A stretch of 64,000 nt of DNA from Octopus sinensis (GCF_006345805.1 NC_043003.1:29946001-30010000); one strand, 5' to 3'. Shown: positions 1 through 64,000, counted from the stretch's first letter. A program made the numbers and translations. The notes: generated by a model from the letters alone, not told the origin.

Positions 1-1394
1 GTTGTGACGTATTTACCTTCCTTCTGTATTTCACGGAACTTTGCGAAGCCTTCATAATTCTTGTGGAGCAGATATTGGTCGAGAGTAAGAGCAAATTTCT
101 CTTCTGGCCACTTGGCTCTCCATATGCATAGGACCCGGAAAGTACGTAGCCAACGGCAGTTGGCAAATTTCCTTTCTAACTCTATATTGTGATCTCTAAG
201 ACTGTGTAACATATCTCCTTTCCACATGCGATTTGAATCAACGACCCGAATCAGATTAATTAAATATTGATCAGTAAACAGTCTCTCATCATATTGAACG
301 TTACATTTGGTGTGTGCTGTGAGATTTCGTTTCACCGGTAGAAAACAATTTATAAGTCTGTGTGAGAACAATTGTCTCAGCTTTTCCTCCCAGCTTCTTA
401 TCTCCTGGTCCTCTTTAGAATCCATGAGATAGCCCTTTACGGTAGAATATATTTTGATTAATTTAAACAAAGGGTATTCGACGAATTTTGGTGTTTCGGT
501 TGGATATTCAGGAAAACGTTTCTTTTTAGTAGAGCTCTGTTTCTCATCAGAAGTAGAACTCTGTTCATTATCTGGGGAAAGAGTTTCTTGATTTGTCGAT
601 GTTACTTCATTTTTCTTTGGTGAATTTTCATTTATGATCTTATAAGTGTAGTGTTTAGTTGCATGTTCTTCGAATGCTTTCAGTTTTTCCTCATAATCCC
701 TTTTTTTCTTTACTCTTGTAAAGTAGTCATCGATATCATCCAAACAGAGAATGTGTTTATAGCGTTCCAATTTAGTTTTCTGCTTTATAATCTCTTCGAA
801 CAATGCCAAACAATCGCCTTTCCTTTTATTGAACTCCTCTAATAACCATCTCATGAAGTGATCTTCATATTTATCACGAAAAGTACAATCCATAGTGTAT
901 TCGTAAGTTTCTTTCTTTATACGTGCCTTCAAAGTTTTTTGGGCTCCGCGTGGACAGCCAAATATATTGAAAGGCCATGACGACAGCTTTAAAACTTCTC
1001 GTACTCTTCGGTAAAATCTAAAATCAGTTTCATTTGGATTCAAAGCGAGATAATTACAGATAAATTCGTAAATTGCATCATGAAACATCGAATCTGCCTT
1101 TCTATCGTAATCGATATGAAATATCCCAGTAAAACTATTCACTGCCAGTTCAGAAAATCCAAGCGTATATCCTAATCTAAAAGCAACATCACGATCGTTA
1201 ATGCTGTCTGCCCACTTCCGTATATTTTCGTGCGTGAAGAAACCTTTGTATTCTGTGCAATTCATGGCAATAACAACATCTTCCTGTTCCACAGGACTTT
1301 CCCAAAACTTTATTCGGTATTTTTCCGCATCCTCAAGAGTTGGCCCTTTTGCATTCTCATCGTTTGGCCCAGACCACGTCTCTTGTACTTCCAT
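1..1394 (-). CDS. Large single-exon ORF of at least 464 aa, 3'-truncated by the window edge; unknown protein with two putative death-fold-like helical domains
   Basis: Manual translation from ATG at 1394 (MEVQETWSGPNDENAKGPTLEDAEKYRIKFWES...HKNYEGFAKFREIQKEGKYVT) has no stop down to position 1. An upstream in-frame stop lies at 1428-1430, with an acceptor-like TCTCCCTTTAG just upstream. Such a long open frame in AT-rich DNA is very unlikely by chance. The domain call is inference. Confidence 0.85.
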   Translation of the reverse strand, partial: MEVQETWSGPNDENAKGPTLEDAEKYRIKFWESPVEQEDVVIAMNCTEYKGFFTHENIRKWADSINDRDVAFRLGYTLGFSELAVNSFTGIFHIDYDRKADSMFHDAIYEFICNYLALNPNETDFRFYRRVREVLKLSSWPFNIFGCPRGAQKTLKARIKKETYEYTMDCTFRDKYEDHFMRWLLEEFNKRKGDCLALFEEIIKQKTKLERYKHILCLDDIDDYFTRVKKKRDYEEKLKAFEEHATKHYTYKIINENSPKKNEVTSTNQETLSPDNEQSSTSDEKQSSTKKKRFPEYPTETPKFVEYPLFKLIKIYSTVKGYLMDSKEDQEIRSWEEKLRQLFSHRLINCFLPVKRNLTAHTKCNVQYDERLFTDQYLINLIRVVDSNRMWKGDMLHSLRDHNIELERKFANCRWLRTFRVLCIWRAKWPEEKFALTLDQYLLHKNYEGFAKFREIQKEGKYVT

Positions 1395-1904
1395 TTTACT
1401 TAGGATTTTTTTAATAATAAAACTTTTCTAAAGGGAGATAACTCACACGCTTTGGGCGTGGAAACAAAGTTTGACCTGACTTAAAGTGTCGAATTTTCTC
1501 AGAAATGCATAGTTTTTTACGAAATTTTGTCGAGGTAAAAGTTACAATTTTGCTGATGGCATTAAAAATCTGGAGGGGAAAAGGTTTCAGATCATTTTCT
1601 TCCACATGGTCATAACTAAACTACATGGTCATAACTACAGCGCAATTCCCCACCACCAACAGCAAATTTGTTTCCTCATAACTTTCTTAAAAACGTATAT
1701 TTTCTAATGAAATTTTGCCGAGATACATTTTCAAAGATATAGATTATAATTATATTAATGGGGAGTTTCGGAATTATATCCTCCATGCAGGTATAACTAT
1801 GGCGCGATTCCCACTTCCACCACCACCACCATTTTCAAGGATACAAATTATAATCACCTGAAATGGCGGACCTGGCGCACAGTTACCCCGCATATTTTCT
1901 TATA

Positions 1905-2075
1905 TAACATATAAACATGTACATCTTTTAGAAAATTGTCATTTTATAACACTTTGCTGGCAAATTTTTAAATTAACATAAACATTTATTTAAGTGAAAG
2001 AAAATTACCGGAGAACTTTCATCTAGTTTTTCCAAATCTCTCAGTTAATACTGTATTGAAACCATTTGTGGGGAA
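1905..2075 (+). repeat. Interspersed repeat fragment, also present inverted at about 15275-15470
   Basis: Shared text such as attgtcattttataa...ggagaactttcatcta...ctgtattgaaaccatttgtgggg in both copies, in opposite orientation. Confidence 0.7.
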
Positions 2076-2099
2076 AAATTGTGGGTTAACTCGAAAATG

Positions 2100-2485
2100 A
2101 AAATTTAAAAAAATACTGGAATTGGTGTAAAACAATGTGTAGGAAATGAATATGAAAAAAAATCCGCGCAAAGCAACGGGGGGGGGTAGGGAGAGGATTT
2201 CGGAAAATTCACAAGATCCGAGTTTTTCCCTCATAAATTTTAGGAAAATGGGGGTTTTGCAATGAAATTTTATAGAAATATTCAGGAAAATATTCGGAAA
2301 ATTCACAAAATCCGATTTTTTCCTTCATAACTTTTAGGAAAATAGGGTTTTTTCAATGAAGTTTGAAATGGCATACATTACGATTATAAAGTAATTTGTG
2401 GAGAAAATCTTTTCCAAAGGGTGGGGAGATGACTTCGGAAAATTCACAAGATCCAAGTTTTTCTCCATAACTGTATATGTGTGTT

Positions 2486-2524
<39 letters not shown>

Positions 2525-3460
2525 ATACATGTGTATATATATGTATATATATATATGTATATAATATATGTGTATATATATAGATAGAGAGAGAAAGGGA
2601 GAGAGAAAGTAATAATGAGTGAATGAGAATAACGACGAAAGGTTTAAAAAGCGTAAAAATAATTGAAAATGAAATAAAATTGAAGCCAAAACATTAAAAA
2701 TTATTGAAAGAGGGGAGAAATAAACACTACATAGTGTAGTAGTACTACGCTAGGGTATCTGAAAGTTGAATGTGATTTCGGAATATAACGAGAAAAAATT
2801 CGGATCTTGGGAATTTTCCGAAAGTGCTCTCCCCACCTCAAGATTTTCCCCACAAATTACTTTATAGTCATAATGTATGCCGTTTGAAAAGTATTTCTAT
2901 AAAATTTCATTGAAATAAAACCATTTTCCTAAAAGTTATGAGTGAAAAACTCGGATTTTGTGAATTTTCCGAAGTCTTCTCCCCACCCCATGGAAAAAAA
3001 TTTTCCCCACAAATTTTTTTATAATCGTTATGTATGCCGTTTGAAAGGTATTTCTATAAAAGGTGGCGAGCTGGCAGAAACGTTATCACGCCGGGCGAAA
3101 TGCGTAGCCGTATTTCGTCTGTCGTTACATTGTGAGTTCAAATTCCGTCGAGGTCGACTTTGCCTTTCATCCTTTCGGGATCGATAAATTAAGTACCAGT
3201 TACGCACTAAGGTCGATGTAATCATCTTAATCAGTTTGTCCACTCTATGTTTAGCCCCTTGTGGGTAATAAAGAAATAGGTATTTCTATAAAAGTTCACT
3301 GAAAAAACAGCATTTTCCTAAAAGTTATTAGGGAAAAACTCGGATCTTGTGAATTTTCCGAAATCCTCTCCCCACCCTCCTGTTGCTTTAAGCGCGCGCA
3401 TTTTTTTTTTTTTTTTTCATATTCGTTTCCTACACAATATTTTGCAGTCATTCCAATATT
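2100..3460. mobile_element. Old foldback-like DNA element with diverged, internally repeated inverted arms and a microsatellite spacer
   Basis: 2100-2480 is the reverse complement of 2790-3460 (cggaaaattcacaagatccgagtttttccc vs gggaaaaactcggatcttgtgaattttccg). Subunits resemble the arms at 39353-41286. Confidence 0.65.
3063..3277 (+). mobile_element. tRNA-derived SINE, near full length, with a 17-bp TSD
   Basis: tRNA-like head (ggcgagctggcagaa...gagttcaaattcc), central gcctttcatcctttcggg.tcgataaattaagtacc domain and tail aaagaaat. TSD aggtatttctataaaag at 3046-3062 and 3278-3294. Confidence 0.9.
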
Positions 3461-3728
3461 GGGGGGAAGATTTTCATTTCCGGGTCAAGATGTAAACATT
3501 AACCAAATTGTGATGTGTTTATCGCATGTAACGTCTTGTTCATCGCATTTGCATTAAATACATATTGAATGCTTAAAACTACTTGTTTACTCGTTTCTTT
3601 TTGTCATTGAGGAGGTTGTGAGATGTGCTAAAAATAATAAATAATTAACAAATAATAAATAAATTTTATGGAGATGTACTTGCATAGCATGTGACCTGAT
3701 CTTAGATCATGTGCTGAAACAAAAACAT

Positions 3729-3925
3729 TTGCAGCGTGGAAAGTGTTTATAAGCCATTTAAAAACACAAAAACCGTTAGATACACTTCAGCGCACGGAAT
3801 TTTGTCAGTGAACAGGTCACGGTCTCAAAGCGACGAAAATATTTTGACCAATTAAATTTAAATTAAGTGAATCTAACAGTTTTTGTGCATTTTTAAATGG
3901 CTTATAAACACCTTCCACGCTGCAA
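3729..3925. mobile_element. MITE of about 197 bp with ~54-bp TIRs
   Basis: ttgcagcgtggaaagtgtttataagccatttaaaaa...gttagat (3729-3781) is the inverse of atctaacag...tttttaaatggcttataaacaccttccacgctgcaa (3871-3925). No clear TSD. Confidence 0.8.
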
Positions 3926-4764
3926 TAAATAAATAAATAACGTTATTTTGGGGGTAAATATTTTAAGTTCGTGCGGATCTTTTCTTTTTGAAGGCCAAAT
4001 TTTCCTAGTTAACTAAAAAATTTGAAACTTCGTATTCTGGTAGAATGTGTCAAAAGAAAACATTATTGTAAACAAAATTGTAATTTGTAACTTAAACGTA
4101 GTTTAATTTTTACGAATTTTTAAAAAGAAAATATCCGTTCGGGCTGTTGCTTTAAATGCATATTGAATGCTTCAAACTGCAAAACACGTGTTGGTTACAA
4201 ATATTGACAACACGTACTATTTTCAGAATATTGATGACAAAATATGCAGTCACGCACAAAATGACAGCTTCCAAATCCTGTTTCCTGACTGGGTGACAAT
4301 AGTAAAATTTTAAACCTCTGTAACTTTTTAAAAACTCCTGCAATCCTCTCCAGCTGGGCAAGACCAGTAGACCATGGCTTCTGAATCTTTACTCATTATT
4401 TTGACCTGCCTGCTAGAGATGGTAGACAATCGTCTCTACTCACAATATATAAACAGAGAAGCGACAGGCAATCGCTGATCTCGAAACTAGCAAAATAGCT
4501 AGTTTTAAAATCTCTAAACGTGATAGATGTAGTAACAATAAAAGACGGTGAAGTTTTTTTTGCCACTGTAACATGGCTGCTCTATAAAGAACTATGTTAC
4601 ATCATTTTAACCCCGGGAAAACGTCTTCCATGACTACAGAACAAAGAAATAAAGAGAAGGGTTGACACAAAATGTTTAAGGGGATGGGAGTGATAGCAGT
4701 TTCGCTTTTAAAACTTTGGTTATCAAGGAAAATTATTGGTTTTATTATAAATTGTTACGACTTA

Positions 4765-5290
4765 AAGGCGGCAAGCTGGCAGAATCGTTAGAACGCTGGG
4801 CGAAATGCTGAGTTCTGTCCATTTCTATGTTTTGGCCCCGGTGGGCAATAAAGAAATAGGTATTTCGTCTGTCGCTACGTTCAGAATTCAAATTCAACTT
4901 TGCCTTTCATCGATAAATTAAGTACCAGTGAAACACCGGGTCGATGTAATCGACTATTGCCCTCCCCCAAAATTTCAAGGCCTTGTGCCTTCAGTAGAAA
5001 GGATTATTTGATATGACTTAAAGACAGCGAGATAGCAGAATCGTTAGCACGCTTGACGGAATACTAAGCGATATTTCGCCCATCGGTACGTTCTGAGATC
5101 AAATTCCACCAAGGTTGACATCGCCTTTCATCCTTTCGGGATCTATCGCCTTTCATCCTTTCGGGATCTATCGCCTTTCATCCTTTCGGGTGTTTATAAA
5201 TTAATTACCAGTGAAACACTGGGGTCGATGTAATCGACTTACTCCCCTACCCCAAGCTGCCCTTGTGATAAAAGTTTGAAATCATTATAA
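4765..5290 (+). mobile_element. Cluster of SINE copies, with one SINE 3' end nested in another and a triplicated 25-bp central domain
   Basis: SINE heads at about 4766 and 5022. A tail fragment at 4813-4857 interrupts the first copy. atcgcctttcatcctttcgggatct occurs three times at 5120-5190. Confidence 0.8.
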
Positions 5291-6171
5291 TTTGTTACGA
5301 CTTACACAACTTTCTGTGGTCACTATTATTACTACTACTGCTGCTGTCGTTAATATTATTGTTGAGGCTACTATCGCTCCCATCCCCTTAAACAGGTTTA
5401 TGTCAACTATTTCTGTCCTGTGGTCATGGACTGATACATTCTTTGCTTCGCAGTCACTAATTCTTGATTCTGCTGTATTTCTACAATGCCAAAAGTGCTC
5501 CACTGAAAGAAGTAAGGAAGAGAAAATACATGAATTACAAGTCTAATTTAGTTGACCTACTAAGCTCAACAAGCGTTGATAGTAATGACTGACCTATATA
5601 ATAGAAATACAATATATTAAATCCTGGAGCCTATACATCAAGTCAGTTGCAGTAACACTGTATCAATTAAATTTTCTTTGTTTTGCATAATCGTATTAAT
5701 TCCATTATAGAGAAGACAGAATAAAAAAAAAATTGGCGAAAATTCGTAAAAATAAAATAAGTTATGAGGGGTTTTAGCACGCGCTTACATTATAACTCCG
5801 CTTATTTATCTGTGTGTGTGTGTGTTAGTGTGTGAGTGCGTGTGTGTGTGTGCGTTCATGCAAGCAAGCAAGCAGAAAAAGAAATAAAAATGTTTAACGG
5901 AACTAGTGTCGAACTAGTGGTTTTAGTTTTCCGAGATCAAAATCGATGGATTGTGGTTTTATTTTTTTTTTATCATTATCTACCTTTCTTTTGGGATGTA
6001 GGTTTCAAAAATCAAATTCGTTTTCTTGAGGACAACTCCGTTGCAGAGCCTTTCTGGGTTAAACACACGTACATAACAGCATACATGCGCATTAGCACCC
6101 CAAAATTTTCAACCTAAGGTGGTGAATTGTTTATTTTTTTTCTCTTCTTCTCACTCTTATATATATATATA

Positions 6172-7067
6172 TACTCCTGACACCCATCCCACTTAAAAAG
6201 AAACATCCCATATAGTATGGCAAGACGCATATGTAGCATAGTAACTGACTCACAAACACGCCTAATAAGACTAGATGAGCTTAAAAACTCCCTACTAGAA
6301 CAAAAATACCCCCTTAAACTAATAAAAAATGGAATCTCAAGAGCAATGAAACTGGACATCATACAACTCAGGACCCCCAAAACAAAAAACAAAGAAAACA
6401 TTATCCCTTTCATAAACACACACAACCCTGGAGTTACCAACATGTTTCGAATCATACATTCAAACCTACCAATAGTCTTACAAAGCCCCAAAATGGAAAA
6501 CATACTAAACAAATATTGCATAAAAAACAGTAGACGATAAGACAAAAACCTGAAGAAACAACTAACAAGAGCGAAATTCTCATCAGAAACTAAAACTGAA
6601 TTCTTTGTAAAAGAGTGCGGAGATGGAGATGTGGGATCTGCAGTAACCCCACCTATAAATGCATAGAGGGAGACAAAGAAATGAAATTTAAAAGTGGTCA
6701 CATGTTCAAAATAAATGCAGATATGAACTGCAAAATGCAGAACGTAATATACTGCATAACCTGCCCCACATGCAAGGAGGATTACAGAGGTGAAACTGGA
6801 AATTCTTTATGCCAACGAGCTAGAATTCACCAACATGTCCGACAGGAGGAACTCCGCAAGGTACCACTGAGTAAACACCTAGATACAAGTGGAGAAGGAA
6901 AATTTAAGATCTTTCCCTTCTACAAATGTCCAAGGAATGATACTTCCTTCAGGAGGAATATGGAAAAATACTTCATAACTAAGTTCTCCCCCAAACTGAA
7001 TGGCTGAAAATATCTCTATAATAAGCTGTACTAGATGAAGAACCAAATATGTAAAGTAAATTGTATT

Positions 7068-7068
<1 letters not shown>
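6172..7068 (+). mobile_element. 5'-truncated Penelope-like element: C-terminal region and GIY-YIG endonuclease, disabled
   Basis: HPSHLKRNIPYSMARRICSI motif, then Cys-rich linker RCGIC, then NVIYCITCPTCKEDYRGETG...RARIH...EKYFITKFSPKLN. A stop at 6538-6540 and a frameshift near 6620. Flanked by (TA)n and (CA)n. Confidence 0.92.
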
Positions 7069-7103
<35 letters not shown>

Positions 7104-7291
7104 CTACACATATGTACACATACATAAATAAAAACAATCTCTAATCCAGATTCTCCATCCCATGTAAGCACAGAAATCAAACATTGGATTCAAAGAACTG
7201 AATAGTGGTATAAATATCAACACAATTATTTCTTCTTCCTCTTTTTCTTCTTTTTTCCCTTCTCCAACGACACCCCTTCCATATTGACAGG

Positions 7292-7326
<35 letters not shown>

Positions 7327-7624
7327 GCACCTTCACAAAACAATAATAAAAAGAAATCCAGGCAATTCTTTTTTTGAAATGGCCAATTTCTAAAAACCAA
7401 AAATCCTTTACAGTTGCAAAAATATAAACAAAAGTGGCATTCTTGACCATTGCTAAAAGCCAATGACTGGTTACTTTTAACAACTTGACCATTCCTCCTT
7501 AACAACTCCTTTCAGATACACAAACTCACACACAGATACACAAACTCACACACACATGCATGCACATAAACACATACACACACACACTCTCTCACAAGAC
7601 AATGATAAAAAGGAAATACAATTT

Positions 7625-8120
7625 ATGGTCTTCTTTCTCTCCCTTTTCTTCCTTTCCTTCTTTTTCTTTAATACTATTTTCAGATACAAAAACACACACA
7701 CATACATGCACACACGCATGCTCTCTCTCATTTTCTCCCCATTCATCACACTCTTGTACTATCTTATATCCCTCCCCACCACTACACACTCAATAACACT
7801 TTAAAATGGTCACATTTTCCCCCAAGATCTTAGACCCCGCTTGGAGTAAACATTCTGACCAACTCCAAATGAAACCAGCAAAACAATTTTTTTCTTCTTC
7901 CTTCTCTCCCTTTCCTTCTTTTTCTTTAATACTCATTTCAGATACAAAAACACACACACACATGCACACACACACACACCACACACACACACACACACAC
8001 GCGCTCTCTCTCACTTTCTCCCCATTCATCACCCTCTTGTACTATCTTATAGCCCTCCCCACCACTACACACTCAATGACACTATAAAATGGTCAAATTT
8101 TTCCACAAGAACTTAGTTCT
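7625..8120 (+). repeat. Tandem duplication with a period of roughly 290 bp, containing (CA)n tracts
   Basis: ttcagatacaaaaacacac...ctccccattcatcac.ctcttgtactatcttat...ctacacactcaat.acact.taaaatggtca occurs twice. Confidence 0.75.
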
Positions 8121-8230
8121 ATTTGAAAACCCCACTAGAATGGGCGAAAGCGCTAATATATGATATACTAGCTGAAGGTGACCTGCTCTACGCGCGGGTA
8201 AGAGTGTGGTTGTTACTTTCTGTTGCTTCC

Positions 8231-8541
8231 TTTCAGCACGTAAAAAGCACCATCCGAACGTGGCAGATTGCAGCGCCACCTTGACTGGCTTCTGTGCTGG
8301 TGGCACGTAAAAAGCACCAACCGATCGTGGCCGCTGCCAGCCCCCCTGGCACCTGTGCTGGCGGCACGAAAAAAGCACCCACTATGCTCACAGAGTGGTT
8401 GGCGTTAGGAAGGGCATCCACCTGTAGAAACACTGCCAGATCAGACTGGAGCCTGGTGCAGCCTCCTGGCTTCCCAGACCCCGGTCAAACTGTCCAACCT
8501 GGAAAACGGACGTTAAACGATGATGATGATGATGATGATGA
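8231..8541 (+). mobile_element. 3' UTR fragment of an RTE-clade LINE with (GAT)n tail
   Basis: Matches the 3' end of the element at 28455-29690 (gagtggttggcgttaggaagggcatcc...aacggacgttaaacgatgatgat). Confidence 0.88.
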
Positions 8542-9230
8542 TTCTCCCTCTTTGTTTCTCTCTCCTTTCTCTCTCACTTTCCCACTCTCTTACTCTTCCT
8601 TTCTCTCGGACTCTCCCTCGCTTTCTCTTACTCTCTATCTTTATCTATCTCTCTCCCATTTATAAACAACAAAAGATCTTGAGTAAGTTGAGAAATAAAA
8701 TATTTAGAAAGATCAATCATAAATATCAGGCAGTAACAACGGAAAGGTCTGCTTCAAGGCAGACAGCAGAACACTAACATTTAAAAGGGACAGACGAACT
8801 TGCGAGCTGAATAAAAATAATAAAATATTGGAAACCAAAGTTTGAAGGGATAGAATTTGAGGATAGTAGAGTCACCATGGCTGGCATTTCTTAACGACGG
8901 ACAGCAACGTATTGACAGTTCAACGGCTGGCGTAAAATTTTGAACTTGATGTAAAAGAAAATCCCTAAACACCAAGTTTTGAATTGATTCTTTCTCACGA
9001 CAGTAAACTGACGATGGCAAGCATTCAAAACTTCTTCATCATGGACGGCAACACATTGATGATTAAAAGGCTGGCGCAAATTTTTTAGCTTGATGTAACA
9101 GAGAATTCCTAAACACCCGCTCCTTTAAATTTTAATCCCCTTCCAGCCTCATTTAGACCGCTTTTCACATTTTGGTTAATATAACCCGATTTCATTTGGG
9201 TCTACTGGGGCCACATTTTATAAGATGAGG

Positions 9231-9653
9231 ACTCAACCAAGTTTCCTGAGTTCTGGTCATAGACCATAGAACACTCAAGCAAGTTTCCTTAGTTCTGGTC
9301 ATAGACCATAGAACAGTCAAGCAAGTTTCCCGAGTTCTGGTCATAGACCATAGAACACTCAAGCAAGTTTCCCGAGTTCTGGTCATAGACCATAGAACAC
9401 TCAAGCAAGTTTCCCGAGTTCTGGTCATAGACCATAGAACACTCAAGCAAGTTTCCCGAGTTCTGGTCAGAGACCATAGAACGCTCAACCAAGTTTCCGG
9501 AGTTCTGGCCATAGACCATAGAACACTCAAGCAAGTTTCCCGAGTTCTGGTCATAGACCATAGAACAGTCAAGCAAGTTTCCCGAGTTCTGGTCATAGAC
9601 CATAGAACGCTCAACAAAGTTTCCCGAGTTCTGGTCATAGACCATAGAACACT
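9231..9653. repeat. 42-bp minisatellite, about 10 copies
   Basis: Unit aagtttcccgagttctggtcatagaccatagaacactcaagc with 1-4 substitutions per copy. It explains the 14-aa periodic ORFs in the track. Confidence 0.97.
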
Positions 9654-10889
9654 TAGCTAAAATCTAGTTTCTACCTAGTCTGAACCAATCAATCCGCCGC
9701 AGTCTTCATCCACACAGAGCTTACTCAACCATGTTCCAATTCCAGCGACAGACGACCAGACCAGCCAGTCATGTTCCTGCTCCAGCCAATGACGACGCTA
9801 ACATACACCAGCAACGCCACCGATGCCTTCATCTCAATGTCGCCTTTCTCTGCCGTCGCCATCACCATCGTCGTCCTTCACCTTCACGTCGTCTCCATCT
9901 CCGTCGCCTTCATCTCCAGCAACACTAATATGTACATAGCACTCATTCAGGTTAAGCTTTCACGCTGTTATGATTTTCACCAAGGTTAACAGCACAGCAC
10001 TACCTGCGAGATCTTCTGTACCAATGTAACCTGGCACAGCATTGAAGCCACAACCGCTACACGACATGTGTTCAACCGGCATCTGCACTTGTGATCCGAA
10101 CATCCTGTTACAGAACGAACTGCTATTATGTACTTTACTACGAACTGGTAAATTAACTCCATCTTGTCTGAAGTACCCTGAGAGACTTTTCCTATGCGCT
10201 GTATTTTGTTTTGCCCGCATACACCTTGTTTGTACTTCTGTCACACACACGAACACACATAGTTAATACACACACAAATGCTATCTCTGTCACATTCATA
10301 CGCCACACATGCCTTTCTCGCTTGTTTTCCATGCTCAATGTGCCCTTGTAAACGCAACTCATCTCTGTAAGACCCTAGGTCGGTCACGCATACATAGAGA
10401 AAGTTGTTTGTCCCTTACAACGCGCCAGCATGCCACACTTTTGTTCCTGCATGACTGAGGCATATAATAGCTCAAGCACTGGCTGGCAGCCTCAGCCTTA
10501 CTGCATTAATCACTGGCATATTCAATACTGTACACTGTATTTCAGCCTAGCAAGCCCTATTGCACTCATGCACCTCTGTTCTGCACGTGTATTCCCTTGT
10601 TTTGCAACACGTCTGCATCAGCTCAATTCTTCTCCCGACTCAAAGCACGTCGGATGTTCACATGCGCTGCGCTCATGTTTAGGCATAATTTCCCCCTGTT
10701 AGACCCCTGTTGGTCACGCAATTAACAGAGAAAATTATCTGTCTCGCACCCAAGTTGCACCCAAAAAGTGTAAAGAAGCAACCAGTTCCCTTTACGTAAC
10801 TATCAAAAAGTATTAAAAAGTTTAATATACATAAATACAGATATATACACTTTGTATATATACATTATATATACATATTTATATATCGA

Positions 10890-10922
<33 letters not shown>

Positions 10923-11454
10923 AATGAACGCAATGAATATCTGATTCATAATATTTGTTCTCATGATTGTGTGTTGGTCGTGGCGTGTGGCGATGATAAT
11001 TCTTCCTATGAATGCAGACAGATACATCAAAGAACACCGTCTGACGAACCTTACATTAAATAACGGGAGTGGACTTGTCAAAGTTATACATGAAGGGGAG
11101 TTAGGGGGAAATGGAGGAAATAGCGTGAGTGAGGAAGATGGCCCCTAGCAACCACACCTTTTAAGATAGGGATTTATAAGGTAGCCCACGGGCATCGTCA
11201 CCTCATTCTACATGTCCCTGTAAATTTTGGAGCGAATCGGACGGGACGTAGTGGCATTGAAAGCGATCCAAGCTGTAAAAACGCATTTCAGTTTTATATA
11301 TAGAGATTTTATATATAGAGATGATATATGTTATTTGATGTATAAAAAACATGTAATATACAAATAAATATCTGCAAATATAAAACCATCCGAATTTCTG
11401 AGTACCTCATTTCTTCTAATATAAAATACTTGTACATCATCTCCAAACCTTCTA

Positions 11455-11499
<45 letters not shown>

Positions 11500-12085
11500 T
11501 AAAACGGTAAGATAACAAAAGAAAGAAAGAGACCTCAATATTATGTAAATAGAGGAAATTTATCTATACAATAATATGTTACATTACTCGATAGTCAAGA
11601 TAAAACTCTGAGTTTCAGATGCCGAAGTGGGAATCCACGACATCTCTTCGGTTATCGGGCTATTTGAAAACGCTATGAAAAAATACCGTTATACAAAGGG
11701 AAATTACTGTGTTATAACTCTGCTGCCTGCGTACTTATACATCGCTCGCATTTTTCGCCATAAAAATTATATAAAAATATATAAAATGTATGGTAGAAGG
11801 TGTGATGAGGTAAAAAAAACCCTCTTGGGACATAACATAGAAAGCATGTTCTATCTGTTTTCTTTAGGGGACCAAAAACGTAACAGAAATTTAGTCACAT
11901 ATGGGTATGATCCGAAAAGTTCTGTCCTTGTGTTTAGACATGTAGTAGTTTCGATGATACTGGACGAGCGAGCTCGCGTGTATGTTTGCATGCAAGTATG
12001 TATGTGTTATTTTAGTCTTTTTAATTTGGAATAAATTTTAACTGTAGCATGGTTGTGAAGGAAATATCCTGCTTTTGTTCATCAT

Positions 12086-12392
12086 ATCATCATCATCATC
12101 GTTTAACGTCCATTTTCCGTCCTAGCATGGGTTGGACGGTTCGACCGGGGTCTGGGAAGCCAGGAGGTTGCACCAGGCTCCAGTCTGATCTGGATGCCCT
12201 TCCTAACGCCAACCACTCCATGAGTGTAGTAGGTGCTTTTTACGTGCCACCGGCACAGGTGCCAGGGGAGTCTGGCATCGCCCACGATCGGTTGGTGCTT
12301 TTAACGTGCCAGTCAAGGCGGCGCTGGCATTGGCCACGTTTGGTTGGTGCTTTTTATGTCCCACCGGCACAGAAGCCAGTCGAGACGGCGCA
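12086..12392 (-). mobile_element. RTE 3' UTR fragment
   Basis: (atc)n tail followed by gtttaacgtccattttcc...gggttggacggttcgaccggg. Confidence 0.88.
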
Positions 12393-12654
12393 GAAAATCT
12401 TGGAGGTTTTTATAGTCTCAGATGTGACCATTTGTAGTGTATGAATTAAGGAATTGCGTTCTCTCCCCAAGAACCCTAGTTCACCCATACTTTTCTCTAG
12501 GCAAGTTCGTATGTAACCTGTTGCTCCATTAATGATAGGTATGAAACTGAAAGTGCATCTTGGATATTGGATTTGCAACTCCTGTATTTTTTAAAAACTA
12601 CATTGGTATCCAGAGGGCAGAACATATCTTTTCTTTGTGGTCCCCACACATCTG

Positions 12655-14190
12655 GCAGAAAGACTTCCTCCCCCCCACCTCCATTTCCTCCCAAATTTAT
12701 TTATTAAAAAAAATTTTTTTTTGGCAAAAACCCCCGTTTTCGGATACAGATATTCCGGAAAATTGCCAAGAATCGGCATTTTAAAATTTTCCCCCTTTCT
12801 CCCCCGTTCCCTCCACCCCCAATTTCTTCATTTCTGACTTTTTCCCTAATCCGGTGATCTTACGATACTAGTCACGTGACTGTCACTTACAAACCACGTG
12901 TGTTTATGTACATTTGTGAAGATGATCGTCGGTTTCCGTAAAATTTTTTATTTTTTTACATATGGGGTGTGGGGAAAGGGGATATTTTGAAGTGAAAGCG
13001 AAGGAGACAGAGGAAGCGTAATTTATGAGGGAAGTTCTTTTGAAGTTGGCGTGAATCAGAAGAATTGATGTGCATACGTGTGTGAGAGAGAGAGAGAGAG
13101 AGGGAGAGTGTGTGTATGTGTGTGTGTGTGTGTGTGCGTGTGTGTGTGTTTGATGGGGTGTGCAAGACAGAAAGGGTGGTGTGTATGTGAAGTGCTTTTG
13201 TTAGTGTGTGTGAAGAGACAGACAGACAGACAGAGAGAGAGAGTAATGTTGCTGTTATGTGTGTATGTGTGAGAGAGAAAGCGATAACTGAATTTTTTTG
13301 TAGTGAGTGAATGTGAGTGATTGACAGAGAAGCTAGAGAGAGAGGTTATGTATGTATGAATGGCTTCAGTGACACACACACGCACGCACGCGCACAGGTT
13401 GTTATGCATGTATGTATATATGTATACATAGATGTATGTATCGATGTATGGCCAAGAAAGAGAGAGTTAACTGAATTTTTTATTCACTTTTTGTAGTGAG
13501 TGAATGTGTGAGTGACTGACAGAGAAAAGGAGAGAAAGAGGTTATGTATGTATGTATGTATGGCTTCAGTGACACACACACACACAGACGGCATGCCAAT
13601 TTCAAAAGAACTTCCCCAATCCAATCGCGCTCTCTCTGTCTCTTTCGCTTTTACGTCGACTTGAAAAGATACCCTTCCCCCCTCATATGTAAAAAAAATT
13701 TTTAATCTACGGAAAGCGATGATCTTCACAAACATAAACAAAAACACGTTCACCATATTTTGACAACTATGGTACTCATACCGTAATTTATCCCCCTAAC
13801 TGTAACGCTAAAACCCTAATCCTAACCCCAAAACCCTAACCCTAAGCGTAACCGTAACTACAAAAATTTTTGTAATTTTTTTCTGAATCATAATCTCCAT
13901 ATTTTTTCGCATATTTTGAAAAAAAAAATTGTGAAAAAAAAGTTTTACAAAAATTTTGGAAATTTTTATCAGAATCATAATCTCCGTATTTTTCTGCATA
14001 TTCTGAGAAAAAGATTTTTCTGAAAAAAGTTAAAAATGAAGAAATTAGGGGTGGGGAAGGGTAATTTCAAAATGCCGATCTTTGCTTTTATTTTTCCCGA
14101 TTCGTACTCTCCGTAGCCGAAAATGGGGGTTTGTGTAGAAGAAAAAATAGAGGGAGTTGGTAGGTATAAAAGGAAGTCTTGCCCCACTGG
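12655..14190. mobile_element. Two nested pairs of diverged inverted repeats (MITE/foldback-like) around microsatellite DNA
   Basis: Outer pair about 12655-12835 and 14030-14190 (aagacttcc...aaacccccattttcgg...tcggcattt). Inner pair about 12895-13055 and 13590-13755 (gggaagttcttttgaa.ttggc). Confidence 0.6.
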
Positions 14191-14469
14191 CTGGCTGTGT
14201 TTTAACTTGGAATCTGTTTTAATTATGAAGTTCCACTAATATTCTTTTGACCCATCGATTTCAAAATAATCAAATTCGTCTGTGTTCTCATTTTTTGTTA
14301 TCCAGTTCCAAACTGTTGTGTTTGCCTCTCTCTCTCTCTCTCTCTCTGTTGAATAAGGTTTTAAAATAAACGGTTCTTAGTTCAAACCCGCTTCAGTACT
14401 ATATACATATCCAAGCATAAAATACCTGATAACAACCGATGGTCAAGACAGTCAAAGCATGATAATTAG

Positions 14470-15277
14470 ACCCCAGTGGACTAATTCTAACAGGGAAATG
14501 GATGAAGCTCTATCACAGTGGAGAGAGCTGGATTTGTCAATTCCGGTTGCAGTGGAGGATAGATCAATTTTCAAGGTGTCGCCTAGTTTCAACTAGTACA
14601 AAATTCTCAGGGGAGAATGTGGCCAACATTGGAAGGCTATTCAATCTAGATGGATTCTGCATCTCCATCGCACTTGGAGTGGGAGCTGACGTCTGTAGGG
14701 GACTGAGATGCCGCTGTAGTAGGCCCCTCGACCCCACAGGTCCTCACAGTCTGTCTTGCCACCTAAATGCTGGTCACTTCGCTCGTAACACCGAACTAAA
14801 CCTAATCACTAAGGGGGCTCTGACTCGAGTTAATACCTCCTCAGTTCTGGAGCCGTCGGGGTTATCCAGAAGTGATAGAAAGAAACCAGATGGATAAGGT
14901 AGGTACCTTATTTGGGACTCCACAGTCTGCGACTCCTTTGTTCCCTCCCACATCCTGGATGCTGTAGTTAATGGGAGGTCACTGCTTCCGTAGCCGAACG
15001 GAAGAAAACCCTGAAGTATTGGGACTTGGCAGTGAACTATCTCTTCCGACCTTTGGCGTTTGAGACGTTCGAAGGGTCTGGGCCACTAACCGCGAAGTTC
15101 TTGTCAACATTGACAGCTCATCTCACCTAGGTATTAAGTTATGCCTGTGAAGGTACTTGGCTTTTCTAACGCCTTAGCCTCGCCATCGCCCGTAGTAATG
15201 CTGTGAGCATGCAAGCTTACTTCAGTAGGTTCTGTTAAACCTTGTGATGTGTGACCAGTTGCTGTGATAAAAAAAAG
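14470..15277 (+). mobile_element. Degenerate 3' end of a CRE-like non-LTR retrotransposon with restriction-like endonuclease
   Basis: CRCSRPLDPTGPHSLSC zinc motif, LEPSGLSRSDRKKPDG...LIWDSTVCD, AERKKTLKYWDL...FRPLAFETF and RLSLAIARSNA. These are typical of the CRE C-terminus. Several stops; A-tail at about 15270. Confidence 0.8.
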
Positions 15278-16266
15278 CCCCACAAATGGTTTCAATACAG
15301 TTTTAACAGAAAGATTTGGAAGAATTAGATGAAAGTTCTCCTGTAACTTTCATGTAAATAAATGTTTATTCTAATTTTAAATTTTGCCAAGATCTTATAA
15401 AATGACAATGTTCTAAAAGTTGTAGATGTTTATGTGTTGTATATGAAAATAAAAACTCTATTAAACTATAATAGTAAATGAAATTTGGGTAAATTTTCAT
15501 CCTTTCACCCTATAACGGTAGAGTTTTAAGTAGAAGTCGAGGCTCACCAGTTGTAACGATAAAGTTTTGGTTCTTAGGAAGGCTGCAATTCTCTTGTTCG
15601 TGGTCACCAGTTGTAACGTGTTTAAATTTGTTGTTATAATTGCATACTGTGTTGTATGAACAATGCATAAAGTTTTAAGGGAGTATTTATTTACCGTTAC
15701 GTTACAAATACCTTGCCTCGACGGGCAGGTTATGATAAATCCAAAAGCACGCGAAGTGAAGTTTGTGTTTGTGTCCTCTTCATTGTTTAGTAGTAAATAC
15801 AGATAGCGATAGAATGATGTTGTAAGAGAACAGAATTAGAGCTAGTGAGAGTTGTAGGGTGTGGGACGTTGTCTCACAGTTGCCGACAGTAAACTTCCTT
15901 TCTCCCTCTGACCAAGGCTAGTCAGCCAGACCTCGTTGAGTCGTCACCAAAGTGACTTACTGATTTTTGCTTGGGGTATGCTTGCTTATATAACTATCCA
16001 GAAGGATAGATATATCATTGAGAACAATAGATTTAGTTGGTGGTCTTGTTATCTCTATTCTAGCTTTTGGTGAAGTAGAAGGGGTTAGAAAGGGTCAAGC
16101 GGTGAAGACATTATTTCGGCCTAGCCAAAGGCATCTGGAAAATGTAAAGCTGCTGTCAGAGAAAAACCATTGTTCCATCGTGGGAAAAGTTCTGTTGCCG
16201 TGGTAATTTAAATTTGGCTATGGTGGATCGAATCCACTTCATGCTTGCAAAATCCACTACAACCCA

Positions 16267-16800
16267 CACGATTTTCACTAAGAAAAAAAAAACTCGGATT
16301 TTTTGCGTGGAATCAAATACCCTGATCTAATATGCTGCAAACTCTTATTTTTGTTCGGTGGACTGGACCCACCCCCACCCCATCCCAGAATCTTTGGAAA
16401 TTCTTTTCTTTTTTCGTTGAATGAATTTCTGTGACCTCCTTATATACTACAAAACACTTTTTTCGGGTTCGGAAAACAGGATGGGGTGAGGTGGAAGCTT
16501 CGGAAATTTCACCCCCCCCCCACCTCCACTGATCTTTTCACTTGCACGATTTTCACTAAGAAAAAAAAAACTCGGATTTATAGCATGGAATCAAGTACCC
16601 TGACCTCCCAATATGCTGCAAACCCCTTATTTCTGTTCGGAAAAAAGGGCAGGTGGGAAACCGAACTCCCCCTCCCTATCCCGGAATCATTGGAATTATT
16701 ATTTTTTTCGTTGACTGAATTCCGGTGACCTAATATGCTACAAATTCCTTTTTGGGATCCGGAAAACGGGATGATGTGGAACCCACGGAAATTTCACCCA
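16267..16800 (+). repeat. Diverged tandem duplication with a 278-bp period
   Basis: cacgattttcactaagaaaaaaaaaactcggattt starts at both 16267 and 16545, and similarity continues to cggaaatttcacc. Confidence 0.8.
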
Positions 16801-17130
16801 CACCCCCATTTTCAAATATTTTTTGCTATTTCTTTCTTTACCTATAATTTTAGATAACATTTTGCAGAAATGTTTTCGAGAGAGTGTGGATTACATTAGA
16901 TTGAAAATTCAAAGAAGTTTGAAATGAATAAGTGAAAATACAAAGGTTTCAGAAGTTAGTGGTAACGAAATGTGGAGAGATAAACGATAAATTCTTCTTA
17001 AAAAAAAAAAACACGTTAGAGTTTTTGCATGTATGAGTGAAACGGAGTAAAAGTATATTAACAAAATATCCTTTTCCACCCTCTTAAAATCACTGGATAT
17101 ATATAATAATCTCGAATAGATTTTCCTAGC

Positions 17131-17206
17131 TTGCCAGTCCTCATTCAAACTGTCCAACCCATGCCAGAATGGAAAGCAGACTTTAAACGATGATGGTGAT
17201 GATGAT
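17131..17206 (+). mobile_element. Short RTE 3' end fragment
   Basis: gtccaacccatgccagaatggaaagcagactttaaacgatgatggtgatgatgatg. Confidence 0.7.
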
Positions 17207-19098
17207 GTATAATGATGTATATAAAATGCCAGTCAAGTACTGAAATCGATGGTGTGTACTAAAGCCCCTTTCCATTGGGGTTGCTGATCTTGTGCCAAAT
17301 TTAAAAACAATTAGTCAGATATTAATAATTGATTCAAGTCGATCGTGAAAATGCAATAGCAGTCACCGAAATTAATGTTTAATACACCGGTCCATACTGT
17401 TATATGAAAAGAATGTATTACGTACTTATTAGCTTTTATGTATTTAGTAACAATAGATAAAGAAAATATTTTACGAAAGTAAGGCTGATACATTGGCTTT
17501 ATATTGGGATATATATCAGGTGGTAAGTTCCTCACAACCACTTCAGACTTAGTGTCTGCAGCTTAATATATTCATTTTTCAATGTTATTGAACTAAATAG
17601 GGTGGATAAACATAAGTAAAACTGTAAGTTGACCTTTTGTCAGTTGCTAATAAGTTGAAGGTTTTCAGTATAATCGTCTGCCCCATGTCCTGTGATATTT
17701 TAAGCCTCGTCGTAAGAAAGCAACATGCTGAATACAAAGGTGTAATCGTAAAAATTTGCCGGAAAAGGGCACGGTTTAGGGGCAAACATGTAAAAAAAAA
17801 AACCGAATTTTGAGGACAAAAGATTATTTCGCAGAAAGAAACAACCACAACTTCCTTGTCCTTTTCCTTCTCCCTGAAATAATGATAGCTAATAGAAAGT
17901 CCGCCGATCAATGATTACACCCGTCTCGTGAGACAGGTGTAATAGTCAAATTTTATCAAAACAAATTCAAAATATCAACCACAAACACCACTTAAGTTAG
18001 TTGGTCAGATAGTTTGTTGTTTACCGTCTCTGGAAAAGTCACCGATTATCAGTCACGTATTCCAGCTGTCTACTTGAAGTGTCAGTTATAATGATCACAC
18101 AATTTTTTTTTTAATCAGAGGGTGGTGTGACTTCTTTTGAATGTTTCTGAAATATTCCACTGATTGAAATAATTTTTTTAAATATTGACTTATTTGGAGG
18201 TCGATAAATTTAGGGATAAAAAACTCATCGAAAGGTTTTGGCAGGATGTAAAAGGTTGGCTTAAGAGACTACATTTTCAATCAAAATAACTATATCTGCT
18301 TGGCAAAGTATTTGTTCATTTCTTCCATTGTAGATAAGAAAATTATTTCGCCACTTCTTGGTTCTGGCAACCAATATATACCATCCTCTCTCAGACAGCT
18401 ACCGACCCATTCATTACATTAAAATTTAGATTCAGAGTCGGAGAATGAGGAAGAGCCTTAGCCTATCTTTGTATTAAGTGTTATGGGTTGGTTTACATAA
18501 CTAGTGATTTCTGACGGTTTTGAGAGTCATATAGGTTCAAAACACATCAGAAAACCAGAAGAAAAACAAAAATTTACTAAAATAAGGACCAGCAAAATAC
18601 TGGGATCTATTTAATCGATTATTCCCCTCCTTCCCAAAATTGTGGCCTTCTTCTTTAATGCAGAACTTTGTGGATTACTAACATGCAAAATAATCCGATA
18701 GCAAAATACCTTACTGTCCGTTTTTTTTATCTTCGTTGTTAAAATGTTTGTCTATGCGAGAAATCATTTTCGGTAAATATTAAACCCTATTAAAATTCAG
18801 TGAAACCACTTGTCCCTATATTGTCTTTTATCTCTGGATAATTCTTAAAAAAGTATTAATCCCATTAATGATCTTCGCATTAATTTCAGGTTTTATTAAA
18901 AACGCCTATTTACTGTTCACCAATTTATTTAGCAAAATTAATTAGTGCTATCAGCTTTCTAGAGTTTATCTCACTGCAATAGATGAAATTTCCGTTACTG
19001 TTCTCTAAACAACAAATGTTTTCTTGACAGAGAAATCTGTCAAGAGAACATATGTTATTTAGTGCCTCTCTGTCGTTCCATTGGCTTGTTGGCTTCTC

Positions 19099-19119
19099 AA
19101 CATCACCATCTCGGTATGG

Positions 19120-19158
<39 letters not shown>
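19099..19158. repeat. (TA)n microsatellite
   Basis: About 30 uninterrupted TA units. Similar tracts occur near 11460, 29770 and 54850. Confidence 0.98.
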
Positions 19159-19182
<24 letters not shown>

Positions 19183-19382
19183 TTTCCTTCACCACTTACA
19201 TCTATCGTTATTTAGCACTCCAATGCCACTTGAGAGGGTGTTAAATTCAGATCCAGTGAGAGCCTCTACCTTTCCCGACCTGCTAGAAACGGCAGCTAAA
19301 TCTCATTTAATGCCCTAAAAATAGGACATATATATAGTTAACCCTACTGTTGATTACATTACGTTTGAACAAATAATTGTAT

Positions 19383-19894
19383 GACTACAAAGAATACCCT
19401 CCATCAGGCATTTGCCATATCCTGAACGCCTTACTTCCCTGGGCATGGGCACATTGAAACTCCGACGTCTGGCAGCTGACTTGGTAGACACCCATAAAAT
19501 TATCAACCATCGTACAAACAATAACTCTGAGCACCTTTTCAAACTCCACCCATCTAACACTCGTGGACATATTTACAAAGTCAGAAAACAGCACAGCTCC
19601 CATGACTTCAGGAAACATTTTTTCACGCTGAGAGTTGCTGAAGCATGGAACAAACTGCCGGCATCAGTTGTTAGTTGTCGGAGCACTGCATCCTTCAAAA
19701 CTTCCAAGCTTTCTGAGATTCGCCAATACTACACCTGATTTTCTCCCCTCCATTCACACACAAGCATGTATCTGTCTCATACATTGTTCGCTTTCCAGAC
19801 ATTTTTACATTACTGCATGTACTTTATATGCACTTTCTGACAAGTTGTGGTGCACCTGAGCACTGTATACAATAATTTCATTATTATTATTATT
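19383..19894 (+). mobile_element. CR1-like LINE 3' end with (ATT)n tail
   Basis: YPERLTSLGM.TLKLRRLAADL...TRGHIYKVRK...RKHFFTLRVAEAWNKLP, followed by a 3' UTR and an attattatt tail. Confidence 0.9.
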
Positions 19895-19919
19895 AAATGA
19901 AATATTTTCAACCACAGAT

Positions 19920-20290
19920 CCGCTAAACGACTACAATAACTTTGGCTGGGCAAACCAACTTCGACGACACGGTTTTTACGTTAAATGGGAGACAAGTGTT
20001 CATATTCGTTGATCACTTTCAGCATTAACAGATACAAGTATTATTATAATCACTTCTGTCAAATGTGTGCAAACAAGTCTTTTAAGTGTAGAAAAACTGT
20101 GCTACTAACAATCTCGGGCCGACTAAATTTTGTGAGTAAATTTAGTCTGCGGAAACAAAAGAAGACCATCGCGCACGCGCGTTTGTTCGTGTCTTGACAT
20201 GTTTCTGATCTGTGAACGTGTCCAGATATAAGGGAAATATCTTGCCTGGAAACCGATAAGAGTTGTCGGCAAGAAGGATATCTAGCAGTA
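19920..20290 (+). promoter_or_regulatory. Candidate promoter of the zinc-finger gene
   Basis: CpG-containing unique DNA just before a CpG-poor domain. cgcgcacgcgcg at 20170-20181 fits the NRF1-type consensus YGCGCAYGCGCR. Function is inferred. Confidence 0.4.
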
Positions 20291-21420
20291 GAAAACTACC
20301 TCAGTGAATTTCATCTCAGCCATACAAGCATAGAAAAATGGACATTAAAGCAATTATGATGATTGTATACATATAACTCGTATATCTCATCATTTTCGTG
20401 TCCACTTTTCTGTGCTTGCTTTGGTCAAATAGAATTCATTGAGGCACATTTTCCACAGTTCATGCCTTTCCTGTCACCAACTCTCATGTTTCCAATCATA
20501 AGGGTAAATATTTCTCCATCACCAGATTTGTTTATGCAGAGGACTGGAAATGAAGAACACTACTTGCTTACAACTATTATGTGATGTCAAAACAAAGAAA
20601 TACAAATACCCACATGTACACGTGTGCGTGTGTGTATAAGAAGAAAATGGAGATTGGGAAGTTAATAATTGTTTGTATATATACATCCCTTTAGCATTTA
20701 AACCAGCCTTATCTAGCCCAAATAGTCTGCCCATTTTATTTTCAAACTGGCCATATCCAATCTCTCACACATACTCTACAATGTTATTCTTAAGATAACA
20801 AACACATCATTGAAATCTTGAAGCTATGAGATAATGCATGATTAATTCAAAACAGTGTGAATAAATAAGCATTGCATTTGACTGAGTTAATCTGAATGCT
20901 GGAGGCTTTACACTCCAGTTCAACTCTACCACCTGGTCTTTTGGTTTCTTTTGCAGCACTCTCATTGCAAGCATGCAGATCAGGTTCCCAGTTGGAAAAT
21001 AACTATGTTCCTCTTACCAGCTTCCAATGCACTGGAAAAAAAGAAAGAGAGCCTTGTGTGTTGCCTTTTTCTCCTTGACTAAATGTAATTAAAAAAAAGA
21101 TCCTAACCATGACCATCCCACCTTTTATCCTAACCCAAGCTGAAAACTTTCTGTATTAATCTCATTCTCAAGAACAGAAATACTTATGAAGATGTAAAAC
21201 TCTTTCCTTTTTCAGATTTACAAATAGAAATGAGAAAAAAAGTAAAAATGAAAATTACTAAGCTTCACATTTCCAACAGCTTATATTGATAAAAAAAAAT
21301 ATCCACAGAGTGCATGACTACTTGCTCTAGTGTAGCAAATATGGCAGTTTAAAACAAAACTGGCACAGCTAGCAACTAATGGGAAAATGAAAGGGGGATA
21401 CACACATATATATGTATATT

Positions 21421-21590
21421 TAGGTGCAGGCATGACTATAGTTTAGAAGTTCCATTTGCAATTACATAGTTTGGGGTTCAGTCCCATTGTATGGCACCTT
21501 GAGCAAGCAACTTCTACAATAATCAGAGGTCAGCTAATGGAAGCCTGTGTGGTTAAGAAATTCGCTTCCCAATGTCATGTTCAGTCCCAT
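21421..21590 (+). mobile_element. Degenerate tRNA-headed SINE of a second family; similar remnants near 38100-38230 and 52620-52700
   Basis: ggggttcagtcccattgtatggcaccttgagcaag...cttctac head and body. Confidence 0.55.
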
Positions 21591-22600
21591 TGCATTATAA
21601 TTAATTCATCTTGCTGCTTATCTGAATATAATTTTGTGATTGGAATAACTCAGTTTTGTTATTATTAGTTTGTGGAGGAAGAGCTGTTCTATGGAACAGA
21701 TGAAGTTAAAAATAAACTCTCATTCTATTCTATAACATAACTGCTGTTGATGTTTGTGTGTTTAGACAATTTCTTTTTTTTTTATTCCACTTTTTCATTT
21801 AAAGTATCTGGTCTAGTCTTTTTGTTATAACATTTTATTGTTCTTTAACCCTTTTGATATCAACCCACCTGTGACTGCCTCTGGTTCTATAATACAAGCT
21901 TCCTTTTAAAGTGATCTAAATTAAAACCTTCCTTCAAAAATTCCATGTTAATTTATGTCCCAAACTTCAGTTTAATAATGACAAAGTTATATCACAAAAT
22001 TCTTCATTATTTTCAAAATTAATTGAAACAAAGACAGTGTATTTCAGCAATATGGTACCAAAAGGGTTAACTCTTATTGTCTTTAATTGAATTTTAATCT
22101 TATACCATCATCTATTTCAGGGTATAACATGGTGAAATTGGCACAAAAATACCTCACCAATAGTTCATTTATAACTTTATCAGATTGTGTATTCTAGAGA
22201 ATGACTTTATTGAGGATCAAGGACATGTGATGCTGTTTCTATAACCTTTATTGAATTACTTAGAAAATATTTGTACCAAACAGTGGTTGCAAAGATTTCT
22301 TATGTTGATTTCATTGATATCTTTGATGATGGTGGAGAGGGAAAAATAAACCATAAACTGAAATTTCCACTCTGATGCATAATGTTGTAAAAATGTTGAA
22401 TTCTAGTTGAAGATCATTTCATTAAGAGAAAGGTTTCCAAAATTTTTGTTTGTTTGTTTGTTTGTTTTTTTGTATGAATAAGTGTTTTACAAATTTTCTC
22501 ATTTATCACCATCTGAAAAATATAATCTGTTGGTAATGATTTGTAAGGATTTCTGAAATGTTTCTTTTCTATTAGTATAGTTTAGTTTTAAATCAAGTCC

Positions 22601-23737
22601 ATGGAAGGTAAGGGTGAAACACAGTCTGAAACTAGTGATTTAACTCCTCACACTGAAGTAAATAAAAAGAAGAAATCATATCCTTGTGACATTTGCGGAA
22701 AGACATTCTCACAAAGTAGTAATGTAATTCAGCATAAATTAATTCACTCTGGTTCAAAACCTTATGCTTGTGGTGTTTGTGGTAAGAGGTTCACTGCAAA
22801 TAGTTCTCTTTCTTGTCATAAACGGATCCACACAGGGGAAAGACCCTACAACTGTAATGTCTGTGGTAAAGCATTTACAATCAAAAGCAATTTGACAAGC
22901 CATGAACGCATACATTCTGGAGAGAAGCCATTTCATTGTGAAGTATGTGGCAAAACATTAGCTCGCAGTACAGAGTTAGCTCATCATATACGGACACACA
23001 CAGGGGAAAAACCATATCAGTGTGATGTTTGTGACAAGGCATTCTCTAAAAAGGATTCTTTGGTACGCCACCAACGTATTCATACCGGAGAGAAACCATA
23101 CAGCTGTGATATTTGTGGAAGAACATTCTCTCTAAAGGGTTCTTTATCCACTCACCAGCGAACTCATGAAGATAAGTTATCGTATCAGTGTAATATATGT
23201 GGTAAAATATTATATCGAAAACATGATTTAGTGAGGCATAATTGTGCTCGCACTCTACAGAGACGATTTATATGCAATGTTTGTGGTGAAGAGTTTCTTC
23301 AGAAATGTCATTTATTTAACCACAAACAAACTCATGCAGGAGAAAAACCATACCACTGTGACATTTGTGATAAACCATTCTCACAGAAAAATCAACTGCT
23401 TGTCCACAAACGTACACACACAGGAGAAAAACCTTATAACTGTGATATCTGTGGTTATATGTTCTCTCAGAAAGGTCATTTGTCTCGTCACAGACGAATT
23501 CACACTGGTGATAAACTATACCTCTGTGATATCTGTGGTAAAAGTTTCTCTCGATGTAATAATTTGTCATCTCATGTGCGCACACATACGGGTGAGAAAC
23601 CATTTGAATGTGATGTCTGCGGTGAAGCTTTCACCGTAAATAGTCAATTATCTACTCACAAAGGTATTCACAGAAGAAACAATACATATTTCACAGTGAA
23701 TATTGTCACTAAGACATTTAAACCTCCTGACAATTAA
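22601..23737 (+). CDS. Intact C2H2 zinc-finger protein, 378 aa, 12 tandem fingers (finger 7 atypical), single coding exon
   Basis: Repeated CxxC-x12-HxxxH with TGEKP(Y/F) linkers and no stops. Acceptor tttcttttctattag at 22561-22575. Confidence 0.96.
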   Translation: MEGKGETQSETSDLTPHTEVNKKKKSYPCDICGKTFSQSSNVIQHKLIHSGSKPYACGVCGKRFTANSSLSCHKRIHTGERPYNCNVCGKAFTIKSNLTSHERIHSGEKPFHCEVCGKTLARSTELAHHIRTHTGEKPYQCDVCDKAFSKKDSLVRHQRIHTGEKPYSCDICGRTFSLKGSLSTHQRTHEDKLSYQCNICGKILYRKHDLVRHNCARTLQRRFICNVCGEEFLQKCHLFNHKQTHAGEKPYHCDICDKPFSQKNQLLVHKRTHTGEKPYNCDICGYMFSQKGHLSRHRRIHTGDKLYLCDICGKSFSRCNNLSSHVRTHTGEKPFECDVCGEAFTVNSQLSTHKGIHRRNNTYFTVNIVTKTFKPPDN

Positions 23738-25994
23738 GTTTACCACAAATGGGTTCTTTCATTATCATCATTGTTTTAATGTTTATTTGTCCATGCCTGC
23801 ATAGGTCAGGTGAAGCTTTGTTGGGACAGAGTTTTCTACAATCAGATACCCTTCCTTATGCCAACACCACCTATTTCCTGTCTTTTGGACAAACAACCTG
23901 AACGTGCTTATACAGAAAACTGGAAACAAATGAGACTTTTTTAATGAGCCTTTTGTTTACAAAGATTGCGCAACATGTCAGTATGCCTGGGCATACTTTT
24001 GTGATGAGCTACAAGCAAATGACACCATTTACATGAACAGAGAGGCCATTGTTTACAACCAACAAACACACTTGAAGATGAAGGGGAAATACAAACTCAC
24101 ACAAGCACACATACAGGAAGACGCATTATACCACAGGTTTCTTTTAGTTTCCATCTACCAAATCCACTTGCAAGGCTTTTATCGGCCTTGGGTTATAGAA
24201 GACACTCACTCAAGGTGCCACACAGTCATGCTTGTGCCTGTATGTGTGATGGACTTCTTTCAGCTTCCATCTACCAGATACATTCACCAGGCTGTAGCCA
24301 ATCGTGTGGCTAAAGGAAAAAGCTTGTAGCATAAGTCTGTAAGACTAGTTCACATCATTCAGTACACATGGTTGTATATATGGACAATACTGTATAAAAC
24401 GTTTGCTTGTGAGAAAACCTTCAACTGTAACAACAAATTGATGCTAGAAAGTATCAATTTTAGTGAGTTTTTTCCAAAAGTTGATTTTTAAAATTTCTTT
24501 TTGAAAATGCTATGACTAAAATGAGATAACATTTTTGTAGTATTGACAATCCCTCATAACTTAATAGCCTCCATCATTATCAAGATGAAAACAAAGCAAA
24601 TGTTTAATAACAATTTTTTCCTGGTGCAGTTTATTGTAAAATGTAAATTTCATTAAAAAAAATGTTTCATAATTATTATTATTATTTTAATTTTTGTTTC
24701 TGTCTTAATAAAGTTTGGATGGGCTAATAATACAATATCTGACCATGTTGTCATCTCATCTGTAATGCTTTGTGTGACACATTACTAATTCTTTCTTCTG
24801 AGGTCTTTTGATCTACTTTGTGCTATCACTTTATGTAATTCTTCTATTCAATATACATCATCCCATAATTATGGGTATCACTCTTGCTAGTGTAACCATA
24901 TCTCCTCCATGTATCTACTAATATCTTTCAGAATCTACCTGTGTGCAGCCTTTTCTTATGAGTTATCACTAAGAAACTCTCCTGGTAAAAGCATATCCTT
25001 AACATTGCGAGGATATCTTCCCCCAAATCAATCCTTCTCTTCAAGGCCAGAAAATATTTCAATCTCCAACAGCTGATGACTCTCTACAAGATTCAAGTGA
25101 GGTCTGCAGTGAAATACTGTGCCTAAATCTGGGATGGTACTGCTGCTACATACTGATCTTTTGGACCACATCTAGAGAAGTGCCACACAACTGACTAGCA
25201 TTCAATCACAAATGGACACACTCCAGCCTCTGGCTCACAAGTGTACTCTCTCTCCTCTCTGTCTTTGCTATCACTATTATAATAACCTCTGTTCCTTGAA
25301 GTTGGCTGGTATCATGCCTTCACCATTCAGGTATCCTCAACCCACCTCTTGTCACCATTGTTGCATCCAATACCCCCACCCCACCTCTTGTCACCATTGT
25401 TGCATCCAATACCCCCACCCCACCCCTAATGTCACACTAACCACTATTCCAAGTCCTTCCTTCCTACAACATTGGCTCACTGGAATCTTCTTGTTGTTCA
25501 TTATCTTTCCTGCAGTTGTTCACTCGACACAATTTAAACAGAATACTAATGGCATCAATCTCATTGGTCTCAGAAGCCTTACAAAAGTCATGGGCTCTGC
25601 CTCTTCCTCCAGACTCAGCAGGTAAAACAAAAATGAACATTACACAATAAACAGGCCATAATCAATTTCTCTTTTATTGGTGCAGACACTTCTACAAAAT
25701 ATTTCATACTGTCCTTAGTTTTACATAAGAGAAAACTTTTGTGTCCATTATTAGTGCTGGACTCCCACTAATATTTTCCACCCACCTATTTATAGCTCCA
25801 TCTACCATACTAATAACATAACTTAGTAAAACTTACCTTTTTCTGACGTTGATTTCTGAAAACTGAGCAGGTCACACGTTTCAATGAAAGGATGCAGCTT
25901 GTGCTGACTGTTACTCCACTGCATGACAAACAGTTGAAGTCCATTATCCTGCTTGCTTAGTAAAACTTACCACCTTTTTATAGTCTAGTACATT

Positions 25995-26300
25995 GTATTG
26001 GCTCTTCTTGAATACTGCAAAATGTCATTTATATGGCCATTATATTTGTGTTTTGCCTCTACTACTGGTCTGTTGTAGATCACTATTACTTGTCTATTGT
26101 AAGTCACTACTACTTGACCATTGTAGGTTACTATTGGTGTATTATAGATCATTGTTACTGGACCATTGTAGGTCAGTACTATTGAACTATTTTAAATCAC
26201 TAATACTGAACTCTTGTAGATCACAACTGGTCTGTTGTAGGTTGTTACTGTTCAACCATTGTAAACCTCTGCAATTATACTGTAGTAAGTCACTGCTATT
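25995..26300. repeat. Highly degenerate repeat of about 24 bp
   Basis: Recurring ctactactggtctgttgtagatca / ttactggaccattgtaggtca units. Confidence 0.6.
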
Positions 26301-28454
26301 TCTTTATATTCCATGAAGGTATTTTGGTGAGCCTATGAACTTTTCAGTCAACTCTTGCACAATAATTTTAGTGAACATTTTCATAAGTGGGATGCCTGTG
26401 AGATTCTCTTGGTATAGTAAATTGACTTTGACCAACAAAATCTTTTATATCTGGCAGATCCCCAACTCTACTGAGAATAAAGCAACTGACCATGTATGAA
26501 CACATTTGTTGTATTGTAAAGAAAGGAACTTATTTCAATTAAACAGAGAAAAACAGATATTTAGTCATAAGGTTTTCTTAATAGAAATTTAAAGAACAGA
26601 GGTTTATCCTTTTCTTTGTTTCCAAATAAACTTCTTTCAAAAGAATACATGCATGCACACAGAGATGAGGAGCACATTTGGTGAGAGAGAGATGAAAACA
26701 GAATATTGTTGCTTGCTTGACTTTGAGAAATTACATGTTAAGGATTCATTACATCATGTTCAATTATAAAATGAATTTGAAAATAGCTGCAAGAAAATAA
26801 TCATTCAATTTTGTAATGATTGAATGGAGGAAATGGATAGTGCCTGTTAGTCATCAAAGTTATTTGTGTATTGAATGAGATCAAGGTAAACACAATGGTA
26901 GATAGATATAGAGCATTTCTTATTGCAAAGTAACTTATTAAAATTTAACAGAGAAAAATAAATATTTGTAAGTTTTCTAAACAGAAATTTGAAGACAGGA
27001 GATTCATAATTTTCATTCTATTTTATAATAAACTTGCTTCTTCGATGAAATTTTCTATTGAAAATATCTCTGACAATTGAGAAATGTGAATGTGTGGTTG
27101 GCCTTTTTTTGTTGTTGGTCAGCAGTATTGCAAAGACAATAAGTTGACCATCTCTGCTGTGACTTGGCTGTTTCCAGAAACAAATGTCTAACCCCAAGTA
27201 CACTTACCACCTCTACACTCATGGATACACCATGAGCCAGTATCTTCCCAGCATCCATAGAACCACAGGGATGCTAGATATTGGTTAAGCATAACCTTAC
27301 ATATCTGCCTTATGATCGCTTCCTTCAGATTCTCTCCCTTAGCAGGGGCCTGTTATTATGACGGGCATAATTTCTGCTGAACCAGTCTCATTCTCCAAAC
27401 TTATATTAGCCAAGGGCAATGAGTGCCATGAACCCAGTAAGCAGTATGCAAGATTTGAATGGAGTTACCTCCTCTTAGATGAGTGAAAGAGTCTAATCTC
27501 CCCTAGGTTAGTTAGGTGTCTGTGAGTGACCTAGAGGTAATTTTAGGACATGCTGATTAACCTTTGACTGCGACCCTGTGTGTGTGTGCATGTATATATA
27601 TATATATACATAGTTATATTTTTCTAATGAAATATATAGATTACTTAGAAGTGCTCAAGTCAAACCTGAGACATTAGATATAAAAAAGAAAAAGTTCAGA
27701 TTAGGCAAACCTCTTTCAACATGTAGATTTGATCAAGATAAAATTCATCAAAATTAAAACATATATTAATATATCAAACATAGAAAAATTTAGGAATATT
27801 AAAAATATAAATATGAGTGTAGAAGCACAGTGATAATATAGTAAAAGATAAGAATATAGAAGATAGTGAAAAGTTAATAATTGGCATCTAATAAGGTTTC
27901 GGGTTACAATTTTAGGCGATAATATTCTGACAGCCATTTCTGGAGTTCATTCTTCTGGATAAAAAAAATGAATCTTGAAATCCATTTTGGAGAATGTCTC
28001 CATCAGGAAAAACAGTGATATTCATGGTAGATATGCACTCAGTGCATTGCCATGGGAGGAGGCAATCATGAGCTTATATAGAACAGGTTTATGTATGCAA
28101 ATAATGGAAATCTTTATGAGGGCTGATGGGAGTAAAAATTACATTACGTATGGAATTTATTGAAATTTATATTTGGTAATATATTGTTATAGGCAATAAG
28201 ATATTAAGTTGTGCAACTGAAATTACTGAGGCTAATTATTTAGTACATTCGGACTTATCTCATGAAAGTAGAGTAATATTTGTGATTACATGAATATATA
28301 GCATCAGAAAACTTATTTAATATAGTAGTATCATACAGATGAAGTATAGTGTAGGATTCTTTTATGTACATTCTACATCTACCCATAATCGTATTGAAGG
28401 TAGGGGCCTCATCTATAATAGACTGCATTTAAATTGATGTAATTTAAATTGATG

Positions 28455-29690
28455 CGTGTGTACGAACAGCCATGCTACATGGCAGCGAAACATGGGCTGT
28501 GACTGCTGAGGACATGCGTAAGCTCGTGAGGAATGAAGCCAGTATGCTCCGATGGATGTGTAATGTCAGTGTACATACTCGACAGAGCGTTAGCACCTTG
28601 AGAGAAATGTTGTACCTAAGAAGCATCAGTTGTGGTGTGCAAGAGAGACGATTGCGCTGGTATGGTCATGTGGCGAGAATGGATGAAGATAGGTGTGTGA
28701 GAAAGTGCCAATCCCTAGCAGTTGAGGGAACCCGTGGAAGAGGTAGACCCAGGAAAACCTGGGACGAGGTGGTGAAGCACGACCTTCGAACTTTAGGCCT
28801 CACTGAGGAAATGACCAGAGACCGAGACCTTTGGAAATATTCTGTACGTGAGAAGACCAGGCAGGACAAGTGAGCCCAGCCCACTTATGAATGCCTTTCC
28901 TCCCTTGGACACAAAGACCGGTTGAGGCAAGCGAAGTCGATATAGAACCTCATCCGACGACAGACACCCATCCCAACCCCCCATGCTTGCGAAGACATGT
29001 TGGGGCAAGCGAAATCGAAACCGAATTGAACCAGCCAGGATCCCTGGCCTGGTGGTACGTAAAAAGCACTATCCGACTCGGGGCCGTGGCACGTAAAATA
29101 CTCCAATGCGACCGTACGACAGGCACCCATGCCAACCCCCTTTGCTTGTGAAGACATGTTGGGGCAAGCGAAATCGAAATCGAATTGAACCAGCCAGGAT
29201 CCCTGGTCTGGTGGTACGTAAAGCACTATCCGACTCGTAGCCGTGGCACGTAAAATACTCCAATGCGACCGTACGACAGGCACCCTTGCCAACCCCCTTT
29301 GCTTGTGAAGACATGTTGGGGCAAGCGAAATCGAAATCGAATTGAACCAGCCAGGATCCCTGGTCTGGTGGTACGTAAAAAGCACTATCCGACTCGTGGC
29401 CGATGCCAGCACCGCCTCGACTGGCTTCCGTGCCGGTGGCACATAAAATACACCAATCTGACCGTGGCCGTTGCCAGCCCCGCCTGGCACCTGTGCAGGT
29501 GGCACGTAAAAAGCACCCACTACACTCACGGAGTGGTTGGCGTTAGGAAGGGCATCCAGCTGTAGAAACATTGCCAAATTAGACTGGAGCCTGGTGCAGC
29601 CTTCTGGCTTCCCAGAACCCCGGTCGAACCGTCCAACCCATGCTAGCATGGAGAACGGACGTTAAACGACGATGATGATGATGATGATGT
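28455..29690 (+). mobile_element. 5'-truncated RTE-clade LINE: RT C-terminus, long 3' UTR and (GAT)n tail
   Basis: LHGSETW...LRWYGHVARM...GTRGRGRPRKTWDEVV...DRDLW, stop at 28871-28873, ~158-bp tandem units at 28985-29405, tail at 29671-29689. Confidence 0.95.
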
Positions 29691-29769
29691 AATGATTGAA
29701 TTGTTCAACTAAATGGAGCCACTTGAAATGGTCTTACTGCATCACCTCTGGATATCCTGTTGCTTATTT

Positions 29770-29803
<34 letters not shown>

Positions 29804-30290
29804 GTATGTATACATGTATACGTTTGTGTATGTGGAAAGAGAGAGAGAGAGAAATGTATGTATACTTTTTATTTATAGGAAAATGAATATGTGAGCCAGC
29901 ATGATCTTCCCCACCTCCCCTTCCAAACCAAAATACATTTAATAAAACACTTCTATCAACAAATATTTTTATCAAAAGTCCTGTATCTTACACCTCATTA
30001 ACATTTCAATATATATATATATTAAATGTTAATGAGGTGTAAGATACATGTCTTTTGATTAAAATGTTTGTTCATATGTATTTTGGCTTGAGAGAGGAGG
30101 TGAGGAAGATCATGCTAGCTCACATATTCATTTCTCTATGAACAAAAAGTATATATACATTTCTCTCTCTCTACATACATACACACAAATACATGTATAC
30201 ATATACATACATACATACCTTTACATGTATATGCATACATACACACACACATACAAATGTACTCATACATATAAATACATACGCACCTAT

Positions 30291-30790
30291 ATCATGATCA
30301 TCATTTAATGTCCTTTGAATGGTTCAACTGGGGTCTGGAAAGTCAGGAGGCTGCACCAGGCTCTAATCTTATCTGGCAGTGTTTCTACAGCTGGATGCCC
30401 TTCCTAACACAAACCACTCCAAGTGTAGGGTGTGCTTCTTTTACATACCACTAGCACAGGGGCCAGAGGGGGTTGGTATCGATCATGATTGGATGGTGCT
30501 TTTTACATGTCACTGGCACGGGAGCCAGTCAAGGCGGCACTGGCATTGGCTATGTTCAGATAGTGTGTTTTGTCCAACGCAAATCACTGTCGACAATAAC
30601 ACCAGGTCACATGAAGACTTTTTGAGACTAGTGTTGTGGAGGGAGTAGGTGGACACTGGGTTTCTTCTCCCAAAATGCATGGTGGTACATTTGTCCACAG
30701 CCAGTCCATGATCCACTGCTGCATTGTGTCCAGGTGCTTTTTACATGTCACCAGCACAGGGACCACAAACTACAATTTCCATTTGATTTT
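30291..30790 (-). mobile_element. Older RTE 3' UTR fragment interrupted by a 172-bp insert at 30564-30735
   Basis: atcatcatttaatgtcc...ctggatgcccttcctaac...gtgctttttacatgtcac. Confidence 0.8.
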
Positions 30791-30796
30791 GATTTT

Positions 30797-31710
30797 AATA
30801 ATAATAATAATAATGAAATTATTGTATACAGTGCTCAGGTGCACCACAACTTGTCAGAAAGTGCATATAAAGTACATGCAGTAATGTAAAAATGTCTGGA
30901 ATGTATGAGTCAGATACATGCCTGTGTGTGTATGGAGGGGAGAAAATCAAGTGTAGTGTTGGCGAATCTCAGGAAGCATGGAAGTTTTGAAGGATGCAGT
31001 GCTCCAACAACTAACAACTGATGCCGGCAGCTTGTTCCATGCTTCAGCAACTCTCAGCGTGAAAAAATGTTTCCTGAAGTCATGGGAGCTGTGCTGTTTT
31101 CTTACTTTGTAAATATGTCCACGGGTGTTAGATGGGTGGAGTTTGAAAAGGCACTCAGAGTCACTGTTTGTACGATGGTTGATAATTTTATGGGTGTATG
31201 CCAAGTCAGCTGCCAGACGTCGGAGTTTCAATGTGTCCATGCCCAGGGAAGTAAGGCGTTCAGGATATGGCAAATGCCTGATGGAGGGTATTCTTTTGGC
31301 TGCACGTCGCTGAACAGCCTCCAGACGATTGATATCCTGGGCAAGATAGGGGTTCCAGACCGGTGATGCAAATTCCAAGTGAGGTCTTACCATAGCTATA
31401 TAAAGCCGCAGAGCGGCTCACAAAGGATTTGGTGAGTGATGCCAAGACACCCGCAGCTTTCTTGACAATTTTAGCGATGTGTTTTGTCCAACGCAAATCA
31501 CTGTCGACAATAACACCAGGTCACATGAAGACTTTTTGAGACTAGTGTTGTGGAGGGAGTAGGTGGACACTGGGTTTCTTCTCCCAAAATGCATGGTGGT
31601 ACATTTGTCCACAGCCAGTCCATGATCCACTGCTGCATTGTGTCCAGGTCTGCTTGCAATAGAGATCTATAGTGTACAGGATTTGACCTCTTTATTTTGA
31701 TATACTTGAC
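30797..31710 (-). mobile_element. CR1-like LINE 3' portion (RT thumb and C-terminus), frameshifted; same family as 19383-19894
   Basis: LQADLDTMQQW...KCTTMHFG...RPHLEFASPVWNPYL..DINRLEAVQRRAAKRIP; (TAA)n tail at 30797-30814. Confidence 0.92.
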
Positions 31711-32289
31711 TCAAAAGGTCTCCTCAAGCACAGCATGTTGCCCTACAATCCAAGGTAATTTTTTAGTGGGCTGGTTATGCATCACTGGTGTAGGTTACAG
31801 CTGTGAACTCACTTTATTTGCTGGGTCTTCTCGGTCACAGCATATCTCCAAAAGTCTCAGTCTTCCGTCATTGCCTGTGAGGCCAAATGTTTGAAGGTCA
31901 TACTTCACCACCTCATCCTATGTCTTCATGTGTCTCCTTCTACCCTGGATTCCTTTCACTGTTTGGGAGTGGCACTTCTTCACATAGCTCTCCTCATCCA
32001 TCCGTAGTACATGACTATACCAACACAAATATCACATCCAGATCACGCTAGCTTCATTTCTTTCGAGCCTACACATCTTCAGCAGTCATGGCCCATGTTT
32101 CACTGCCATGAAGCATGGCAGTTGGCACACATGCATCGTACAATTTACCTTTCACTCTGAGTGAGAGGCCTTTTGTCACCAGTTGGGGTAGAAGCTTTCT
32201 GAACTTTGCCCAAGCTATTCTTATTCTAGTGGTAACACTCTCTGAGCATCGACCCCCACTATAGACTTGGTCACCTAGGTAGCAGAAGC

Positions 32290-32775
32290 TATCAACTACT
32301 AGTTTCTTCCCCTGGCATGTAATGGAATCTGTTCAGTGTCTAAATTAGGTAGTTTGTAGTTGGGGTGCTTACAAGTGTAATCTACTGTTACCTTAATACT
32401 TTGGTGGATGGAGTTAGCTATTTGCTGGATGCTTTCCATGGTGCTAGCTTCTTGTAGAGGTGCTTTTGCTACTATGCTGATATTATCAACATAGTGGGAA
32501 TACATGGTTAAGGCTATGGAGCTCTCAGCTACGTAGTGAGGCTTCTATGACACCATACCATAAAGAATTTAGCTACATTGCCAGCGACCCTGACACCAAA
32601 GGCTACACCCTCTCCTTGGGTGTATATTTTGTTATTGAACTTGAACATGTGGCCCTTTAGTCTAACTTTGGTACTCACATCCACTTTATGTGATACCATT
32701 TTTCTCACTGATCATAGTTTTTGTGGGGTCCATATGGCTCTGGTCCACCTTTTTTTAAGGATCTTCTTGGCCATT
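32290..32775 (-). mobile_element. Degenerate Penelope-like reverse-transcriptase core
   Basis: Manual translation: HMFKFNNKIYTQGEGVAFGVRVAGNVAKFFMVW (motif B'), then YSHYVDN (YVDD-like) and IANSIHQSIKVTVDY...KLPNLD. One frameshift. Confidence 0.75.
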
Positions 32776-34410
32776 GTTATAGTGAGAAAATAAAGAAGGC
32801 AGGGTGACTGAAGTGACAGTGTGATTGAGAGAAAAGGAGACACATTGCAAGAAAGAATAATGAAAGAGGCAGTAATAGCAGAGGGGAATGAGGCAGTAGT
32901 AATGGAGAATAATGGGAGAGAATAAATGATGGATAATCATAAAATAGTCAGTGGTGAGAGTATGATGGATGACAATAATGAATGATCTGAGGAGAGAGAG
33001 GGAGTGGAGACTAACAATATAGAATGGTAATGTTAGTTGGTAAGAGAAGGCATGGTTGATAAAGTATTCAAGCTGGCAATGGAAACCTGAGAAATAGGGA
33101 GTGGAAACTGGGGGAGTGAGGCATATAAGATCTGATGCAATCCATCATTAATTAAGCATTGTGATAAGAGGGAAGCACCAGATGCTGATGAGAGAGATGT
33201 ACGCAATAGATTTCAATGAAAGCAACACAAGAAGGTATTATCAGCTAGTAAGAGAGCAACAAATATCAACTGATGGATGACCTGAGATAGAGAGAGCAAT
33301 TTGCTAGCAATATGTGTAGGAGTGTATAAGATGTTAAGAGCTAAAGCAATCAATCCCTCATTACTCAAGCAACTTGATAAAAGGAGGAGCAGAAAGACAG
33401 AGATGGTGGTAAAAGTGGCAATTGAGTATGAGTAAAGTTACTGCTTTTCTTATTCATGAATGGCAAGGAACAGTGAATAAGGGAAAGAGAACAGAGAGAT
33501 GTGAGGGTGTCAGATAAGAAAGAAGAACAGTATGTGGAGATTCAACGGGTGCAAAATAGGGGAAAAGCATAGTTTTAGGTAATATATAATCCAAAACTAC
33601 CTCAACTTTTAATGTATATTTTATCATGTTTGCATGGGTGGTCATGTTTTTTCCAGCATCACATACTGCCATCCATTAGCATACATGCAAAAATATACAT
33701 TGCATATATGTATTTATGTATGTACATATGCATGCATGACATAAAACCTGTGGTCAAAATAGTACTAGTCATCTTGTAATGCTTGTCACTGGACCCTACT
33801 AAGGACCTATAGAGTAGCAATAGTGTTGTGCAAGCTTTTATTACTTAAGTCTAATGACATATAGATGTCTCACTATCATTTCATTTTTTGATTCATTTTG
33901 AATGATGGATGCATGACTGAAAGGTCATATCTATGCACATGTAAGGATAAAAGTAAATCAGAACAATCAGGCTGAATGCATGATGGCTATCATCATATAC
34001 ATTGTAATGATGTTTATCCGTATAGCACGTAATACAATATTGATTGGCTTCTCAGTATCAAAATCTACATCAACAGGTTTCAGATTAGAAATGTCTGATT
34101 TGGCATGTTAATTATTGCAGGAAGAAATGAAAATAGTTTTAATAAATAATTAGAAATATCGTATATGCTGAACAAGAATTAAAAAAAAAGAAAATACATC
34201 TAAATCCATTTTCCAATAATTCTTTTTATTAGAAATCTAAGTCTTCTACACAAACCTTTTTCTATAGTGGCTTAAGTATTTTATTGCGCAAAAAAACCCC
34301 AAAAACATCCATTTTGAATTTCTCTAAGGATTACTCTTTCATTTTTTTGTTTACTGTGCAACTTTATGTAACTTTTTAAGCTACTTTTTTGAGTAAATGA
34401 TTTACCACAG

Positions 34411-34458
34411 ATCATCATCATTTAACGCCCGTTTTCCATGCTAGCATGGGTTGGACGG
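34411..34458 (-). mobile_element. 48-bp RTE 3' end inserted in a zinc finger
   Basis: atcatcatcatttaacgcccgttttccatgctagcatgggttggacgg, lying between the DI and CGK codons. Confidence 0.85.
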
Positions 34459-35172
34459 AGAGATATCAAAGTGATATGGTTTCTCACTTGTGTGAGTAGC
34501 TAAATGACCATACTGAGTGAATGTTTACCACAATGATATGGTCTTTCACCAGTGTGTGTATATCTATGATTAGTTAAAATACAATTCTGAGAGAAGGACT
34601 TGCCACAGATATCACAGTGGTATGGTTTTTCAGCTGTATGCATTTGCATGTGAATGGCTATATCACCTTTCCAACAAAATGCTTCACTACATACTTCACA
34701 ATGATAAGGTTTTTCACCTATGTGTAATCATATGTGACAATTTCAAGAAAAACTTTTGCCACAAATATTACAATGATATTGTCTCTTTTATGCAAACCTT
34801 TGTGACCACTCCAAGAGATGTTTTTACCACAGATATCACAGTGATATAGTTTCTCACCTGTATGAATATATCTGCGATGAGTTAAATGACTGCTGTGAGA
34901 AAATGCTTTACCACAAATTTTACAAGAATATGGTCTTTCTCCAGTGTGAACACACTCGTGACTTGTTAATCCACCAATCCGAGAGAATGATTTACCACAA
35001 ATATCACAGTAATATGGTTTCTCTTGTGTATGGATTCGTTTGTGACAATTTAAACTGCTCAACTGAGAGAATAATTTCCCACAAATATCACAATAGTATG
35101 GTTTCTCATCTGTGTGAACCTGCATGTGGCTAATTAAACGAACCTTTAGAGTATATGATTTACCAGAGACAT

Positions 35173-35670
35173 CCTTGTGGCCTATGCCAGGGGTGTAACC
35201 AGCCCACTTATGCATACCTTCCCTTCATTGGATACTGCTTGCGAAGACCTGTTGAGGCAAGTGAAATCGAAATCAAATTAGATGACTGGCATTCGTGCTA
35301 GTAGAGCACTAAGAGCACCATCTGAGTGTGATCGTTGCCAGAGTGGCTAACTGGCATCCATGCCGGTGGCATGTAAAAAGCACCATTCGAGCGTGATCGT
35401 TACCAGTGTCAACTTACTGGCACTTGTGCCCGTGTGCAGATGGCATGTAAAAAAAAGACCATTTGTGCATGGCCGTTGCCAGTACCACCTGACTGGCCCT
35501 CGTGCAGGTGTAGTAAAAGCACCCTCTACACTTTCGGAGTGGTTGGCATTAGGAAGGGCATCCAGCTGTAGAAACTCTGCCAGATCAAGACTGGAGCCTG
35601 GTTCGCCAGTCCTCAGTCAAATCGTCCAACCCATGCTAGCAATGGAAAGCAGACATTAAAGGATGATGAT
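35173..35670 (+). mobile_element. RTE 3' UTR of about 500 bp inserted in the zinc-finger pseudogene
   Basis: ccagcccacttatgcatacc...ggcattaggaagggcatccagctgtagaaac...ggatgatgat. Splits the YFCD/VSGKS codons. Confidence 0.88.
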
Positions 35671-37359
35671 CATCATCATCACAGAAGTATGGCTTCCCAC
35701 CTGTATGTATACATTTGTGATAAGTTAGTGTTATCTTTTTAGTAAAGCTTTTACCACATATTTGCCAATTATACAACATGTGTGAATGGGTAACCTATTT
35801 TGTTTGAACGTCATCTCACACATGCCACATTGGTAGGGTTTGTTATCCCTGTGAATAACCATATGAGTAGACAAATACCTATCTTTAGCTAACTGCTTTC
35901 CACAAATTTCAGTTATAAATCACTGCAGGTGTATGAAGTAATTTATGAACATTGAAGTCACTAGTTTGATCAAATGTCTTCCCACAGATATCACAGGTAT
36001 ACGATACCTTCTTTGTATCTTCTTGTGTCTCAGGAAATAAATCACTACTTTCAGACTGTGTTTCACCATGAACCTGACGTTGCAATATTTTCTCCTCCAT
36101 AAGTTCTAATCTTATTCACATAAATTTAAATTTCTGATATTGTCATAACTAAAGAGAACACTCCATCTCAAAATTTTTTTTTTTTTGATAAAACTGATAT
36201 TAGACTTATATTTTCTTTCACAATAAATAGTGTCATTTGTCAAAATCCGAGGATTTCTTAGCTATGAAGGAACACTTCAGGATAGGTTGGTTGTAGCATA
36301 ATTACTTTGATATTAATTAGTTTGTTCTTTAGTTAGAAACCATCAAATAAAAGATTCTTAAAGTAGTTCTGATTATCAACAGATATCCAAATAAAACACA
36401 CCATGGAATCAGAAACAAATATATTCTTCAGTACGAAAGTCCAGGTTGTAAGTGCAGTCACCAATGTCCTTGATTATTCCATAATCTTTAGTGTTTGTTG
36501 AGGATTTTCAGATGACTGTCTTCTTGAGGTTACCAGGTATCTTAAATTAAAGAAATGATATATAAGACAAACATAAAAACAAATGTTTAGTGGAGAGAAG
36601 AGTTACTGAAAGACAGAACAGGAAAAAATGGTACAAAGATAGAAATAAATATGGAAATGTAGATGAGAGCATTGAGTTTTAAAAACAGAGACATTAACAG
36701 GACAAACAGACAGGAAGAAAATACTTTTAGCTTGATTGGTACTAAATTGAATATTCAGTGATCCATATATTGCATAAACAATATAGAAAAGCAATGGTAA
36801 AGAGTAATATTTGGATAAATGCTTCCTACTAAGGGGCAGTTTCAACAGATTCTTATTCCAAAGATCAAAGAAACATCTTCTTTTCAGAGTTAAAGATCAT
36901 TTGTAAGATTATGACAAGAAATTATCAAAAGCAAAAAATATTTATTGTATGTTTTTTTGAATCGTCCTTCCTTTAGGAAGTCAAATTTTTTGTCATAATT
37001 GTAGAGCTTGGAAGAACAAAGTGTCCGTGGGCTTCACAGGCTTTCCTAAACAAGGGAAATTGATGCCATTAATGTTTCTCTTGAACATTCAACACCCATG
37101 GAAAATATATGAGAAAAGAAGGAATTCTAGAAGATTGACTTTCTAGGAAAGGGCTGAGTGTAGTGAATACAAAAAGAGTGATGTGAAAAGGAGGGATGAG
37201 AGAACTTGTATAGAGGTGGCATAAGCCTAGCCAGGTCCAGGAATAAAAGCCATTTTACAGAAGTTTTAGAAAAGGCAGAGAGAGAAAGCAACATGTTTGT
37301 GAGCATTGCTTATAATTTCATCAACCTCATTACCTTCTTGTATTGATTTCAAATTTTGG

Positions 37360-37545
37360 CACAAGTACAGCAAGGAAAAGAGAGAGGGTAAGTCGATTAC
37401 ATTAACCCCAGCATTCAACTATTCTATCGACCCCAAAAGGATGAAAGGCAAACTTGAGCTCAGTGGAATTTGAACTCAGATGTGAAGATGGATGAAATGC
37501 CGCTCAGCATTTTGCCTGGCATACTTATGATTCTGCTAACTTACT
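37360..37545 (-). mobile_element. Degenerate SINE copy
   Basis: gtcgattacattaacccc...cgaccccaaaaggatgaaaggcaaa...ggaatttgaactcag is the reverse of the 3063-3277 family core. Confidence 0.7.
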
Positions 37546-38750
37546 GCTTTGTCCTTTTCATATTATCCTGAAAAGGTGGTAGATTGGGAATATTATTATC
37601 ATAATTATTTAAACATCCATGTTCCATGCTGACAAAGGCTGGATAGTTTGACAGGATCTGATGGGTCCACAGACTGCATCATGCTCCAGTGTCTGCTTTG
37701 GGATGGTTTTCATGCCACCAGTACAAGTGAAGTCCCTTTGCAGTATGTAACGCTTATGAGCTCTGAAGTGAGCAGCAGTTTCATGCCAGGAGATGAGAGG
37801 TTAAAGAATGGAAGAAGGAGGTCAGAATAGAACAGATTTCTTGCTGTAGAAGAGCTACATGATAGCTCACATTTTAGAAGAGTGAATGGGAATGATTAGG
37901 TGGAGTTCAGAAGAGAAAAAATATAATGGCGATGAGGTGTCTGGGTGGATCCTCAAGGTATGAGGTAAGTTGATGTGAGTGGAGACTGTCATTCGATATT
38001 TAATTATAGTTTTTTACATTCTTAGTTCAAATTCTGCTGGAGTCAACTTTATCCTTTAATCCTTCAGAATAATAAAAAATAAAGACTCTTTCAAACACAT
38101 AGGCACAGGTATGGCTGAGTAGTTAAGAAACTCAATTTGCAGCAATATGATTTTGAATTCAATTCCACTAGACAACACCTCGGGCCTTATACTAGAACCA
38201 CAGGCTGATGGAAACTGTGTGGAAGCCTGCCGAATATATATGTGTGTGTGCATACACACACGTTTATGTATTTGTTTTGCAAAGTTCTTAATGCAAAACT
38301 GTGCGTTGAAACATGAATACGACCATCCTCAAGTAAAACAATATATATGTCTGGTTTAGACTCAAAGGTCCTGACACTTCTGTTTGACAAGACACAGATC
38401 CTATGTGCCAATGAACCAAGTGTGTTGAACACAATGTCGTCGAAAAAAGTTATTCTCGGATGACACATTATCTATACAGCGAATCGCATATTTTGAGTCT
38501 CAACCTACCTGGACGTTTTAAGAATAAATATGCAAATATAAGTTCCAGATTGTGCTGCACACGGTGAAAATTACGTTCTTACTGAAATTTTAACTTTACA
38601 AAATCATAGGTTATGTAATTTACATGTAATTACTATTTTTGCCTTAAGGATTAAACCGTTTTTTCATACGGTATTTTAGAAACTTCACCTATATAGGTAA
38701 TTTCAATTTTAAATGCGATAACGAGATCTAGTCCGTAGAGGATTTTTCAT

Positions 38751-41397
38751 ATGCAGTTTCGCACCTCTTGGAAAATGCATTTTTTTTTTTTTTTTATTTC
38801 TACGTTTTAGAAGTCGGAGATTACGAATATGCAAAAAAATTTTAACCTCCCCACCTCTTTAATTTAAATTGTTGATTTTGTTTACTTTAAACAGATTGTA
38901 GCGAATTGACGAACATATGCAGATTGAAATTAAATACAAAAACGTTAAAGTGAAAGAATTTGTTTTACTTGTATTTGCCTTAAATAATTGTAAATAATAA
39001 TTTAATGTAAATTAAATATACACCATTTTATGAGAAACAAACATTAATGTTTAACAATTAATGTTAAAAAGTTTAATAAGGGACTCAAATTTGACCCCCT
39101 ACCTCAATTTTAAATTTTGAATTTTTTCATCTATTTATTATCCCTGTCCATTTATACATAAAATATATTTGTCAACTAAATGTGACGGTCCTAGGAAGAC
39201 ACATCTATTTATCTCTTTATACACATATCTATATGCTTAGTGAATTTAAAATTTTGAAAACGTGGTTTCTTGCATATTAGGAATTTCCGAAAAAAAAATT
39301 TCGAAAAAGTTCAAAATTTTAAAAGGGAGGGGGAGTGGTGGTGGTTAAAAAATTTGGTTAATATAGGGCGTAACAAATATCAGAAAATCAAAAAAAAAAT
39401 GTGTGTAATAGGTGTAAAACAACTTCCTATGAACGAATATGAAAAAAAAAATTCGCGCACGCGAAAGGGGGGTGGGGGAGAGGCCTCGGAAAATTCACAT
39501 CGGGAAGTTCCGAAAGCGTCTGAGGGGCTGACCCGGGCACCAAAACAAAAAAAAAATAGTGTAATATGTGTAAAACAACTTGCTCTAAACGAATATGAAA
39601 AAAAAAATGCGCTCTCGAGAAAGAGGGGTGGGGGAGAGGCCTCGGAATATTTATATCGGGAATTTCCGAAAGCGTCTGAACCGGGCACAAAAACAAAAAC
39701 AAAAACAGCGTAATAGGTGTAAAACAACTTGCTCTAAACGACTATCATGAAAAAAATGCGCGCTCGCGAAAGGGGGGTGGGGGAGAGGCTTCGGAAATTT
39801 CACATCTTCAGTCCACGGCCTTTAAACTAAGAAAAAGTAGTGTAATTGGTGTAAAACTACTTGTTCTAAACGAGTATCAAGAACACACACTCACACATGA
39901 ATCATAAACTCCGTATTTCGCAAAAAAAAAATAATAAAGAGAAGAAATTCTGGAAAAAGTGAAGAAATGTTGGATCTCATTCCTTGGTTAAAGCTATTTT
40001 AAACATTAAATTTATGCTTTTCTTTGAAATAGTTCAGATATATGCAATTCTTCTCACTTATTAAGATGCATTTATCAGAAAAAAAGAGACAGAAAAAATT
40101 ATTATTTTGTGTCAATCCTTCCCTAATTATCCTTTATTAATTAGTTTTGGCGTGTATTTTTTTCCCAAATTTATTTTTTCACCTTTACAACACTGTTTAG
40201 TAAAGCAATTAATTATCTTTATAATTTGCATATTTGACTTATTAATCAAAATTCTCTAGATGTAATATATACTAAGTAATGCATCCTTCATTTATGTGTT
40301 CCGTTCTGTATTATGCATGCGTGACTGTTTGTATGTAAGTGTGTTTAACTGTGCACATGAATGTGAATATTAAAGACCATATTTATTTACTATGATTGTT
40401 ATTTTCAGAACAAATAAATCTTTTGGCTGTTATGTTATTGATGTTATTATTATTGCTAGTTAAAGGGTGGTGACTTGGCTGAATATTTTGAGTCTTGTAG
40501 TATGTAGTTGTGTTAGTCAATATTCTGAGTTCAAATCCAACTCATTTCTTTATCATCATTATCGATGGACCACTCAAAGAGGTATGTATACATTATCATT
40601 TTCGTAACATAATTTCTGTAGTATTTCAAGATGTTTCTGACACGTATTTTGATTCACATGGCGGAGATCCAACATTTCTTCACTTTTTCCAGAATTTCTT
40701 CTCTTTTTTTTTTTTTTGCGAAATACGGAGTTTATGATTCATGTGTGAGTGTGTGTTCTTGATACTCGTTTAGAACAAGTAGTTTTACACCAATTACACT
40801 ATTTTTTCTTAGTTTAAAGGCCGTGGACTGAAGATGTGAAATTTCCGAAGCCTCTCCCCCACCCCCCTTTCGCGAGCGCGCATTTTTTTCATGATAGTCG
40901 TTTAGAGCAAGTTGTTTTACACCTATTACGCTGTTTTTGTTTTTGTTTTTGTGCCCGGTTCAGACGCTTTCGGAAATTCCCGATATAAATATTCCGAGGC
41001 CTCTCCCCCACCCCTCTTTCTCGAGAGCGCATTTTTTTTTTCATATTCGTTTAGAGCAAGTTGTTTTACACATATTACACTATTTTTTTTTTGTTTTGGT
41101 GCCCGGGTCAGCCCCTCAGACGCTTTCGGAACTTCCCGATGTGAATTTTCCGAGGCCTCTCCTCCACCCCCCTTTCGCGTGCGCGAATTTTTTTTTTCAT
41201 ATTCGTTCATAGGAAGTTGTTTTACACCTATTACACACATTTTTTTTTTGATTTTCTGATATTTGTTACGCCCTATATTAACCAAAAATTTTTTTTGCAT
41301 ATTCGTAATCTCCAACATCTAAAACGTTAAACTGCGAAAAAAATTTGGCGATTTTTTCAAAAAAATGCATTTTTCAAAGAGAGGTGCGAAACTACAT
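38751..41397. mobile_element. Foldback-like element of about 2.65 kb with ~625-bp near-identical inverted arms
   Basis: 39353-39978 is the reverse complement of 40664-41286 with only a few differences. Outer termini 38751-38840 and 41290-41397 are also inverted. Arms are built from ~150-bp subrepeats; the spacer is 685 bp. Confidence 0.9.
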
Positions 41398-42006
41398 TAG
41401 CCTCCCGCCACCATTCATTGCTGTGATGTTGATAAGCGGGAAAGCTCACCAACATCCCGAACTCTGTTAGATTTTCATGAAAACCCTACATCATCTTTAA
41501 TCACTTAGAAACAGATAATAGGTCAACTTACTGATTTGTTATGTCTTTTCTCTCAATCTGAAGTAGTGACAAAAGACAGGAACAGGATGACAATAACAGA
41601 CACGTTCACTTTTCCATGAGGCGTTTATGAACTTGCACAGAACATATTAAGCGATACAGTTGAACACAGACCAAACTAATCGGTTGAAGAACAGATGCTA
41701 CTCTAGATTCACTTCTCACTTATTAATTTCGCATTTATTTATTTTTTATTCTATGTTCAGCTTCTAAAAATAGCAATAAAATTACAGCGGAGATGTCGAA
41801 CACGCAATCCACTCCTTTTCGTGTTTTTTTCATTTTATTTTCAGATTCCGACATTTTCAACAGCGGAGATTACGATTCACCACGCCTCACGAGAAACATA
41901 GCATTTCAAAATTTCAATGTCCCGCACCGACGTTTTTTTTATTTCGTTTTTTCCTTTCTCCAAAGTTTTTTTAGTTCACCTAGAGAAATACATAGATTAT
42001 AATTTA

Positions 42007-42404
42007 GGGATCTTTTCGGTTTGAACTGCAGTTTTTTCTAGCGGTGTCATATGAAATTGTCACCCATAATTATGACCCTAGTATCGATCTATCGCATTTC
42101 AATCTGTTTTAGGGTTAGGGGTGGGGGAAGGGTATCTTTTTTCTTCGGAAATGTAAATAAACCCAATCTGTTTCTCAAACGAGGGACATATACGGCACAG
42201 AATGTTTTCACCTCAATAGACGTCATTGATTGGTTGAAATTAAAGAAAAACAACAACAAATATCTTACAAATTATAGAATTTTCTCAATAAAGCCAAGAG
42301 AAAAAGATGTTTTATAAACACATCCTACCAGTATACGAAGTTTAAAAGTATTTAGTTACGTGGAAATTATTTTAAAAAACTGCTGGTCAAACCGAAAAGA
42401 TCCC
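42007..42404. mobile_element. MITE of 398 bp with ~30-bp TIRs
   Basis: gggatcttttcggtttgaactgcagttttt at 42007 and aaaaactgctggtcaaaccgaaaagatccc ending at 42404. No TSD is evident. Confidence 0.8.
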
Positions 42405-44179
42405 AATATTCCTGATGATTTTAAACTCGTTTACTCCTATGTGCATGCGTTGATGCTTTTCTAACAATCGCATGATATAAGGAAGGCCTGGATTTAGGTA
42501 TCTCCTTATGCTAGAAATAACAGTCAAATCTCTAAAAAAAATTTCCAAATCTCGTTTTTTAAAAGATCATCTCCTCCCAGCAGTCAGAATAACAATACCC
42601 GGGTAAATTTTGGGATCTTGTCCTTTTGATGGACAACTGAGTGAGGACAGAGAAACTAAGAGTGTGAATGGGTGGGGGTTTGCAAGATAAAAGAAATGGG
42701 AGAAGGGAGAGTAGATAGGCAATAGCTGTAAAGATCAGGTTGGTTGTGAAGGGTGGATGCAGGAAGTAATGGATACAAGGGTGGATGATAGCTAATGATA
42801 CATGAGTTGGGAAAAGGAGAGGGATCAGATGAGAGTAGGAGGACAATAAAGATGTTAAATTTGATTGGTGGGGTGGGGTAGGACAAGAGAGAGAGATGAT
42901 ATATAGCTGGTTGGCTGCAGGATAGGAGAGGGTGAGAGAGATAATTTGGTGTTCCAGGTACATAGGGAATGAGGGGGAGGTGAATGGGCAAGGTGTTGAT
43001 CAATGAAACATGTAGGTAGAGAGAACTATTAATAAAGGAAGAATGGCTGACAAGTGAAATGGTTCCGAGGGTAGCAAGAAAAAGATAAAGTGGTATCTGG
43101 GGAGAGCTGTGGTAGAAGAGATGATGGGGGAGTTATAAGAAGGGGGAAGTTGGGTGAGATGCCCATTTGTGATGCACACATACAATTTGTATATCATTTT
43201 TAGAACAGTCAAACTCAAAGCAAATAAAGCTATAAATAATAGTATGTTAATATTGAGTTAAAAACCCCCTTGGATTGAAAAAGTGAAAGCTGCCTGTGGG
43301 ACTCTAGCTCACAAAAGCACACACACACACATAAATTGCTTCCTGAAGTCAGTTTTGCTGTAGTGGATGAGTCTTCTCATACCACCTGACATCCCAGTCC
43401 TTTGTTGTTTCTTCTGTGAGGTTTAGGGTCTTAAGGTCACAGCCTTTGCCACTTTGTCCCATATCACCTTGGATCTTCTCCATCTACAGAACTCAGCCCT
43501 TCTTTATACAGCTGTCTTCATCTAGATGCATTGCATGTCCATACCAGTGCAGTCTTCTTTCTGACACATGACTCCTCTTAACCCAATTTTTTTCTCAGCA
43601 GATTTCTACTATCATTCAGGCATACTTACATTGCCCAGCCACTGGAGCATGCCTATTTCATTTTCCTCATCTCCTCTATTTTTGGGGCTCATATCTCACT
43701 ACCATGCATCATTCTAACACACGCATCATACAATCTGCCTTTGGAAAATATTTATACACACTATTTACATGGCCAACATCAATCCATGGGGAATAACTCT
43801 TCTTTTTCTCTCGAAAAGTGTAATTTTAAATTTTGAATTTGAAGCAACTCTCATACTTAATGTTTTGATTATATGTTTAAAATCACTAAATACCTCAAAC
43901 CAGGCAAGACGAATAGCCTCATGGGTAAATGAGAATGGTGGGTATCGATATTTCGGAGTTATTTCTGTTCATCGGCACCGTATGCCCTGGTCACCGCAAA
44001 GCAAAATTGAATTGCCACACGCGTAAAACAAAGTGAAATTTTGAATTAGAATCAGTTCTAATAATGTAAACATTGTCGATGTCACACATTTAATGAACGT
44101 GTTGAGTTTTTTTTAAACACTCAATGTCTTAAATTGACTTTTCATTGGACAACGCCCGCATCTAATAAGCATATAAAAA

Positions 44180-45090
44180 CACATTAAGTTTCAGAGGAAA
44201 TGACTTTCCTCAGATAACACAGTAGCATGGTTTCTCACCTGTATATGTAATATTTATGAGCAGCTAAATGCTCAGAATGGTCAGTGGCAAGAGAGGAAGA
44301 GGCCGACCAAGAACCCGCTGGCTTGACACCATCAAGAGTGATACTGGAATGGACAAAGCCAATCTGAAAGAAGCAGCCCAGGATAGAACTGACTGGAGGA
44401 CACTGATCCATGGAGTAACCGAGAGTCAACTTCAACTGAGCGGATAGATAGATAGAGAAATGACCATATTGAACAAATGCTTTATCACACATTTCGCAGC
44501 AATATGGTTTCTCTCCAATGTATATATTTTATGATCAGATAATTCATTATTTAGAGAGATATTTACCACATTACAATGGTATAATTTCTCACCTAAGTGT
44601 GTATATTTATGGGTAGTTAAACGACCACATTGAGCAAATGCTTTACAAGTTTCACAATTATAGTTTCTTACCTATAGTTTATTAGTTAAGATATTATTCA
44701 AAGACAAAGATTTAATACTGATATCACTTTTCTAATAGAGCTTTTACAGTATATCTGTCAGTTATACAACTTTCAACATGTGTGAATTAATTTATGTTGA
44801 ATGAGTGGCCAATTGTTTGAATGTCTTCACAGGTAAGGTCTGTTATCTCTGTGTATAGCTATACAGGTAAATACTTGTTTTTAGCTAACTGCTTTCCACA
44901 AATTTCAGTTATAAATCACTGCAGGTGTATAAAGTAATTTATGAACATTGAAGTCACTAGTTTGATCAAATGTCTTCCCATAGATATCACAGGTATATGA
45001 TACCTTCTTTGCATTTTGTCTCAGGAAAGAAATCACTACTGTCAGACTGTTTCACCATGAACTTGACTTTGCAACATTTTCTCCTTCCAT
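44180..45090 (-). pseudogene. Second C2H2 zinc-finger pseudogene, a more decayed paralog of 34340-36100
   Basis: 44880-45258 aligns with about 35885-36310 (same leader, finger 1 and upstream flank). ggtttctc/EKPY finger remnants continue down to about 44190. Confidence 0.88.
44274..44455 (+). mobile_element. BovB-like RTE 3' end with (GATA)n tail
   Basis: RMVSGKRGRGRPRTRWLDTIKSDTGM...AQDRTDWRTLIHGVTESQLQLSG*, stop at 44445-44447. Confidence 0.85.
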
Positions 45091-47599
45091 ACTTTCTAAT
45101 CTTATTCAAATTTCTGATATTGTCATAACTAAAGAGAACACTGCATCTCAAAATTTATATTTTCTTTCACAATACATAGTGTCATTTGTCAAAGTCTGAG
45201 GATTTCTTAGCTATGAAGAAACACTTCAGGATAGGTTGGTTGTAGCATAATTACTTTGTTTTATATATGTCTCATATACTGTCTTTATTTCAAGATATCT
45301 GGTGACATCAAAAAGATAATTACTCACTTAAGATGCTTCAACAAATGCTAAAGATTATGGAATAATCAAATTGGTGACTCTGTTTATAGTCTGGAATTTT
45401 GTACTGAAGAATATTTGTTATTGATTCCTTAATGCGTTTTATCTGGATATCTACTGAGAAATCTTTTATTTGATGGTGGGAGATGAACTATTAGAAAATT
45501 ATGCTACAACCTTTCTTGAAGTTTTTCTTATAACTGAGACATCTATAGAGATTCTCAAATGATACTATTTACTGAAGCACTATCTTCAAGGATTTTAGTT
45601 GAGAATATTGACCCCAGTTAGCTTATCAAATTTTTTTTATATAAAGTGATGTTAACTCAACACACTGGTAAATGGACAGGTATACACATAAATGATAGTG
45701 GATCTCTTCTGTTCATTGCATCTAGTCAATGTAGAAAGGATGTCATTCCATCTCTTCTTACCCTATCAGTCCTTTGAGTCACTCAGTGACTGGTATATAA
45801 TACACCTACTTTCTGTTCAACATTGTCACCTTCATCACTTAACTCCTCTTGTACTTATGTGTAAGTAGTTACATTGGACCATGTGTGCATATGCCACTCT
45901 ACTTTTATCCCCCTCCTACCCCACCTGTCATCATCCCATGCCCTGTGTCAAATAGACTTCTGCCATCTTAGAATACCAAGTACTGTCACTCATCCCTCTC
46001 ATCACTATCATTCATACTTTCACTCTGTAAAGAGGATGGTGAGTGAGTAGAGATGTAAGGCCTCTTTAGCTATGTTAAGGACATGGTTACTTCTCTACTC
46101 CTGGTGTTTGATTTTGATATACAGCAACTGTAAAGAAGCCTATCATGAACATACACACACATATGTGTGTGTGTTCACTTGGTGTTGGTTTATGTCCTCA
46201 TAGCTTAGTAGCTAGGGGGGAAAAAGAGACCATTAGAATCAGTACTGGGTCTCATTTGATTAACTAAACTCTTTGGTGTGTTATCCCAGCATGGCTGCAG
46301 TCCAATAATTGAAGCAAGTAAAACAGTAAAAGAGTGTTATTTAATGATAACAGATTTTATAGAAATATATTTCCTTTCTGATTTACAAACTTTAATGCCT
46401 GTCAAGTCTCTGTTCAACTAAGCTTTCAAACAATGTGCATCTCTTCTCCCATCCTGTCTTTGCAATGACAACTGTATCACAACTGTTCCAGTTGTTTCAC
46501 ATCTTATACTTTTGACAACCAAAAATGTATTAAATTTTATGAACAAAAACTAACATTATCAATATCATAATTTATAAGGCTTTATTAAAATTGATTTTAA
46601 AGATTTAAAATTAATTACAGATAATTCCATATGGCAGAGAAAAAAAAGACTTCTGGATGATTGTGAGATGTTTAAACATGAAAAATTAACAATGAAAGTC
46701 ATTCAATGGATAAGACATTTAGTTACTTAAGTTATATGTGGTAGTATCTCAAAGAAAAGAAAGAAATATTAGGTTACAGTTGAATCATATATTTTAAATC
46801 AAGAGTAGAGTACACAGTGATCCGTAGGTACGAGAGGTGCAGCCGGAGGGTAAGTATCCAAAAGAGAATCCGTAAAGGGTAGATAGGTAGAATGTCCAGT
46901 AGCAAAGTTCGTGGGTGATAAGAAATGACAGGATCAACTGGTGCGACCACGTGACATCGTGGTGTATTGCAAGGATTTTTCATCAAGAGTTACATCTGGA
47001 TATACTTCAAGAACTGTAGCCCATTTATTTGATGACGTCTTAGAGGACAAAAATTTGGAATAAGATTTCCATATCTCTGAAATAAGTCACTTATTAGAGT
47101 AGAAAATATCGACCATATTTCATCTTCCTTCATAACACAAAATATCTTTTTATATGACAGAAAGATTAATAACTGTGGAATAATACATTGAAGTGTGATG
47201 GCAATTAAACTCTAGATTGCATATTCACTGGTGTAGTGGACATTACAAAATACAGAACACAGGAAATACTTCTGTACTGAAGACATAATAGTAAGAGAGA
47301 CTTTAAGAGTTGATATCATGCCAAAACATGGTCTGAAAATAGTGATTTATCTTATCAACCTAGGGACTGGATACATTTCTAACATTCTGACCAAATCTCC
47401 AGTCTTCAGATATCAACAATTTCAGAAGTCCTATAAATAGGTCATGTTACCATGCTTCCTCTATACTGAAAAAAAAATCCAAAACATTCTTACCCTCATT
47501 GAACATAAATTACAAGTTCAAATTTTCTCCTTTGTGAAATTTGCTAATAATATATTCAAATGTATTTGCTGCAAAGATTCTATGAGAATTTTCAGCTAA

Positions 47600-47870
47600 T
47601 TTGCCATATGTCTTGCAATTAATGACAAAGAGTGATATCTGTGATACAATGTGTACACAGGAGATAAGCTGTGGCAGTACTGACATTAAATAAAATTCTG
47701 TAATTATCTTTCCACAAATGTATTCACACATGCAAAAAACCATACTACTGTGATATTTGCAGTAAAGAATTCTCTGAGAATGGTAGTTTAACTTATCACC
47801 AACAAATACATAGATTATGTGAAAGAAATATAGACTATAAGAGCTTCAGAAAATGTGTTGAGGTGCATAC
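47600..47870 (+). pseudogene. Plus-strand C2H2 zinc-finger remnant
   Basis: [33 protein letters not shown], preceded by a decayed YTGDKL linker with stops. Confidence 0.7.
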
Positions 47871-50800
47871 ATAATTTTCTATTTGTAGAATAAAATACAT
47901 AGATGTATTTTGAAATCAGTAATTTTATTTGAACAAGAAGAAAGTGCATAAGATTATGTCTCAGCATTTTGATAACCACTCAGGTTACTGTTTTCTGCAT
48001 GAACTCAAGTTTGAAAAATTAGCCATGACAATTTAGTTACTTTCTCATGTGTGATTTGAACAAAAATGATGCATTACACAACCATTAAAATTCCCAATAA
48101 ACAGAACCTTCTGACTAGGGAGTTCAGCAATTTCCAAATGAAAATTAGTTTAATTACCCACAAGAATTACTCTGGCCTCATTAAGGAAGTCATCCAAACA
48201 GATTTAGGGACACGTGACACACCTTTTTCATTCTCTACCAGTGATCACTGAATTACTTTAAAAAAAAAGATGGAATCACTGACACAGCAAAAAAGCCCCA
48301 GCAAAATAAACTGAAGAATTAGTAGCAACTGATCACAGTTCTAAAATAACTGCCTGGAGTTACACAGTTGTTTTTATAAAATTGATTGACCATTGTATTG
48401 GACAATCATGTGTTAAAAAGAATAAAAAAATAGGTGAGAGCTGACACAATGGACTTAAAGAAGCACAAACCCTCTTGGGTACTGCAGAATGATTTCCTTA
48501 ATTATGACCATTTTACAACTGATCTAGTATGGGTCAGACATGTGAACAAGGTTTTATTCTATCTTGTTTCTGTTCTATCTTAATTATTGCCATTCATTTT
48601 AATTCTTCATATTATAGGTAAGAATTGTAACTCAGAATATGAAGGGAAAATTGCAGTTGTACCAAGAATGGGCATAAGAAGACAATTATACAATGCTGCA
48701 CAAGAACTGTACAGGTACAGGACTTGATGTTATCTATGTAGAATTAGCTGTTCTGAATATAGTGTAGTACATCTGCCTTGTCCAGAAATATTTTCAATGT
48801 TCTTGCATCAATATAGCATCACTAATGGAAAAGACTTGCATCAACATATTGACAAAGGTTCTAATGATACCTGATCTTAAATATATCTCTATTTTGATAT
48901 ATGACACCCTCAACTCCAACTGATTAAAAGGTCACAGAAAGTTATTCTGTTCAATAACAAAGAATTAAGTTGTACTATCAAGACAGCTAATGTATTTTAT
49001 ACTGTGAGAAACCTGAAAACAGAGTACAAGCTAATGGTTACACTGCTTTAACAGGAGAGATTAATGCTATTAATCTGATGGCTTTGGGGATGTTAGTGAT
49101 GGAGGACACATTGTGAGCAAAGAGGCTGATAAAGATTGTCAGATGAAATGATAAGTTTGCATACCAGTAAAAGAATATATATAACTTGAATATTTTTGAT
49201 GAAAGATGCCTTTTTTTTTCAAAAAAAAAAAAAAAAGTACATTGTAATTTCTTAAAAACAAAAAATTCAAATAAACTTATGGTAAGAAATGATAGTATAT
49301 GACATGACAAATGTATAATATCAATGTTCCAAACCAAATACTGGTTTATATGAAGCCTACTAAGACCACCTTATTAATATGCATTATGTAAGACTACTTT
49401 TATAAGTGTTTTGAGATGGTATTGCTCAAATTTATAATTAGAAACAGTCACAATGTTTTTTAACAAGAAATCTGTGTTAAATATCTGCTCAAACAAGATA
49501 ATAAATATTTTGTCAACATTTTTATGCTTAGTAAGGGATATTTATGACTAATCACTCCTTTCAGTTTGTCTTGTAGTGAGCCCCCTTCAGATTTGGTAAT
49601 TAAAATGCATGCTAAGAGAACAATTTGCACATAGACAAGTGTGTCATATGACTTCTTGCAATAACAACAAATTAGAAGAACCACATGTTACAATATCTGG
49701 ACATTGTTGACAAAACTTTATCTTTTGGTTAAATCATTACTTGTTTAACAGATTTTGTTGGACATAGAGGCAGAATATGGAGACTTGGCTTATTTCTCTT
49801 CAATGTATATTGGCTAAGCTGATAATCATTGATGGGAAGAGTATTTTCATTGAATGAAGAAATGGTAATATTTTTTGAGCGCATAGATGTTTTATATTAT
49901 TGTGACACTTATTGTGGATAATTTTAATAACTTTAAGAAGTAATTTTTTAAAAAAACCCTGCCTTTTAAGATGTTTGGTCAAATTGTTGTATTTAATAGA
50001 GAAATTGAAATATTTCCCCAATTTAAAAAAAAAGTAGAGTAAAAGATCCAAGCATTTTTATGAATATGGTCCAAGAATTAAGGAAAGAATATTTTTCTTG
50101 TTAGCTGAATTTTCACCCAATGTCTGCTACACCATTTGATATTGGACACAGTATCAGAAAATAATCAAACTGAATTGATTAAGAGGCAATATGATGACAT
50201 CTGAGATTTAAATTTCATATTGAAGATGTATCAGAGTTTGACTTTCTATAGAAATTCTATCCATCCAAGATACAAGTGGCAAGCATCCTAAGTTAGTTAC
50301 TCATACAACTCATACCAAACAAAAAAAAAAAAACAAAACATTGTTTGGCAACACTTACCTGTGTTGAGCACATATTTTCAAAAATGGGACCACTTCAAAA
50401 ACCATTTGAGAACCAAACTGACTAATACCTACTTGGATGTCTTGCTGTAGGCATTGACAAGTCTGGCACCTAATATTAAAAAACTTTCAAGTAACAAACA
50501 CCATCAAATTTCACAGTTGTCTACTGTTTACATTAAAAGTATATAATTTTCTTTTTCCCCACCCAATGCATCATTTTCAGTTTTTTTTTTTTTTTTCTGT
50601 TTCAAAGATTCTTTGAGTCATTTCAACAGACTTGAAAGATATCCTGATGGAAATAAATTATAATTAAATTGAGTTCATTGATTACTAATTGGTATCCTTC
50701 ATTAAACATGATTCCCTAGCATGTATCATGAACTAATCTGATGAAAATAACAATTAGATATATTTCAATGGATAATTTCCATATTTCAAATTCTTGTTAG

Positions 50801-53089
50801 TATTTATCCTCGTCCTCTGTTCACTTGATAGTACACAATCTCCCTTGCAGATGTAAAAATACAGCTGCCAATCCTTGATCTAAATATTACAATTCATGTT
50901 AGATACAAATAAATGTAGCAGATGTTGCAGTATTCTGAGAGATATTTGTAGAAGTCTTATGTCAAGAAACAACTTCCTAGTAGTATATTATAATACTTTC
51001 TTCACAGTCAACATTATAGTGATAATAATATATATTTTTCCATGCTTGCATAGGTTGGATGAAGTCTGCTGAATAGAATGTGACCACTTGTTGTAGCTGT
51101 TTATCATTTATCAGTAGGCTCAGCATCTGGTGAAATGACTTTACCACTATGTAATGATTGGTATAAAAATAATATAATGGTACACATGCACAAATAAAAT
51201 TACAAGATGGAAAAAATGTTATTTATATTGTCATTTTTGTTAACTGATTTTTCACTTGTTTTGCGAATTGAGATTCTGGTAACTGTAAAACTGTTGATAA
51301 TAGTTTCTATCTTCTGAATAAATATTACTGATTCTATAATCATACAAATGCTGGAAGCAGTTTTGAGAAAAATATCCATGATTTTGTTGTTGTACAACTG
51401 TCGGCAGTGGTTCTAAGACAAATAGCTTCTGAACAAAAGGCATTTCATATCATTTGGGTTTTTTTCTGCTATTGACTTCTGACATAAAGAAGATCACTTT
51501 AAGAGGACATAAATGATGCTGCTAGATAAAAGGAATTTCTATAAAAATAGGTACAGTAACAATAATCAACAAGTTTGTAATTGTATACATGGTCATAGCT
51601 TCAGTGAACAATCTTATACAAATACAACAGTTCATATATTCATAGATAGATTAACTATTATAGTTTGGGTGATGATGATCAATCATAAATAGTTTATATT
51701 CAGGTGCAGCACAAGTTTAAGGATCCCATATTTCTACTTAAAAAGAAAATATCTCTTCTTGGTCAAATGCTTAATATTGAAGAATGAACCAGAATGTGAT
51801 GTTGTACAACTATGAAGGTTGAAGATTCCAAGTTCAAGCCGTTGGTTTGTTTATATAGAACTGAAAAATAAAACACAGATAATGAGTTGGCAAAATAGTT
51901 AGATATTATAATTACTGGGTGATGTGCAAGAAAGAGGTAATTGTGGTGGTATGGATGTTATGAAAATAATTGAAGTAAAACAGGAGAAAAAAAAAACAAT
52001 GGTGGCAACTGAGAGTCATTCCACATTGGGACTGCAGTTAAAGGAACGTAATTAAACTAAGCCTATTATCTAATAACAGTGACCAAAATAATATCAGTAA
52101 TATAACACCCATCTAATTCTTTAGAGAGAGGATGTATAGATGTTTAAATTTTTTCTGAAAACTGCACATAGTTAGTGATGAATACATTTATTCTCAAAGG
52201 GGTAAGCTATGTATATACACACATATATTGTAAACTATGAATATATACACTCATGCTATAAACTATATGTGGATACATTTATGCTGTAGGCTATTTGTGC
52301 ACACATTTATTTATAAGCCACACAGAATGACAAAACACTTTGTCATGATGATAGTAGAATTGTGGTTTGTTGTCGACATTTACAAGTATATTATTGTGAG
52401 AAATGACATCAATACTGCAGATGAAAAGTTGGAATTTAAAGTTAAGCATGATGAAAAAATGGTTATTGTTTAATGTCAATTTAGTCTGTACAAGCTGACT
52501 TGTGAATATGTTTTCTGTTACCTCTATAACAATGTAGTCTCAATACTGAGTTATCCACACAAGTGTACTGGTTCATTGTATAAACTGAATTCAACTTTCA
52601 CAGTGCATGTGTAGATATGGTTAGGTTTGCTTCCTAACTGCATGGTTTCAGGTTTGATTTTACTGCATAGTGCCTTAGGCAAGCATATTCTACTTGCTGG
52701 AGAAGACCATTCTTGTTCTTTGTGCTAGACTGAATCTGTAACCGGCTATAATGCCACTATTTGGGTTATTTTAGCAGAGTTTGGATAACTCATTGACAGA
52801 GAATATAATTTATTCATTCTTGTTAAAAAACATTTCCAAGTTAATATATGTAACATGGATTGATATAGCTAACATAGGAATTATAAACAGACACATACCT
52901 GGAAAAAGAAGTTGTGAGTTTACTTAAATTCGTTATGATGATAGACATTAAATTCAATTTCTTTGTATTTTGTATATGATCACAATATAAAGTGGACTGT
53001 AACCTAAAACAAAAGCAAAAAAAAAAAAGCATTTATTAATACTCATAACAACAATGACTATCATAACTAATCTGATATAAGAATCCTTT

Positions 53090-54090
53090 CTACTATAGGC
53101 ACAAGACCTGAAATTTTCTGGGGGGCGGGGGTATAGTCAATTATATTGACTGCAGTGCTTGACTGGTACTTAATTTATTGACTCCCACAAAAAAATGATG
53201 GAAGGTAAAGTCAGAATTTGAACTCAGAACATAGAGACAGATGAAATGTCACTAAGCATTTTACCTGGTATGCTAACAATTCTGCCAGCTCATCACTTTA
53301 TTCTTTCTTCGAAAGACTTAAAGCTAGAAATTTTAGGGGTGAGAAGGGGCTGGTTGATTACCTGTCTAGTACTTATTCTATTGATCCTGGAAGGATAAAA
53401 GTCCAAGTTGATCAAGGCAAGATTTGAATTCAGAATGTAAAGCTGAAGAAATGCTACTAAACATTTTATGGGCTAATGATTTTGCCAGTTTGCCACTGTA
53501 TTCTTTTTATTACAGGCACAAAAACTGAAATTCTGGGTGAGGGGACTAGTTAATTATATTGATTCCAGTACTTGCCTGGTGTTAATGGTGCTTATCTAAT
53601 TGATCCCATTCGCTAAAAGACAAAGTTGACCATGGTGGCATTTGAACTTGAAATGTAAAGATGAACAAAATTCCACAGTGTATTTTGTCTGGTGTGCTAA
53701 CGATTCTATCAGATGGCCACCTTAATAATAACGGTTCCTGATTTCAGTACAAAGCTGTCAACTTTAAGAGAAGGGGGAATATTTGACTGGTACTTTATTT
53801 TATCACCACCAGAAGGATGAAAGGCAAACTAACCTCAACGGGATAATTTGAACCCAGAATGTAAAGAACTTGAAGACATATCACAACAATCTTATCAGCT
53901 TCCTGCCTTTAATAGTCTAAGATTTAGGCAAAAGCCTAGCAATTTTGAGGTGATATATTAACTGATACTATCAACCTTAGTACCAGACTGGTACTTAAAT
54001 TTATCAACCCCAGAGGAGTGGTTAATAAGTTTTCTTCAGCAGGATTTGAACTCAGAATGTAAAGAGCCAGAAGAAATATTCCAAAACATT
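53090..54090 (-). mobile_element. Head-to-tail run of about five degenerate SINE copies
   Basis: Repeating ctgaaatt...ggggg...gactggtactt..tttat...aggatgaaaggcaaa...atttgaactcagaatgtaaag with a period of about 200 bp. Confidence 0.75.
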
Positions 54091-54639
54091 TCTAATGACA
54101 CTATTGATAATTACAACACAATTACAATTTTGAATGTGAATTTTTTTACTTCTGTGAGGTGTATTTATGATTTGTGATCCAGATTATCTCTAGCTTTGAT
54201 TAAATTAACCATGTCAATTGTATGATTGAGGTGATATATATTTAGATGCTTTTTTTGGTTTTGTGTAACAGTCATGTTGAATCTAAGTTTATAATTTTGA
54301 TTCAGTTTCATGAGATCTACTTTCATTACTTCTTCCTAAGTATTCTTCAGCCAAGCCTACTTACCACTGACAGTAATTCTCACCCATCACTCACCTCTAA
54401 TATTCAGCCACGATTTCGGCTAATGTTACTCATCCAACAGATTACACTCATGTTATTTCTTTCCAGCCTTACAAATATTCCACATTTAATGCTGTCATCT
54501 CACTACCTTGCAATATCAAACTTACAGCAAATGCTTCGCAGTGTGGCTTCTTTTTTGCAAAAAAGAAAGATACCAGCCTAAGTAACAGCTCCTTCTCCCA
54601 TCCTTTCTTTAATTCTGGCAATTATGTTTGTGTTATATA

Positions 54640-54830
54640 TGGATGTGTGTATCACATGATCAATCAGACTATTGGATGCTGGTACCCTGCTGGTTAGGTG
54701 AATAGGCCAACATTCCTCCTGATTGGAAGGCAGGTTTACCCATTTACAGATGAGTGGATTGGAGCAACATGAAATTAAGTGCTTTGCTGAAGAATAGAAC
54801 ATGCCATCCAGTCTAAGAATTGGATCCCTG
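54640..54830 (-). mobile_element. SINE of another family
   Basis: ccatttacagatgagtggattggagcaacatgaaattaagtgctttgct, resembling conserved central domains of invertebrate SINEs. Confidence 0.5.
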
Positions 54831-54842
54831 ATCTAGTGATGA

Positions 54843-54887
<45 letters not shown>

Positions 54888-55829
54888 CTGGCAAATTGAG
54901 TAGATACGGCATAGGGTTGACATGACTATATAACCTTGCCAAAGGCAGCCTCTACAATGCTGGTGGCAATATATGCACTAGTACTATAAAGTGGTTGGTG
55001 TTAGGGCACCCAAATGTAGGAACCAAGACAAAAACTAACATGTGTAGGGTGTAGTTTTTCTGACCTGTTGTGAGTTGGGAAAGGAATAATTCAGAGTATG
55101 TGACTCAGACTGTTCCCCTTGCCCAGTCAATTCACACAAGCATGAAAAGCTAACATAAAAATGATGATATATCTACACACACTATACACATAAAATACAT
55201 CTTTGGTTTAAATGACTATATTTCCAATGTGTTGTCAAGTGTAAATCTGCCTCAAATGGTATCAATGTGTTATAATTCCATTTACTGGATCATAAAAGTG
55301 TATTTTGTAATAGTAAATATTTGTTCACTAGTGCAGCTATTTGACTGAATGTGTGTTGTGTGTGTGTATGTACTTGTTTTCAGTGGTGTGATGTGATGTT
55401 CTTACCTTTGTGTAAAGTTGAGTCCACAGAAGAGTCAGGGCCAATGTTTCTGATATGCAGTTAAGTTCATCTGTGATTTCTTGGGTTATATTCCTTTGTG
55501 TTGATAACTGACATGGACTCCATATCCTTGGCAAAGATGGCTTTTCATGGTAATAGCCAGTATTTTTTGGTAGACTACATCTAATGTGAATCTGTTTTTG
55601 CTAGTTGCAACACAGACTGGGGGAAAATAGAGTATCTAGTATGATAGTCTATACTGAATTTCATCATTTGGTTGATGTTTTAACTATGGTCATCCCAACC
55701 AAATTGTTGGTATTCCCAGTTGTGTAACAAGGTTACTGCTCAGAAGATAGTTGGGAGACATAAGATTTAAATCCAGTTGTTACATAAACAAGTCAAACTT
55801 AGAAATACTTTTGTTAGCTCATGAGGCTC

Positions 55830-56260
55830 CTGCAAGGTGGTCAATATATTGTTAGAAAGCCTATCAAGAGCGACATCTAACTTAGCAGTGTTGAATGCAC
55901 TCATTGCAAGGAAGACATGCTTCACTAGATATATAGATAACACACAGTTCATATATTCCATATTATCCAACGTCTTTTCCTTTCGAGATGTTGAGGTGGG
56001 ACCTGAGGGAGATCAGGCTGATAGTCAAGTTGGGAGACCACGTAAAGGCTCCCTCACGAGTAGGCAGGGGTCTTGTCCTTGATGTAGGTATGTATGATAG
56101 AGACCCAGGTGTGAAAGGGTAATGCTCCAATTTTTTTTACTAGCAAGAATCTCCTAGAGCACAGTGTCAACTGATGTCTGACCGTAACAATGGAAAATAG
56201 AGTTTTGAAAAGCAGGCCTTGCGAAAATGTGACAAAGTAGTATTGTGAAAACTTGTGAAA
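55830..56260 (-). mobile_element. Possible very old Penelope-like GIY-YIG remnant
   Basis: LRSHLNISKGKDVG*YGIYELCVIYIS resembles the GIY-YIG start. Weak. Confidence 0.3.
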
Positions 56261-58922
56261 GATGCTATGAAAAGTAATCAGCAAAGAGTTGTATAGAACT
56301 TGAGGGTTTAAGTTGGATACTACCCAATGTACATCACTAAAAAAAAAAAAACTATGACAGTAGTAATTAATAAATACATATATACACATCAGTATTGTAC
56401 ACTTGAGATATCATGCACATCTGTATCTTCGAGGTATCTAATAACATAAAAAGATGATTTGAGAGAGGAGGCTGATTTTACAAAAATAAAATTTGCTAGA
56501 TAAGTTAGGCCTGTATGAAATTTTTTTTCTGTGCAATCACTGAAGTTTCCAAATCAACATGTTGGAAAGGGTATCTTGTACTTTACAGTTTGAAACAAAA
56601 ATATTTTCCAAAACAAATATTTGACAGTCCAATTTATTTTGTGAACATACTAAAAAATATGCAAATTTCAACACAAACAGAACTAATATATTTAACCTAA
56701 GTCAACCATGACTGAGAAAAAGAATGATCAAAAATGTTCCACCTGTAATCACCCTGTATTTTTTCAAATTCAAGTTTCAACTCAAATTTCAAATACAAAT
56801 AAAAATTAACAGAGAATAAAATAGACCAAAATAAATAAAGTTTAATATAATTCATGAGAATATGAAACTGTCAATCAACAGGAATTTGCCAAGTGGACGG
56901 CCTGTCATTGTCTGATATGAACAATGAGAACAAATACATAAGCAGTCAAAAAAACTGCTACCTTCAATAAATACATCCAAGGTGTAAAATATTTTGATGG
57001 AAATGCATCAAATGCAACTGGACCCAATCAATTAAGACTATATTATTATTTTTTTGTTTCTGAAATATCATTTAGGTACGCCATATGTACATTTTTTGTT
57101 GATAGACACAGCCTAGCACATAAGAATATCTAAATGGAAGAGACTAAAAAATTTTAAATTGATGAAACTAGCATGGGTCCACATAAACTGATGTTATGTG
57201 AATTGGAATATTACAAAAAGAAATGTTTATTTGTACCTGCTCTTAGCAGGAAAAATAAATAAGGACAAACTGGGAATAAACAGCCTAGCAGGTACTTAAC
57301 CAAGTACCTGCTAGGCTGTTTATTCCCTGTTAGTCCAGTTAGCTGCTTGAAGAAGATATTTGTGTTGAGATTTGAAATATTTTTCGCACAGTACAGGTAC
57401 ATAAAACAAAAACAAAACAAAAAATAAATGACATGAATCAAGTTTTTCTTTTGAAAATTTTGTTTCAAACCACAAAGTAAAAGATACCTATTGTAAGTAT
57501 ATTGTTCAGCTCCACAACACTCTCAATCATTACGTCAATAATACAAGAAAAGATATTCAAAAATGGTATGTGGATCTGTCAGTTTCTAATTGGTGAAGAT
57601 GACAATTTAGGGTTTATCATGTAGACATCTCTGATCAATGGGTGTGTTATGTGGAGCAGTCCTTTAAGAACCCAAGTTTTTATCATAAGAAAACATGTTA
57701 ACTACAACTTGAACATTGATCAGCCACTATATTTAAAAATATAAACAATGATTGGTTGATGTTAGGAGATTATTACCAATTATTTACATATTGATCTTCA
57801 GTCATCTGAGAAGCCCAAGTAAAATTTTTAGCACCCACCACATGGAACACCTTATTGGACTCACAGCTCATTGAATTTATGTGGTGCTATGAATTCAAAG
57901 ATGAAGCATTCCAAAAATTGTTGGAACATACAAATTACTGTTTTGAATGTTTTATGAAAAGATTAAAAATGTGCATCAAATTGTCTATTCATAACATACA
58001 ATAATATATATTCAAGTCATTTCACATCTCCACATAAAAAAAAGTTATAAGCAATTTATATCATTACAGAATATGTACTATTTCAGACATCTCCCCAATT
58101 AAATGTGAATAAATATTAATGTGAATCGTGATTCTTTCACTTTTGACACATAATACTGATTTATGAATTTGGAAAACAAATTTCCCCACAAATTTGCGCC
58201 AACAAACCAATTGTAATTGGTTCGCTGGCACAAATTTTTGTTCTCATATTCGCTTAATATACAGCATTTTACACCTATTACACTTGTATTCTTTTGTTTT
58301 GGTGGCCGGGTGTTAAAGTAAACATTAACCAAATTGCCTGGACAATTATTCATGGGGAGGAAATTTATCTCTGGCAAATTTTTAAAATCCTGATTAAAGG
58401 GACAAAGAGATTAGAATATGTAAAGCGAACAGGACGACCTTCGGGGCAGAATTTAAGAACGTTGAATATGGAAATAGAGAAAAGGTTAACCAAAACAAAA
58501 GGTTTGATAAGAATAAAATCGGAAGAGGACATGTTTTTAACCAAACAACAGAGCATTATTAGTGGAAATAGAGAAAATGAAAAAACTAGTAGAGACATTC
58601 AAAGAAAGGATTAAAGCATGTCATATATATTATGTTCGTTATGAAAATTTGGCCAGCGTGATTGGGCTGGAGGACATAATGGAACATGTAACAGATGGAT
58701 AAACAAAACGATTACAAACTGTATAAAAGAACTGTAAAATGAAACTGCGAGCCTTGGGAGGCTCGTAAGCCATTCCATTTCTCCATTACAAATAACTCAT
58801 TTCATATTCATCATTCATTATATGTACCCTAAATTTTGTATTGTATGTACTTGTAATATCCACGGAATGTTTTCAGGCTATATGCCTATAATAAAGATGT
58901 AAAGGGATATAACTGAGTTATA

Positions 58923-59071
58923 TCTATTTCTTTACTACCCACAAGGGGCTAAACACAGAGAGGACAAACAAGGACAGACAAAGGGATTAAGTCGATTACA
59001 TCGACTCCGAAAGGATGAAAGGCAAAGTCGACCTCGGCGGAATTTGAACTCAGAATGTAACAGTAGACGAA
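58923..59071 (-). mobile_element. 5'-truncated SINE with a 12-bp TSD
   Basis: Same family as 3063-3277. TSD aactgagttata at 58911-58922 and 59072-59083. Confidence 0.9.
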
Positions 59072-59169
59072 AACTGAGTTATACCTCGTTCCAAGCAGAA
59101 TTGGAAAAGTGGCAATTTAATCAGATGACTCAGAGAAGCATGATAGTTTTGTACAATTCTTTTGTCAAC

Positions 59170-59560
59170 CCAATTGCCATCTATGCCAGTGACACGTAGA
59201 AGATGACAGCAGGACTCGTCCACAAGCTAGATGTATTCCACCAGAGGTACCTCCGAAAAGTTCTCACCTCTTGGGAAAACAGAATAACCAATGAAGTCTA
59301 TGGGAGAACCAAACAGAAACCACTAAGAATCACAGTGAAAGATCGCCGCCTGAGGTTTCTTGGACATATCTTTAGAATGTCGTCAACAAGACACTCAAAG
59401 CACTCCTTCGATTGGAAACCAGAAAATGGAAAAAGGAAACGTGGAAGCCTGTTAATAACACAGAAGAGGACAGTTCCGAAAGATCTACATGCAGAGATGA
59501 GCTGGGAGGATGCCAAAGCTCTTGCAGAAGATAGAAATACATGGAACACCTTACATAAGC
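59170..59560 (+). mobile_element. Degenerate RTE-group LINE RT C-terminus of a third family
   Basis: PIAIYASDT*...KLDVFHQRYLRK...RRLRFLGHIFRM...WKPENGKRKRG...AEDRNTW. Confidence 0.85.
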
Positions 59561-59799
59561 ACAGCTGAATATTTTTTAGCATGAAATTTGAAGTAGCTCA
59601 TCCACAAGTGTATTTTTAATACATTGCAAACAGAAAGAGTTTGCAAAGTGTTCAAATTGTTTTTAATTAAATAGCATATTTTCTTATTGAGCCTTATTTG
59701 AATATTCCATATTAAAAGATATTCTTTATGAATATTCTACAGTATTAATGTGATATTTTTCTTTTTCAGATAGAACAGCAATAACAAAATCCGACAACC

Positions 59800-60660
59800 A
59801 TGTCTTCCACTGCCACTGCTGCTGAACAGCAACTAAAACCGACTATGTCTCCCAATACCAGTTCTGTTGATGAAGAACAACAAAAACTAAAGCTGCCCGT
59901 GTCTTCCTCCCCTGTCATTCTTCAACAACAACAAAAATTGACCATTCCAGCTGAAGAACATCTCCTGACACTTCTCAACACTGACAAAAATCGACCATCA
60001 GTACAGAGGTTACGGTAATTTGACAAATGATTTCTGCTTTAAGCTGCGAAATAGCAGGAATCAAAACCAGAGTCTGTGCAAAACCTCACAATGAGGGATC
60101 GTATCGGAGTGCCTTGCTCAAAAATTTACCTGTAGCTCTTACTGAACCTAGACGCATCGAGGAAGCTACTGAATCAACCACCCATGGGGTAAATGTCATT
60201 GGAGTATTGGAAGACATGGTTGATCTACAGGCATTTACTGGCAACACATCTAAGGACTTAAGCTGTGTTCCTCCAAAAAGTGCTTTCCGTCTTTCTAGCC
60301 GTTGATAGGGCTCGGCGCGAAAACAAAATTACCTTTCGGACACGCCCTGGCCTACCACCTGATGTACACCCAAAGCTAAGATCTGTTGCTTCCCTAAATC
60401 GCAACTCAGTGCCACAGGAAAGCTTTAGCTTACACGACGATGGGCAAATATGGAAATTCATCAAGTCTGGTGAGTCATGGATAAGGGATATCAGTTGGTC
60501 TGAGCATACTGCACCCACAATAACTGGCAATACAAAAATCATGGGAAACTAAACAAGAACAATCAGCCATCCCCTGTATATCATCGTCATCTGAAATCCA
60601 GATACAAACTGTTGTCCTTAAATGCCCATAGTTTATGCAACAAGGTACAAATTAATCTCA
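59800..60660 (+). mobile_element. Probable decayed 5' part of a LINE: ORF1-like sequence and the start of an AP-endonuclease
   Basis: GSYRSALLKNLP...VNVIGVLED and RTRPGLPP fragments in shifting frames, then YKLLSLNAHSLCNKV, which resembles the N-x-x-S-L start of ORF2. Confidence 0.4.
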
Positions 60661-60709
60661 TTTTCCTCACATTATTTGGTGGCTAAGAAGTGTTTGCAAA
60701 TCTGTGAAA

Positions 60710-60975
60710 ATGCCAAAAGGAGTGCAATTAATGTCAGTTGAGGTAGAGAAAAATAATAAAATTACTATTTGAAGGACAATACTCTTTCCACTGCAAAAAT
60801 ATTGATGCAAGATCACCACACAATTAAGAAGTTTGTTGCAGATGGCAAGGTGTCCTGTACTCCAAGAAAGACAAAACCCAAAGCCTTTAAACTTCAAGAT
60901 GAATGAAAACTGAAGCATGCCATGATGAAAAATCCCCATGCAATGAGTAGTAAGATTTCAAGGCAGCTGGCATCA
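60710..60975 (+). mobile_element. Tc1-like transposase N-terminal remnant
   Basis: MPKGVQL...AKILMQDHHTIKKFVADG...KLKHAMMKNPHAMSSKIF, frameshifted; matches a Tc1-type HTH region. Confidence 0.6.
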
Positions 60976-61481
60976 ACAATGCTAATAAACATGTTCAAAT
61001 AAGCATTTATTTAGTGAGGTGGGTAGTCACAATGGAGTTCAGATCTTCAGCATGAGTGCACTTTTATTCCACTTTGCAGCCTCTGTGAGGAGAGAATTAT
61101 CAGTAGAGATTTTTTTGTCATGTTTTGTGCTTTTCCTGCACACATCCTCATCTTCAAGCTGCATGATGAACCAGTGCATTGTCATTAACAGAATTATTTT
61201 TGTGTACCTGTTTGCTGAATCGTCTGTTAGCAGTGAAAGTAATGTGGCAATCAACTTTAACTTGTCTTTGTATTTCTTGATGCTCTTTATCACGACTCAT
61301 TTGAAACCAGAAGATCATATTACCAGGACCTAAGCCACATGCACCTTCTACACATGGCTAAAAAAAGAAGGACTGATTTTATGAAGTACTTTTGCTAATT
61401 ACTTCAGTGCTGAGTGACAATGAGCTTACTATCATAGCAAGTAACTTCAACAAACATGTTGGGCAGTATTCTGAAGGATTC

Positions 61482-61614
61482 TGTAACAGGATGAGAATTC
61501 AGGAACACTGGAGGGGTGTCTGGTCTGATCCTGTCACATTCAATTCAAGTTGAATGTGACAGGATCAGACCAGACACCCCTCCTCCAGTGTTCCTGAATT
61601 CTCATCCTGTTACA
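61482..61614. repeat. 133-bp near-perfect palindrome with TGT...ACA ends, in the position of a 5' LTR
   Basis: Arms 61482-61543 and 61550-61614, a 6-nt loop and one 3-nt bulge. Confidence 0.95.
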
Positions 61615-61616
61615 AT

Positions 61617-62560
61617 TGGTGACCCCAAGTGACACTACTGTGTAAGTTTCAGCGCACATGCACAGAATTGGATTACTTCCAGTTGGCCACCGGAAGTTTC
61701 TTCATGCGCATGCGCAGGAACTGCAACCTGAAAGCCTGACCGCCGAATCGGTCTTTCTGGCAGAGCTCCCCCTCAAATGAGGAGGCACGAAACAAGCTGT
61801 GCATACAAAAAAATAGTTTTCTCCACCGCACTCAGTACACTATTAAAAAAAAATTGTCCTTACAAATTTTTTTTTTCTGTAGCCTTTACTGTTTCTTTTT
61901 TGTGCACACACACACTAGTACACGAACATATTTTTTGTTTCTTTGCTTTGTCGGTTTACTAGGTTCTCCATTTCTCGTCGTTTCTTTCTACTCGTTTCCC
62001 TTTGCTCTGACAGGCATTTCGGACGAACATGCCTGGATCGGGTTTACCCTTATTCACAGGGGATGCAGGCCTTTGGTTTGCCCAGATTGAATCGCACTTT
62101 ACCGCCCATGCTCTCCCTCCACAGCAGCAGTTGCGCATCTGCTCTACTCTAGCTTGCCTCCTCAACTCGCCACATCGGTCAGGGATCTGATAATGAGTCC
62201 CCACCCAGACGCCACATATGCGTCAGTCAAGACAGAGATTCTCCAACGCAACACGCGGTTGGAGGAGAGTAAGTTCAATGAATTAATGGCTGATGAGCAG
62301 TTGGGGGACAGGACTCCCTCACAATTCCTGCGCCACTTAAGGGAACTAAGTGGGAATGCAGCAGACGTGCCTCTGCTGTGAAAAATATTCTTCTCTAGGT
62401 TGCCTGCCAACGTGTAGACAATGTTGGCCACGGCTCTGGTGTCTGTTTCTATTGACCACATTGCCATGATGGCCGACAAAATATTGGAATTTTCCGGCCC
62501 ACCTTCATCATGGAGCTTGTATGCATGTACCGAGACCCCTCCAACAGCTTCTTTGACACA
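61617..62560 (+). mobile_element. Truncated Gypsy LTR retrotransposon (CsRn1-like): tRNA-Trp PBS, leader and gag pseudogene
   Basis: TGGTGACCCC at 61617 is complementary to the tRNA-Trp 3' end. Gag from ATG 62029: LPLFTGDAGLWFAQIESHF, frameshift, LPPQLATSVRDLI...EQLGDRTPSQFLRHLREL...RLPANV...ADKILE. Confidence 0.85.
61675..61716. promoter_or_regulatory. ETS-type and NRF1-type motif cluster
   Basis: acttcc at 61675-61680, accggaagt at 61689-61697 and the perfect palindrome tgcgcatgcgca at 61705-61716. Confidence 0.5.
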
Positions 62561-62574
62561 CAAACTCAGCCATG

Positions 62575-63272
62575 CAAAAACCAAAGAAGGGGTGTTTGTT
62601 GGTCCCCAAATTCAGCAACTTTTGACAGACGACAATTTTGAAAACACCTTAAATGTATTGGAATTGGATGCATGGCAAAGTTTCAGAAATGTATGTAATA
62701 GTCTACTTGGAAAGCACAGAGTAGCCAACTATGAAGTACTTGTAGAAAAGTTAATTGATTTGTACAAATCATTAGGGTGTAATATATTGTTAAAAGTTCA
62801 CTATTTGGATTTTGCATCTAGCTTTATTTCCTCAGAATGCAGCAAACGTCAGTGACGGACATGGTGAGAGATTCCACCAAGACATAAGTCAAATGGAAAC
62901 TCAATATAAGAGGAAGTGGAGTCCCGCAATACTTACTGACTTTTGCTGGTGTCTTCAGAGAGATAGACCTGATGCTATACATAGAAAGAAACAAAAATAT
63001 TGTACCAAAAAAAAAGATGTTCTTCCTTTAATAAAAGACGCAAATAACATTTTTCCTATTAATAACAGCCCATTTTGCAGAAAACTCACTTTAAATCTAG
63101 ATTTTCACAGAAAGTGGCCCACTTTCTAGCAAAAATGTACGCTTTAGTAATGGCCCATTTTATGAAACACTGGAGTCATTTCATGAAAAACAGAGTTCAT
63201 TTAGGTTATCTATGATAAAACTGTTCCAGAAAATGATGTTCTCTTCTCCATAGCAAAATCATTGCAGTAGTG
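62575..63272 (+). mobile_element. DNA transposase C-terminal remnant and right end, probably Chapaev3-type (CMC superfamily)
   Basis: KEGVFVGPQI...AWQSF...LGC...KVHYL...VSDGHGERFHQDISQME.QY..KW...DFCWCLQRD, one frameshift, terminus cagtagtg. Superfamily named from recall. Confidence 0.75.
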
Positions 63273-63869
63273 AAATCAGAAACAAGATCTAGGATTGTGA
63301 CACCAATCCAAAGAGGGACAAGAAAATGGTCAATGCTGTCTGAAATAGAAATTGATGACTGGAACTTGTTTATTCTTTATTTATACCTGACCCTTGCAAT
63401 ATGGCCATGCTCATTGCCAGTGTTTAATAAAAAGAAAACAGCAAGTAATGTCATGGTCGGGACACATAGAAGAATGAAGTATAACAGATCCTCCAAACCC
63501 ATGTCAGGATTAACAGCAATAATTGATAAAGGTAACAATTCTTGCTGATTTAGAATCCCGAACAAAATAAATAATTTTTTTTAGGTGAAATTAAAAAGAA
63601 CTGGAATATTTCAAAGCATCCCAATGAAAAATTCCAACAACTTCAAAAGAGAAATTTATTGAGATATTTTCAAAAACATTTTTTCCTTTTTTAGATATTA
63701 CAAAGTAATATGCCTATTATTCTGGAAAATAATGTTGCATGTGCAAAAAAAATAAATATGGCAAAAACAAAAAAGTTATTTCTTCAAGGTCAAATATCTG
63801 TCTAGGCATCAGTTGAGCTGTTCCTCTGGTTGATTAAAGTCATAATTTGATTTTCTCCATTTCAGATAA

Positions 63870-64000
63870 CCCATGGATGAACAAACATTTTAAGATCACA
63901 TTCAAAGATCACATTCAGCATTGCATGATGTATGAATTTCATAATGGCAACACTGCAACAAAAACACATGCAGTGTTTATCCTGATGGAGTAAGCACTTA
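63870..64000 (+). mobile_element. Mariner transposase N-terminal remnant, running off the window
   Basis: DHIQHCMMYEFHNGNTAT, frameshift, NTCSVYPDG; resembles the mariner HIRHxxLYEF HTH start. Confidence 0.6.

Follow-up and report, generated by a model that had tools for sequence, protein, structure and literature searches.

A probable, apparently unannotated intron-less gene of Octopus sinensis, with relatives in Octopoda and two conserved helical domains

A stretch of 64,000 nucleotides from Octopus sinensis (GCF_006345805.1 NC_043003.1:29946001-30010000), called the window in its full length throughout, opens on a long reading frame of the minus strand. The question raised by this locus is whether the frame is a gene and, if so, whether its product carries two similar death domains in tandem, as a preliminary description of the same DNA had proposed.

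The reading frame and its relatives

Translation of the minus strand gave a stop-free frame of 464 codons from an ATG at 1392-1394 down to position 3, in agreement with the preliminary description, which had placed at least 464 codons between ATG 1394 and the window edge. Bases 1-2 of the window form the beginning of codon 465, and the 3' end of the gene lies past the left edge. The frame was absent from the ORF list, as had been pointed out, because it runs off the left edge and that list needs both ends of an ORF. An in-frame TAG was present 12 codons upstream of the ATG (1428-1430), and the context of the start codon was good in all three homologues. The start and the coding sequence were as follows:

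1392..1394, minus strand: start codon, A at -3 and G at +4; L001, the sequence that bears the relative P0001, starts at the corresponding position, and the Argonauta start shares this context
3..1394, minus strand: coding sequence, codons 1-464 of an estimated ~480, without a stop; it matches the relatives P0001 and P0002

From the base composition of the window (36% G+C, a stop probability of 6.9% per codon), the chance of 464 open codons was estimated as 3.7e-15 per start and as ~5e-10 for the window on both strands. The second-longest ORF in the window was a C2H2 zinc-finger gene of 378 aa. The 464-codon protein had no self-match in the protein collection (5.8 billion cluster representatives), from which we infer that no called gene is recorded for it in this assembly. 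A lack of transcript support could be the cause of the missing record.

Among ~15 billion public proteins, only two relatives of the octopus protein were found. A word-indexed search of the 5.8 billion cluster representatives returned one of them (P0001). Run exhaustively against 1.84 billion representatives, a HMMER profile returned P0001 and P0002 only, the latter with an E-value of 7e-80.

The protein P0001 has 466 aa and showed 67% identity over 97% of the length of the window protein. Its contigs, 2.0-2.3 kb long, come from the Logan assemblies of SRR11869391 and SRR11869394, and P0001 could represent either the orthologue of another octopodid or a paralogue. The two loci were 82% identical at the nucleotide level and collinear, including 460 bp of 5' flank, with the same start codon, and residues 50-140 were nearly identical in the two proteins. 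The differences comprised four in-frame indels, three of them internal and one near the cut C-terminus, and the complete C-terminus of P0001, which is cut off in the window. P0001 ends 14 aligned residues past the cut point of the window, and the full octopus product is therefore expected to have about 480 aa.

The second relative, P0002, is the hypothetical protein Ahia01_000603900 of Argonauta hians (482 aa; GCA_054771915.1, BAAFZT010000030.1), with 33-35% identity to the window protein over 92% of the query. Its gene, a single exon of 1449 nt, lies on a contig of 10.5 Mb and has a dynein heavy chain as its upstream neighbour. The length class, the single exon and the order of N-domain, helical middle, linker and C-domain are shared with the octopus gene. 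P0002 differs in its linker, which is longer and Glu/Lys-rich, and its flanking DNA could not be aligned and holds the dynein heavy chain upstream; P0002 is also without an assigned function. No dynein heavy chain exons or other shared Argonauta neighbours were found in the window, which covers 62 kb upstream of the gene, and therefore synteny with the Argonauta locus is not visible.

The coding region was a single exon in three of the three loci, in line with the one large exon described earlier. Intact ORFs of 464+, 466 and 482 codons in the three sources, and a profile search that returned no others, place the gene among the taxonomically restricted (orphan) genes of Octopoda. Cephalopod genomes contain many lineage-specific orphan genes, few of which have been characterised. 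The earlier views that the gene is lineage-specific and that it cannot be assigned to a known gene were both upheld, the only relatives being the unnamed ORF of P0001 and the hypothetical protein of Argonauta hians. Judged by its sequence, the gene appears to be a new member, seemingly without annotation, of a very small group of hypothetical proteins. So far it seems to be restricted to Octopoda; this restriction rests on protein collections, from which unannotated copies in other cephalopod genomes would be absent. The locus would thereby add a real gene apparently absent from the Octopus sinensis gene set and define a small octopod-restricted family with two conserved helical domains.

Anatomy of the predicted protein and the death-domain proposal

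The three-way alignment and the AF2 models divided the predicted protein into four parts, an arrangement common to all three homologues; two of the parts contain the segments that the preliminary description had considered death-like:

960..1322, minus strand: N-terminal conserved helical domain, aa 25-145, the best conserved block
984-1238, minus strand: first "death-like" segment of the preliminary description, aa 53-137, inside the N-terminal domain
627..959, minus strand: charged helical middle, aa 146-256, 43% D/E/K/R, with long helices at 173-204 and 218-256
510..626, minus strand: Ser/Thr/Asn/Gln-rich linker, aa 257-295, 51% S/T/N/Q, ending in KKKR-FPEYP
3..509, minus strand: conserved helical region at the C-terminus, aa 296-464, truncated at the window edge
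30-278, minus strand: second "death-like" segment of the preliminary description, aa 373-455, inside the C-terminal region

The segments quoted earlier (FT at aa 53-54 and 373-374, RLGYTLGFS and CIWRAKWPEE) were all located in the translation at the residues given for them. The N-terminal domain contained the motifs YKGFFT, RDxxFRxGYTLGFS, YDRKxDS and TDFRFYR, and its residues 45-145 were 90% identical to P0001 and 47% identical to P0002. Helices were predicted here at low confidence by AF2 at 55-64, 68-77, 82-91, 100-118, 125-136 and 149-161. The charged middle was the only part of the full-length AF2 model at a pLDDT of 70-80. The linker had a pLDDT of 27-30 with no secondary structure and is probably disordered; its length and sequence differ among the three homologues, and KKKR is not conserved. 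The separation of the domains by a charged helical region and a linker ending in KKKR, described earlier, was thus recovered, with the linker being rich in S/T/N/Q.

In the three-way alignment, the conserved C-terminal block covered ~aa 305-460, with the motifs KxYSTxxGYL, DSxRxxxGDxLxxLRDxNxEL and CxWLRTF...W...W..KF...LL. The C-terminal region had 44 invariant positions across the three proteins, and aa 365-464 were 37% identical to the Argonauta protein. Low-confidence AF2 helices were placed at 308-323, 330-342, 345-351, 375-387, 394-409, 414-428, 431-444 and 448-459, and only helices were predicted in the two AF2 runs. The maximum 19-residue hydropathy was 0.85-1.22, and therefore no membrane segment and no signal peptide were assigned. 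Inspection of the three-way alignment by eye gave no conserved catalytic-looking motif. A HEPN-like Rx6H motif (R98-H105) and short motifs in the linker of the NLS or TRAF type (KKKR, PExP) were considered and dropped because none of them is conserved in Argonauta.

On balance, it is probable that the frame is a genuine intron-less gene of an Octopoda family and that it encodes a soluble all-alpha two-domain protein of ~480 aa, likely a scaffold or adaptor. Such a product would lack a signal peptide, a membrane segment and a conserved catalytic motif, and would consist of two unrelated conserved helical domains (~25-145 and ~305-460) joined by the charged helical segment and the variable linker. 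As a non-enzymatic scaffold or adaptor, it would bind a partner or itself through each conserved domain, and the variable middle would serve as a spacer between them. This role is suggested by the domain-linker-domain layout combined with the lack of catalytic signatures; it is the most likely role, and it rests on the absence of other signals. The fast evolution of the gene would be compatible with a part in reproduction, immunity or cell death. The analysis is chiefly of value for correcting the annotation, for posing a clear structural question and for withdrawing a "tandem death-domain" label that lacks support.

The two domains had been described as internally similar. BLASTP of aa 41-145 against aa 361-464 gave a best E-value of 0.77 with a single sequence as the search space, and a comparison of the two domain profiles in hhalign (alignments of three sequences each) gave a probability of 0.2% over 13 columns that were out of register. 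By these comparisons the domains are no more alike than chance, and an internal tandem duplication is not supported.

A tandem death-fold adaptor, in which both domains would be divergent six-helix bundles nucleating homotypic assemblies in cephalopod innate immunity or cell death, is possible but improbable. The hmmscan search of Pfam-A at E<=10 gave no Death, CARD, DED or PYRIN match for the three proteins and the isolated domains. At this threshold the window protein, P0001 and the isolated domains had no match whatever, and P0002 had one noise-level match. Scans of Pfam, NCBIfam, PHROGs and PADLOC with the three proteins and the isolated domains returned nothing beyond noise, which fell in the charged middle. 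When PDB was searched by sequence, using the single protein or profiles of the full length, the N domain and the C-terminal region, the best E-value was 0.18, to an uncharacterised protein.

For profile comparison, five human death domains (FADD, Fas, MyD88, p75NTR and TNFR1) were typed in, each of which matched its own PDB chains at ~190-210 bits; together with 117 PF00531 proteins they made up a death-domain profile of 122 sequences. Against this profile, hhalign gave the N domain a probability of 1.2% (P 0.044), with RLGYTLGFSELAVNSFTG placed on death-domain helices 2-3, and the C domain a probability of 0.4% (P 0.16), where 48 columns of ELERKF..RTFRVLCIWRAKW..LTLDQYLL..FAKF covered helices 3-6 and the Trp of helix 4. 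The N and C alignments were both in the register proposed by the preliminary description, though short or weak, and in this the tandem death-fold reading finds some support. Column shuffles, however, reached the N score in 3.5% and the C score in 16% of 200 trials. Known death domains left out of a 4-sequence profile scored 15-95%, and the divergent death domain of IRAK4 scored 13% against the 122-sequence profile. Moreover, the segments had been picked out visually because of the very pattern under test, and such selection would by itself lead one to expect a marginal P value. No significant profile match to the Death domain (PF00531) was obtained, and these comparisons argue against the death-domain family proper.

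True domains of the sister families scored no better: the Apaf-1 CARD reached 0.3%, the ASC PYD 3.7% and the FADD DED 0.9% against the 122-sequence profile. Since genuine CARD, DED and PYD domains score equally low, the profile test is without power at the level of the superfamily. The predicted helix counts and lengths would also suit a six-helix domain (six helices in the N domain and the 375-459 set in the C domain), which is weak evidence, and fast evolution would fit an immune role. The lack of similarity between the N and C domains counts against the tandem death-fold reading. The AF2 models had a mean pLDDT of 42.6 (full length, two sequences) and 46.5 (aa 296-464, three sequences), the low confidence being due to the finding of only two relatives for the alignment. 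Foldseek searches of PDB with these models yielded no match at E<=0.001, and the weak matches included no death-fold entry; the models are too poor for this result to be informative on the fold.

Compared with the death-fold superfamily, the octopus segments are similar in being predicted as all-helical over ~85-100 aa, with five or six helices of suitable length in the models. Two features would correspond to the death-fold pattern: in the N domain an LG-x-S-like motif between the second and third predicted helices, and in the C domain a conserved Trp that falls in predicted helix four, ahead of an A/L-T-L helix. Unlike one death domain, the conserved octopus blocks are larger (~120 and ~155 aa), and the protein is without an attached kinase, TIR, caspase or receptor domain. 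That at least one of the two domains is death-like is judged unlikely; if either is, it would represent a clade-specific branch of immune or cell-death signalling. Slightly more doubtful is the idea of an octopod-specific adaptor family whose two domains would be either death-like but highly divergent or wholly new helical folds for interaction. If true, this would be a lineage-specific addition to cephalopod innate-immune and cell-death signalling that was missed by annotations and domain libraries.

Selection and rival explanations of the frame

Alignment of L001 23-1794 with window 1854-31 gave one collinear alignment of 80% identity. The 5' flank was 82% identical to L001 and so was the coding DNA, an equal divergence such as would be expected of an ordinary locus compared between related genomes. 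The frame stayed open in none of 20,000 neutral simulations in which the 244 observed substitutions were placed at random, and the three internal indels relative to P0001 were all multiples of three. The frame being kept despite 244 substitutions and the layout and length being kept in Argonauta at 35% identity show long-term selection for the protein.

The whole-gene pairwise dN/dS against P0001 was 0.77 (bootstrap 95% interval 0.57-1.10), which is not significantly below 1. As the interval reaches 1, recent constraint appears weak outside aa ~50-160. The lowest dN was found in the N-terminal domain (0.083, omega 0.54), and conservation was concentrated in the two domains. By region, the window protein compared with P0001 as follows:

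aa 81-120: dN/dS ~0.16
aa 121-160: dN/dS ~0.34
aa 146-304, middle region: dN/dS ~0.85
aa 305-372: dN/dS ~1.36
aa 401-440: dN/dS ~0.48

On this sequence evidence the gene appears to be real and fast-evolving, the latter outside the cores of the domains. A rapidly evolving reproductive or tissue-restricted orphan (for example testis- or gamete-expressed), with no link to cell death or immunity, is an unlikely reading, and less so than those that follow. It agrees with the intron-less structure, the taxonomic restriction and a dN/dS of 0.77 with the frame kept open, a profile that is common among testis-biased orphan genes and retro-genes; young intron-less genes typically encode proteins of this kind. 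The family is, however, old enough to be present in both Octopus and Argonauta, and its two well conserved domains go beyond what most young orphan genes show.

The preliminary description had also suggested that the gene was possibly retrocopied or mobilized, and the results lend this no support. An origin as a gene of a transposable element or integrated virus, as one domesticated from such a source, or as a processed retrocopy is very unlikely. The single-exon coding region, relatives known from one animal order only and the repeat-rich surroundings (dispersed repeats begin at 1893, and a putative Penelope-like GIY-YIG remnant lies at 6615-7007) would agree with such an origin. Against it, there was one copy in the 64-kb window and a single family member per source. 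Neither Pfam nor PHROG gave a transposase, integrase, reverse transcriptase or capsid domain, and searches of 2.9 million viral contigs and of the JGI metagenome contigs returned no relatives. The match to a transposon or viral protein that had been named beforehand as a possible outcome in place of a death fold was accordingly not seen in Pfam, PHROG or the viral contigs, and within the window and these collections a transposable element or viral gene is not supported.

Of the marks of a processed retrocopy, the locus has the intron-less coding region. No multi-exon parent or other paralogue was found in the 5.8 and 1.84 billion proteins, no A-tract follows the stop codon in L001, and divergence from L001 is as great in the shared flank as in the coding DNA. 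Since all three sources lack introns in the coding region, this is an old feature of the family.

A chance or decaying functionless ORF would be consistent with the dN/dS interval including 1 and with the inferred lack of a called gene in this assembly, but the low probability of such a frame in the window, the outcome of the simulations, the in-frame internal indels and an Argonauta orthologue of the same length and layout at 35% identity make it hardly credible, and the conservation of the frame across three sources effectively refutes it.

The 5' flank and the neighbourhood of the gene

Upstream of the probable gene, the flank shared with L001 is followed by repeats and simple-sequence tracts:

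1395..1854, minus strand: 5' flank, collinear with L001 23-466 at 82% identity, with no element identified
1893-2073 vs 15451-15278, 2112-2280 vs 3460-3281, and the 2183-2472 region: repeat pairs
2480-2600, 7067-7321, 11452-11497, 19114-19182, 29755-29852 and 54842-54888: simple-sequence tracts (such as CA/TG)

The 5' flank presumably represents promoter or 5' UTR. About 30 nt before the ATG, both the window and L001 have a pyrimidine tract and then AG ("ttatctccctttag"), which by its sequence may be the acceptor site of an intron behind a non-coding first exon. The repeats, which are dispersed and locally duplicated (79-89% identity), start ~500 bp upstream of the start codon.

The window as a whole was a zinc-finger-rich and repeat-rich region. 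The 378-aa zinc-finger gene is a single exon at 22601-23737 on the plus strand with about a dozen fingers, and it is on record as a called gene of CM016865.1 (GCA_006345805.1), from 29,968,601, where every residue agrees; this places the window at about CM016865.1:29,946,001-30,010,000, in an assembly assigned in the literature to Octopus sinensis (with citation of Li et al. 2020). A further zinc-finger ORF of 165 aa was present at 34718-35215 on the minus strand.

An ORF of 130 aa at 6615-7007 (plus strand) carried a GIY-YIG nuclease domain (Pfam E 2e-4, 21.9 bits, cut-off 22.6) and is adjoined by an ORF at 6217-6540 (plus strand); the GIY-YIG ORF is probably the remnant of a Penelope-like retroelement. 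An ORF of 254 aa at 28885-29649 (minus strand) had internal repeats (FYVPP...GSWLVQFDFDFACPNMSSQA.GVGMG) and no Pfam match. It lies within a G+C-richer stretch at 28-32 kb and is probably a translated repeated DNA element, not a gene.

Comparison with the surroundings of the Argonauta homologue gave a match of window 59110-59553 (plus strand) to L003 7094-7678, an ORF near that homologue, with 35% identity over 151 aa (E 2e-19). This match is probably a transposon-derived protein common to both genomes. A weaker match was present at window 28454-28795.
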